Shown: positions 1 to 64,000 of the stretch, in pieces
Position numbering within the stretch: position 1 is the first letter of the stretch
Layout: every line of letters begins with the position of its first letter
NCBI RefSeq assembly: GCF_046105845.1
Contig: NZ_CP151004.1
Length of the DNA stretch: 64,000 nt
Source: Escherichia coli
GTDB taxonomy: Bacteria; Pseudomonadota; Gammaproteobacteria; Enterobacterales; Enterobacteriaceae
Direction: 5' to 3' (one strand)
Position numbers and translations under genes: made by a program
The notes under the pieces: model-generated
Seen by the model: the letters and a program-made list of their open reading frames with translations, nothing else
What the model was told of the DNA's origin: nothing
The model's database searches: none

Positions 1-232
1 CGTTACCGCGACGTCTTGCCGGGTAAAAACGGCCTGCGGAGAAGAACGCTGCGCCAATCGGGTAGCCGCGTCCGGGGTGTAAATCTGGCATCCCTACTAC
101 GCGCTGCATGTTGGGTAAATTTGCCGTGGTGTGTAATTGTTGGATCGCTAAACTCTCGATCCACAGGTCATCAGATGCGATGGTAAATACCGCATAGGAT
201 AAGGGACGAATATATTTGCCCATGTATCATTC
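1..232 (-). CDS. 5' end of an RtcB-family RNA ligase-like gene, partial (continues beyond window start)
   Basis: Reverse-strand ATG at 232 gives MGKYIRPLSY...VVGMPDLHPGRGYPIGAAF, resembling the conserved N-terminal motif of RtcB; in E. coli the rtcB2/prfH locus lies next to yafP. Not in the ORF track because it is cut by the window edge. Confidence 0.4.
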
Positions 233-467
233 CATTTATACTCGTCATACTTCAAGTTGCATGTACTGCGACTCGAATTATTTAGAGTATATAAATATAA
301 AAATCAGGAAATGGCAGACGAATCCAGGGCAAGAAAAAAGAATTAATCCTGGAAAGGTCTGCAAAGAGTCATTGATAAAGGATTTGTCATGATTTACCTC
401 CTTGCAGTTTGTGGAATAAGAAAACGCGCACATACCAGGCGGGTGTTATTTTCATTGCAAGCTGAAT

Positions 468-920
468 TTAATGTTGCGGTTTATATCGCATAGAAAAATT
501 AGTAAACCACGCTCCCCTGCATTCAACGCGCTGCTGCTTAACTGTCTGAAAACCATAACGTTCAAAAAAGGGTTTTGCGGTTATGCTGGCGTCCACCGTA
601 AGTTCGGATTCAGACTTAATCAAAGGTTTTAACAAAGCGCTGGCAACCCCACAGCGGGTGTATTCAGGGTCAACAAATAACATATCGATATAGTGTTCAA
701 TGCGGGAAATAAAACCAACCGATTGTGCATTAATGATCGCAACCCACACTTGTGATTTCGCGAATTTCTCCTTCCAGCGAGATTCGTCAATCTGCGCCCA
801 GGCGGCAATTTGCTGCGGAGAATAGTGCTGACTGGCAGTCATCGTAACCGCTCGAAGGAAAATAGCGCATAGTTGCTGAAAATCGCCAGGCTGATAGTTT
901 CTTATTTGTATGTTATTCAT
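468..920 (-). CDS. yafP: GNAT-family N-acetyltransferase YafP
   Basis: 150 aa ORF; last gene of the dinB-yafN-yafO-yafP arrangement; acetyltransferase-like sequence. Confidence 0.85.
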   Translation of the reverse strand: MNNIQIRNYQPGDFQQLCAIFLRAVTMTASQHYSPQQIAAWAQIDESRWKEKFAKSQVWVAIINAQSVGFISRIEHYIDMLFVDPEYTRCGVASALLKPLIKSESELTVDASITAKPFFERYGFQTVKQQRVECRGAWFTNFSMRYKPQH

Positions 921-929
921 AATATAAAT

Positions 930-1328
930 TCAAAAACGCATGCGAAACGCTTCTGCCATTTTTCCAATTTTATGCATTTGGTTGTTATCTCGAGCCAGTT
1001 TATGAGGTTCAGGCTTCAGAATGGCAATGAGCAACCATGCTTGCTCATCAAACGCACCCTGACAATATACCAAATGCGCTTCGTCATTCGTTCTGCTGAA
1101 TTGGCGCAACTGTGGCGGAAATGGATTATTCACATTTGCCAGATGAATATGAGCAACTCGCTCAAATTTGATTAATGGCCAGGTAAACGAGTCGTCGTAG
1201 AGTGCATCGCGACCAAATATATCTGGCAAAACACCGTCACGCTTATAGGAAATAAAATCCGCCGTTAACGCATCAAGTTCCTCTGCTGTAAGTTGCAGGC
1301 GAATAAGTTTTGTTTTGAATACCCGCAT
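930..1328 (-). CDS. yafO: Type II toxin YafO (ribosome-dependent mRNA interferase)
   Basis: 132 aa ORF immediately downstream of yafN (2-bp spacing); position and size as in the dinB operon. Confidence 0.85.
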   Translation of the reverse strand: MRVFKTKLIRLQLTAEELDALTADFISYKRDGVLPDIFGRDALYDDSFTWPLIKFERVAHIHLANVNNPFPPQLRQFSRTNDEAHLVYCQGAFDEQAWLLIAILKPEPHKLARDNNQMHKIGKMAEAFRMRF

Positions 1329-1330
1329 CC

Positions 1331-1624
1331 TTATTCCTTAAAGTCATTGAAATCATCATCCGTCATATCATTAAGATATTGTTCAGCGCGGCGTGTAATT
1401 TCCTCTAATCTTGCAGCACTTGGACGGAAGCGCGCCTTTATGGGCTTTTTCTCCTCTTGTTCAGCAAGCATGTCCATTAACGCTTCGAATGCGCTGGCAC
1501 TTAAGAGATATCCTGCGGGGCGATTATTAGAAAGAACCGCAACCGGTTGATCAATAAAGTATTTAGCTGGGTTTTTACGTAACTCAGTAATATTGACCGA
1601 TTTTTCAGCGAGAATTCGATGCAT
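1331..1624 (-). CDS. yafN: Type II antitoxin YafN (Phd/YefM-like)
   Basis: 97 aa ORF starting MHRILAEKSVNITELRKNPAKYF; antitoxin-before-toxin order with yafO. Confidence 0.85.
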   Translation of the reverse strand: MHRILAEKSVNITELRKNPAKYFIDQPVAVLSNNRPAGYLLSASAFEALMDMLAEQEEKKPIKARFRPSAARLEEITRRAEQYLNDMTDDDFNDFKE

Positions 1625-1675
1625 ACAGTGATCCCCTCATAATAATGCACACCAGAATAGACATAATAGTATACA

Positions 1676-2731
1676 TCATAATCCCAGCACCAGTTGTCTT
1701 TCCATTTGCGGGTCAAGTAACGTCACATGCAGCCCCACCAGACGCACACCGCGCCCGCCACGGCGTTCATCCCAGGTTTTACGCGCAGTGGCGATCAAGT
1801 CAGCTTTATTCAGCCGTGGCCAGACGTGCTCCTGAGTAGTTTGCTGAAAATCATCAAACTTTAATTTCACCCCCTGGCGAGCAATCAGTAAATCAGGTTT
1901 AACCTTTGCCAGGCGGCGTTCAAGTTCCGGGTACAGCCGCTCGATAATCGCTTCACATTCAGACCAGTGATGAATATCTTCCGCCATCGTGCGTTCCACG
2001 CCGACGGATTTTCGCAACCGTTCGCTGTTAACGTCGCGCTCGTCAATCCCCTGACTACGCTCCCACAAAATGCGGCCAAATTTGCCAAAACGTTTGAGCA
2101 GAGTCACCAGATCACACTTTTGCACATCACCGCAGGTCCGCAGCCCCATCGCTTCCAGTTTTGCCGCCGAAACTTTGCCGACGCCGGGAATTTTTGCCAG
2201 CGGTAAGGTTTGCAGAAATGCCGGAACTTCTGCCGGAGTAATCACAAACTGACCGTTGGGTTTATTCATGTCGGAAGCAATTTTGGCGAGAAACTTTACC
2301 GGCGCAACGCCCGCAGATGCCGTCAGTTGCAGCTCGTTAAAGATCGTCTGACGGATTTCCTGGGCGATGAGGGTCGCGGAGCCGTGGCAATGCACACTAT
2401 CGGTGACGTCGAGATAGGCTTCATCCAGTGATAACGGTTCAATGCGCGAGGTGAAGCGCGAGAAAATTTCGCGGATATGATTTGAGGCTTCTTTGTAGGC
2501 GTCAAAGCGCCCTGGAAGCAGCGTGAGATGTGGGCATAATTTGAGTGCCATCCCTGTCGGCATAGCGCTACGTACGCCAAATTTACGCGCGGGATAATTG
2601 GCGGTGCTGATCACCCCCCGACGTTCGCGGCTGCCGCCAATAGCAATAGGGATATCGCGCAGGGCGGGATTGTCGCGCATCTCCACCGCTGCGAAAAAGC
2701 AGTCCATATCCACATGAATGATTTTACGCAT
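1676..2731 (-). CDS. dinB: DNA polymerase IV (Y-family translesion polymerase)
   Basis: 351 aa ORF starting [33 protein letters not shown], the DinB N-terminus. Confidence 0.95.
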
Positions 2732-2745
2732 TGCTCACCTCTCAA

Positions 2746-2765
2746 CACTGGTAAAGTATACAGTG
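2746..2765 (-). promoter_or_regulatory. LexA (SOS) box of the dinB promoter
   Basis: Plus strand cactggtaaagtatacagtg; reverse complement CACTGTATACTTTACCAGTG fits the CTGT-N8-ACAG LexA consensus, about 15 bp upstream of the dinB start. Confidence 0.8.
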
Positions 2766-2801
2766 ATTTCAGGGTTTGAGAAATGCGTAAAGATTCAGCA
2801 T

Positions 2802-3500
2802 CTAGCGCGTTCGCTGCGAATGCACCTGCTGCTTATCCAGCTTTTGCACCAGCGGCTGCACCACTTTATCCCCATGCTGACCAAAGTATTGATACAGCGT
2901 ATCGGACGCACTTTTGGTCAGCACCATAATCTCAATGCGTCGGTTGCCCGCGCTTTGCGGATTTTTCGCGTCCAGCAGCATCTGGTCCGCCATCGCGCTC
3001 ACCTGCATCACTTTATCTTCCGGCATTCCGGCCTCTTCCAGCACCCGACGAGCCGAAAGCGCGCGATCGCCCGAAAGGTTCCAGTTGTTGTAGATATTGT
3101 TTTTGTAGGCCATCGCATCGGTATGCCCGGTAATAATAATTTTGTTATCGAGCGAGTCGAACACTGGCGCGAGCTCCACCAGCAAAGTTTTAAAGAACGG
3201 CATAATCTGTGCGCTGCCGCGTTCAAACATATTGCGGTTCTGGTCATCTTTAATCAGCACGCGCAGTCCCTGGGGAACAATCTCCATCTCCAGATTCGCT
3301 TCCATATGTGCATCACGGGCAATGGTGTTGATACTGGTCGCCAGCTCGCCAAGCTCAGTAGCGGATTTCTTCTTCAGCAGCGCCGTTTTCTCATTGACGT
3401 CACGCGCTTTTTTCTCCGTCTCTTCCGGCACCGCCACGGTGGCAGGTTTTGGCGGATGAGACGGGCTGATTTTATTTAACGGCGACAACCCGCCGCCATT
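2802..3500 (-). pseudogene. lafU: lafU remnant (MotB-like lateral-flagellar motor protein, C-terminal OmpA-like part only)
   Basis: ORF 2802..3692 has an OmpA/MotB C-terminal domain (NWNLSGDRALSARRVLEEAG...NRRIEI) but no N-terminal transmembrane helix; its first ~65 codons are antisense to lfhA, so the real 5' part is missing. Confidence 0.7.
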
Positions 3501-5271
3501 GAAAATCGACTGCCCGTGCAGCGCGGCGATAATGCTTTCACGCTCGGATTTACTGACGCTGTTGACAATCAACTTTATCGTCGTCACCAAAGGGGCCGAG
3601 CGTATTTCCGAGGTTTCTGCCCGCTTTACCTTAGACGCGATGCCCGGTAAACAGATGGCGATTGACGCCGATCTTAACGCTGGGTTGATCAACCAGGCGC
3701 AGGCGCAAACCCGGCGTAAAGATGTTGCCAGCGAGGCCGATTTCTACGGCGCGATGGACGGGGCATCGAAGTTTGTGCGCGGGGACGCCATCGCCGGGAT
3801 GATGATTCTGGCGATCAACCTGATCGGCGGCGTCTGTATCGGCATCTTCAAATACAACCTGAGCGCCGACGCCGCCTTCCAGCAGTATGTGCTGATGACC
3901 ATCGGCGACGGGCTGGTGGCGCAGATCCCGTCCCTGCTGCTCTCCACCGCGGCGGCAATTATCGTCACCCGCGTCAGCGACAATGGCGATATCGCCCATG
4001 ACGTGCGCCACCAGCTGCTGGCAAGCCCGTCGGTGCTCTACACCGCCACCGGGATCATGTTTGTGCTGGCGGTGGTGCCGGGGATGCCGCATCTGCCATT
4101 TTTGCTGTTCAGCGCCCTGCTGGGTTTTACCGGCTGGCGGATGAGCAAACGCCCGCAGGCGGCGGAGGCGGAGGAGAAAAGCCTCGAAACGCTGACCCGC
4201 ACCATCACCGAAACCAGCGAGCAACAGGTCAGTTGGGAGACTATTCCGCTGATCGAACCCATCAGTTTAAGCCTCGGTTACAAACTGGTGGCGCTGGTCG
4301 ATAAAGCGCAGGGTAACCCACTCACCCAGCGTATTCGCGGCGTGCGGCAAGTGATATCCGACGGCAACGGCGTGCTGCTGCCGGAGATCCGTATTCGGGA
4401 AAACTTCCGCCTCAAGCCCAACCAGTACGCCATATTCATCAACGGCATTAAGGCCGATGAAGCGGATATTCCGGCGGATAAACTGATGGCCCTGCCCTCC
4501 AGCGAAACCTACGGCGAGATTGACGGCGTGCTGGGGAACGACCCGGCGTACGGGATGCCGGTCACCTGGATTCAGCCTGCGCAGAAAGCGAAGGCGCTGA
4601 ATATGGGGTATCAGGTGATCGACAGCGCCAGCGTGATTGCCACCCATGTGAACAAGATTGTCCGCAGCTATATTCCTGATTTGTTTAACTATGACGATAT
4701 TACTCAGCTGCATAACCGTTTGTCGTCGATGGCACCGCGACTGGCGGAAGATTTGAGCGCGGCGCTCAATTACAGCCAGTTGCTGAAAGTGTACCGGGCG
4801 CTACTGACTGAAGGCGTTTCCCTACGCGATATCGTCACCATCGCCACCGTGCTGGTCGCCAGTAGCACAGTGACCAAAGATCATATTCTGCTGGCAGCTG
4901 ATGTGCGCCTGGCGCTACGGCGCAGCATTACCCATCCGCTCGTTCGCAAGCAGGAGCTGACGGTGTATACGCTGAATAATGAGCTGGAAAATCTGCTGAC
5001 CAACGTGGTGAATCAGGCGCAACAGGCCGGCAAAGTGATGCTCGACAGCGTGCCGGTGGACCCGAATATGCTTAACCAGTTCCAGAGTACGATGCCACAG
5101 GTGAAGGAGCAGATGAAAGCGGCGGGGAAAGACCCGGTGCTGCTGGTGCCGCCGCAACTGCGTCCATTGCTGGCGCGCTATGCAAGGTTGTTTGCGCCGG
5201 GGCTGCATGTGCTGTCGTATAACGAAGTGCCGGATGAGCTGGAGTTGAAGATTATGGGGGCGCTGAGTTGA
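3499..5271 (+). pseudogene. lfhA: lfhA remnant (FlhA-family export gate protein lacking the N-terminal membrane region)
   Basis: ORF begins inside the FlhA signature (ITKGAERISEVSARFTLDAMPGKQMAIDADLNAG) without the ~130 aa transmembrane N-terminus; C-terminus looks complete. It converges on and overlaps lafU. Confidence 0.75.
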
Positions 5272-5307
5272 TGCCTTTTAAGAAACACAATACGATGACA
5301 TCAATTT

Positions 5308-5703
5308 ATGACGTCAGGGATTGATAAGATGATGAAAACGCGTTTATTAATATCTCAAGCATCGAACATTATCACCATTAAAGGTCAACCAGCCGCAGTG
5401 ACATTTGAAGCCGATATCAACGCATTTCGCGGCAAATTTCTCAATGTAAATGGTTATTGCGACTTTGTAGCGACAAGCATTGAGGCGTTATACCGGGAAG
5501 GTGAAAGTGCGCTGGATGAGTGGATGGCGGATTGTGAAGAGGACGGCATTGCCCCTTTTCGTGAAGAAGAGCAAAAACGCCTGACGCTTCGTGTTCCTCA
5601 TCACATCGATTCACGACTGACCATTGTCGCCAGACAACATTCCATTTCAAAAAATCAGCTCATTGTTGATGTATTAGAACGTGAGTTTTCATCCCAGATG
5701 TAA
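5308..5703 (+). CDS. HicB-like antitoxin-family protein with C-terminal ribbon-helix-helix (no HicA partner seen)
   Basis: 131 aa ORF; C-terminus ...RLTIVARQHSISKNQLIVDVLEREF looks RHH-like; likely start at ATG 5329/5332 after an aggga Shine-Dalgarno. Family assignment is from memory. Confidence 0.5.
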   Translation: MTSGIDKMMKTRLLISQASNIITIKGQPAAVTFEADINAFRGKFLNVNGYCDFVATSIEALYREGESALDEWMADCEEDGIAPFREEEQKRLTLRVPHHIDSRLTIVARQHSISKNQLIVDVLEREFSSQM

Positions 5704-5709
5704 ACAGGT

Positions 5710-5738
5710 CGGATGCCGTGTGGCATCCGATTTTTTTC
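5710..5738 (+). terminator. Rho-independent terminator after the HicB-like gene
   Basis: cggatgcc-gtgt-ggcatccg hairpin followed by a T-run (attttttt). Confidence 0.55.
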
Positions 5739-5759
5739 CTGATCGTCAGTATTCTCCGT

Positions 5760-6518
5760 TTACAAAATCGTCTCTTCCGTCAAAATCCTGCGCGCGCCTA
5801 AAAAATGATCCTGCCAGAAAGGCTCAGCTAACCGACTTACCCGAATGGTTTCCCCCGTGCGCGGCGACTCGATAAACTGACCGTCTCCCAGATACACGCC
5901 CATATGATCGGCTATCTCGCGGCTGTGGATATGGAAAAACAGCAAATCTCCCCGGCGCAGGTCGTTGTTCGCCACAATCGTTGCCCGATGGTAGTGATAC
6001 ATCTCATTAGCCGTACGCGGGAGCTTCGCCTCGAGGATCTTGTTGTAGGCATAAAAAACCAACCCGCTACAGTCGAAGCCTTGATCAGGCCGCGTGCCGC
6101 CCCAGACGTAAGGTTTGCCAAGCTGCTGCTCCAGGCGGTGAATCGCCACTTCGGTGATGTTGTGTAGATGGTCGCTGCTTAAGAAATGGTTGTTCTCCGC
6201 CAGCGCCTGCCAGCGTCTGTCACTCGCCTTGAGCGGCGCAGGAAACCATTCTGGATGCTGTTTTATCTGTTCGCGGTTGTGCTGGCGCAGCGCCTTTCTG
6301 CTTTCGGCATTGCCTTCCACAATGTAGCTGGCCTGCTTTTTCAGATGGGTTTGGTACTGTTTTAATAAACGCGCCCGGTTTTGCATCCGCTGGCGGGCGG
6401 CGTAGCTGAAAGAGATATGTGATGTGGTGGCGCTGGCGAGTAAAGGGAGCAAAACGCATAACGAAAACACGCCTGGATGCAGAAATCTGCCGTGAAAGAA
6501 CGAAGACATGAAGGACAT
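5760..6518 (-). CDS. yafL: NlpC/P60-family lipoprotein peptidase YafL
   Basis: 252 aa ORF; signal peptide plus NlpC/P60 catalytic region (YVWGGTRPDQGFDCSGLVFYAY). Confidence 0.85.
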   Translation of the reverse strand: MSFMSSFFHGRFLHPGVFSLCVLLPLLASATTSHISFSYAARQRMQNRARLLKQYQTHLKKQASYIVEGNAESRKALRQHNREQIKQHPEWFPAPLKASDRRWQALAENNHFLSSDHLHNITEVAIHRLEQQLGKPYVWGGTRPDQGFDCSGLVFYAYNKILEAKLPRTANEMYHYHRATIVANNDLRRGDLLFFHIHSREIADHMGVYLGDGQFIESPRTGETIRVSRLAEPFWQDHFLGARRILTEETIL

Positions 6519-6809
6519 AAACTAGCTGAATGAAGGAGAGAATTTTAAAAGGTTGGGGGAGTAAACGGGATTATTAATTGCTTATTTGCATATTAGTTAC
6601 GAGGTTTCATAATCTTAGGAAATAAGTGATACATGCGCTTTTCGGACTAATGAAAACTGCCCCTGTGCTAAATTTGTAAACCCTGCGCCGACAGGCTTGC
6701 GTAAAACTCTTTTGGTGATAATGTGAGCCTTCCAAATCCAGACTATTCCGATTTGGGATCCATTTTGCCGTCCTGGCGTGTGTAACCGTTTTATCAAGGA
6801 ATAAGCAGT

Positions 6810-7550
6810 ATGCGTAAAATCGCATTAATTCTTGCGATGTTGTTGATCCCGTGCGTTTCGTTTGCCGGTTTGCTGGGCAGCAGTAGCTCAACCACGCCAG
6901 TGAGCAAAGAGTATAAGCAGCAGTTGATGGGATCCCCTGTCTACATCCAGATCTTCAAGGAAGAACGTACGCTCGATCTCTACGTCAAAATGGGCGAGCA
7001 ATATCAGCTGCTCGACAGTTATAAAATCTGTAAATATTCCGGCGGCTTAGGGCCAAAACAGCGTCAGGGCGATTTCAAAAGCCCGGAAGGGTTTTATAGC
7101 GTCCAGCGTAATCAGTTAAAACCAGACAGCCGTTACTACAAAGCAATTAATATTGGATTCCCCAATGCCTATGACCGTGCGCATGGTTATGAAGGGAAAT
7201 ACCTGATGATCCACGGCGATTGTGTTTCCATCGGCTGCTACGCGATGACCAATCAGGGTATTGATGAGATCTTCCAGTTCGTTACTGGTGCGCTGGTGTT
7301 TGGTCAGCCGAGCGTGCAAGTGAGTATTTACCCGTTCCGCATGACCGACGCCAATATGAAGCGCCATAAGTATTCCAACTTTAAGGACTTCTGGGAGCAA
7401 CTGAAACCGGGCTACGACTACTTTGAGCAAACCCGTAAGCCACCGACCGTTTCTGTGGTCAATGGCCGTTACGTGGTCAGCAAGCCGTTAAGCCACGAAG
7501 TTGTGCAACCACAGCTGGCATCAAACTACACGCTCCCCGAGGCAAAATAA
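6810..7550 (+). CDS. yafK: L,D-transpeptidase-family periplasmic protein YafK
   Basis: 246 aa ORF with signal peptide [19 protein letters not shown] and a YkuD-like domain with [14 protein letters not shown]. Confidence 0.88.
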
Positions 7551-8288
7551 GCGCCATTCGCCTGGCATAATCTTTTGCCAGGTTTCATTGCCCGTCAGCG
7601 GCTGTGTCGCAATCACCGTGACCACATCATTCGGTGTGGTCTGCGAGCTGAAGTCGATTTCCACATCCTGATCCAGCAACGTTGCCACGCCAAACGGCGC
7701 GCGGCGGGTGATCCAGTGTAAATTAGTCGAGCAATACGCCATTACATAGCGCCCGTCAGAAAGCAGCATGTTGAAAACGCCCTTCTGCCGCAGTTCATCC
7801 GCCAGTGAGGCGATATATTTAAACACTGCCGCCATGTTGCCCGGTGTGCGCGGGTAACGCTGCGTTAATTTATGCAGGAGCCAGCAGAAGGCTTTTTCGC
7901 TGTCGGTTTCACCGACCGGGCGGAAGTTGCCGGTTTCCAGTGATTTATAGCCCGTCAGTTGCCCATTATGGGCATAAGTCCAGTTACGCCCCCATAACTC
8001 GCGGGTAAACGGGTGAGTATTTTCCAGCGCCACCTCGCCCCGATTCGCCTGGCGAATATGAGCCACCACCGAACAGGATTTTATCGGGTAGTCCTGGACA
8101 AGTTTGGCGATGGGAGAATTAAAGCTGGGTTGCGGATCTTTAAATGTGCGACAGCCTTTACCTTCGTAAAAGGTAATGCCCCAGCCATCTTTATGTGGCC
8201 CGGTTCCACCACCACGCTGTACAAGCCCGGTGAAACTAAAGCAGATATCGGTAGGGACGTTGGCGCTCATCCCGAGCAATTCGCACAT
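7521..8288 (-). CDS. yafJ: Class-II glutamine amidotransferase-like protein YafJ
   Basis: ORF 7521..8303; probable start at [11 protein letters not shown], typical of Ntn-type amidotransferases. Confidence 0.85.
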
Positions 8289-8403
8289 GGGTAACCTCCA
8301 CAACAGCGGGAGCGCATGGCCCCCGGCGAAGATTGATTAAAAAGTACAAAGGTTCAGGCTGTTACCCTCACCCCGGCCCTCTCCCTGAAAGGGAGAAAAG
8401 ACC

Positions 8404-8982
8404 TTACTTAACCATCTCTTTTTCAATCAACTGGATCAGGATATGGATCACTTTAATGTGAATCTCCTGAATGCGGTCGGCATAACCAAAGTGCGGTACG
8501 CGAATTTCGATATCCGCTGTGCCAGCCATTTTACCGCCGTCTTTACCGGTCAGGGTGATCACTTTCATCCCCTTCTCACGCGCCGCCGCGATCGCTTTGA
8601 TCACGTTTGCAGAGTTACCGGAGGTGGAGATCCCCAGCAGTACATCGCCTTCGCGACCTACCGCTTCAACGTAACGGGAGAAAATATCATTGAAACCAAA
8701 ATCGTTACCGACGCAGGAAATATGACTAACGTCAGAAATGGCAATCGCCGGATAGCCCGGACGGTTTTCACGGTAGCGACCGGTCAACTCTTCGGCAAAG
8801 TGCATGGCGTCGCAATGGGAGCCGCCGTTGCCGCAGGAAAGCACTTTACCACCGGCTTTAAAGCTGTCTGCTAACAGGACCGCCGCGCGCTGAATGGCGT
8901 GAATATTGGCGTCATCTTTTAAAAAGTTAGCCAGCGTTTCCGCCGCTTCGTTCAGTTCATTACGAATAAGATCCTGGTACAT
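8404..8982 (-). CDS. gmhA: Phosphoheptose (sedoheptulose-7-phosphate) isomerase GmhA
   Basis: 192 aa from [21 protein letters not shown]...; the ORF track extends 30 codons upstream of the real start. Confidence 0.92.
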
Positions 8983-9182
8983 GAGGATATCCTTCAGCAT
9001 AAATGTAATAGACAAAATGCAGTGTACCGGATACCGCCAAAAGCGAGAAGTACGGGCAGGTGCTATGACCAAGACTTTTTGACCTGAAGTGCGGATAAAA
9101 ACAGCAACAATGTGAGCTTTGTTGTAATTATATTGTAAACGTATTGCTAAATGTTTTTACATCCACTACAACCATATCATCA

Positions 9183-9199
9183 CAAGTGGTCAGACCTCC
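9183..9199 (+). promoter_or_regulatory. Putative FadR operator in the fadE promoter
   Basis: caagtggtcagacctcc resembles the FadR consensus (TGGTCNGACC core) about 25 bp upstream of the fadE start. Confidence 0.55.
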
Positions 9200-9221
9200 T
9201 ACAAGTAAGGGGCTTTTCGTT

Positions 9222-11666
9222 ATGATGATTTTGAGTATTCTCGCTACGGTTGTCCTGCTCGGCGCGTTGTTCTATCACCGCGTGAGCTTATTTATCAGCA
9301 GTCTGATTTTGCTCGCCTGGACAGCCGCCCTCGGCGTTGCTGGTCTGTGGTCGGCGTGGGTACTGGTGCCTCTGGCCATTATCCTCGTGCCATTTAACTT
9401 TGCGCCTATGCGTAAGTCGATGATTTCCGCGCCGGTATTTCGCGGTTTCCGTAAGGTAATGCCGCCGATGTCGCGCACTGAGAAAGAAGCGATTGATGCG
9501 GGCACCACCTGGTGGGAGGGCGACTTGTTCCAGGGCAAGCCGGACTGGAAAAAGCTGCATAACTATCCGCAGCCGCGCCTGACCGCAGAAGAGCAAGCGT
9601 TTCTCGACGGCCCGGTAGAAGAAGCCTGCCGGATGGCGAATGATTTCCAGATTACTCATGAGATGGCTGATTTGCCGCCGGAGTTGTGGGCGTACCTTAA
9701 AGAGCATCGTTTCTTCGCGATGATCATCAAAAAAGAGTACGGCGGGCTGGAGTTCTCGGCTTATGCCCAATCTCGTGTGCTGCAAAAACTCTCCGGCGTG
9801 AGCGGGATCCTGGCAATTACCGTCGGCGTGCCGAACTCATTAGGCCCGGGCGAGCTACTGCAACATTACGGCACTGATGAGCAGAAAGATCACTATCTGC
9901 CACGTCTGGCGCGTGGTCAGGAGATCCCTTGCTTTGCACTGACCAGCCCGGAAGCGGGTTCCGATGCGGGCGCGATTCCGGACACCGGGATTGTCTGCAT
10001 GGGCGAATGGCAGGGCCAGCAGGTGCTGGGGATGCGTCTGACCTGGAACAAGCGTTACATTACGCTGGCACCGATTGCGACTGTGCTTGGCCTGGCATTT
10101 AAACTCTCCGACCCGGAAAAACTGCTGGGTGGCGCAGAAGATTTAGGTATTACCTGTGCGCTGATCCCGACTACCACGCCGGGCGTGGAAATTGGTCGTC
10201 GCCACTTCCCGCTGAACGTACCGTTCCAGAACGGACCGACGCGAGGTAAAGATGTGTTCGTGCCGATCGATTACATCATCGGCGGGCCGAAAATGGCCGG
10301 GCAAGGCTGGCGGATGCTGGTGGAGTGCCTCTCGGTAGGCCGCGGCATCACCCTGCCTTCCAACTCAACCGGCGGCGTGAAATCGGTAGCGCTGGCAACG
10401 GGTGCGTATGCGCACATCCGCCGTCAGTTCAAAATCTCTATTGGTAAGATGGAAGGGATTGAAGAGCCGCTGGCGCGTATTGCCGGAAACGCTTATGTAA
10501 TGGATGCTGCGGCATCGCTGATTACCTACGGCATTATGCTCGGTGAAAAACCTGCCGTGCTGTCGGCTATCGTTAAGTATCACTGTACCCACCGTGGGCA
10601 GCAGTCGATTATTGATGCGATGGATATCACTGGTGGCAAAGGCATTATGCTCGGGCAGAGCAACTTCCTGGCCCGTGCTTACCAGGGCGCACCGATTGCC
10701 ATCACCGTTGAAGGGGCTAACATTCTGACCCGCAGCATGATGATCTTCGGACAAGGAGCGATTCGTTGCCATCCGTACGTGCTGGAAGAGATGGAAGCGG
10801 CGAAGAACAATGACGTCAACGCGTTCGATAAACTCCTGTTTAAACATATCGGTCACGTCGGTAGCAACAAAGTTCGCAGCTTCTGGCTGGGCCTGACGCG
10901 CGGTTTAACCAGCAGCACGCCAACCGGCGATGCCACTAAACGCTACTATCAGCACCTGAACCGCCTGAGCGCCAACCTCGCCCTGCTTTCTGATGTCTCG
11001 ATGGCTGTGCTGGGCGGCAGCCTGAAACGTCGTGAGCGTATCTCGGCACGTCTGGGGGATATTTTAAGCCAGCTTTACCTCGCCTCTGCCGTTCTGAAGC
11101 GTTATGACGACGAAGGCCGTAATGAAGCCGACCTGCCGCTGGTGCACTGGGGCGTACAGGATGCGCTGTATCAGGCTGAACAGGCGATGGATGATTTACT
11201 GCAAAACTTCCCGAACCGCGTGGTTGCCGGGCTGCTGAATGTGGTGATCTTCCCGACCGGACGTCATTATCTGGCACCTTCTGACAAGCTGGATCATAAG
11301 GTGGCGAAGATTTTACAAGTGCCGAACGCCACCCGTTCACGTATTGGTCGCGGTCAGTACCTGACGCCGAGCGAGCATAACCCGGTTGGTTTACTGGAAG
11401 AGGCGCTGGTGGATGTGATTGCCGCCGACCCAATTCATCAGCGGATCTGTAAAGAGCTGGGTAAAAACCTGCCGTTTACCCGTCTGGATGAACTGGCGCA
11501 CAACGCGCTGGCGAAGGGGCTGATTGATAAAGATGAAGCCGCTATGCTGGTGAAAGCTGAAGAAAGCCGTCTGCGCAGTATTAACGTTGATGACTTTGAT
11601 CCGGAAGAGCTGGCGACGAAGCCGGTAAAGTTGCCGGAGAAAGTGCGGAAAGTTGAAGCCGCGTAA
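9222..11666 (+). CDS. fadE: Acyl-CoA dehydrogenase FadE
   Basis: 814 aa from [22 protein letters not shown] (aagggg Shine-Dalgarno upstream); the ORF track begins 26 codons earlier. Confidence 0.92.
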
Positions 11667-11674
11667 TTGAATAA

Positions 11675-11699
11675 CGGAGCCGAAAGGCTCCGTTTCTTT
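11675..11699 (+). terminator. Rho-independent terminator after fadE
   Basis: cggagcc-gaaa-ggctccg hairpin followed by tttcttt. Confidence 0.6.
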
Positions 11700-11708
11700 A
11701 TCCGCTAA

Positions 11709-12182
11709 TTATTTAAAATTAAAGCCATCCGGATGGTTTTCCAGGCTGCCGGTCAACGCCGCGAACAGCACCGTTTTACCATCAATCGAAAGCGCATCGT
11801 TCACATTCAACCAGGTGAGTTTCTCTTGCGACGTTTTCTCATCAATGGTCGAGAACAGCCCCGTCATCTGATTAGATTTCTCGGACCACATCACAGCGAT
11901 ACGTTGCGAGCCACAGTCATGCGGTTTGCACGCGCTCATCACCTGATACGTCTCATCTCCCAATGTCACGGTTTGTGCAGGGGTATAAGTCCCGCCTTTC
12001 ATCACCCAAGCAGGCAGCTTATGCCCTTGCACCATCTGATTAAACGCAGCTTTGGTGGTTTCGCCCTTTGCAAGGCTGCTAATGGTTAAATCATCCTGCG
12101 CCATTGCACTGGTGGCGATGACCAGAGCGGCGACTGTCGTTATTGCCTTAAACATCATTCCTCCCGAGCTTATCCTGCCCAT
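11709..12182 (-). CDS. ivy: Inhibitor of vertebrate C-type lysozyme (Ivy)
   Basis: 157 aa ORF with signal peptide and the CKPHDCG motif. Confidence 0.9.
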   Translation of the reverse strand: MGRISSGGMMFKAITTVAALVIATSAMAQDDLTISSLAKGETTKAAFNQMVQGHKLPAWVMKGGTYTPAQTVTLGDETYQVMSACKPHDCGSQRIAVMWSEKSNQMTGLFSTIDEKTSQEKLTWLNVNDALSIDGKTVLFAALTGSLENHPDGFNFK

Positions 12183-12335
12183 GTTATTAACCTCCTAAAG
12201 CCTGGCGATAACACGATAATTTGCAAATCAGATATTTCCAATATCAGCATTTGTTATCAATTTATTCTGCGCTAAGGCAACTGCCTGATAAGGTGTTAGA
12301 GTTATAAAACCCTTCGCATAAAGGAGTTGTACACC

Positions 12336-13106
12336 GTGCCTGGTTTGAAGATTACGCTTTTACAGCAACCACTGGTGTGGATGGATGGTCCTGCCAACCT
12401 GCGTCATTTTGATCGTCAACTGGAAGGCATTACCGGGCGCGATGTGATCGTTCTACCGGAGATGTTTACCAGCGGCTTTGCCATGGAAGCGGCAGCTGCG
12501 TCGCTAGCACAAGATGACGTAGTGAACTGGATGACAGCCAAAGCGCAGCAGTGCAATGCGCTGATTGCAGGCAGTGTTGCATTACAAACGGAGTCTGGTT
12601 CGGTTAACCGCTTTTTGCTGGTTGAGCCGGGCGGCACGGTACATTTTTATGATAAGCGTCATCTGTTCCGCATGGCAGATGAGCATCTGCATTATAAAGC
12701 GGGCAATGCGCGAGTGATTGTGGAATGGCGCGGCTGGCGTATTTTGCCGCTGGTGTGCTACGACTTACGTTTTCCGGTGTGGTCGCGCAATCTCAACGAT
12801 TACGACCTCGCCCTGTACGTCGCCAACTGGCCTGCTCCGCGCTCTCTGCACTGGCAGGCATTGCTGACGGCCCGCGCGATTGAGAATCAAGCGTATGTGG
12901 CGGGATGCAATCGCGTCGGCAGCGATGGCAACGGCTGCCATTATCGCGGTGACAGCCGGGTGATTAATCCACAGGGCGAGATTATCGCCACCGCCGACGC
13001 GCATCAGGCAACGCGCATTGATGCGGAGCTGTCGATGGTGGCGTTGCGGGAGTATAGAGAAAAGTTTCCGGCATGGCGGGATGCGGATGAGTTTAGGTTG
13101 TGGTGA
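12336..13106 (+). CDS. yafV: Nitrilase-superfamily omega-amidase YafV
   Basis: Likely GTG start at 12336 (aaggag Shine-Dalgarno at 12321-12326) giving (M)PGLKITLLQQ...; carbon-nitrogen hydrolase fold. Confidence 0.85.
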   Translation: MPGLKITLLQQPLVWMDGPANLRHFDRQLEGITGRDVIVLPEMFTSGFAMEAAAASLAQDDVVNWMTAKAQQCNALIAGSVALQTESGSVNRFLLVEPGGTVHFYDKRHLFRMADEHLHYKAGNARVIVEWRGWRILPLVCYDLRFPVWSRNLNDYDLALYVANWPAPRSLHWQALLTARAIENQAYVAGCNRVGSDGNGCHYRGDSRVINPQGEIIATADAHQATRIDAELSMVALREYREKFPAWRDADEFRLW

Positions 13107-13162
13107 GTGGGTGTTGTGTTTAGGGCCGGGGAGAGTCGGGGTATGACTACGAAAGCCCCTAA

Positions 13163-13702
13163 CTTAAACACGATATTACGCCAGAAGTCACCATTTCCAA
13201 AACACAACGCCGTTGTACCGTGGGATATCTGCCCAACAGCAGCGACACGCCGGTGATCAAAATCAGCGCCAAATGGCTGAGAGAAGCGGGATTTGAGATC
13301 GGCACGGGCGTTACCGTGAAGATCCCGGAAGGTTGCCTGATCCTGCTTGCGGATAACAACGAAGTACAGGAACTGAGGAAGGAACTTTATAAGGTTAAAC
13401 AGGCTGTCTTCAATATAGAACCGGAGCGATTACGCCAGTCAGGATCTGACTTTAGTTGCCTTCTCTTTATTCTCATCATGGCTATTTGTTCTGCGGGATC
13501 AAGCTTTCCCTTTGCTATTCTCGCCTTCATATATTCAATTTGTTTCTCCAGATATGAAATCCCTGCCAGTGCGATGTGCTTCGGTATGTTCCATTTTTCA
13601 CGATATTCGTCAGCGCGTATTCCATGCACAAACCAGATATGGCGCGGTAAAAAAATGAGCAACTTGCCACACTCCAGACAGGGTATTTTTTCCCGCTTAT
13701 GA
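13163..13702 (+). CDS. SymE-family (type I toxin-like) ORF, possibly degenerate
   Basis: Residues TVGYLPNSSDTPVIKISAKWLREAGFEIGTGVTVKIPEGCLILLA align with E. coli SymE; no ATG (track start at 13220 is GTG; in-frame stop at 13160); the 3' ~250 nt lacks a stop only because it runs antisense to the MucR-like gene. Confidence 0.35.
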   Translation, partial: LKHDITPEVTISKTQRRCTVGYLPNSSDTPVIKISAKWLREAGFEIGTGVTVKIPEGCLILLADNNEVQELRKELYKVKQAVFNIEPERLRQSGSDFSCLLFILIMAICSAGSSFPFAILAFIYSICFSRYEIPASAMCFGMFHFSRYSSARIPCTNQIWRGKKMSNLPHSRQGIFSRL

Positions 13703-13758
13703 TATGCCAGAACCTCTTCACGCGTTTCGAATGGCCTGTTCCTCTCTTTTTTGTACAC
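13387..13758 (-). CDS. Ros/MucR-family zinc-finger DNA-binding protein (short form lacking the usual N-terminal domain)
   Basis: 123 aa ORF with CLECGKLLIFLPRHIWFVHGIRADEYREKWNIP, close to the Ros/MucR signature. Confidence 0.6.
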   Translation of the reverse strand: MYKKERNRPFETREEVLAYHKREKIPCLECGKLLIFLPRHIWFVHGIRADEYREKWNIPKHIALAGISYLEKQIEYMKARIAKGKLDPAEQIAMMRIKRRQLKSDPDWRNRSGSILKTACLTL

Positions 13759-13822
13759 AAAGACTCCTTTTAAAAAATGGCAAGGTCACATATCCCTTAT
13801 TGGTACATAAATCCCCCGACGT

Positions 13823-15199
13823 TTACTGACTTTGTTCCACCTTCGTATCCAGTAAAATTACATAGCGATTCAGCAACTGATTTAACCGGGTATCTATCTG
13901 CGTCAACAGCGTCGGCGAAACCTCTCCGGTCTGTTTTTGCTCTTCCAGTTGCCGAAGCAGTTCTTCCAGCGGCGGCTCCTTTAACGACTGCCGGATGCCG
14001 TACACCGCCGTTTTTAGTTCCGAGCCGGTCAGATATCTCCCCTTACGCTCATCCAGTGCATCCAGCTGCGCCGACAGGCGCTGTAGCTGGCTTTGCGCCT
14101 GTGCGTAGCCATTCAATGCCTCAGCAGACATGGCGCTCAGCTCCCGCTGCTTACGCCACTGCGCGTTCAGCGCCCTGACCTGAGGATTATCCGGCCACAG
14201 GGCATCAAGCTGGCGTAGCTGGCGATATCCCTGCTCCAGCGGCCAGCGGGCAGGCAATTTGTTTAACTGCTCCAGCTGCATCTGACTTGCCGCAATTGTT
14301 CTGTCCTGAGCCAGCAGCGCCTTATCCTTTACATCCAGCTTTGCCAGTTCGCCGCTCTCCAGCGACTGCGGCAACGGCATGACAGACAGTTGTATTCGCT
14401 GGATTAGCGCGTCCGGCTGATTAAGCTGCGACCAGCCCCATAATCCTGTTCCGCCGAGACAGGCCATCACAACCATTCCGGCCATAAATATCGGCCATGC
14501 CCGCTGCCGGGAGATTTCAGGGGATGGCACGGATGGACTGGCATCCTTATCGTTTTGCTGAGCGGGTCTGGTTGCAAAAACCGGCTGTGGACTTTCTTCT
14601 GACTTTTTCGGTTGCTTCATTTCCTTGCGGGGTAATTCAGGGGGAGTGATAGTGGTTTCCGCTCCCTGTGGTGCCAGCCGCTCCAGACGTAGCGCCGCAT
14701 TACGAAACTGCCCGGCCAGCACATCCAGTTTCGTCATATGCCACAGTTCACACTGTTGCAGCGTGGTTTCGATGGCGGAAAGATGCTGTACACAACGGTA
14801 AATCTGCGGCAGATCCTGATACTGAATATCCAGCGTTCTCAGTGCCTGCTGCATTTTTTCTGTGACCCAGCTGAGCAGTGATATTCTGGAATGTACCTGT
14901 ACCGGCCAGAAGTCGGCCCATCGCTGGAGCAGTATGTCCAGTGAACCGAGTCCGTCTGCCATCCCTGCCAGCCCCTGCCGTCTGGTTATCGCCAGTACGT
15001 AACAGACCAGCGTCTGTAATTCCACGCCATTTTGCCGGAACAGCGCGAGGCTGAGTTTTTCCACCTGACGCCAGTCCACATCCGGTCGGGCCGGGTGAGT
15101 CAGTTTACTCATTTCAGCCTGCAGTTCACCGGATTCCTTATAAGTACAGGGATCGCCGCCCATGACGAACTGGCTGATAAAATTCGCGTTACTTGCCAT
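13823..15199 (-). CDS. tagA: T6SS accessory protein with ImpA-like N-terminal domain (TagA-like)
   Basis: 458 aa; TssA/ImpA-like N-terminus, central hydrophobic segment (AWPIFMAGMVVMACLGGTGLWGW), coiled-coil C-terminus; last gene of the T6SS cluster. Confidence 0.55.
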   Translation of the reverse strand: MASNANFISQFVMGGDPCTYKESGELQAEMSKLTHPARPDVDWRQVEKLSLALFRQNGVELQTLVCYVLAITRRQGLAGMADGLGSLDILLQRWADFWPVQVHSRISLLSWVTEKMQQALRTLDIQYQDLPQIYRCVQHLSAIETTLQQCELWHMTKLDVLAGQFRNAALRLERLAPQGAETTITPPELPRKEMKQPKKSEESPQPVFATRPAQQNDKDASPSVPSPEISRQRAWPIFMAGMVVMACLGGTGLWGWSQLNQPDALIQRIQLSVMPLPQSLESGELAKLDVKDKALLAQDRTIAASQMQLEQLNKLPARWPLEQGYRQLRQLDALWPDNPQVRALNAQWRKQRELSAMSAEALNGYAQAQSQLQRLSAQLDALDERKGRYLTGSELKTAVYGIRQSLKEPPLEELLRQLEEQKQTGEVSPTLLTQIDTRLNQLLNRYVILLDTKVEQSQ

Positions 15200-15627
15200 C
15201 AGTACGCCCGCTCCTGCTGTTTGAGATGACGCAGAACAATTCGTCCTTCCGGAGAAAATACGCCATCAAAGCGTATCCAGCCGGTATCGGGAAGCTGCGC
15301 GTGGATCAGGTAATTAAGATGCCCCGGACGGGGCTGGGGGAGTAACTCCACCTGTATCTGACTCAGGCGTGGTTCATAACGCAGCAGCGTTTCTTCAATC
15401 TGACGCATCAGGCCATGAATACCCGCAGCCATCCCCTGATGGATCAGACTGAGATCCGGCAGACCGTAATCCGGCAAATGCGCCAGCGTGCCTGCCCGAC
15501 AGTTGATAATGCGTTGCATATTGTCCATCACGGAAAGGATAAGCTGATCCCGCTCGCTGACCTGTTCCAGTGGTAACTCGCCGCTGAAACTGAACGTCAG
15601 CATTTCATATAAGGAAGGTGTCGACAT
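15199..15627 (-). CDS. tssE: T6SS baseplate subunit TssE (gp25-like)
   Basis: 142 aa; size and sequence typical of TssE; within the T6SS gene run. Confidence 0.85.
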   Translation of the reverse strand: MSTPSLYEMLTFSFSGELPLEQVSERDQLILSVMDNMQRIINCRAGTLAHLPDYGLPDLSLIHQGMAAGIHGLMRQIEETLLRYEPRLSQIQVELLPQPRPGHLNYLIHAQLPDTGWIRFDGVFSPEGRIVLRHLKQQERAY

Positions 15628-15630
15628 CGG

Positions 15631-16167
15631 TTATTTATCCTTGAGAGGCAGCAGTCGCAGGTCGCTTCTCATCAGTTCAATCGAGCGCGGCTTGTCGGCC
15701 TCCAGTTCGTCCCTTTTGATCACCAGACGCCAGCTGTCGCTTTTTTCATCAGGGTGATAAAACTGCCCGATAATGGCGACAAACTGCGTCTCTTTATCCA
15801 GCGGCTCATTCAGGGATGCCGTGCCTTCCGGTTTTACCCAGACGGTGTGTTTTGCCAGTACGTCCTTCTCCAGCGTCTTCTCTTCCTGCATAAACAGGGT
15901 GTCATAATCCGCCTTGTCAAAATCTTCGCGGGTTTTCAGTTGCCAGACATGCACCATCGTGGAAAGCGGCGTATCTTCCGCATCCGTATTCAGGGCACTT
16001 CGGGAGAAGAAATCGAGATGCAGTATTTTGATTTGCTTGTAGAAAACGGCTGAGGCCACGCTTTTCGATTCATCCACCACTTTCTGAATCAGCCCGCAGC
16101 CACTCAGAACAACCGTCAGCATCGCCATACAGAGCAGCGCCGGACGTTTAAAACGAATAGGAAACAT
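15631..16167 (-). CDS. tssJ: T6SS outer-membrane lipoprotein TssJ
   Basis: 178 aa with lipoprotein signal (LTVVLSGCG); size and context of TssJ/SciN. Confidence 0.8.
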   Translation of the reverse strand: MFPIRFKRPALLCMAMLTVVLSGCGLIQKVVDESKSVASAVFYKQIKILHLDFFSRSALNTDAEDTPLSTMVHVWQLKTREDFDKADYDTLFMQEEKTLEKDVLAKHTVWVKPEGTASLNEPLDKETQFVAIIGQFYHPDEKSDSWRLVIKRDELEADKPRSIELMRSDLRLLPLKDK

Positions 16168-17236
16168 GAGTCATACACTCCCTGTTACGAATGGATAAAG
16201 CGGGTATTAATCCCTGATAACGCCCCAGACTGACCGTCACTGTTCCGGTCGCGGGCGCGGCAAAGGAGGCGCGAAGGATGCCGGTACGGCTAATCTGTAC
16301 GCGCTGTTTTCCCAGCCGGGCAGCAGGCAACAGGCTGACGGGCAGTGTCAGTTGCAGACGGGCCTGACAGCGCCAGCCCAGATAAACGCGCAGCAGTACC
16401 AGCAAATCGCTGTGCAGCTGTCCGCCAGGCAGCCAGCCACGCGCTTCTGCGGCATCTTCGGTATACAGTTTCAGCAGCAACTGGCTGTTGACGTCGGTGC
16501 CGGTACGCCCCAGCAGCGTTCGCGTTTTCAGGCTGATGCGTGAATTTTTTGACAGACCCGCAGGGGCCGGGAGAATAACAGGCTGCGGATCATGAGGCAC
16601 CACCGTCGCTTTCGTCAGCGGGGCAAGCAGTCCCACCAGTGCCGTAACGCCTTCCGCCGTGCGCGTCGGCAGGCGCATCACGCTGAGCAGGGCCAGAAAA
16701 CGGGATACCGGCGTGGCGATATGGTTCTCGCTGCCGGGAATACCCAGCCCGATGAGTCCCAGCAGACAACGGGAAATGTCATCCACAGCACCTGCTTCAA
16801 ACGACGCCGGGTAGTTATATTTGCGCCAGATGCGGTAATACTGGGTGATAAAGCGGTGGTTAAAAATATCGAGAAACGCCATCACTGCGTCATGTCCGTC
16901 ATGACGCTGGGTAATGTAGTCCAGATAGGCGGTTGGCAGCGGCGAATCCACGCCGTACAGGCCGAAAAAGGTGGTGCGCACCGTGGGTGGTGCGTCGGGA
17001 TTGTCCACGTCACGTTCAACGTTCTTTAACTCGCTGACCGGAAAGCCCATTCCGGGATGGGGACGAAAGCGCACCGCATCGGCGGCGGGGCTGTCGGTAC
17101 TGCCCAGCGGCGCTTTCTGTTGGCTCTGTTCCAGCAACTGGCAAAAACGGTAAAAATTGATCCGCGCAATATCCGGGGCCAGCCGGTCGGTCAGCCCGGT
17201 ACGCGCTGGCTGTGATGCTCTGTCCATTGCAGGCAC
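16148..17236 (-). CDS. tssG: T6SS baseplate subunit TssG
   Basis: 362 aa ORF overlapping the tssF stop; TssG-like sequence. Confidence 0.85.
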   Translation of the reverse strand: MPAMDRASQPARTGLTDRLAPDIARINFYRFCQLLEQSQQKAPLGSTDSPAADAVRFRPHPGMGFPVSELKNVERDVDNPDAPPTVRTTFFGLYGVDSPLPTAYLDYITQRHDGHDAVMAFLDIFNHRFITQYYRIWRKYNYPASFEAGAVDDISRCLLGLIGLGIPGSENHIATPVSRFLALLSVMRLPTRTAEGVTALVGLLAPLTKATVVPHDPQPVILPAPAGLSKNSRISLKTRTLLGRTGTDVNSQLLLKLYTEDAAEARGWLPGGQLHSDLLVLLRVYLGWRCQARLQLTLPVSLLPAARLGKQRVQISRTGILRASFAAPATGTVTVSLGRYQGLIPALSIRNRECMTHVSYSF

Positions 17237-18951
17237 TTTCCTGTGGGTTGCAGAATTAAGGTCAGTTGAGTGAATAAGTGGATATCGGCATACAGTGCGA
17301 AGAAGCGGTGCAGCAGTTCACCAAACAGTGTGATATCACCTTCTCCGGCAAAGCCGTTACTGTCCAGCGTTACCTGAATATCCACGCCACGCAGCAGAAA
17401 GCCTCTTTCAAAACGCTGTATCAGGCTGTGCTGAACGTCGACAATCGCCTCCAGACGACGGCGGTTCATCTCGCTTTCGGTCCAGTCGTACAACGCCAGC
17501 GTGCCGCGCACAATTTCGGCGTTATCCATCATCGATAAAAAGTTAGAACCAAGGTGGCTGAGCACCCGCCAGTGGAAGCGGTCACGCGCCGGGGGATAGC
17601 AGGGCTGCGTCGGGGCGCACAGGTTGCGCACCCGCAGGACGTTCTGTGAGGCGTGGACTGGCGTATCGAGTAGCGTGCTCTGTAAAGCTTTACGGGGAAG
17701 CTGCCCGTTAGTGCCGGTCAGACTTAAGGACAGAGTTTCATCCTCCAGCATCCGGTCAGAATCAAACGCATCGCCGCCCAGAATCAGCCAGGTATCATGC
17801 AGGCCGGAAGGGCCGCGCTTAACCCGCGTATGGTAATAACGTTCCGGCGCATCGTGGCGCAGCATCCCGCCCCGGTGACGAAAGCTGGAGAATGGCACAT
17901 ACGCCTGACTGCCGGTATGGCGCGAAGAAATAATGTTGTCGACGGAATAAATCTCGGTATGCCCGTCCTGAATTCGCATCGGGCGCAGCAGAAATTCGTT
18001 TTCCAGTGGCGAAAGGTGTAACGGATCGGCTTCCAGCGGGAACAGGTTGATAACCGGCACGCAGTGCAGGCGGAGATTGTCGGTATTAAACGGCAAATCA
18101 TGAGGCCAGCTTTCCGCCAGCACCACGTCAATCTCAAAGCCGGTTATCCCTTCCGGCCAGATGACGTTCTCCAGCCCGTTGAGTGCCACAAACATAAACT
18201 TCTCGCGGAAGGTGAAATACTCCAGCAGCAACTGGTAGCCGCTGAACGCCGACTCGCCTTTTGGCCAGAGCCTGTCATTATCCTCAAAGCCCAACGGGGA
18301 AAAGTGTGCGTCAAGCGTCCGGCGATCCTGCCCCGGCAGACGCAACCAGAACTGCTGCGTACCAAGCGTTAAAGCCCGGTGCAGCGCACAGGCCACCGGA
18401 CTGTCGGCATTGAGATAGAGCGGCAGGCGGGATAAATCGATCTGTGACCAGTCACCGACCAGCGGGCCGCATTCAAAGCGCAGACGAATAACCGAACGTC
18501 CGTCCGGTTCATATTGCAATGACACGTCCGGCAACGCCAGCGGATGCAGCGTGATATCCCGCGTGGCGCTGTAGAAACAGCGGGTTCTGCGCTCGCCAAC
18601 AGGGCGCGACAATACCTGAAAATCGCTCAGCGTTTCGCTCTGCTTCATCTGCCGGTGATCTGTCGACAGTTCAACCACGGAAAGTGACGGGATAGTTCGC
18701 AGGTAGTGAGGCCACAGCAGGCTGACCAGCCCTTCAGTCAGCTCCGGCAGATCGTCGTCCAGCTTCTCGCGCAGGCGGCCCATTAAAAAAGCAAAGCCTT
18801 CGAACAGGCGTTCCACATAGGGATCGCGTGCGCCGGGTTTATCAAGATTGAGCATCGCGGCGCGGTCGGGGTAAGCCTGCGCAAATTCTTTCCCCGCTTC
18901 ACGCAGGTAGCGCATTTCGGCTTCGTAGTAGCGTTGGGTTAAGTCGTCCAT
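17191..18951 (-). CDS. tssF: T6SS baseplate subunit TssF
   Basis: About 586 aa from MDDLTQRYYEAEMRYLREAGKEFA (Shine-Dalgarno upstream); the ORF track starts 13 codons earlier. Confidence 0.85.
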   Translation of the reverse strand: MDDLTQRYYEAEMRYLREAGKEFAQAYPDRAAMLNLDKPGARDPYVERLFEGFAFLMGRLREKLDDDLPELTEGLVSLLWPHYLRTIPSLSVVELSTDHRQMKQSETLSDFQVLSRPVGERRTRCFYSATRDITLHPLALPDVSLQYEPDGRSVIRLRFECGPLVGDWSQIDLSRLPLYLNADSPVACALHRALTLGTQQFWLRLPGQDRRTLDAHFSPLGFEDNDRLWPKGESAFSGYQLLLEYFTFREKFMFVALNGLENVIWPEGITGFEIDVVLAESWPHDLPFNTDNLRLHCVPVINLFPLEADPLHLSPLENEFLLRPMRIQDGHTEIYSVDNIISSRHTGSQAYVPFSSFRHRGGMLRHDAPERYYHTRVKRGPSGLHDTWLILGGDAFDSDRMLEDETLSLSLTGTNGQLPRKALQSTLLDTPVHASQNVLRVRNLCAPTQPCYPPARDRFHWRVLSHLGSNFLSMMDNAEIVRGTLALYDWTESEMNRRRLEAIVDVQHSLIQRFERGFLLRGVDIQVTLDSNGFAGEGDITLFGELLHRFFALYADIHLFTQLTLILQPTGKCLQWTEHHSQRVPG

Positions 18952-19026
18952 CGGAGGATTTATCTTTCCTTTTATTGAAATTAATACCAACGAGTAGTGA
19001 GATTAGAATTTTTTATTTTCAGAATC

Positions 19027-19431
19027 CTAAGGACATATAGATGGATCATTTATTTCAAAAGAAAAATCGGACTCCATACTAGATGAGGATTTTTTCAATA
19101 AAGAGGAGATATGATATCCAGATAAAGTTTTAGAATTGTTACCATCAGATATCAAAATACTAAGTTCAGAAACAATATTTACAGGGTTTTTATTAAAAAC
19201 ATCTGACTCTCTACCTGTGTAAATAAAGTATACAATTGGCTTCCGCTCTCCGATATCAAGATGAAAATTATCTCTTACTTTACCATCATAATGTGTTGAA
19301 TTATTGACCGTCGAAATGTTAATAGATACTTTGCATGTATTTACCATGACAATGGAACAAGAATAGAATGGTTGAGATAAACATCCAGCACACAGCGTAC
19401 ATAATAAAAAAAAGAATATTAATCTAGTCAT
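19027..19431 (-). CDS. Small lipoprotein, candidate immunity protein for the upstream PAAR toxin
   Basis: 134 aa, lipoprotein signal MTRLIFFFLLCTLCAGC; 8-bp overlap with the PAAR-toxin gene; AT-rich. Confidence 0.5.
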   Translation of the reverse strand: MTRLIFFFLLCTLCAGCLSQPFYSCSIVMVNTCKVSINISTVNNSTHYDGKVRDNFHLDIGERKPIVYFIYTGRESDVFNKNPVNIVSELSILISDGNNSKTLSGYHISSLLKKSSSSMESDFSFEINDPSICP

Positions 19432-20863
19432 GAAATTTCACCCGAGATAACCATATCATTGCACATACATCGTTTTCGACAGCAACCGACCTTGCATATA
19501 GATCACTGGTGTATATATGCCCATTATAATATTTCATTAAATCTATCTCGCCAGTTCCTGGATAAACTGAATGAGGCAGTGCATATTGAGGTGGTACAAG
19601 ATTAGAGGTCCCTTTATGCTCCCATGAATACGTATTCCCACCGTAACTTTTTAATATCATATGACCAGTCTCATGGGCTACATCAAGTTTAAATTCTAAT
19701 CCAGCCTTAAAAACAGGATCCGCGCCTTTCTGATACCCACGGCCATATTCATAATACCCCCTATTGAAATAAATGTTCATACGTCCCATAAAAGCACTAG
19801 ACCTGACGCTTTCTAGATCTTGCTCCTCAATTAAATCAAAAGAATCCATGGCTGGATCAATATTTATTGATACAGAGATATTTACATTATATTTACCGTG
19901 CGGAGTAGTAATATTATTGCCAATTCCGGGATTCCTCATTCCATTTCGTGCCCAATAATACTCTATTCCATCCTTGGCAAGTTGCTTTAATTTTTCAAAC
20001 CCTACAGGTGCAATACGATCATCTTTATGACTCACACCATCATCTTCAAATTCTACTCGCCAACTGACATCAACTATTTTTTGATTCTTGTCTACTTTTA
20101 CATCAATCCAATCTTCCTCATTCGCAGAAGTTTTCAATGGATAATCAACTTTTATCATCATATCACCACATAAAGCAATCAGTCTTACGAGTAGTGATTT
20201 GCTTTTTAGCTTAGTTGTATCCAGTATGTCTTGATTACTGTAGCCATCCCATTGCCAGGCATGCTCTCCCTTATCAAAATATTTACCGGTCTGCTGTTCA
20301 CTATAAATCACTTCATTACCATCAAGCACTTCCAGAGAAAGCGCTTCAGCCTCATCGCCTTTATTTGTGATGGTAAAATCTATTTTTTCTGTATTCTTCG
20401 TACTACCACCGCTAATCATTTCTTTATAATCAGGTATATTCAATGGCGTCAGTATCTTATTACCTGATAATTTAATTCTGTAATCCAGTTTTACATCATC
20501 TGAGGATGAATCAGAACCAGAAGTCAGATCCTTTTTCGCCGACTGCGCATGTTGTTCCGCTTCACTTCCCCCGTCATCCGTCTCATACACATCATCCATC
20601 ATTGACGCAATAAATCGCGCCTTACACGGGCAACTGCTCTGACTGTCCAGCGATCCCGCCATCAGCCTGCCGTGAATATCCGTTTCCGGCACGCCGCCGA
20701 CGATAATAAACATCCCCGAATGTTTACCGCAGGTCACTCTGTCCATATCCCGCGCCTGCGGGATACCCATGATCGTATGGTCGTCCGCCCCTTCAATAAT
20801 TTTGCCGCCGCAGGTGGTCTTATCGCCCCTGACCAGAAAATAGCCTCTTCCCATCGTCATCAC
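19424..20863 (-). CDS. PAAR-domain T6SS effector with C-terminal HExxH (zinc-metallopeptidase-like) domain
   Basis: 479 aa; N-terminal PAAR-like region (GDKTTCGGKIIEGADDHT...VTCGKHSG...IIVGG), acidic/Ser-rich linker, C-terminal domain with VAHETGHM; AT-rich C-terminal half. Confidence 0.65.
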   Translation of the reverse strand: MMTMGRGYFLVRGDKTTCGGKIIEGADDHTIMGIPQARDMDRVTCGKHSGMFIIVGGVPETDIHGRLMAGSLDSQSSCPCKARFIASMMDDVYETDDGGSEAEQHAQSAKKDLTSGSDSSSDDVKLDYRIKLSGNKILTPLNIPDYKEMISGGSTKNTEKIDFTITNKGDEAEALSLEVLDGNEVIYSEQQTGKYFDKGEHAWQWDGYSNQDILDTTKLKSKSLLVRLIALCGDMMIKVDYPLKTSANEEDWIDVKVDKNQKIVDVSWRVEFEDDGVSHKDDRIAPVGFEKLKQLAKDGIEYYWARNGMRNPGIGNNITTPHGKYNVNISVSINIDPAMDSFDLIEEQDLESVRSSAFMGRMNIYFNRGYYEYGRGYQKGADPVFKAGLEFKLDVAHETGHMILKSYGGNTYSWEHKGTSNLVPPQYALPHSVYPGTGEIDLMKYYNGHIYTSDLYARSVAVENDVCAMIWLSRVKFHD

Positions 20864-22497
20864 TCCTTATGCTGCGTATCACACAGTACCGCTGCCCGTA
20901 CCGGATCGATTGTCACCAGCGTTCCCAGCAGGATTTCCATTTTTCGGTTCAGCAGGGCTTTATCCGCATAGCGGTGCGCCCGCAGGCGCAGCAGTTTCAG
21001 TTGCCGGGCTTTTACCTCAAACAGCAGTTCCGGCTCCCACTGCGTCAGCGTTATTCCCTGTGCGGCGGTATCCAGTTCTTCCAGCAGCAGGAGTGCCATC
21101 TCGTTTTTACCGTACTGTTCCGCCACCCGCGCCATCAGCAGCCGCAATAACAGGCGCTGTCGTGCCGTGGTGATGCCCGGACGGGTCTGTATCCAGCCCA
21201 GCGCCGCTTCCACGCCCTGACTGTCTGCCATCTCCAGTGCTTCCGGCTCCAGCGCCAGTACGTCATTTGTGGCGTCGTCTGTCGGTACAGCGGCTTTCCC
21301 CGCAAGCCATGCGCCGTCTTCCCGCATCATGACCTGCTGCGCTATCCAGTTGCGCGTCACCTCATCGGCGAACGGTGTGCCGTCGTTCCATGCCAGATTT
21401 TCCAGCCCCGGCAGGCGTTCCAGCAGTAACGCCAAGTCCTGACGGATAACGGCTGTCCACCTGTCCCACGGTACGCCCGCCTTAGTCAGCGCCTGATGCA
21501 GATACCACTGAATGTCCAGCCAGAAATGGCTGACGCCGGTGCTGAACATCAGGTCGGCCTGCTCCAGCAGTTCCGTCCAGTTCTGCTGGGCATACAGCCG
21601 CTTAAGCTGATTGCGTGACTCGGTGCGCGGCGGGGCCAGCCGGGTTTTGCCGTCCACATCCGGCGGCAGTTCATGCACCGTGTCCCAGCGCAGGGTTTTC
21701 ATCAGCCGGTGCGCCGAAAGCCAGCCCTGCGGCTGTTCATTCAGATAACGGGCCAGCACTTTCGCCTGGTCGAGCAGGTCACGCCCGGAGGTGATGGTCT
21801 GTACCTGTGGCGCATCCACCGGGGATGACGGTGCAGGAACGCTGCTGCTGTTTTGCGGCACCACTGCGTTCATCCCTCCCGACTGCGCCAGACGCGATTC
21901 CAGCGCGTTAATCAGCGGCATCAGGGAGGGGGAATGCTGGTCTTCGGGCCATGCAGTGAAGGAAACCGTCAACTGACTGAGGGCAGCAACAATGTTCGCA
22001 AAATCCTCTTTTGCCACTTCCGGGTAGCGGGCAAGGCTGTCGAGCATCTTTTCCCCCGCCAGCCACTCCAGCGCCATTTTCCGGCTGGCCGGTCGCGAGG
22101 GCAGCAGTTGCGTACCGAAGCGTTCCACCAGTCCGGTCAGCAGCGCCAGTCCTTCCGCCAGTCCGCGCTCACCGTCGCGGTGCAGTCGCGCCCAGATGTA
22201 GTAAGTGGCGATGCGCACGTCTTTTGCCTGCGTCAGCAGCAGGGATTCGGCAAGCTGGCAGATGAGGTCCGTATCCGCGCCGGAAAGTTTGTTCATCTCG
22301 TCGCGGATACGCAGAAAATCGTCGTGGTAGCCGGGGTCTTCCCCGACCGGCGTATCTGTCGTCACCGGCAGCAGCCATGTCTGCCACAGTGCCGCCTGTG
22401 CTCGCGCCACATCCAGTGCATCCCGGTCGGCAAAACAGCTACGGGTCAGCTTTTGCAACAGTTCACTCATCGGCGTCTTCCCCGTATTCTTCCGCAT
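20860..22497 (-). CDS. tssA: T6SS protein TssA (ImpA-family cap protein)
   Basis: About 536-545 aa (possible start at MSELLQKL); TssA-like; immediately downstream of tssM. Confidence 0.8.
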   Translation of the reverse strand: MRKNTGKTPMSELLQKLTRSCFADRDALDVARAQAALWQTWLLPVTTDTPVGEDPGYHDDFLRIRDEMNKLSGADTDLICQLAESLLLTQAKDVRIATYYIWARLHRDGERGLAEGLALLTGLVERFGTQLLPSRPASRKMALEWLAGEKMLDSLARYPEVAKEDFANIVAALSQLTVSFTAWPEDQHSPSLMPLINALESRLAQSGGMNAVVPQNSSSVPAPSSPVDAPQVQTITSGRDLLDQAKVLARYLNEQPQGWLSAHRLMKTLRWDTVHELPPDVDGKTRLAPPRTESRNQLKRLYAQQNWTELLEQADLMFSTGVSHFWLDIQWYLHQALTKAGVPWDRWTAVIRQDLALLLERLPGLENLAWNDGTPFADEVTRNWIAQQVMMREDGAWLAGKAAVPTDDATNDVLALEPEALEMADSQGVEAALGWIQTRPGITTARQRLLLRLLMARVAEQYGKNEMALLLLEELDTAAQGITLTQWEPELLFEVKARQLKLLRLRAHRYADKALLNRKMEILLGTLVTIDPVRAAVLCDTQHKE

Positions 22498-25400
22498 CCT
22501 TCATACTCCTGCCGGTCAGAAATACCTGTCCCGGCAGGCGGAAATTTTTCAGCTCCAGCAGCGCCATCGGCCCTTTGCCCTGTTCAACCCGCAGCAGGTA
22601 ATTCAGCGGCAGGCCGTCCTGCGCTTTCCACACCACTTTAAAGGTACTGCTGTCCACCGGTGTCACCTGCGCCTGTTCCAGCAGACGAATTAGGCTCCAG
22701 CTTCCCCGGTAATCCGCCAGTATACGTTCCATCGCCTGCGTGCTGGTCCAGCTCAGCGATGCGCCGGGTTGCCACTGTTCATCCGGCCAGTTAAAACGCT
22801 GCCAGCGTTCTTTCTGGTTGAAATACTCCAGTTCCTGCCCGTCAATCACCAGATGTGTTTTCATCACGTCTCGGGCCGGTTTTGCCCGCAGTTCAAAATG
22901 TATTCCGGCATCGCCGCTGGCAAAGGCGGTGTCAGCCACGTCACGCAGGCGGTTCAGGGCGCGAATAAAGTCCGGGTTGACCGTCAGCCCCTGCGTGTTC
23001 ATGGCGTCCGCCACCCAGTAGCGGCCTTCACGTTTCAGAACGCCGGAAAGGTTGGCGGCAATAAACTGGTTGATGCGCCCGTCATCGCGCAGATACTGCG
23101 CCAGCAGGGGGAGGGAAGCATCGTTCTGTGAGGCTTTGAACGGGTAGCGACCAGCGAAGTCCTGATTCCAGTGGCTGACAATCGCCCGCTGCCACTGGCG
23201 GTTCAGGCTGTCCGCCGCAGGCGTCAGCACCTGCCGCCACGACTGCTCCACCGGGCGGACGAACAGCGCCTGACCGAAGCCACTCCATTCCTCGCCCAGA
23301 CTGGCGGCGATTAACCGTCCGTAGTCGCGGGTGTCGGTGAGGTCAACGGTTTTGCCCTGCAAGACTGTCTGCGCCAGTTGTTGGGTCATCTCCTGTGGGT
23401 CGGGGGCGTTGGTCACCTGTTGCAGTTTGAGGCGCACGCGGGTGACGCGGGTCAGATACGTTTGCAGGCTGAGTTGCGTATCGCCACCACCGCCTCCGGC
23501 CTTATCGCCCAGCAAACGCAGCAGCGGCGCGAAGGTTTTATCCAGTGGCCCGACAGGCACGTCGTCTTCACGGGATTGCTGCGGCGTTTTCTCCTTGCCG
23601 TTAAACAGTTCCTGTGCCGATTTCGCCAGCGAGTCCGACAGGCCACGGTTTTCCCTGCCAGCCGCCGCCTGCCAGGCGAGGGTGTCCGTCAGCGCAATCA
23701 GCGGCGACTGACGGGCATCGGCCATCAGCGTCAGCTGGTCGAGAATGCCGGAGAGTGAGTCTTCCTTTTTCCAGCGAATGCTGTTGAGAAACGCCAGCCA
23801 GCTTCCGGCAAAGTCGGTAAAGTAGCGTGAGGTGAGACGGTTACGCAGCGTATCCGGCGAGATATCCGCAGAGGTATCCTGCTGGCGGTCGCTGAGTACC
23901 CAGTCGATTTCCTCGCGCCGCGCCGTCACCACCTGCTCGATGGCTTCCCTGACCTGTCCTTCCCACGCCTGACGGGTGAACATCCCCGGCACCGTCTGTT
24001 CCGTACTGAAAAGAGATTCGGTGAGCGTATCCCCGGTCATGTCCGCCAGCGTCATATCGGCGTAGTTGCGGGACACCTGTTGCAGTACGTTCTGGTAGAG
24101 GGTGTTTTCGGCATTGCGCACACCAATCTGGCGCAGCAGGATTTTACGCACCGCGCCGGTCAGTTCCGGTGGCGGCGAGGTTTTCCACTGCGGGTGTTCC
24201 GGCAGGTTCGCCATCCAGAAGGTCAGCAGTGACGGCAACACGCTCTGACGCACACCTTCCGGGATATTTTCATAGCGCAGGCCGTCCGCCATCAGCGTGG
24301 TACTGAAAAAGGCAGCGTCGGCCTTTTCCGGGCGGGAAGTCATCAGCAATGCCTTAAGCTGCTTATAGCGTTGTTCACCAGTGGCGGTACGCTGAGGACT
24401 GTTGGGCGGCAGCGCGACAAAGGCGTTCAGTTGCTGTTGCAGATGGTCAACGGCCACGTCGCGCACCAGCCGGTTTGCCGCCTGTGCATAGCCAGGAAAG
24501 GCGGCGGCGAGCAGTTGCTGGTTACGTTCAAGGCCAAAACGCTGATACCACGGCGCACCTTCGCGGATACGATATTGCAGGCGCTCCAGTTCGCCCTGCA
24601 GGGTATGCAGCGCCACCAGTTGTTCAGACAGCGGCAGCCGGGTATCAAGCGCTCGTGCAGTCTGGATGCTGGTTTCCTGAACAAGCGCGCGGTTGGCGAA
24701 GAAAGAGGTCGTCATTCCGGCCCCCCATATCGCCAGCATGCAGATGCCGCTTATCAGCGCGGCGCGTAGCCACGGAAAGCCCACTGTACGCCCCCGTGCG
24801 TTATCGCCGGTCACGCCCGCCCAGACCGGTGACGGCAGCCACGCATGAGGTGCGGCCTCCGGTACGGCGGTAAGCGGCGGGCTGAACATCAGACCGCGCA
24901 GGCGCAGGGAAGAGAATGCGCCGCCTGCCAGCAGCGGTTTCAGGACGGTCTGCCAGTGAGCGATACCCCGCTCTGCAAGGGTATGAGCCAGACGCAGCAG
25001 GAAATCATGGCGGTTATCGGTCAGCAGTTGCGACATGCCCTGTTCCGTCAGCGGCAGGGTTTGTGCTTCCAGCATTACAGCCAGTTGTTCCGGGGGACAG
25101 CGTTCCGGCAGCAGGCAGCCGACGCTTTGCAGAGGGCGTCCGGTCTGATAATCACCGTTGTCACAGACCTGCCACAAATAGAGTGGGGCCTGAAAACCGA
25201 GTCGCTTACTGCCGTTTATCAGTTCGCGCCAGCCTTTGTCGAGTTGCGCTGTCTGGCGGCTCTGTTCTTCTGTCAGCGCCCAGATGATGCCATCCAGCGG
25301 ACGGCTGCGACGCAGTTTTTTTAAGGCGGTCAGCAGTGTGACATCAGGCTCCGCTGATGGCCTGCCGCCATATATCAGCACCGTGTGGTCGCCCTCCAGC

Positions 25401-25900
25401 CAGTGTTGCCCGGTCAGCCCCGGCGCGATGGCTTCTGCCTGTTCAGGCTCGCCGGTCACCTGCAGCAGGCGGACTTTACGCCGCCAGAACGGACCGTAGC
25501 GGTCGCGCAGGAAGGCGGCGAGTTCCACCATTGCCGGATGACGGCTGTCGGCTTTCTTTGTCGTCACCGCCCGATAGTCATCCCCGGCGGCAAGCTGTCT
25601 GCGGAGTTCAAAGTTCTGTACGGCAGCGTGGCGGTTCAGCAGATGATAAACCCCCATGATAATCAAAAAGACCACGCCTGCGGCAATCACGCCCGCCATC
25701 CAGTACATCTGCTGCGGGCTGCCCGGCTCGACGCCCAGCAATGCCGGTTTACGGTGAATGAGCGTACAAAGTGCAACCACGACAGCCACGGTCATGACGA
25801 TTACTGGCCCTGAGAGCGAACGGGGCCGGAGACGGCTTAATCCCGGAACCACTATGATGCCTCCTGCGGTAAAACGAACGGCGACACCACGGTCGCCCAT
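22463..25900 (-). CDS. tssM: T6SS membrane-complex protein TssM (IcmF-like)
   Basis: Over 1100 aa with N-terminal transmembrane helices; ORF-track N-terminus (to 26113) is over-extended; real start near 25900 or 25795 (uncertain). Confidence 0.85.
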   Translation of the reverse strand: MGDRGVAVRFTAGGIIVVPGLSRLRPRSLSGPVIVMTVAVVVALCTLIHRKPALLGVEPGSPQQMYWMAGVIAAGVVFLIIMGVYHLLNRHAAVQNFELRRQLAAGDDYRAVTTKKADSRHPAMVELAAFLRDRYGPFWRRKVRLLQVTGEPEQAEAIAPGLTGQHWLEGDHTVLIYGGRPSAEPDVTLLTALKKLRRSRPLDGIIWALTEEQSRQTAQLDKGWRELINGSKRLGFQAPLYLWQVCDNGDYQTGRPLQSVGCLLPERCPPEQLAVMLEAQTLPLTEQGMSQLLTDNRHDFLLRLAHTLAERGIAHWQTVLKPLLAGGAFSSLRLRGLMFSPPLTAVPEAAPHAWLPSPVWAGVTGDNARGRTVGFPWLRAALISGICMLAIWGAGMTTSFFANRALVQETSIQTARALDTRLPLSEQLVALHTLQGELERLQYRIREGAPWYQRFGLERNQQLLAAAFPGYAQAANRLVRDVAVDHLQQQLNAFVALPPNSPQRTATGEQRYKQLKALLMTSRPEKADAAFFSTTLMADGLRYENIPEGVRQSVLPSLLTFWMANLPEHPQWKTSPPPELTGAVRKILLRQIGVRNAENTLYQNVLQQVSRNYADMTLADMTGDTLTESLFSTEQTVPGMFTRQAWEGQVREAIEQVVTARREEIDWVLSDRQQDTSADISPDTLRNRLTSRYFTDFAGSWLAFLNSIRWKKEDSLSGILDQLTLMADARQSPLIALTDTLAWQAAAGRENRGLSDSLAKSAQELFNGKEKTPQQSREDDVPVGPLDKTFAPLLRLLGDKAGGGGGDTQLSLQTYLTRVTRVRLKLQQVTNAPDPQEMTQQLAQTVLQGKTVDLTDTRDYGRLIAASLGEEWSGFGQALFVRPVEQSWRQVLTPAADSLNRQWQRAIVSHWNQDFAGRYPFKASQNDASLPLLAQYLRDDGRINQFIAANLSGVLKREGRYWVADAMNTQGLTVNPDFIRALNRLRDVADTAFASGDAGIHFELRAKPARDVMKTHLVIDGQELEYFNQKERWQRFNWPDEQWQPGASLSWTSTQAMERILADYRGSWSLIRLLEQAQVTPVDSSTFKVVWKAQDGLPLNYLLRVEQGKGPMALLELKNFRLPGQVFLTGRSMKDAEEYGEDADE

Positions 25901-27066
25901 GAATAATGTCCACCCTGAACGCCGCTGAGCGTCAGTTGGGGTTGTTGTAAATGCACTGACGCCAGCGCCGCAGCGGCGACGGACAGCCACGGCGCAGCCG
26001 GGCCGGAGCGCCCCAGAAAGGCATCCAGCTCGTACATCAGGGCTTCCTGAGCAAACGGCTGGTTCAGGCTTAACAACGCGGCACGCTGTTCCCTGTCCAG
26101 TTCGGCAGTCCACATGCCGGATATTGCATCTGGCTGCACCGGCATCCAGTCCAGCGCCTGTGCAATGCCTGACACCATCATCTCTGTATCAGTGATACGT
26201 TCAGGACGATGCAGCAGGGCCAGCGGCGTCAGCGCGGTTTGCGTCAACCGGTTTGCCAGCAACAGCGCGGTGGCGGATTCTGCCGTCCGTTCCGGGTTCT
26301 TCGGTTCAAGTCGTACGGAAATCACCAGCAGTACGGCCTTTTCCTGAATAAAGTTGTCCAGCCAGTCGTCCACGGCGGCCAGCCCCGGCTCCGGGGCAGA
26401 AAACAGACGGGCTTCCGGGAGTCCGGCTTTTTGCCATTCGTCCTGCCAGATAGCCATAACCGTTGACTCAGAAAGCGACGTACTGGTTTCTAAAAGCACG
26501 TTGATATGAAAATCATCGGGTAGCAGCGTCAGTTGCAGCCTGATATCGCTGAACAGACGGGAAAAAACTTCGGATAGACGTCCGGTAACCGGTTTATTGG
26601 TTAATACAGGGATGACACTGCGACGCACAGTATCTTCTCCGCGCAAATCAGCGTAAGTATTCAACACCTGCTGACGCGCCAGAAATGCTGTTGTAGTTTC
26701 TGCAACGGAATCACCATTCAGCGCGGTTTGTACGGAAAAACTGAGTATCTGCAACGCCCGTCGTCCCCGTCGCGTTTCCTGCAAAATCACCTCTTCCCGG
26801 CGCTTATTCCAGGCATCAGCCCGAATGTACTGCGTGATAAAAAACAGCCAGCGAACTGAAGCAACCAGCGACCAGATAAAGGCAGGCACACCACAGGCCA
26901 GCCCCCAGAAATACGGGCCGTTTTTTGCCAGTTCATCGCTGGCAAATAATGAAGTCAGGGCCACACCTGTGGACAGCATCAGTAATAAGGCTGACAGCCA
27001 TTTAATGCGGGCTGGCGGTGTGGGATAGGGTTCTGCGTCGGGAATGGCATGGAGTCGAACAGGCAT
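25852..27066 (-). CDS. Hypothetical inner-membrane protein (two N-terminal transmembrane helices) upstream of tssM
   Basis: 404 aa; hydrophobic segments LSALLLMLSTGVALTSLFA and GLACGVPAFIWSLVASVRWLFFI; GC-rich like the T6SS core; no family recognised. Confidence 0.5.
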   Translation of the reverse strand: MPVRLHAIPDAEPYPTPPARIKWLSALLLMLSTGVALTSLFASDELAKNGPYFWGLACGVPAFIWSLVASVRWLFFITQYIRADAWNKRREEVILQETRRGRRALQILSFSVQTALNGDSVAETTTAFLARQQVLNTYADLRGEDTVRRSVIPVLTNKPVTGRLSEVFSRLFSDIRLQLTLLPDDFHINVLLETSTSLSESTVMAIWQDEWQKAGLPEARLFSAPEPGLAAVDDWLDNFIQEKAVLLVISVRLEPKNPERTAESATALLLANRLTQTALTPLALLHRPERITDTEMMVSGIAQALDWMPVQPDAISGMWTAELDREQRAALLSLNQPFAQEALMYELDAFLGRSGPAAPWLSVAAAALASVHLQQPQLTLSGVQGGHYSWATVVSPFVLPQEAS

Positions 27067-27126
27067 AAAAATAATCCGCTATTAAATTAGGTATATGATG
27101 TGGTTATATCCCGCTTTTCGATTAAA

Positions 27127-27504
27127 TTACTCTGATACATTTATGGTATATATTTTGCCAAACCGTCCTCTGCCACCACCACCTATGGAGAATCCTCCGA
27201 TTTCAATGACTATCGCCCCTTTTACAACAGGGATACCCTGAACAATAAGGCAACTATTTTGGTCTGGCTCAAAAACATCAATAGTCAAACCCGAATTCTC
27301 AGGCCTGAAATCTTTCAATGGAAAAAAAGGTACAGGCCCAACTCCTCCTGAAATCTCGATTTTTGCATAGTAACTCTGACCTAATTTTGCATCAGGCAAG
27401 GAGTCTGGGGAAACAGTAGTTTTTGGGATGATTAGCATATGTAAACATCCAGTTAGTGATATTGATAATGAACATATGAGTAAAAATTGAATTGTCTTTT
27501 TCAT
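27127..27504 (-). CDS. Small lipoprotein (candidate immunity protein)
   Basis: 125 aa; MKKTIQFLLICSLSISLTGC lipobox; AT-rich; in the cargo block downstream of the second vgrG. Confidence 0.5.
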   Translation of the reverse strand: MKKTIQFLLICSLSISLTGCLHMLIIPKTTVSPDSLPDAKLGQSYYAKIEISGGVGPVPFFPLKDFRPENSGLTIDVFEPDQNSCLIVQGIPVVKGAIVIEIGGFSIGGGGRGRFGKIYTINVSE

Positions 27505-28397
27505 GACTTGTTAGTGTCAATGTCAATATAAACCTGATTGGATCTAATGTTAAATTTATCTTCAAGTTTTTCACCCGACATATCAAGATTTAGCAGTAAT
27601 TTTTTAATTCCATCGTCGTTATTATCACCTAAGCATGAATTATCTGGTTCGAGGTGGCTATTATCTTTATTAAAGAAGCATATGTATTTCTGGCTCAATA
27701 GATTAAACATTTTTTTATAGATGCGCTGCCGAACAAGCCATTGTTCATTGACAAACGGATATTCAAGAGTACCTACCTTGTAACGCCGTAAGCCCGGCGG
27801 AAAAGCATATAAAGATTTATTCAAATAAATACTGACAACATACTTTTCCCCGGATTTAATCTCGAACCAGTTTCCAGAATCAGGATCGTCATCATAGCCA
27901 TTACAAAATGAACCCAGAAAATCCAGTCTTGAGTTATCAGTAATAATAAGAAAGTCTTGTTTACATGATGAGGTATATGCCATGTCTTGTTTATTTTTTT
28001 TAAAAAAAGTCAGAAAAATATCAGGAAGATAGAATGAATGGTGGCTTTTATTTTCAAATTCTATAGTCATTACAACTTCTTTTTTAGATTTTTGCTCTGC
28101 AAATAAACGGATAAACATGTTGATTTCAGACTGTAGCTTTTTATTTTCTTTATCATCCAATAAGTATCCTGGTGAGAGGAAAACATACTTCTCATCATCA
28201 CGTAATGGATAAAAAAAAGGTGAGTCAGTTACTATTCTGCTTTCCCCATAACCATAACCATACTTCTTAAAAACCAGTAAGTCATCGGCAATTGAATTAA
28301 GTGAAAACAGCAATAAGAAACAAAAAATTGCATAATTAATAAATTTACTAAATGTATGCAAAATAACCTCCTTCAATAAAAAATCAAAAAAAAACAC
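27501..28397 (-). CDS. Hypothetical exported protein (candidate immunity protein)
   Basis: 298 aa; N-terminal hydrophobic signal-like segment (YAIFCFLLLFSLNSIADD); very AT-rich; 4-bp overlap with the downstream lipoprotein gene. Confidence 0.45.
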   Translation of the reverse strand: MFFFDFLLKEVILHTFSKFINYAIFCFLLLFSLNSIADDLLVFKKYGYGYGESRIVTDSPFFYPLRDDEKYVFLSPGYLLDDKENKKLQSEINMFIRLFAEQKSKKEVVMTIEFENKSHHSFYLPDIFLTFFKKNKQDMAYTSSCKQDFLIITDNSRLDFLGSFCNGYDDDPDSGNWFEIKSGEKYVVSIYLNKSLYAFPPGLRRYKVGTLEYPFVNEQWLVRQRIYKKMFNLLSQKYICFFNKDNSHLEPDNSCLGDNNDDGIKKLLLNLDMSGEKLEDKFNIRSNQVYIDIDTNKS

Positions 28398-28448
28398 AAG
28401 TTACATTTTACTCTAAATATAACTTGATTGATTAACAATTAAAGAAGA

Positions 28449-29252
28449 TTACTCGGGTGGTGGTGGGGGATTATTATCAACTATAATTTTTAAATCCTTA
28501 CTCATGTCCTCTTCCACAGATTTTTTTATATCTATTAAAATCTCTTCATTCAGAGCTATCTGAAAATATTTCTCAACATTATAAGCACTTCTGAAAACGG
28601 CCTGATTGTGTTGACTAACCATTGTTTTTGCAGCAGCCAAATGAGCATCACCACTCATAAATGCCGGTTTCCCTTGCGCATTCATATCATGTGTGCTCAT
28701 TCCACCACCAATACCACCTTTGCCGGTCCTACAAAAATGAGACATTTCATGACACAGCGTTGAAACCTGAGAATCAACACCACATAATGGTTTGTCCTTA
28801 AACTTTCCAGCTATAAAAATATGATAATCTTTATCAATAAATTCATTAACTCTGGCAGTGAAATTCCCACATACCGTATTATTAATATAATAGCAAGTTA
28901 ACACTCCATCCTTATCATATCTGAACATTTGATTATGAATTGTTTTAATCCTCTTGATACCATCCTGCATTATTAACAATGCAGTCTGTTTAGTTTCATC
29001 ATCATCTCCTATCAATTCATCACCTTTGGTGCCAAATATTTTATAAAACTCGCTTATCTCTTTTTCCTTCCCCCCCTTATTCCAACCCTCAAGAGAATGT
29101 TCGCGAATCTCAAGAACTTTTTCTTGGGCTTTGTGTGCTCGTAATATCATCTCTTTAAATTTATTAGTAATAACAACTTCAGCGACACAAATCTCTACAG
29201 TAGCTGGAGCTGGAGCTGGCTTGCCGTTTGATATTTTATTTCCCATATACAT
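28449..29252 (-). CDS. Candidate T6SS effector with HExxH metallopeptidase-like motif
   Basis: 267 aa; LCHEMSHF motif; Pro/Ala-rich ends; 7 bp downstream of vgrG copy B; AT-rich. Confidence 0.5.
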   Translation of the reverse strand: MYMGNKISNGKPAPAPATVEICVAEVVITNKFKEMILRAHKAQEKVLEIREHSLEGWNKGGKEKEISEFYKIFGTKGDELIGDDDETKQTALLIMQDGIKRIKTIHNQMFRYDKDGVLTCYYINNTVCGNFTARVNEFIDKDYHIFIAGKFKDKPLCGVDSQVSTLCHEMSHFCRTGKGGIGGGMSTHDMNAQGKPAFMSGDAHLAAAKTMVSQHNQAVFRSAYNVEKYFQIALNEEILIDIKKSVEEDMSKDLKIIVDNNPPPPPE

Positions 29253-29258
29253 TCCCTG

Positions 29259-39181: not shown

Positions 39182-40891
39182 TTATTTCACGTCCTGACAG
39201 GCGTCAGAACGCGGAACAAGACTGATTTCGACGCGCCGGTTGACTGCCCGGCCCTGTGGCGTATCGTTGGTCGCCGCAGGCTGGCTCTCACCCAGTCCCT
39301 GTACGGCAAAACAGGTGGCCGGGATGTCGCTGGTCTGCAGCATCCAGTTACGCACCGCTTCGGCACGTCGCAGCGATAACTGCTGATTGCTTTTTTCGTC
39401 GCCGGTGGCGTCGGTATATCCGGCCACGAGGATAAGCCAGCCCGGTTTTGCCCGGATGTTCACCAGTGCGTCCACCAGCACTTTTGTCGAGCCGTCTTTC
39501 AGGCGGGCCTGTCCGACGTCAAACAGCGACATACTGTCAAGACGCACGGTCTGTGCCTGAAGCGAGGCTGTCACTTCCATTTTTTGCTCAGGCGGACGCC
39601 AGTCACGAATGGCGCGTAATACCGGCTGGCGGATTTGTTCACCGGGGTATAACCCCAGACCGAGACGCAGTGGCTCTCCTTCCCGGTAATACCCATCGAG
39701 CATGACCGCATCGTCTTTCAGCACCGACAGACGACGGGCTTTGGTGATAAATTCCTCCGCCGGAACGGCATAAAACTGGTGCAGATCATCACCGATATGC
39801 CGTAATAACTGGCGATTCGCCGTGGCTGACAGACACAGCGCGGCGATACCCGCCGCGGTGGTGATGCCCAGCATGGTCACGCAGGCCCGCCGCAGCGGGG
39901 TAAAGCCCGACTGACGCGGCAACCGCCGTAACAGGGCATCCGGAAACGGTAGCGTGGCGTCTGTGCCGGTGTCCGCGATATCCGTCGTCAGGCCGGTTCT
40001 GGCGGTGATCCACACTTGCCACAGGTTGTTATCCACTGCAGGCAACGAGGGGACCAGCCCCACGGCCATCGCCAGTGGCGGACATTTCGTTTCCGGGCCG
40101 TTCAGTGCCGCCAGCACATTAAGATTCAGCCACTGCATCAGGCTTTCGGCTTTCAGCAGGTAACAGAGTGGCTGGCTGCGCTCCTGTGTGCTGGTCTGCG
40201 TGAGCCACTGCGCAGGGGAGGTAGTCTCAGCAGACGTCGCTACCTGAATTTCGCCGCCGGTACAGATAAGCCACGGCGAATGCGCCTTCTCCGGCAAGGG
40301 CGAGCCAGACAGCCCGCTCCAGAGAAGCCACGGCGAATGCGCCTTCTCCGGCAAGGGCGAGCCAGACAGCCCGCTCCAGAGAAGCCAGGGGACGTTTACG
40401 CCCGCCCGGCGACGCACTGTCGCCATACTGTGGGCGAACCGTCGCAGTTGCCCGGCCAGAACCGCCACATCCCGGTGTATGCCGGGCATGACGGTATACG
40501 CCACGGCAAGCTGCGATGCCCACGCCGGGCGAAGGGTCAGTAATCGCTCCGCCTGCGCCACAAGCTGTTCTTCATCAGAAACATGCAGATACAGCCCTTC
40601 TGAAACCTGCCGGACCGGGCTGTCAGTGAACAGGCGCGCCGACATATCGCCACAGACCAGCACTACCGGTTGTCGGTACGTTTCCGGCGGCAGCGATGAC
40701 AACCCGGCATCGCCGGTCATCTCCGTCCACGCCTGCCTGCGCCGGTAAATCAGCAACGCGGCAACCGCCAGAACGATAGCCGCCGCCCCGGCCCATCTCA
40801 GTACGCCAGACGGACTGATAAACACCGACCACAGCACCAGCAGTAACACCATTCCCCACAGCACGATGGCCTGTTTCAGCGTGTTCCTCAC
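39182..40891 (-). CDS. tagL: T6SS accessory membrane protein with C-terminal OmpA-like peptidoglycan-binding domain (TagL-like)
   Basis: 569 aa; N-terminal transmembrane segments; C-terminal OmpA motif (LVAGYTDATGDEKSNQQLSLRRAEAV...NRRVEI); between tssL and hcp. Confidence 0.8.
   Translation of the reverse strand: MRNTLKQAIVLWGMVLLLVLWSVFISPSGVLRWAGAAAIVLAVAALLIYRRRQAWTEMTGDAGLSSLPPETYRQPVVLVCGDMSARLFTDSPVRQVSEGLYLHVSDEEQLVAQAERLLTLRPAWASQLAVAYTVMPGIHRDVAVLAGQLRRFAHSMATVRRRAGVNVPWLLWSGLSGSPLPEKAHSPWLLWSGLSGSPLPEKAHSPWLICTGGEIQVATSAETTSPAQWLTQTSTQERSQPLCYLLKAESLMQWLNLNVLAALNGPETKCPPLAMAVGLVPSLPAVDNNLWQVWITARTGLTTDIADTGTDATLPFPDALLRRLPRQSGFTPLRRACVTMLGITTAAGIAALCLSATANRQLLRHIGDDLHQFYAVPAEEFITKARRLSVLKDDAVMLDGYYREGEPLRLGLGLYPGEQIRQPVLRAIRDWRPPEQKMEVTASLQAQTVRLDSMSLFDVGQARLKDGSTKVLVDALVNIRAKPGWLILVAGYTDATGDEKSNQQLSLRRAEAVRNWMLQTSDIPATCFAVQGLGESQPAATNDTPQGRAVNRRVEISLVPRSDACQDVK
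40270..40383. repeat. Perfect in-frame 57-bp tandem duplication (2 copies) inside tagL
   Basis: gccacggcgaatgcgccttctccggcaagggcgagccagacagcccgctccagagaa occurs twice back-to-back, encoding SPWLLWSGLSGSPLPEKAH twice. Confidence 0.9.
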
Positions 40892-40903
40892 TCACGACTC
40901 CCT

Positions 40904-41569
40904 TTAACGCAGGCTTTGCGGCAGCAGTTCATCTACCAGTACATTCAGCCAGTGGTGTAGCCCCCACCAGACGCCCGCCAGTAGCAGCGCCAGTGTTACC
41001 AGCCAGAAAAACGGCGAATGCAGCAAAGGGTGCTGACGGGTGGATAACGGCACGTTCAGTACCGCCGTTTCCGGCAGCACGCCAAATGGCGCGACCTGCC
41101 CGTTGAGCGTCGAAATAAGCTGGTCGCGCTCCGGGGCCACCGGATCCTGATAACGCCCGCGAAATCCCAGCAGCAGGACACGGTGAAAGCAGGTCAGCAC
41201 AGCCTGTGCAGGTGCGGGCTCCTGCAACACCTGCTTCATCCGTTCGTACAGCAGCTCGCCTGCCTGCAGGGTGTTGAAGAAATGCGACTGGAGTGGATCC
41301 TTCATCCAGATGGCCTGACCGTCGTCCATGCCGCCACGGCTCAGGACCGTTTCGTCCAGCAGGGCGCACTGTGCGTAAGTTATGTGCTCCACGCTCTCCC
41401 GGCTGAACCCGGCATCTTTCAGGCGTTCGCGGACCCCTTCCACCTGCCGCTGGCAGTGGCGATACAGCTCCATACCGTGACGCACGGTGGTTCCCTGACG
41501 CAGTTCCACCACCGTCAGAAACGTGTCGCGCAGCAGCGCGTCGATATTGATATCCGTCTCTTTTTTCAT
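40904..41569 (-). CDS. tssL: T6SS membrane-complex protein TssL (DotU-like)
   Basis: 221 aa; cytoplasmic DotU-like domain with C-terminal transmembrane helix (FFWLVTLALLLAGVWWGL). Confidence 0.85.
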   Translation of the reverse strand: MKKETDINIDALLRDTFLTVVELRQGTTVRHGMELYRHCQRQVEGVRERLKDAGFSRESVEHITYAQCALLDETVLSRGGMDDGQAIWMKDPLQSHFFNTLQAGELLYERMKQVLQEPAPAQAVLTCFHRVLLLGFRGRYQDPVAPERDQLISTLNGQVAPFGVLPETAVLNVPLSTRQHPLLHSPFFWLVTLALLLAGVWWGLHHWLNVLVDELLPQSLR

Positions 41570-42903
41570 GTGCGCAGCACCGCAAACAGTTCAGGTTTCA
41601 GGTCGCCCATGGTTCCCGGCGCATAAATCATGCAGCACCCGGACTCCAGCATCGATTTGGCCGCGTCACTGTGCATATCCAGCGCAAAATACTGGTTCTC
41701 CAGTCGCAGCGGCAGCGCCGCCGGAACTGAGGTCAGTGGCACCAGTGAAACACCGTTCAGCGCCACATTGATAAGCAGCGTGACGTCATCAGGCGCACCG
41801 ATTTTGCAGACCAGCGGTAGCTGGTGCAGTACCTGATGTGCCGGCAGAGAGGAACGAACGGACAGGTAAAAATCGGCCTCTTCCCGCAGGCGCGGATCGT
41901 GCAGGTCTGCTTTCCAGCGGTTGCCCGGCAGGGACGCCAGCTCCAGTGCGATCACCCGTGACGGCAGGCTGGCTTCCAGCAGTTCGCTGAGCAGGGAGAA
42001 CAGTGGCGGAAAGACGGTGGACGGCGATTCGTGGACATAGGGCGGAACGGCGCTGACGTTATGTTCAAGGGAAAACGTCAGCAGCGCTCCGGCAAGCCTC
42101 GCCAGCTCCCGCCAGACCAGTTCGGGATGAACTGCCGGGTAGCGCAGGAAATCTCTCAGTACCGGCTCAGCAGAATTCAGCGCGTTAAGCAGCCAGAACA
42201 GGGAGACATCGGCGATGGCGAAGTCCGCCATACGCTGGTTGCTTTCCCGGCGCATCGCCATCAGACGCTGACATTTGGCCCGTAGCTGCAACAGCAGCGT
42301 GTCCAGACGCTGTACCAGTCCGTCATGGGCGTTAAACGCCAGTAACGGTGGAATGTAATCGCCGTCCTGCGTCCAGTTGCCCTGAACATCCCGCACCAGA
42401 CGCGCCAGTGGGCAGGTGATGTAATCCTGATTGTTATCATGGACAAAGCGCAGGGACAGCGCATGACGCTCAACGGCCATATCTTCACTGTCACTGCCGT
42501 AGATATCCTGCACCTTTTGCCATTCCTGACGATAGCGTAGCGGTCTTTCAGTCTGCTCACCCTGACCGAGATTACCGCCGTTACCATGGGCAAGCGGCAG
42601 CGCCAGCAGAACAACCGCGCTGTCGTTCGTCAGCGCGTGCAGATCGCAGGCGAGAGGCAGAACATCGCTCACATCTGAATCGATCAGCGTGCCATCAGCA
42701 AAACGCAGGCGTACTGCCTGCGTTTTCAGCTTTCCGGACGTCAGGGCATCGCGGTCAAAGAGCACATTCGCGATCCCCCACGGATGACGAATACAAAGTT
42801 GCGCAATGCTGTCATTGCTGAACGCTTCCCAGCGGGCCTGCTGCTGAAACTGCTGAGAGGACAGGAATGTCCCCTCAGCCCACAGTGGTCGATGAATTTT
42901 CAT
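41566..42903 (-). CDS. tssK: T6SS baseplate protein TssK
   Basis: 445 aa starting MKIHRPLWAEGTFLSSQQFQQQ; TssK-like; 4-bp overlap with tssL. Confidence 0.85.
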   Translation of the reverse strand: MKIHRPLWAEGTFLSSQQFQQQARWEAFSNDSIAQLCIRHPWGIANVLFDRDALTSGKLKTQAVRLRFADGTLIDSDVSDVLPLACDLHALTNDSAVVLLALPLAHGNGGNLGQGEQTERPLRYRQEWQKVQDIYGSDSEDMAVERHALSLRFVHDNNQDYITCPLARLVRDVQGNWTQDGDYIPPLLAFNAHDGLVQRLDTLLLQLRAKCQRLMAMRRESNQRMADFAIADVSLFWLLNALNSAEPVLRDFLRYPAVHPELVWRELARLAGALLTFSLEHNVSAVPPYVHESPSTVFPPLFSLLSELLEASLPSRVIALELASLPGNRWKADLHDPRLREEADFYLSVRSSLPAHQVLHQLPLVCKIGAPDDVTLLINVALNGVSLVPLTSVPAALPLRLENQYFALDMHSDAAKSMLESGCCMIYAPGTMGDLKPELFAVLRT

Positions 42904-42920
42904 ATCACACCACTTCCCGG

Positions 42921-44465
42921 TCAGGCTTTCGCTTTCGGCATCTGGGAAACCAGTGACAGGTTGATATCCATCCCTTCAATCTGGAAATGCGGCACGGCAA
43001 AGAGTCTGACGCGGAAGAAGCCCGGATTGTCCTCAATATCTTCCACGATAACCTTGCCGTCGCGCAGCGGGTGAGACGCCTGCAGTTCATCACCCGGATC
43101 GGTCATCTCCGTCACCAGTGTGCGGATCCAGGTGTTCAGTTCCAGTTCCAGTACGCGGCGGTCTTTGGTGGTACCGATATTCTCGCGCTGGATGATTTTC
43201 AGGTAATGCGCAATGCGGGACAGCAGGAAGATATAGGGTAAACGGGCGTTAATACGGCTGTTGGCAGTGGCATCAGCGGTATCATACAACGCCGGTTTCT
43301 GGGCAGAGTTTGCCGAGAAGAAGCAGGCGTAATCGCGATTCTTATAATAAGAGAGCGGAATAAAGCCAAGGTTGGCAAATTCAAATTCGCGGGTTTCCGG
43401 GATCATCACTTCGGACGGAATTTTGACCTGATTGCCGGTGCCGAGATCGTAAAGATGGATGGGCAGATCGGTCACTGCGCCACCTGCCTGTGGACCACGG
43501 ATCTGCACACACCAGCCATTATTCACAAAGCTCTTCACCATATTGGCGGCAAAAGCGAACGAGGCGTTTGTCCACAGGTACTTTTCGTGATCCGGACCTT
43601 TGACTTCTTCCACATAGTTAAAGCTGCGTACCGGCACCGTGTCCGGCCCGTACGGCAGACGCCCCAGTACGCGCGGCATCACTAATCCCACATAGCGACT
43701 GTCATCCGTATCGCGGAACGATTTCCATTTAATATATTCTGCGCGGTCAAAGTAGTTGCCGATATCTTTAATCGCGGCGACTTCTTCCATCGAATTTTTA
43801 AGGAAGAATTTCGGCCCGACAGAACCTATAAATGGCATATGGGAAGCGGCAGACACTCTGGAAATATTGCGCAGCAGGGCAATATCCTGCGGGCTGTTAT
43901 CAAATTCATAGCTGGAAATTAATGAGGCAACAGGTTCGCCACCCGGCGTATCGTACTCCTGAATGTATGTATGACGATATAAACCGCTCTGAATGATTTC
44001 CGGGGAGTCGTCGAAATCCTGACGCAGATGCTCTTTGCTGATATCCAGCAATTCAATTCTGACATTTTTGCGAAAATCAGTGCGCTGTACGACGAACCAT
44101 GTGCCGCGCCACAGCGACTCGACTTTCTGGAATTCAGGATGGTGCATTACCGCATCAAGCTGCTTACTGATTTTCTGATCCAAATCGTCGATATGAAAAT
44201 CCAGCAGGCTCTTGTCGAGCTTGACCACGTTCTCGCCTGATTTCGCCAGACAGGAAAGCAGAACGTGAATCGCCGCTGTCACGCGCTCATCGGGTGAGGC
44301 ATCCGCCAGTGTTTCGCTGTTTTGCCATAAATCTATTTCCTGAATGGAAGACACCGGGGTTAAATTAATTTTATCAAACAGGGACTGATAAACGCCGCCG
44401 GACTCAGTGGTGGTCAGTGTTGCAGTTTCAGAGGTGGCATGTTCTTGTTGTACAGACATCAGCAT
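42921..44465 (-). CDS. tssC: T6SS contractile sheath large subunit TssC (VipB)
   Basis: About 512 aa; TssC-like; downstream of tssB. Confidence 0.9.
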   Translation of the reverse strand: MLMSVQQEHATSETATLTTTESGGVYQSLFDKINLTPVSSIQEIDLWQNSETLADASPDERVTAAIHVLLSCLAKSGENVVKLDKSLLDFHIDDLDQKISKQLDAVMHHPEFQKVESLWRGTWFVVQRTDFRKNVRIELLDISKEHLRQDFDDSPEIIQSGLYRHTYIQEYDTPGGEPVASLISSYEFDNSPQDIALLRNISRVSAASHMPFIGSVGPKFFLKNSMEEVAAIKDIGNYFDRAEYIKWKSFRDTDDSRYVGLVMPRVLGRLPYGPDTVPVRSFNYVEEVKGPDHEKYLWTNASFAFAANMVKSFVNNGWCVQIRGPQAGGAVTDLPIHLYDLGTGNQVKIPSEVMIPETREFEFANLGFIPLSYYKNRDYACFFSANSAQKPALYDTADATANSRINARLPYIFLLSRIAHYLKIIQRENIGTTKDRRVLELELNTWIRTLVTEMTDPGDELQASHPLRDGKVIVEDIEDNPGFFRVRLFAVPHFQIEGMDINLSLVSQMPKAKA

Positions 44466-44517
44466 TTCCTTTTCAGTGATCCTTTCTTCTCCGGTTTAAC
44501 CTGAATATCACTTCGGG

Positions 44518-45018
44518 TTAAACGTTCTCCTGCGGCGCAATTTTCGCCAGTTCATCACGCAGTTCTGAACTGAGCGTTGGGTCTTTCAGGATATTTTCCA
44601 GTTCACGGCGAAACGTTGCGTTATCCAGCAGATTGGATTTGAGGTCACGTAATAAATTGCGCATAGCGAGTAATACACGAAGCTGTGGGATATTTTTTGC
44701 TACCTGTTCGGGTTCAAAATCTTTCAGGCTTTTAAATTCAAGCGCGATATTTTGTTCATTACCGCTTCCGCTTAGTGTGTCTTCTACTGTTAAATTAACC
44801 GCAGGCGAAAACTCAGCCATGACACTGTTGAAGTTGTTTTTATTGATATCAATCTTGTCCCGTTCGGACAGCGGACGTTGCTCTTTTCCGTTACTGTAAT
44901 CGCCAACAGCAAGAAGCTTGAGGGGGAGTTCAACTTTCTTTTTAGCATTGCCTGTATGCAGGTCAAGCTTGATATTTACACGAGCGGCGGGAACTTCATT
45001 CTGGAAACTGTCGGCCAT
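44518..45018 (-). CDS. tssB: T6SS contractile sheath small subunit TssB (VipA)
   Basis: About 166 aa from MADSFQNEVPAARVNIKLDL; first gene of the T6SS operon. Confidence 0.9.
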   Translation of the reverse strand: MADSFQNEVPAARVNIKLDLHTGNAKKKVELPLKLLAVGDYSNGKEQRPLSERDKIDINKNNFNSVMAEFSPAVNLTVEDTLSGSGNEQNIALEFKSLKDFEPEQVAKNIPQLRVLLAMRNLLRDLKSNLLDNATFRRELENILKDPTLSSELRDELAKIAPQENV

Positions 45019-45045
45019 ATCCTTTTCCTCATCATCCACTTTCAT

Positions 45046-45657
45046 CAGGAGTGCGAGATAATCACGCGTGTGACTATCCCATAAGGATTATGACTATATA
45101 AAGATAAAAAACAAGAACAAATATAGAGACAGAAATATCATTTATAATTGCTGTGAATAATTATACGTCTATCTCGAAATTATATTATTTGAGAACATCA
45201 TCCCATTTTTAGGCGTTTTAGCTGTTAAGCAGACGGTTAAACCTATACATGTGTATACATGCATGAAAATACTGAAAAACAACAAGATCCACATCACAAA
45301 AATTTATTTTTCAGAATGACGGAATTCATGTTTTTTTCGCAAATTATTCACCATGCAAATATTTAATTTTTTTCATGCTTAATAAAATATGATGTTTACT
45401 CATATGCCAACTATGCTACCTGTTGACGCCACACACCAATACACAAAACAAATGCAACAATCACAAACCATAAAAATAAAATATGATTTAGCTATAGTTA
45501 TCAACAAAATAACATCACCACCATTTATAATTTTACTATTGATAAAAAATAGAAACTACGATAAATAATAAAGCATTACTTACCAATCATTCTTTTAAAT
45601 GATTCTGGAATGCAGTCTCCACTGCATAATTGGGCTGTGTTTTTTAAGGAGCAAGTA
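45046..45657. promoter_or_regulatory. About 600 bp AT-rich divergent intergenic region: T6SS (tssB) promoter region and promoter of the 313-aa gene
   Basis: Strongly AT-rich; contains a GATC site (around 45287-45290) and AT-rich Fur-box-like stretches; in the EAEC sci-1 cluster Fur/Dam control is established. Confidence 0.4.
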
Positions 45658-46599
45658 ATGCATACCATTCCTTATTATAGCAATAACACCTCTATGCCTG
45701 TCTGGGTTACTGTTAGCGAAGCAACTGATATTATCAATAAGTATACTAACAGCCATATTAAAGATTGTGACTTATGGCGTTATGCACTTTATGGTCACTT
45801 ACCTCTTTCAATTTATTTCCAGTCACAAATAAAGCTTAGAAAAATTTGCCTGAGCGGCGATGAAATCATGCTGGATAACATCGAAGAAAGCATTATTGAG
45901 AAGATAGCTCAGTTAAGTGATACGTGCATATACAATGGGAAAAATAAAATAATAAAGACAGAAGGTGACTATATTTCCCCAGAGCATCATATTATTGATA
46001 CACCATTAATTGGTCATGAATATATTGTATTACAAAGATTACTTGCTCACTCATTAAAAATACCAAAACCTATTACAGGACAGTATAATTCTCATTATGG
46101 TGTTGTCGTCCGTGAAAATGGAATAATTTATCAGGTCTTCGAATCAACTACACTGGAAAACAGAATAACCCAGCGCCTTCGCCATCTTTCAATCCCCGTT
46201 GCAACATACTTTTACGAATCAACAAAATCCCAGGATCTCAAACAGGCAGGAACCCGGTATTTCCCGGTTTATCATTTTCCTGACGATGCCTGGTTCGTTA
46301 TCAAACGCACTGCTCTTGAGCAATTCATAAATACTTTTCTCCCTCCCACTCATAAAAATACCCCTAAAAATGGAACCCGCATTTCTACACCGCTATCACG
46401 ATTTCTCTGGCTAGCGTGTAAGCACAATCATGATATTAGCGCACTGATGGGGCACCCCTACAAACTCCTCTCCGTGTTCGAAGAATGGGCCCGCTCCGAC
46501 GGTATCACTGAACGACTAAATGGAGATACGCTGAAAACCGCACTGGAACGCGGTTCTCCGGTTTTAGCCTACCGTAACTCCGAATTAATGAAATCCTAA
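45658..46599 (+). CDS. Hypothetical protein (island cargo, no family recognised)
   Basis: Likely start MHTIPYYSNN (ggagcaagta Shine-Dalgarno-like sequence upstream); about 313 aa; AT-rich 5' two-thirds. Confidence 0.5.
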   Translation: MHTIPYYSNNTSMPVWVTVSEATDIINKYTNSHIKDCDLWRYALYGHLPLSIYFQSQIKLRKICLSGDEIMLDNIEESIIEKIAQLSDTCIYNGKNKIIKTEGDYISPEHHIIDTPLIGHEYIVLQRLLAHSLKIPKPITGQYNSHYGVVVRENGIIYQVFESTTLENRITQRLRHLSIPVATYFYESTKSQDLKQAGTRYFPVYHFPDDAWFVIKRTALEQFINTFLPPTHKNTPKNGTRISTPLSRFLWLACKHNHDISALMGHPYKLLSVFEEWARSDGITERLNGDTLKTALERGSPVLAYRNSELMKS

Positions 46600-46699
46600 C
46601 TTAGAGTCCAGAAATCCTTACTTAGAGGTCTGCTGCTTTCCTTCGGTAGGTCTGATGATGTTGAATTGACTAGCACATCATCAACTACCGGAGGATAAA

Positions 46700-46885
46700 A
46701 TGACGTCACAACGATTTCTGCGGCTGGCACAGGTTATGGATAAAACCGGACTGAAACGCTCACAGGTCTATGCTTATATGAAAACAGGGGATTTCCCAAA
46801 ATCCGTCAAAATTGGCCCGTCCAGCGTAGCATGGCTGGAATCGGAAATTGACGAATGGATCAATACAAAAATAAATAACCGCTAA
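46700..46885 (+). CDS. alpA: AlpA-family phage/island transcriptional regulator (excisionase-like)
   Basis: 61 aa MTSQRFLRLAQVMDKTGLKRSQVYAYMKTGDFPKSVKIGPSSVAWLESEIDEWI, AlpA-like helix-turn-helix. Confidence 0.8.
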   Translation: MTSQRFLRLAQVMDKTGLKRSQVYAYMKTGDFPKSVKIGPSSVAWLESEIDEWINTKINNR

Positions 46886-46924
46886 TGTAGTATTCTCATT
46901 ATTAGTTTGTTTGAGGTCATTAAT

Positions 46925-47719
46925 ATGAACGATGATCACGGTATTCTTATGCCTGTCGCACTAAATCAGCTACGGGCATTTGATTTAAATCCACGCCTTA
47001 CCAAAAATCCAGAATATGATGAAATTAAAGAATCGATTCGCAACCGCGGGCTGGATTATCCGCCACAAATAACACAACGTCCGGGAGAATCTTTTTATAT
47101 TATTGCCAATGGAGGTAATACCCGGCTGGCAATACTCAACGAGTTATGGCTGGAAACTCACGATAAAAAATACTGGAATATTGTCTGTCATTTCTGGAAG
47201 TGGCATACAGACTGGAGCATTGAAGAAGGTAATTTACACTGCCTGCTTGGTCATCTCGTAGAAAATGATAAACGCGGTTCACTGACATTTATTGAACGGG
47301 CATTAGGGGTTCAAAGTGCAATAAACCTGTATCAAAGTATCCGGGGAAGCTCACAAAGAGATCTGGTACAAATGCTCTGTCAGGCGGGATATCCAGTATC
47401 CACCACGAAACTAAGTATTATGTCCGCGACTATCACATTTCTTTTACCCTATATTCCGGAAGCACTTTACGGTGGTCTGTCGAGACGTATTATCGATAAA
47501 TTGCTGGCACTTCGTTCCAATACGCTAAAATTCTGGGACAACTTCTGCCAGACGTTGCCTCCCGAAAAGGAACAGCAACTCCCTCTATTTGACGATATTT
47601 TTGCTATGGCCCTGACTCCCTTTAATGAACCGATGACAGGTTTTTCACTGGAGCATATTCAGGATGAGCTGACAGGGATTATCAGCAAGACACTTAATGT
47701 GGACTCTGCCCAGCGATAA
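46925..47719 (+). CDS. ParB/Srx-like N-terminal-domain protein (island-associated)
   Basis: Start MNDDHGIL after a gaggt Shine-Dalgarno; the motif YIIANGGNTRLAIL resembles the ParB N-terminal box; assignment tentative. Confidence 0.45.
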   Translation: MNDDHGILMPVALNQLRAFDLNPRLTKNPEYDEIKESIRNRGLDYPPQITQRPGESFYIIANGGNTRLAILNELWLETHDKKYWNIVCHFWKWHTDWSIEEGNLHCLLGHLVENDKRGSLTFIERALGVQSAINLYQSIRGSSQRDLVQMLCQAGYPVSTTKLSIMSATITFLLPYIPEALYGGLSRRIIDKLLALRSNTLKFWDNFCQTLPPEKEQQLPLFDDIFAMALTPFNEPMTGFSLEHIQDELTGIISKTLNVDSAQR

Positions 47720-47916
47720 CGGGATGGCCAGATTTGCGCCGGTGATATATTCAATGCCTCCGCAATCAACCGCTCACCTTTCGGCCAGTGGCTCCTGAGT
47801 GCATTTGCCAGCGTACCGGAGGCCAGCCCGGCTTTGCGGGAAACCGCTGCCAGCGACGTTCCCTGTTTTTTCAGTGCCGCGATAATATCTGCGGGGTGCC
47901 AGTCCTGCTGCATCAT
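47659..47916 (-). CDS. Ner/Nlp-family small DNA-binding protein
   Basis: From MMQQDWHPADIIAALKKQGTSLAAVSRKAGLASGTLANAL...; Ner-like helix-turn-helix; start overlaps the integrase stop. Confidence 0.55.
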   Translation of the reverse strand: MMQQDWHPADIIAALKKQGTSLAAVSRKAGLASGTLANALRSHWPKGERLIAEALNISPAQIWPSRYRWAESTLSVLLIIPVSSS

Positions 47917-49137
47917 ACTGCCCTCCCACAAACCAGCCGTTCGGACGGGATACCACATACACGCTGGCTCCACCACGCCATCACGTCGGTTCTCTGCTCA
48001 AGATAGGTCGAGCGGTTATAAGCGGCGCGCGTCTGATTAGTATCCGCATGAGCCAGTACAGCTTCTATCACATCAGGGGAAAATCCGGCCTCATTCAGCG
48101 TGGTGCTACCCAGCGCCCGGAAACCATGTGACACCAGCTCCCCGCAATACCCCATACGCCGTAGTGCCTTATTGACCGTTTCGCTATTCATTGGTTGCGA
48201 GGGCTTAACCCGACCCGGAAACAGGAACGGCGAGTGTCCACTTATCGGTTTAAGTTGCTCCAGTATCCACAGCATTTCATCAGTCAGGGGCACCAGATGC
48301 TCACGGCGTTTTTTCATACGCTCAGCCGGAATAGTCCATAGCTTTTTCTCCGTATCAATCTCACGCCACATGGTGCCTGACGCTTCTCCGGGGCGCACCA
48401 GCGTCAGCAACTGCCACTTAATCAGATAACGAGTCATCAGCGATAGATTGGTGGTTTCAATCCGCTGTACCAGCTCCGGCAGGCGTTCCGGGCGGATAGA
48501 CGCCATATGCTGTTTTTTCGGCTTCTCAAAGACCTTACCGATGGTCGAGGCTGGATTCGCATCAAGCAGGCCGGAATTGACAGCAAATACCATCACTTCG
48601 TTGATACGCTGGGTTAGACGACGCAGGGTTTCCAGCGCACCTCGTGCCCGGACCGGCTCAAGGGCGGCAATCAGAGTATGTGCTTTCAATTCAGCTACCG
48701 GCATCTGTCCGATTGACGGAAGAACATCCCGTTCCATCGAACGCCAGATATCATCTGCATGCACTTCTGAAATGCCACTGGTCTTTTTAATAGCAAACCA
48801 TCTTGTCGCCACATTGATAAACAGGCTGTCGATTGCTTTCTTTTCCTGTTCTGCGGCTTCCTGCTCCAGCTTTTTCGGATCTACACCCTGAGCCAGCAGA
48901 CCAAGATATTCATCATGTACTGCGGGCAGCAGCAAGAGTTACAGCAGGATAATAACCCAGCGTGATATTGGTACGGGCAGTGGAGTTTGGACGCTGGTAA
49001 CGAAAACGCCAGATTTTCTTCCCGGAAGTACGAACAGAAAGCGTCAGACCATGCCCGTCAGGCAGGTCGTAATCTTTATCGGCGGGTTTTGCTTTTTGTA
49101 CTGCGGCAGCAGTCAGCAGGCGGCGGGTAATGGTCAT
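47913..49137 (-). pseudogene. int: P4-type tyrosine integrase, interrupted by a frameshift
   Basis: N-terminal 74-aa ORF (48913..49137, arm-binding-like domain) and C-terminal 340-aa ORF (47913..48935, catalytic domain) lie in different frames with a junction near 48915-48935. Confidence 0.8.
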
Positions 49138-49320
49138 GATTTACTCCTCAGTTATCGTCAATGTTAAGCGACGAGGCTGACGTAATATCCTGTTCCACCA
49201 CCACTTTTTCAGCCATAAACTCAGAAATGGCCTACGAAATTTGTCCTCTGGTCGCATAGGCCATTTCATGGGCCATTTTGCACCGGATACAGGAGTATCC
49301 AGCAGGACAAATTCAGACGA

Positions 49321-49353
49321 AAAAAAACCGTATCACCTTGATAGCGATACGGT
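49321..49353 (-). terminator. Rho-independent terminator downstream of aspV
   Basis: On the minus strand accgtatc...gatacggt hairpin followed by ttttttt. Confidence 0.55.
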
Positions 49354-49398
49354 TTTCTTACTTCACAGGATGTATAAAAACACCCTGAAATTTGTAAG

Positions 49399-49475
49399 TG
49401 GCGGAACGGACGGGACTCGAACCCGCGACCCCCTGCGTGACAGGCAGGTATTCTAACCGACTGAACTACCGCTCC
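49399..49475 (-). tRNA. aspV: tRNA-Asp (GUC)
   Basis: Reverse complement reads GGAGCGGTAGTTCAGTCGGTTAGAATACCTGCCTGTCACGCAGGGGGTCGCGGGTTCGAGTCCCGTCCGTTCCGCCA. Confidence 0.97.
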
Positions 49476-49607
49476 GCGTTGTGTTCCGTTGGGAACGAGG
49501 CGAATATTACGGATTGCCTCGTCCTTCGTCAACGATTTTTCTCATCTTTTGAATCGTTTGCTGCAAAAATCGCCCAAGTCGCTATTTTTAGCGCCTTTTA
49601 CATGTAT

Positions 49608-50339
49608 TTATGCCCGCCAGAGGCAGCTTCCGCCCTTCTTCTGCACCAGATCAAGACGGGCTTCATGAGCTGCAAGCTCTTCATCTGTCGCAAAAACAAC
49701 GCGTAACTTACTTGCCTGACGTACAATGCGCTGAATTGTTGCTTCACCTTGTTGCTGCTGTGTCTCTCCTTCCATCGCAAAAGCCATCGACGTTTGACCA
49801 CCGGTCATCGCCAGATAAACTTCCGCAAGGATCTGGGCATCGAGTAATGCCCCGTGCAGCGTTCGTTTACTGTTATCTATTTCGTAGCGGGCACATAACG
49901 CATCGAGGCTGTTGCGTTTACCGGGAAACATTTTCCTCGCCACCGCAAGGCTATCGGTGACCTTACAGAAGGTATTGGTCTTCGGAATATCGCGCTTAAG
50001 CAACGAAAACTCGTAGTCCATAAAGCCGATATCGAACGCTGCGTTATGGATCACCAGCTCCGCGCCGCGGATATAGTCCATGAACTCATCGGCTACCTCT
50101 GCAAACGTGGGCTTATCGAGCAAAAATTCATCGGCAATACCATGTACGCCAAAGGCTTCCGGATCCACCAGCCGATCGGGTTTGAGATAAACATGGAAGT
50201 TATTGCCCGTCAGGCGACGGTTCACCACTTCAACGGCACCAATCTCAATGATCTTGTGGCCTTCATAGTGCGCACCAATCTGGTTCATACCGGTGGTTTC
50301 GGTATCGAGAACGATCTGGCGTGTAATTGCAGTGCTCAT
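49608..50339 (-). CDS. dnaQ: DNA polymerase III epsilon subunit (3'-5' proofreading exonuclease)
   Basis: 243 aa from [22 protein letters not shown]..., the DnaQ sequence. Confidence 0.95.
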
Positions 50340-50403
50340 AGCGGTCATTTATGTCAGACTTGTCGTTTTACAGTTCGATTCAATTACAGGAAGTCTACCA
50401 GAG

Positions 50404-50871
50404 ATGCTTAAACAGGTAGAAATTTTCACCGATGGTTCGTGTCTGGGTAATCCTGGACCTGGGGGTTACGGTGCTATTTTACGCTATCGTGGACGCGAAA
50501 AAACTTTTAGCGCTGGCTACACCCGCACCACCAACAACCGTATGGAGTTGATGGCCGCTATTGTCGCGCTGGAAGCGTTAAAAGAACACTGTGAAGTCAT
50601 TCTGAGTACCGACAGCCAGTATGTCCGCCAGGGGATCACCCAGTGGATCCATAACTGGAAAAAACGTGGCTGGAAAACAGCAGACAAAAAACCAGTAAAA
50701 AATGTCGATCTCTGGCAACGTCTTGATGCTGCGTTGGGGCAGCATCAAATCAAATGGGAATGGGTTAAAGGCCATGCCGGTCATCCAGAAAACGAACGTT
50801 GCGATGAGCTGGCTCGTGCCGCAGCGATGAATCCCACACTGGAAGATACGGGCTATCAAGTCGAAGTTTAA
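50404..50871 (+). CDS. rnhA: Ribonuclease HI
   Basis: 155 aa [28 protein letters not shown]...; divergent from dnaQ. Confidence 0.95.
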
Positions 50872-51590
50872 GCCTGTGGTTTACGACATTGCCGGGTGGC
50901 TCCAACCGCCTGGCGAATTCGTGGCTTGTTTTTACTCTGTTTCATCGGATTTAGCGTTAAAGGAATAGTCCGTTTCCGGGCGACAATAAGTTGTAAGCAA
51001 CCAAGCGCAGGAATATGCGCATTCAATAGTTTTCCACCGTGTTTGTTCCACGGGAGAACGTGGAAACGGCTGGCGTGTAGCACTTCAAAATTCAACAAAG
51101 AGAGCCAGTCCAGCTGCCGCATCAGAGTAAACATCCGGCTGTTATAAGGCGAGGTTTTTCGCAATACCGGCACAAGTTTGCGTAATCCCATTAAACTGAT
51201 GGGATTGAAGCCACTAATCACCAGCCAGCCATCATCAATCAATACCCGATCGGCTTCACGCAATAAACGATGCGGATCGGTGCACCACGGCAATGTATGT
51301 GCCAGTAGACAAACATCAACGGATTTATCGGCAAAAGGAAGATGAAGTGGGTCCGCCTGCACCTGGACGGGCAGTCCTTGCGCAGAAACATTCACTTGAT
51401 GAGAAACCGCGCACGCTTCGCAATTGATTTCTGCGCTTAAATTGCCAATCTTAAGCAGATGAAAACCATACATTTTAGTGAACCACGGGTTGAGCTGGCG
51501 CTCCAGCGCCTTGCGATAAAGCTCTCCCCAGGGCAAATCGCCCCAGCAATCAGGAGCCACGACAGTTTGAGGGACTCTTGCCGGTTTCAT
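50868..51590 (-). CDS. yafS: SAM-dependent methyltransferase YafS
   Basis: About 240 aa from [25 protein letters not shown] track starts 6 codons earlier. Confidence 0.85.
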
Positions 51591-51620
51591 CACAACCTTC
51601 CGTTTCACACTGAGAGGTAA

Positions 51621-52379
<759 letters not shown>

Positions 52380-52450
52380 TAAAACTTTCTTGTCATCGGC
52401 TCCGTTCGCCGTTATGATCGGTCGTCTTTTAAGCAACTATTGACACACAC

Positions 52451-53809
52451 ATGAAGGCAAAAGCGATATTACTCGCCTCTGTCCTGCTCGTGGGTTGCCA
52501 GAGTACCGGCAACGTTCAACAGCACGCACAGAGCCTTTCTGCAGCTGGTCAAGGGGAAGCAGCAAAGTTTACAAGTCAGGCACGATGGATGGACGATGGG
52601 ACGTCTATCGCGCCAGATGGTGACTTGTGGGCTTTCATTGGCGACGAGCTAAAGATGGGAATTCCGGAAAATGACCGGATTCGCGAACAGAAACAGAAAT
52701 ATTTACGCAATAAGAGCTATCTCCACGATGTAACTTTACGGGCAGAGCCGTATATGTACTGGATAGCCGGGCAAGTTAAAAAACGTAACATGCCTATGGA
52801 ACTGGTACTACTACCCATAGTGGAGAGCGCTTTTGATCCTCACGCAACGTCTGGCGCCAATGCAGCAGGCATCTGGCAGATCATTCCGAGCACGGGGCGC
52901 AATTATGGTTTGAAACAGACCCGCAATTATGACGCGCGTCGCGATGTTGTTGCTTCAACAACTGCCGCGCTGAACATGATGCAGCGTCTGAACAAGATGT
53001 TTGACGGCGACTGGCTTCTGACCGTAGCGGCTTATAACAGCGGCGAAGGTCGAGTCATGAAGGCAATTAAAACGAACAAAGCGCGTGGGAAATCCACGGA
53101 CTTCTGGTCGTTACCGTTGCCGCAGGAAACGAAGCAGTACGTGCCTAAAATGCTGGCATTGAGTGATATTCTCAAAAACAGCAAGCGTTATGGCGTACGT
53201 CTGCCAACGACCGATGAAAGCCGTGCTCTGGCGCGTGTGCACCTGAGCAGCCCAGTTGAAATGGCGAAGGTTGCAGATATGGCGGGGATTTCCGTCAGCA
53301 AGCTGAAGACATTCAACGCTGGCGTGAAAGGCTCCACGCTGGGCGCAAGTGGTCCGCAGTACGTGATGGTGCCAAAGAAGCATGCAGATCAACTGCGTGA
53401 ATCTCTGGCTTCGGGCGAAATTGCTGCTGTACAGTCGACGCTGGTTGCCGACAATACGCCGCTTAACAGCCGTGTTTACACCGTACGCTCTGGCGACACG
53501 CTTTCAAGTATCGCTTCACGTCTCGGCGTTAGCACCAAAGATTTGCAGCAGTGGAACAAACTGCGCGGATCTAAGCTGAAGCCAGGCCAAAGCTTGACGA
53601 TTGGCGCAGGTAGTAGCGCACAGCGGTTGGCAAACAACAGCGATAGCATTACGTATCGTGTGCGCAAAGGCGATTCGCTTTCAAGCATTGCTAAACGCCA
53701 CGGCGTGAACATCAAAGATGTGATGCGCTGGAACAGCGATACTGCGAATCTGCAACCAGGCGATAAGCTGACGTTGTTTGTGAAAAACAACAACATGCCA
53801 GATTCCTGA
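52451..53809 (+). CDS. mltD: Membrane-bound lytic murein transglycosylase D
   Basis: 452 aa; lipoprotein signal (LLVGCQS), transglycosylase domain and C-terminal LysM repeats. Confidence 0.92.
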   Translation: MKAKAILLASVLLVGCQSTGNVQQHAQSLSAAGQGEAAKFTSQARWMDDGTSIAPDGDLWAFIGDELKMGIPENDRIREQKQKYLRNKSYLHDVTLRAEPYMYWIAGQVKKRNMPMELVLLPIVESAFDPHATSGANAAGIWQIIPSTGRNYGLKQTRNYDARRDVVASTTAALNMMQRLNKMFDGDWLLTVAAYNSGEGRVMKAIKTNKARGKSTDFWSLPLPQETKQYVPKMLALSDILKNSKRYGVRLPTTDESRALARVHLSSPVEMAKVADMAGISVSKLKTFNAGVKGSTLGASGPQYVMVPKKHADQLRESLASGEIAAVQSTLVADNTPLNSRVYTVRSGDTLSSIASRLGVSTKDLQQWNKLRGSKLKPGQSLTIGAGSSAQRLANNSDSITYRVRKGDSLSSIAKRHGVNIKDVMRWNSDTANLQPGDKLTLFVKNNNMPDS

Positions 53810-53823
53810 CAAACCAGATAATG

Positions 53824-53856
53824 AAAGGCACCGATTCCCCCGGTGCCTTTTTTATT
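53824..53856 (+). terminator. Rho-independent terminator after mltD
   Basis: aaaggcaccg-attcccc-cggtgccttt hairpin followed by tttattt. Confidence 0.6.
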
Positions 53857-54626
53857 TATGCTGCTTTATGTGCTTCTACCATGATGATATCACTGGTGAA
53901 AGAGCCATCATTCTGCAAGGCAAAATACGTTTTCACCTCTGTCGATGCGCTCTGTTGGTAAATGCGAATAGCGTCTACTAACGCTTCTGGCGTACGCATT
54001 CTCGCGACCCATGAAGAAAATTCCAGCGGTAACTTATCTGTAATTAAATTATCAACTATCAGATTGGCCTCATTGATTAACGTCAACCACTCACCGCTGG
54101 CGTAGTTTCGTACGTGAGAGGTATCGCGTAATGCTTCTACCGTCTGTAACCAGACGTCGCGCACTGGGTGACCCGGAGACATTACGTCCATCACAATCAG
54201 CCTACCGCCAGGTTTCAATATCCTATTCACTTCTCGCAGTGCTGCACCAACATCATGCCAGTGATGGGCAGAATAACGGCTGATAACAATATCAAATGCG
54301 TTATCGGCAAATGGCAGACTTTCGGCATAACCCTGGCGGGTGGTGATATTTTTCAGTTGCCGGGCTTCGGCAGCTTGTGCCACGACATCCAGCATTTGGG
54401 CAGATAAGTCATACGCCACCACCGCGCTCACGTTCTGCGCAGCGACAAAGCTGGCATGCCCTGCTCCGCAGCCCATATCAAGTACACTTGCATCAGGATA
54501 ATCAGCCAGACGCACCGCCAGGCGCTGTAAATCTCGCCCGGATGCATGTACGGTACTGGTTAAATACTCACTGGCCTGCGAGCTAAACTGCTTTTCTACG
54601 TGGTCATGGTGGGATTGTGTTGTCAT
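53856..54626 (-). CDS. yafE: SAM-dependent methyltransferase YafE
   Basis: 256 aa ORF with methyltransferase motif LDMGCGAGH. Confidence 0.8.
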   Translation of the reverse strand: MTTQSHHDHVEKQFSSQASEYLTSTVHASGRDLQRLAVRLADYPDASVLDMGCGAGHASFVAAQNVSAVVAYDLSAQMLDVVAQAAEARQLKNITTRQGYAESLPFADNAFDIVISRYSAHHWHDVGAALREVNRILKPGGRLIVMDVMSPGHPVRDVWLQTVEALRDTSHVRNYASGEWLTLINEANLIVDNLITDKLPLEFSSWVARMRTPEALVDAIRIYQQSASTEVKTYFALQNDGSFTSDIIMVEAHKAA

Positions 54627-54702
54627 TGCGCTGTCCTTTTATTGTTTGATTAAAAAGGGCAGCGCCAAACGTTGGTCTGCCCTGTGGCAGACCTGACATA
54701 CC

Positions 54703-55554
<852 letters not shown>

Positions 55555-55743
55555 CTACTGTTATAGGGATTTTAGCTCACTCTTTCAACGAGCAATTGTA
55601 TATTGTTATGTAAGCAAGTGCTTACACCGGTCAGAAATTTGCTCATTATTGAGAACATTAAATCGGATGACATATCACGCATCCTGATGGTTTAATGACA
55701 AATAAATTCAAAATATCTCATCTATTTTGCAACAGGAGCAAAA

Positions 55744-56658
55744 ATGAAAGCCACGTCGGAAGAACTCGCCATTTTTGTTTCGGTCGTCGAAAGCGGCAGC
55801 TTTAGCCGGGCAGCGGAACAATTAGGGCAAGCAAACTCAGCGGTAAGCCGGGCGGTGAAGAAGCTGGAGATGAAACTTGGCGTTAGCCTGCTTAATCGGA
55901 CCACGCGGCAACTTAGCCTGACGGAAGAAGGCGAGCGTTATTTTCGTCGCGTACAGTCAATTTTGCAGGAGATGGCAGCGGCAGAATCAGAAATTATGGA
56001 GACGCGTAATACACCGCGTGGACTGTTGCGCATCGATGCCGCAACTCCAGTAGTGCTGCACTTTCTGATGCCGTTGATTAAGCCTTTCCGTGAACGCTAT
56101 CCGGAAGTCACTTTATCACTAGTCTCCTCCGAAACGATTATTAATTTGATCGAAAGAAAAGTGGATGTCGCGATACGCGCCGGTACGTTAACGGATTCCA
56201 GCTTACGTGCCAGGCCGTTATTTAACAGTTATCGAAAAATTATAGCCTCCCCCGATTATATTTCCCGCTATGGGAAGCCAGAAACGATCGACGATTTAAA
56301 GCAACATGTTTGCCTGGGATTCACTGAACCCGCTTCCCTCAATACCTGGCCGATAGCCTGTAGCGATGGACAATTACATGAGGTGAAGTACGGTTTGTCA
56401 TCCAATAGTGGGGAAACACTGAAACAGCTTTGCCTGAGTGGCAACGGGATTGCGTGTTTGTCCGACTACATGATCGACAGAGAAATCGCTCGCGGAGAAT
56501 TGGTGGAGCTAATGGCAGATAAAGTGTTGCCAGTGGAAATGCCATTCAGTGCAGTCTATTACAGCGACCGTGCGGTAAGTACGCGCATCCGGGCTTTTAT
56601 CGATTTCCTTAGCGAGCATGTAAAAACAGCTCCCGGAGGAGCTGTCAGAGAGGCTTAA
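55744..56658 (+). CDS. yafC: LysR-family transcriptional regulator YafC
   Basis: 304 aa; N-terminal LysR helix-turn-helix ([36 protein letters not shown]). Confidence 0.85.
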
Positions 56659-57458
56659 TCCCATTCAGGAGCCAGACCTTCCGGGCTAACCAGGCGGTCG
56701 TTGCAATCCAGTGCGGCGATCGCTTTTTTATCTTCGGCATCAAGCTGTAAATTTTGTGCCTTAAGATTACTTTCCAGGTTTTTACGTTTAGTAGAAGAAG
56801 GAATTACTGAGTAACCTTCCCCCATAGCCCACGCCAGAATCACTTGTGCCGGAGTCGCATTGTGTTTAGCTGCGATACGAGCAATAACCTCATCTTTCAG
56901 GGCCTTACCATACGCCAGCGTCATATAGGAAGTAATATGGATGCCGTGCTGTTTAGCCCAGGCAACCACTTTACGGTTTTGCAGATAAGGAGAGAGTTCA
57001 ATCTGGTTAGTAGCGATGTTTTCAGCACCAACAGCAGCAATCGCTTTTTCCATCAATGGGATCGTGAAGTTGGAAATACCGATCTCACGCGTCAGCCCTT
57101 GTTTTTTGGCTTCCAGCAGCGCCTGCATAAACTCTTCAACAGAGACTTCATCGTTTGGTGACGGCCAGTGGATTAGCGTCAGATCAACATAATCAGTACG
57201 CAATTTTTGCAGGCTCTCTTGCAGACTCGGGATCAATTTGTCTTTGCTGAGATTTTCAATCCAGATTTTAGTGGTGATGTAGAGTTCATGACGTGGCACG
57301 CCACTTTCTGCAATCGCCTGACCTACGGCAGCTTCGTTATCATAGATTTGTGCGGTATCAATTGCGCGATAACCAAGTTCAAGCGCCGTTTTCACAGATG
57401 AAATAACAACGTCGTCTTTGAGACGGAAAGTACCTAAACCAAATGCAGGGATAGCCAT
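56655..57458 (-). CDS. dkgB: 2,5-diketo-D-gluconate reductase B (aldo-keto reductase)
   Basis: 267 aa; aldo-keto reductase motifs; 4-bp overlap with the yafC stop. Confidence 0.92.
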
Positions 57459-57580
57459 AATATGCCTCTTTTAATGCTATTTTCGTTAACTGAGGTGATT
57501 ATGGGCTTCAGACTGTTGCGGAAAAAGAGCGTAAAATGCAGAGGATTTTTGCGATTCTGGCAATAATAGATATACAGACG

Positions 57581-57608
57581 AAAAAAAACCTCGAGCGTTA
57601 ACTCGAGG
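57581..57608 (-). terminator. Rho-independent terminator at the end of the rrnH operon (after aspU)
   Basis: On the minus strand cctcgag-ttaacg-ctcgagg hairpin followed by tttttttt. Confidence 0.65.
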
Positions 57609-57620
57609 CTTCTTAATAAG

Positions 57621-57697
57621 TGGCGGAACGGACGGGACTCGAACCCGCGACCCCCTGCGTGACAGGCAGGTATTCTAACCGACTGAACTACCGCTCC
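57621..57697 (-). tRNA. aspU: tRNA-Asp (GUC), distal gene of rrnH
   Basis: Identical 77-nt sequence to aspV. Confidence 0.97.
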
Positions 57698-57888
57698 ACC
57701 GAATTCTTTTACAACCACCGGTTTTATGACCGGCTTACTGCTTAATTTGATGCCTGGCAGTTTATGAATCACTTCGTGATTCACCCTTCGGGCCGTCGCT
57801 TCGCAACGTTCAAAAGCTTTCGCTTTTGTCCTACTCTCTTATCGAGTAGTGAACTGCCTCAAAGGTCAGTGCCATTCTTCGTAATTTG

Positions 57889-58008
57889 ATGCCTGGCAGT
57901 TCCCTACTCTCGCATGGGGATACCCCACACTACCATCGGCGCTACGGCGTTTCACTTCTGAGTTCGGCATGGGGTCAGGTGGGACCACCGCGCTACGGCC
58001 GCCAGGCA
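57889..58008 (-). rRNA. rrfH: 5S ribosomal RNA
   Basis: 120 nt; reverse complement matches E. coli 5S (TGCCTGGCGGCCGTAGCGCGGTGGTCCCACCTGACCCCATGCCGAACTCAG...). Confidence 0.97.
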
Positions 58009-58101
58009 AATTCTGTTTCATCAGACCGCTTCTGCGTTCTGAGTTAATCTGTATCAGGCTGAAAATCTTCTCTCAATCCGCCAAAACATCTTCGGCGTTG
58101 T

Positions 58102-61006
<2,905 letters not shown>

Positions 61007-61190
61007 TCACAACCCGAAGATGTTTCTTTCGACTCATCATCGTGTTGCGAAAATTTGAGAGACTCACGAACAACTTTCGTTGTTCAGTGTTTCAATTTTC
61101 AGCTTGATCCAGATTTTTAAAGAGCAAAACTTCGCAGTGAACCTTTGCAGGTACACTCTGAAGTATTTTTTATTTAATCACTACAGATGA

Positions 61191-61266
61191 TGGTGGAGCT
61201 ATGCGGGATCGAACCGCAGACCTCCTGCGTGCAAAGCAGGCGCTCTCCCAGCTGAGCTATAGCCCC
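61191..61266 (-). tRNA. alaV: tRNA-Ala (UGC), 16S-23S spacer
   Basis: Reverse complement reads GGGGCTATAGCTCAGCTGGGAGAGCGCCTGCTTTGCACGCAGGAGGTCTGCGGTTCGATCCCGCATAGCTCCACCA. Confidence 0.97.
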
Positions 61267-61308
61267 ATAACATGTAGTTAAAACCTCTTCAAATTTGCCG
61301 TGCAAATT

Positions 61309-61385
<77 letters not shown>

Positions 61386-61453
61386 GTAGAGGTTTTACTG
61401 CTCATTTTCATCAGACAATCTGTGTGAGCACTGCAAAGTACGCTTCTTTAAGG

Positions 61454-62995
<1,542 letters not shown>

Positions 62996-63179
62996 AAAAG
63001 TTTGATGCTCAAAGAATTAAACTTCGTAATGAATTACGTGTTCACTCTTGAGACTTGGTATTCATTTTTCGTCTTGCGACGTTAAGAATCCGTATCTTCG
63101 AGTGCCCACACAGATTGTCTGATAAATTGTTAAAGAGCAGTTGCGACGCGGCTTTCAGCTCACTGTCGCGAGGTGGCGT

Positions 63180-63207
63180 ATACTACGCTTTCCTCTTTCA
63201 GAGTCAA
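63180..63207 (-). promoter_or_regulatory. rrnH P2 promoter
   Basis: Minus strand TTGACT-16 bp-TAGTAT followed by a GC-rich discriminator, matching the rrn P2 pattern. Confidence 0.6.
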
Positions 63208-63290
63208 CCCTGAATTTCAGGATTTTTTCTCTTCAACCGAACCGGCTGTTTGTGTGAAGTGATTCACATCCGCCGTGTCGATGGAGGCGC

Positions 63291-63345
63291 ATTATAGGGA
63301 GTCGGCTCAGGAAGACAAGCGGAAAAATGCATTTTTATTTCAACC
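63291..63345 (-). promoter_or_regulatory. rrnH P1 promoter with A/T-rich UP element
   Basis: Minus strand cTTGTC (-35), TATAAT (-10, from plus-strand attata at 63291-63296) and GCGC discriminator; A/T-rich UP-like stretch at about 63325-63345. Confidence 0.7.
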
Positions 63346-63361
63346 GCTCATCTTTTAATCA

Positions 63362-63934
63362 TCACGCCGGTTTTTGCTGCTTTTTTATCGCTTGCGGCAG
63401 GTCTGCCAGGCTATTTAACACCCAATCCGCCGCGTTTTCTGCTTCAGGCGTAACAGGTTTACCCGTACGCACCAGCACTTTTGTTCCCACGTTCGCCGCA
63501 GCTGCTGCCTGCATATCTTCTAATTTATCGCCCACCATATAAGAAGCGGCCATATCAATATGCAAATAATCGCGTGCTGACAAAAGCATCCCCGTATGTG
63601 GTTTGCGGCAGTCGCAGACCTGGCGAAACTCTTCAACACTACCCTGCGGATGATGCGGGCAATAATAGATACCATCCAGATCGACATCGCGGTCCGCCAG
63701 CGACCAGTCCATCCACTCGGTCAGCGTTTCAAACTGTGCTTCAGTAAATTTACCGCGAGCAATGCCAGACTGGTTGGTTACTACCACCAGCGCAAAGCCC
63801 ATTTTTTTTAGCTCGCGCATGGCGTCAATAACACCGTCGATAAATTCAAAGTTGTCGATCTCATGGACATAGCCGTGATCGACATTAATGGTGCCATCAC
63901 GATCAAGAAAAATTGCGGGTACGCTCTTCGCCAC
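63362..63934 (-). CDS. gmhB: D-glycero-D-manno-heptose 1,7-bisphosphate phosphatase
   Basis: 190 aa [24 protein letters not shown]...; HAD-family DxDGT motif; upstream of rrnH. Confidence 0.92.
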
Positions 63935-64000
63935 CTTTTATAGCTCCTTAATAAGGCATGTGACGCTAGTATCGCATGTTTCGACCAGCAAGAAAGTGCT

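Follow-up and report, generated by a model that had tools for sequence, protein, structure and literature searches.

A two-base-pair deletion splits the integrase gene of a tRNA-Asp-linked island with a type VI secretion cluster in Escherichia coli

Gene Organization of the aspV-Linked Island

The window, by which is meant the whole 64,000-nucleotide stretch of the E. coli contig NZ_CP151004.1 that was analysed, runs from fadE, ivy, and yafV (∼9.1–13.1 kb) through a 36-kb island to the tRNA-Asp gene aspV, and from there through dnaQ and rnhA along the core chromosome to the rrnH operon, at the end of which lies a second, identical tRNA-Asp gene, aspU (57621–57697). The core flank shares at least 99% identity with 248 complete E. 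coli genomes and 95–99% with the rest. The match to island-free E. coli ends at 49395–49399, and on the far side of the island core synteny with strain SC418 resumes at 13131. An integrase gene adjoins aspV, in keeping with an earlier reading made from the sequence alone (hereafter the sequence-only reading), and the features of the island are as follows, listed from the tRNA gene toward yafV.

49399–49475, minus strand: tRNA-Asp gene aspV (ARAGORN).
49399–49420, minus strand: attachment core on the attL side, the 3′-terminal 22 nt of aspV (from the repeat in E. fergusonii).
47913–49137, minus strand: whole integrase pseudogene, a P4/CP4-57-type tyrosine recombinase of 408 aa when intact.
47659–47916, minus strand: HTH_35/SfsB(Ner)-like DNA-binding gene, 3′-truncated (85 aa, vs. 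116 aa in relatives).
47699–47705: junction of a 6.1-kb loss relative to E. fergusonii (BLAST of locus L021 against the window).
46907–47719, plus strand: ParB-family protein of the PFGI-1 class of ICEs (NCBIfam TIGR03764, 271.6 bits vs. a cutoff of 143.75).
46700–46885, plus strand: AlpA-family small DNA-binding protein, a candidate excisionase or regulator, with an intact ORF (ORF list).
45610–46599, plus strand: ORF of 308–329 aa between AlpA and tssB, conserved in position in E. fergusonii.
13823–45045, minus strand: type VI secretion (T6SS) cluster, from tssB to a VasL-domain gene (annotation of matching E. coli genomes and Pfam).
13387–13758, minus strand: MucR/Ros-family regulator, a truncated copy of 123 aa, the full gene encoding 183 aa (homology to the latter ends at 13407).
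13227–13407: fragment resembling a symE-family toxin, linking the island end to yafV at 12327–13106 (homology).

The stop codon of the integrase gene and the start codon of the HTH_35 gene overlap as ATGA (47913–47916), which suggests translational coupling, and the upstream frameshift described below may lower expression of the HTH gene. Pfam assigns Phage_AlpA to the identical AlpA gene in loci L004 and L007, and the ORF between AlpA and tssB (45610–46599) gave no family match. Just 3′ of aspV, a hairpin followed by a T-run at 49320–49360 looks like a tRNA terminator; it is island sequence, common to the E. fergusonii island located at aspU, and an A/T homopolymer next to it (49327) differs in length among strains.

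Within the T6SS cluster, two ORFs of VgrG length (29259–31760, 833 aa, and 33296–35785, 829 aa) and the genes downstream of them look tandemly duplicated with a period of ∼4034 bp, and short matches around them repeat at the same ∼4034-bp spacing. The portion of the cluster at 24400–45042 is ∼95% identical to clusters beside the metV tRNA-Met genes in MP1 (L003) and other strains, and this degree of identity at metV and aspV indicates that essentially one T6SS occupies two tRNA hotspots in the species.

The Lesion in the Integrase Gene

In the ORF list the integrase is split over two minus-strand reading frames that differ in phase and overlap at 48913–48935.

48913–49137, minus strand: N-terminal fragment of 74 aa, consisting of 72 native residues followed by Ser, Thr, and a stop (its end reads TLAAARST).
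47913–48935, minus strand: C-terminal fragment of 340 aa, covering the core-binding and catalytic domains (Pfam) and read in the +1 frame.
48921–48923, minus strand: site of a 2-bp deletion, one CA of GCACAG being lost to leave GCAG (alignment to SC418).

Strain SC418, the one genome among 5426 complete E. coli genomes with this integrase gene, carries it at the same aspV site with 99.0% identity and as a single 1227-bp ORF of 408 aa. Aligned to this intact gene, the window shows just one gap, 2 bp long (SC418, CCCGCACAGTA; window, CCCGCAGTA), which the alignment shows as GCCCGCACAGTACAT in SC418 and GCCCGCAGTACAT in the window; the exact placement of the lost CA is ambiguous within the GCACAG repeat, a site that is not a homopolymer. 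The reading frame is lost after codon 72 (Arg), and what follows, codons 73 and 74 (Ser, Thr) with the TGA stop, is read out of frame. Alignment to intact integrases had been proposed as a check on the sequence-only reading, and it returned one ORF in the intact allele and one 2-bp gap in the window. Together with the ORFs and the Pfam assignments, it agrees with that reading in parting the arm-binding from the catalytic region by a frameshift, and the lesion falls inside the junction the reading had placed at 48915–48935; the loss of a single base that it had supposed is corrected to 2 bp. Replication slippage at CACA would be the simplest origin of such a deletion.

Integrase Family and Predicted Product

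Pfam identifies Arm-DNA-bind_3 (PF13356) on the 74-aa fragment (E = 5e-17, profile positions 1–61 of 83), and, on the 340-aa fragment, the central SAM-like core-binding domain Phage_int_M (PF22022) and the catalytic domain Phage_integrase (PF00589; E = 8e-26 and 2e-26, respectively). The intact allele scores 495.6 bits against NCBIfam NF007246 (cutoff 434), and P4 Int aligns to the intact protein with 38% identity over ∼400 residues (8–391; E = 7e-90), bringing the catalytic R, K, HxxR, H, and Y into register within VRPGE, KKRREHLVPL, HGFRAL, LAHAD, and RAAY. Among its best matches in phages is a gene annotated as CP4-57 integrase, at 45% identity. Domains, NF007246, and the P4 Int alignment are all in accord with the earlier assignment of the integrase to the P4 type, and for the predicted protein the label is justified, while the one continuous ORF of a P4-type integrase is broken in the window by the 2-bp deletion.

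Solved CP4-like arm-binding domains (3ju0 and 3jtz) also align, 3ju0 corresponding to residues 8–94 of the intact protein. Since the solved arm domains span residues 8–94, the break at residue 72 would clip the C-terminal helix of the arm domain, and translation would end after 74 residues, yielding only this clipped arm-binding domain. The TTG start listed for the C-terminal fragment has no Shine-Dalgarno sequence, two ATGs at the stop codon belong to the third frame, where the peptide would be 11 aa long, and the first in-frame ATG corresponds to residue 136 of the intact protein, inside the core-binding domain. Because the +1 frame, which encodes the core-binding and catalytic domains, has no usable start, the recombinase is predicted to be absent, and we infer that no functional recombinase would be produced from this allele. 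For annotation, the two ORFs are best called as one integrase pseudogene.

Both frames are otherwise undamaged and every catalytic residue is kept, a state of preservation that would also fit a bypass of the split, through +1 ribosomal frameshifting in the 8-codon overlap or through cooperation of the two fragments as a split integrase. Such a bypass is extremely improbable, however. In three species the intact relatives each consist of one ORF, a frameshift signal is accordingly not conserved, and nothing argues for programmed frameshifting; the overlap (48916–48938) contains no known +1 slippery motif and no upstream Shine-Dalgarno sequence; reinitiation is opposed by the third-frame position of the ATGs at the stop codon and by the distance to the first in-frame ATG; the arm-domain helix is interrupted by the break; and, with attR gone, there is no partner with which to recombine. 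Programmed frameshifting and reinitiation were accordingly both considered and rejected on sequence grounds.

Recurrence of the Deletion in Independent Assemblies

An exact-sequence look-up found the 74-aa product in NCBI (WP_407228126.1), ENA, UniRef, and Logan, on 28 contigs, and the exact 340-aa product on nine contigs. Nine loci from different samples were fetched, comprising two NCBI assemblies, two ENA metagenome assemblies, and five Logan assemblies of independent runs; a pattern search recovered the identical deletion junction in all nine, as in the window, and the aspV context is alike in each. These results bear on the alternative of a sequencing or assembly error, raised in the sequence-only reading, under which the true genome would hold an intact integrase. 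The existence of closely related strains whose intact allele differs by the CA alone is compatible with an error, but the occurrence of the 74-aa product on 28 contigs opposes it, and, because the same 2-bp deletion recurs at a non-homopolymer site in nine samples sequenced independently of one another, among them Illumina-based Logan assemblies, metagenomes, and NCBI genomes, an error is effectively excluded.

Haplotypes Carrying the Deletion

At least three integrase haplotypes carry the identical deletion, which is accompanied by two types of dnaQ flank, and one of these haplotypes, haplotype A (linked SNPs at 48703, 48615, and 48444), exists in both states, deleted and undeleted. The indel and the SNP at 48703, 218 bp apart, occur in all four gametic combinations, and this violation of the four-gamete rule requires recombination inside the gene or else recurrent or reverting slippage. 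For the haplotypes compared, a single simple origin with neither recombination nor recurrence does not account for the distribution of the deletion. Recombination is favored because the flanks are visibly mosaic.

The presence of the deletion on three haplotypes and two dnaQ-flank types, the two states of haplotype A, and the four gametes within 218 bp would be expected if CACA were a recurrent and possibly reversible slippage hotspot, at which the deletion arose several times or reverted. Frequent slippage needs tracts far longer than two dinucleotide units, which counts against a hotspot at CACA. Other truncated products of the gene, of 110, 138, 181, 195, and 205 aa, are found in E. coli and E. 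fergusonii relatives, along with one internally deleted product of 350 aa; the gene's other inactivating lesions sit elsewhere and no preferred site is evident. As the mosaic flanks make recombination sufficient, a hotspot is considered very unlikely. More doubtful still is the proposal that GCACAG slips reversibly and so toggles the island integrase off and on among E. coli lineages, which, if true, would explain both the deletion on three haplotypes and the one haplotype in two states. Position 49389, which is T in carriers only and C in every intact allele and three carriers, was considered as a clean marker of recombination and set aside, since its pattern fits recombination and recurrence alike.

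Intact Alleles and the Age of the Frameshift

The closest intact allele, P0018 (408 aa; CM129746.1, L027), is found in CM129746.1 and several read-set assemblies. When the CA is added to the window gene, none of the 1227 nt differs from P0018, which means that no change has accumulated in the gene since the frameshift. CM129746.1 matches the window with 99.66% identity over 18.8 kb, and its intact integrase is followed by the 85-aa HTH gene, ParB, AlpA, and tssB in the same order as in the window. Because intact-integrase strains share this reduced architecture, the internal loss that removed the relaxase predates the frameshift. A dN/dS of 0.04 against the Salmonella allele indicates that the integrase gene was long under purifying selection. 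The sequence-only reading had called the insertion ancient, a description that fails for the frameshift, given the identity with P0018 bar the CA, and for the integrase module, which is 99.3% identical to that of E. fergusonii.

Loss of attR and Predicted Mobility

Searches of the window for a second copy of the tRNA-Asp 3′ end, by blastn-short (word size 7) and by an exhaustive 22-mer scan that allowed up to 7 mismatches and used shuffled sequence as control, found none beyond chance save aspU. The best island match to the 22-nt core has 7 of 22 positions mismatched, equal to shuffled sequence. The attR repeat is thus missing from the window, as had been claimed, and the direct repeats at both ends that mark an excisable tRNA-integrated island, with the repeat present in E. 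fergusonii (L022, L023), are not found here.

The absence of attR follows from truncation of the distal end inside the MucR gene at 13407. The truncated MucR junction was found in several samples, including the metagenome ERZ27281048, which also carries the frameshift; in a protein look-up, CM129746.1 was absent among the matches listed for the VasL and truncated MucR proteins. In some strains with an identical VasL (L035, L037, L039), the MucR gene is complete (183 aa) and beyond it lies another T6SS cluster (ImpA_N, TssG) of opposite orientation, and the window lineage appears to have deleted this second cluster along with the island end.

The 6.1-kb internal loss and the loss of attR are each predicted to disable mobility on their own. 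Immobility is over-determined, because the relaxase and attR losses stand beside the frameshift, and the earlier conclusion that the island cannot excise is reasonable as regards immobility itself; the frameshift is not its cause, the attR and relaxase losses being sufficient. The island, including its T6SS cluster, would now be a fixed chromosomal segment, and in this lineage the aspV T6SS island should be treated as such and not as a mobile element.

Element of Origin

The Salmonella enterica allele of the integrase, at 89% nucleotide identity, also lies at aspV, where the genes after it encode a MobH/TraI_2 relaxase, a ParA-like ATPase, RadC, and TraG_N (L024), a gene order that indicates a conjugative-element layout. 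This Salmonella element is on contig DABLYJ010000010.1 of assembly GCA_013643675.1. E. fergusonii carries the same integrase at 99.3–99.4% nucleotide identity, located after aspU, and its gene order (L021) continues with the 116-aa HTH_35 gene, a MobH relaxase matching NF041494 and TIGR03760, ParA, an IS, TraR, DUF2857, ParB, AlpA, the 308-aa ORF, and tssB. At the distal end of this island (L022, L023) lie the MucR gene, a 22-nt direct repeat of the tRNA-Asp 3′ end, and dkgB; the att core is defined as 22 nt because this repeat flanks the E. fergusonii island.

Relative to E. fergusonii, the window is 99.3% identical from 49475 to 47699, lacks 6.1 kb that contain the MobH relaxase, ParA, TraR, DUF2857, and part of ParB, and is 93% identical from 47702 to 44055, so that the ParB-AlpA-tssB segment stands at 93% vs. 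99.3% for the integrase-HTH module. This step in identity across 47699–47705 indicates that the integrase end was exchanged recently, and it suggests that the junction may reflect a recent interspecies exchange of the integrase-HTH module, or a joint between two related elements, and not a simple deletion.

The backbone left in the window consists of the integrase, the 85-aa HTH_35 gene, ParB, AlpA, and the 308–329-aa ORF. The ParB protein is specific to the PFGI-1 (MobH) class of ICEs (TIGR03764); the MobH/TIGR03760 relaxase is absent from the window and present in L021 and L024, and no mating-pair formation genes (TraG_N etc.) occur between aspV and yafV, such genes being found only in the Salmonella locus L024. 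Taken jointly, the preferred explanation is that the frameshift in this P4-family integrase is a genuine, heritable 2-bp deletion, that the integrase is that of a PFGI-1/MobH-class ICE inserted in the tRNA-Asp 3′ end, and that the island is probably fixed in the chromosome today; as a whole it is assigned a probability of about 90%. The ICE remnant is fused to the T6SS island, and the T6SS may have been its cargo or a neighbor.

Stepwise Decay of the Island

A stepwise decay can be proposed in which the conjugation genes would have been lost first, the relaxase segment second, and the distal end with attR third, followed by the frameshift as the most recent step, in an integrase that would already have had no partner site. 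The order of the first three steps among themselves is one that we infer. Arranged as a series, a Salmonella ICE, an E. fergusonii remnant with attR, intact-integrase E. coli that lack the relaxase, frameshifted strains, and IS-truncated strains present the integrase as the final gene lost during the in-place decay of an ICE.

At the end of this series, ISEc31 interrupts the C-terminal fragment in two carriers of the deletion (L005, L011), reducing it to 244 aa with the neighboring genes gone, and strain CFIAFB20140388 has ISEc31 in place of the integrase. SC418 and its relatives lack the T6SS island, and in them ISEc31 separates the HTH gene from yafV. Copies of this IS3-family element were located at 7824–9037 in L001, 21756–22969 in L002, 6907–8120 in L005, and 1194–2371 in L011; each insertion sits at a different island position and borders a different deletion, of the integrase, the T6SS, or the ICE backbone. 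ISEc31 appears to be the main agent eroding the island.

Comparison With Known Systems

A pseudogene of this kind, within a tRNA-linked island undergoing decay, is routine, and similar cases occur across many enterobacterial genomes. A literature search for a named ICE at aspV gave general island reviews alone. The gene is most like the P4 and CP4-57/IntA-type island integrases, with which it shares Arm-DNA-bind_3, Phage_int_M, and the catalytic domain in the same order, insertion at the 3′ end of a tRNA gene, and an integrase gene that adjoins the tRNA gene and is co-oriented with it. It differs from them in its target, tRNA-Asp (aspV or aspU) with a 22-nt core, and from phage P4 in belonging to a conjugative element rather than a satellite phage and in being a pseudogene in the window.

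The aspV gene is a recognized insertion hotspot bearing T6SS islands from which direct repeats are often absent (PMC2941450, PMC2907695, PMC7545054). PAI I of E. coli LF82 and SPI-6 of Salmonella resemble the present island in having a ∼35-kb T6SS cluster adjoining aspV, whereas the integrase module found here is present in only one of the 5426 complete E. coli genomes. In contrast to other aspV-linked T6SS islands, the closest relatives of this T6SS are at the metV locus in many strains.

With ICEs of the PFGI-1, ICEclc, and PAPI-1 type, the window shares the TIGR03764 ParB and the AlpA gene, and the MobH/TIGR03760 relaxase, ParA, DUF2857, and TraG_N persist in relatives that carry the same integrase. 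The window differs from these elements in having lost the relaxase, ParA, the mating-pair genes, and attR, and in retaining a backbone of only ∼4.3 kb, joined to a T6SS cluster.

What the first reader, a model, noticed from the sequence alone, without database searches (positions are those of the whole stretch)
49223..49278. Inverted and direct repeats between the integrase start and aspV
gaaatggccta (49223-49233) and its inverted copy taggccatttc (49256-49266) are separated by 22 bp, with a further ggccattt about 5 bp downstream. Motifs in this position are candidates for integrase arm-type sites or an operator for int expression.
Basis: seen in the sequence. Interest (0 to 1): 0.3.

Follow-up and report, generated by a model that had tools for sequence, protein, structure and literature searches.

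The report
P4-type integrase arm sites at aspV
The three repeated 12-base words between the aspV tRNA gene and the integrase gene are most likely docking sites for the integrase's N-terminal domain, laid out as in satellite phage P4, and here they are left over in an island that can no longer move.

Summary
Read in the direction of int (- strand) there are three 12-mers: AAATGGCCCATG (49278-49267) and AAATGGCCTATG (49266-49255) in tandem at a 12-bp pitch, then an inverted copy 18 bp further on (AAATGGCCTACG, + strand 49225-49236).

- **Not chance:** any such 8-mer triple cluster appears in only 8 of 200 shuffles of the window.
- **Adjacent gene:** it encodes a P4-family tyrosine integrase with an Arm-DNA-binding domain. 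It is frameshifted here and intact in E. coli SC418.
- **Conserved:** the three-box layout is kept in relatives from six other genera and at E. coli aspU and lysV, while the spacers drift.
- **Same design as P4:** the P4 record annotates the same arrangement as "attP arm sequence repeats", with similar distances to the core.
- **Both arms:** an intact lysV island carries a tandem box pair at its far end (attR), the only other such pair in 50 kb.

I conclude these are P'-arm integrase sites of a P4-type attL (confidence about 0.78). A second role as an int operator is plausible by analogy but untested. The window has no attR and a broken int, so the sites are a relic. This is a new member of a known kind, of low to moderate interest.

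The parts
49267..49278 (-). Box P'1: AAATGGCCCATG, first of the tandem pair of putative Int arm-type sites
   Evidence: family D1. Conserved in alignment A2. Positional counterpart of the P4 repeat at 3965-3954.
49255..49266 (-). Box P'2: AAATGGCCTATG, second of the tandem pair, 12-bp pitch
   Evidence: Counterpart of the P4 repeat at 3953-3942.
49225..49236 (+). Box P'3: AAATGGCCTACG, the inverted copy, 18 bp beyond box P'2 in the int direction
   Evidence: Counterpart of the inverted P4 repeat at 3915-3926, where the gap is 15 bp.
49399..49475 (-). aspV tRNA-Asp(GTC). Its 3' end is the presumed core-type crossover region of attL
   Evidence: ARAGORN and Rfam. The core position is inferred from the P4 core, which is the 3' end of tRNA-Leu ending in CCA, and from the 18-nt direct repeat of the tRNA-Lys tail that bounds the lysV island. 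It is not demonstrated in this window.
49316..49364 (-). Island-borne hairpin plus T-run (AAAACCGTATC..GATACGGTTTTTTTT), a likely terminator for aspV carried on the P' arm
   Evidence: Inverted repeat I1. Nearly invariant in relatives. The terminator scan did not call it because the loop is 11 nt.
47913..49137 (-). int, a P4-family tyrosine integrase gene. It is a pseudogene here through a 2-bp deletion near 48923
   Evidence: ORFs of 74 aa and 340 aa. The intact 408-aa copy in SC418 has Arm-DNA-bind_3, Phage_int_M and Phage_integrase domains. The deletion was mapped. It is 38% identical to P4 Int.
49184..49212 (-). Weak candidate int promoter: CTGAAA (49212-49207), 17-nt spacer, GATATT (49189-49184). 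It starts 12 bp downstream of box P'3
   Evidence: Read by eye. It matches 8 of 12 positions and falls below the scan tool's threshold. In the aspU relative the same columns read TTGAAA-17-TATTAC. This is an inference only.
46700..46885 (+). AlpA/Vis-family gene (61 aa), the candidate recombination directionality factor of the island
   Evidence: Pfam Phage_AlpA, E = 8.6e-26. PHROG 'excisionase and transcriptional regulator'.
47659..47976 (-). HTH_35 winged-helix gene that overlaps the 3' end of int, a possible repressor
   Evidence: Pfam PF13693, E = 4e-30. PHROG 'transcriptional repressor'.

Best explanation
The three 12-bp boxes (consensus AAATGGCCyAyG) are the P'-arm arm-type binding sites of a P4-type attachment site in its integrated (attL) form. 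The island's integrase is a heterobivalent tyrosine recombinase. Its C-terminal domains act on the core at the 3' end of aspV. Its N-terminal Arm-DNA-binding domain would dock on the boxes about 120 bp away (two tandem, one inverted). Bending of the DNA in between would let integrase molecules bridge arm and core and assemble the recombination complex. An intact element would carry a matching tandem pair on the other arm, at attR. Shown here: the repeats, their conservation, the match to P4 geometry, the presence of boxes on both arms in a relative, and the link to the integrase N-domain type. Inferred: physical binding by Int, the bridging mechanism, and any repression of int by Int bound at these boxes. 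In this window int is frameshifted and there is no attR, so the sites are most likely a non-functional remnant of the element that delivered the aspV type VI secretion island.
For: 1. The repeats and their clustering are beyond chance.
2. The adjacent int encodes Arm-DNA-bind_3 (PF13356, E = 8.7e-23) plus the central and catalytic integrase domains. It is 38% identical to P4 Int over its full length.
3. All three boxes are conserved in position and orientation in relatives from Citrobacter, Affinibrenneria, Brenneria, Morganella, Intestinirhabdus and Pantoea, and at E. coli aspU and lysV. The spacer between boxes 2 and 3 varies.
4. The phage P4 record NC_001609 annotates 'attP arm sequence repeat' 12-mers in the same design. 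A tandem pair at 12-bp pitch lies 112 nt after the CCA end of the core, followed by an inverted copy after 15 bp. A second tandem pair lies 53 nt before the core. The corresponding distances here are 120 nt and 18 bp.
5. In the intact lysV island of E. coli MFDS1019527, a tandem pair AATGGGCCTATA/ATTAGGCCCACA sits 58 nt on the island side of the attR core repeat. In 50 kb, GGCC-N8-GGCC occurs only at attL and attR.
6. More distant integrases that target ssrA keep the same layout (12-bp-pitch tandem plus inverted copy) with other words: GTACACG, CTAGTAC, TTGGTATAC.
7. The box variant (ATGGCC against TGGGCC) follows the N-terminal 95 residues of Int, including in the chimeric L009.
8. Published precedent exists for Int acting at attL next to its own gene: KplE1 IntS, P4 Int and PAI I536 IntI (PMC2951348; PMC7286903).
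Against: - No binding data exist for this integrase.
- The attR evidence comes from one island type, found in two identical genomes, and from P4. It does not come from an element with the window's own box variant.
- A metagenome scan for a box pair upstream of a tRNA-Asp tail returned only a chance hit.
- The link between box type and N-domain could simply reflect physical adjacency of the boxes to the 5' end of int.
- Tandem repeats about one helical turn apart are also typical of excisionase sites (PMC7498355 abstract).
- Boxes 2 and 3 can pair as a hairpin, and their dyad symmetry is kept with changes on both sides.
Confidence: 0.78

Rival explanations
1. The boxes act chiefly as an operator for int transcription. 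They would be bound by Int itself or by the co-transcribed HTH_35 repressor-like protein, with no role in recombination.
For: The same-orientation tRNA-then-integrase layout places the int promoter inside attL. IntS, P4 Int and PAI I536 IntI repress their own promoters (PMC2951348; PMC7286903). The boxes lie 87-141 bp upstream of the int ATG. An HTH_35 'transcriptional repressor' gene overlaps the end of int.
Against: The same boxes occur 16 kb away at attR of the lysV island, where there is no int promoter. P4 has the same design without an HTH_35 gene. No sigma-70-like promoter overlaps the boxes. The best candidate starts 12 bp downstream of box 3. In the lysV island the HTH_35 gene is not next to int, yet the boxes are kept.
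Confidence: 0.1
2. The boxes are binding sites for the island's AlpA/Vis-type excisionase (recombination directionality factor) rather than for the integrase.
For: An AlpA-family gene is present at 46700-46885. Directionality-factor sites are typically direct repeats about one helical turn apart (PMC7498355 abstract). In locus L017 the same tandem boxes lie beside an excisionase-like ORF.
Against: Directionality-factor sites normally lie on one arm only (background knowledge of lambda Xis and KplE1 TorI). Here the boxes are on both arms and in both orientations. They correspond position for position to the P4 repeats annotated as arm repeats. For P4, Vis was proposed to act on int mRNA rather than on these DNA repeats (PMC2951348). 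The box variant follows the Int N-domain.
Confidence: 0.07
3. Boxes 2 and 3 form a functional hairpin, either in an int leader RNA or as a cruciform, and the symmetry rather than the word is what is selected.
For: The stem is 11-12 bp. The single-strand fold energy is -14.1 kcal/mol, z = -3.65. In 8 relatives, 95.8% of cells pair, with changes on both sides at 3 pairs.
Against: Box 1 and the attR boxes are not part of any such stem, yet they are equally conserved and change in the same way. The both-side changes mostly reflect the type A to type B switch shared by all boxes. No Rfam family matches. Transcription through the boxes is not established.
Confidence: 0.03
4. The repeats are a chance cluster with no function.
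For: Counted over the whole window, single-word frequencies are as expected.
Against: The clustering is rare in shuffles. The conservation across genera and the match to P4 also rule this out.
Confidence: 0.01

Closest known systems
Satellite phage P4 attP 'arm sequence repeats' (record NC_001609; Pierson & Kahn 1987, J Mol Biol 196:487, cited in PMC7721734 and PMC7286903)
   Same: The integrase is homologous: 38% identity with the same three domains. The core is the CCA end of a tRNA gene. The repeats are 12-mers. On the int side a tandem pair at 12-bp pitch lies about 112-120 nt after the core, followed by one inverted copy 15-18 bp further on. A second tandem pair lies about 53-58 nt before the core on the other arm.
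   Different: The word differs: AAATGGCCyAyG here against wTGGGGGCAyAw in P4. The target is tRNA-Asp rather than leuX. The inverted box is 87 bp upstream of the int ATG here but abuts the start codon in P4. No extra copy lies inside int. The element here carries a type VI secretion island and is decayed, whereas P4 is an 11.6-kb satellite phage.
KplE1 (CPS-53) prophage attL: IntS arm-type sites and TorI sites overlapping the intS promoter (Panis et al. 2010, PMC2951348)
   Same: The tRNA gene and integrase gene have the same orientation, with attL lying between them. Arm-type sites sit upstream of int. The expectation is negative autoregulation.
   Different: In KplE1 an arm-type site overlaps the -10 box, and binding and regulation were shown experimentally. 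Here no overlap with a promoter could be shown and nothing has been tested.
Lambda Int arm-type sites (P1, P2, P'1-P'3)
   Same: The principle is the same: a heterobivalent integrase with five arm sites, two on one arm and three on the other, distinct in sequence from the core sites (background knowledge; PMC9791396 abstract).
   Different: Lambda Int has a different N-domain family and a different site sequence. Lambda int is not transcribed from within attL.
PAI I536 (selC) P4-like integrase regulation in uropathogenic E. coli (PMC7286903)
   Same: It is a P4-like integrase of a genomic island next to a tRNA gene. IntI represses its own promoter, and IHF binds the regulatory region.
   Different: That paper mentions no arm sites ('arm' has 0 occurrences). 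I did not test for an IHF site here.

Membership tests
P4-type attachment site: arm-type integrase sites (P' arm of attL) | An adjacent tyrosine integrase with an N-terminal arm-DNA-binding domain, homologous to P4 Int | tested here: met
   PF13356, E = 8.7e-23, plus PF22022 and PF00589. It is 38% identical to P4 Int, E = 2e-90. The window copy is frameshifted.
P4-type attachment site: arm-type integrase sites (P' arm of attL) | Several copies of one 10-12-bp word in the arm, within about 200 bp of a core at a tRNA 3' end, and different from the core sequence | tested here: met
   Three 12-mers lie 120-174 nt from the CCA end of aspV. They have no similarity to the tRNA tail.
P4-type attachment site: arm-type integrase sites (P' arm of attL) | P4 geometry: a tandem pair at 12-bp pitch followed by an inverted copy on the int side | tested here: met
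   Window. P4. The layout is also kept in distant family members.
P4-type attachment site: arm-type integrase sites (P' arm of attL) | The same word on the other arm (the attR side) | tested here: inconclusive
   Met in the related lysV island and in P4. The window has no attR. A metagenome scan for a tRNA-Asp attR carrying boxes found nothing real.
P4-type attachment site: arm-type integrase sites (P' arm of attL) | Conservation in orthologous elements and co-variation with the integrase N-domain | tested here: met
   Alignment A2. N-domain clustering and the L009 chimera. Caveat: the boxes and the N-domain coding region are physically adjacent.
P4-type attachment site: arm-type integrase sites (P' arm of attL) | Specific binding by the integrase N-terminal domain, and a requirement for recombination | not testable with these tools
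   This needs gel shift or footprinting and recombination assays.
Autoregulated integrase operator (KplE1/P4 paradigm) | Int-binding sites overlap the -35/-10 region or the transcription start of int | tested here: inconclusive
   The consensus scan finds no promoter on the int strand between aspV and int. The best hand-picked candidate (8 of 12 matches) begins 12 bp downstream of box 3.
Excisionase (RDF) binding sites | Tandem direct repeats confined to one arm, adjacent to the core | tested here: not met
   Boxes occur on both arms and in both orientations in the lysV island and in P4.

The most novel reading that the evidence does not exclude
The arm boxes and the integrase N-terminal domain may be inherited and exchanged as one cassette, separately from the catalytic, target-choosing part of the enzyme. 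The Intestinirhabdus integrase (L009) has a type-B N-domain and type-B boxes (TGGGCC) joined to a catalytic region 92% identical to the window type, and it sits at tRNA-Asp. Its N-domain relatives in E. coli sit at tRNA-Lys (lysV) and at aspU. On this reading, one lineage of P4-like integrases seeded the type VI secretion islands found next to it at aspV, aspU and lysV in E. coli by shuffling arm-recognition and core-recognition modules.
Probability: 0.3. Interest if true: 0.4.

Novelty: new member of a known kind. Interest (0 to 1): 0.25.

Why it matters
The result defines the recognition word and layout of the arm sites for a little-studied lineage of P4-like integrases. In E. coli this lineage sits next to type VI secretion islands at aspV, aspU and lysV. 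It also shows that the P4 design of 2 + 3 arm sites at fixed distances holds across the family while the word itself changes. In practice, the box pair marks attL and attR ends, which helps to delimit such islands and to judge whether they can still move. The island in this window cannot.

Tried and rejected
- **attR in the window:** I searched for a direct repeat of the aspV tail, for a homolog of the lysV P arm, and for further boxes. None was found. The AATGGCCTGT hit at 13730 lies inside a MucR-family gene.
- **attR in relatives:** the 10-kb flanks of nine relatives from genome contigs held no attR. A lone box at L010:13004 is not at an island end. The aspU island has lost its far end to ISEc1.
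- **lysV P arm in E. coli genomes:** a search found only two identical genomes.
- **Viral-contig scan for the tandem pair:** it returned one prophage at tRNA-Ala (L017). A follow-up scan for that prophage's other end returned only noise.
- **Viral-contig relatives at 58% identity (ssrA targets):** they showed the same P' layout but no clear P-arm boxes.
- **Metagenome scan for a box pair upstream of a tRNA-Asp tail:** it returned one chance hit in a GC-rich coding region.
- **Phage collection:** no relative exceeds 53% identity.
- **Promoter scan:** nothing was called on the int strand.
- **42-aa ORF at 49141-49269 (-), which overlaps the boxes:** rejected as coding, because close relatives differ by frame-shifting indels there.
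- **RNA families:** only the tRNA matched. The consensus fold of the int leader is weak, at -1.0 kcal/mol.
- **IHF site:** none could be called with confidence by eye.

Full report
**Observation**

The window carries aspV (tRNA-Asp, 49399-49475, - strand). A co-directional integrase gene starts with ATG at 49137. In the 261-bp gap between them, GAAATGGCCTA lies at 49224-49234 and its exact inverted copy at 49257-49267, 22 bp apart. A third GGCCATTT lies at 49271-49278.

Read in the direction of int, the unit is a 12-mer:
- P'1: AAATGGCCCATG, 49278-49267.
- P'2: AAATGGCCTATG, 49266-49255, in tandem with P'1 at a 12-bp pitch.
- P'3: AAATGGCCTACG, + strand 49225-49236, inverted and 18 bp further on.

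The word is not over-represented across the whole window, but its clustering is. Three copies of any 8-mer within 60 nt occur twice in the window, against a mean of 0.05 in 200 dinucleotide shuffles.

**Context**

The integrase is intact in E. coli SC418 (408 aa). It has the Arm-DNA-bind_3, Phage_int_M and Phage_integrase domains and is 38% identical to P4 Int. In the window a 2-bp deletion near 48923 splits it into ORFs of 74 and 340 aa.

Downstream of int lie an HTH_35 winged-helix gene that overlaps its 3' end, a divergent AlpA/Vis-family gene, and a ParB-like gene. The type VI secretion cluster follows.

The window holds no second copy of the aspV tail and no P-arm homolog. The island therefore has no attR. 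Only 3 of 5,426 complete E. coli genomes carry this attL arm.

**Conservation**

Distant blastn and a scan of genome contigs recovered relatives next to tRNA-Asp in Citrobacter, Affinibrenneria, Brenneria, Morganella, Intestinirhabdus and Pantoea (79-83% amino-acid identity). It also recovered relatives in E. coli at aspU and at lysV.

All of them keep the three boxes in the same order, orientation and pitch. The spacer between boxes 2 and 3 and other flanks diverge (alignments A1 and A2).

Two box variants exist:
- Type A: AAATGGCC.
- Type B: AATGGGCC.

The variant follows the N-terminal 95 residues of Int. L009 has a type-B N-domain and type-B boxes, yet its catalytic region is 92% identical to the window type. 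Because the boxes abut the 5' end of int, this link is expected from physical adjacency alone. It is consistent with the model but not independent evidence for it.

**Comparison with P4**

The P4 record annotates 12-nt "attP arm sequence repeats":
- A tandem pair 53 nt before the core.
- The core itself, which is the CCA end of tRNA-Leu.
- A tandem pair starting 112 nt after the core.
- An inverted copy 15 bp beyond that pair, abutting the int start.

The window has the same int-side design, at 120 nt and 18 bp.

The intact lysV island of E. coli MFDS1019527 supplies the missing arm. A tandem pair AATGGGCCTATA/ATTAGGCCCACA lies 58 nt on the island side of the 18-nt attR repeat of the tRNA-Lys tail. 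In 50 kb, GGCC-N8-GGCC occurs only at attL and attR.

More distant family members that target ssrA keep the layout with different words. Together these results indicate homologous arm-type sites whose sequence co-evolves with the integrase.

**Mechanism**

The following is inferred, from established knowledge of lambda-type heterobivalent integrases. The N-domain binds the boxes while the catalytic domains bind the core. The DNA in between carries a conserved island-borne terminator hairpin at 49316-49364, and it bends so that arm and core are bridged. An AlpA/Vis-type factor would direct excision.

Int bound upstream of its own gene may also lower int transcription. This has been shown for KplE1 IntS, P4 Int and PAI I536 IntI (PMC2951348; PMC7286903). 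I could not place a convincing promoter over the boxes. The best candidate, CTGAAA-17-GATATT at 49212-49184, starts 12 bp downstream of box 3.

In this window the system is dead, because int is frameshifted and attR is absent.

**Rival explanations**

- Excisionase sites. These are typically tandem repeats on one arm only, which conflicts with boxes on both arms and in both orientations.
- An RNA or DNA hairpin. Boxes 2 and 3 can pair, but this does not explain box 1 or the attR boxes.
- A pure operator. This does not explain the attR copies.
- Chance. This is excluded by the conservation.

**Limits**

- There are no binding data.
- The attR evidence rests on one island type plus P4.
- A metagenome scan for a tRNA-Asp attR carrying boxes found only a chance hit.

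**Verdict**

The feature is real and the arm-site interpretation is supported. It is a new member of a known kind (P4-type att arm sites), is probably vestigial in this genome, and is of low to moderate interest.

Noticed in passing
window 48915-48930: int carries a 2-bp deletion (CA, near 48923) relative to the intact copy in E. coli SC418. It splits the gene into ORFs of 74 and 340 aa. Together with the missing attR, this means the aspV type VI secretion island is immobilised.
   Followed up: yes
window 49316-49364 and 57575-57590: The hairpin plus T-run carried on the island side of aspV is almost invariant among relatives at aspV, aspU and lysV. Its tail, GGTTTTTTTTCGTCTG, is identical to the native sequence downstream of aspU in the same window. 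P4 has TTTTTTCGTC at the equivalent place. The hairpin loop contains a conserved TCAA (ATCAA in most relatives), which may or may not be part of an IHF site.
   Followed up: partly
window 49153-49172: A short dyad lies just upstream of the int Shine-Dalgarno sequence. It reads TCGTC...GACGA here and TGTCA...TGACA in type-B relatives, so the symmetry is kept while the sequence changes. The consensus fold is weak (-1.0 kcal/mol). It could be a leader hairpin or a small operator.
   Followed up: partly
window 49238-49247 and 49304-49313: A perfect 10-nt inverted repeat, AATTTGTCCT/AGGACAAATT, brackets boxes P'1 and P'2. It is partly kept in type-A relatives and not in type B. A 9-mer, GAAATTTGT, is also repeated at 49387-49395, but that copy is not conserved even in SC418.
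   Followed up: partly
L009 (Intestinirhabdus alba) 443-1309: This integrase looks chimeric. Residues 1-95 are 83% identical to the lysV-type Int, while residues 201-289 are 92% identical to the window type. Its boxes are type B and its target is tRNA-Asp.
   Followed up: partly
L017 (IMGVR_UViG_3300045988_155108) 307-674: A prophage contig has the same type-A tandem pair, AAAATGGCCCACTAAATGGCCCACG, only 40 nt after a tRNA-Ala(CGC) gene. A 60-aa excisionase-like HTH_17 ORF follows on the opposite strand. The contig's integrase could not be retrieved.
   Followed up: partly
window 52259-52311: AATTAATG occurs three times within about 55 nt, inside or near the 3' end of gloB. It is the only other 8-mer triple cluster in the window.
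   Followed up: no
L002 (E. coli O158:H23) 3760-5190; L001 5065-6278: ISEc31 has inserted next to this attL arm in two of the three E. coli genomes that carry it. In O158:H23 it replaces int from about window position 49212, leaving the three boxes intact.
   Followed up: partly
L015 33585-33767: The attR end of the lysV island has two copies of the tRNA-Lys tail plus the native terminator, about 155 nt apart. The stretch between them is annotated as an RtT-like sRNA repeat.
   Followed up: no
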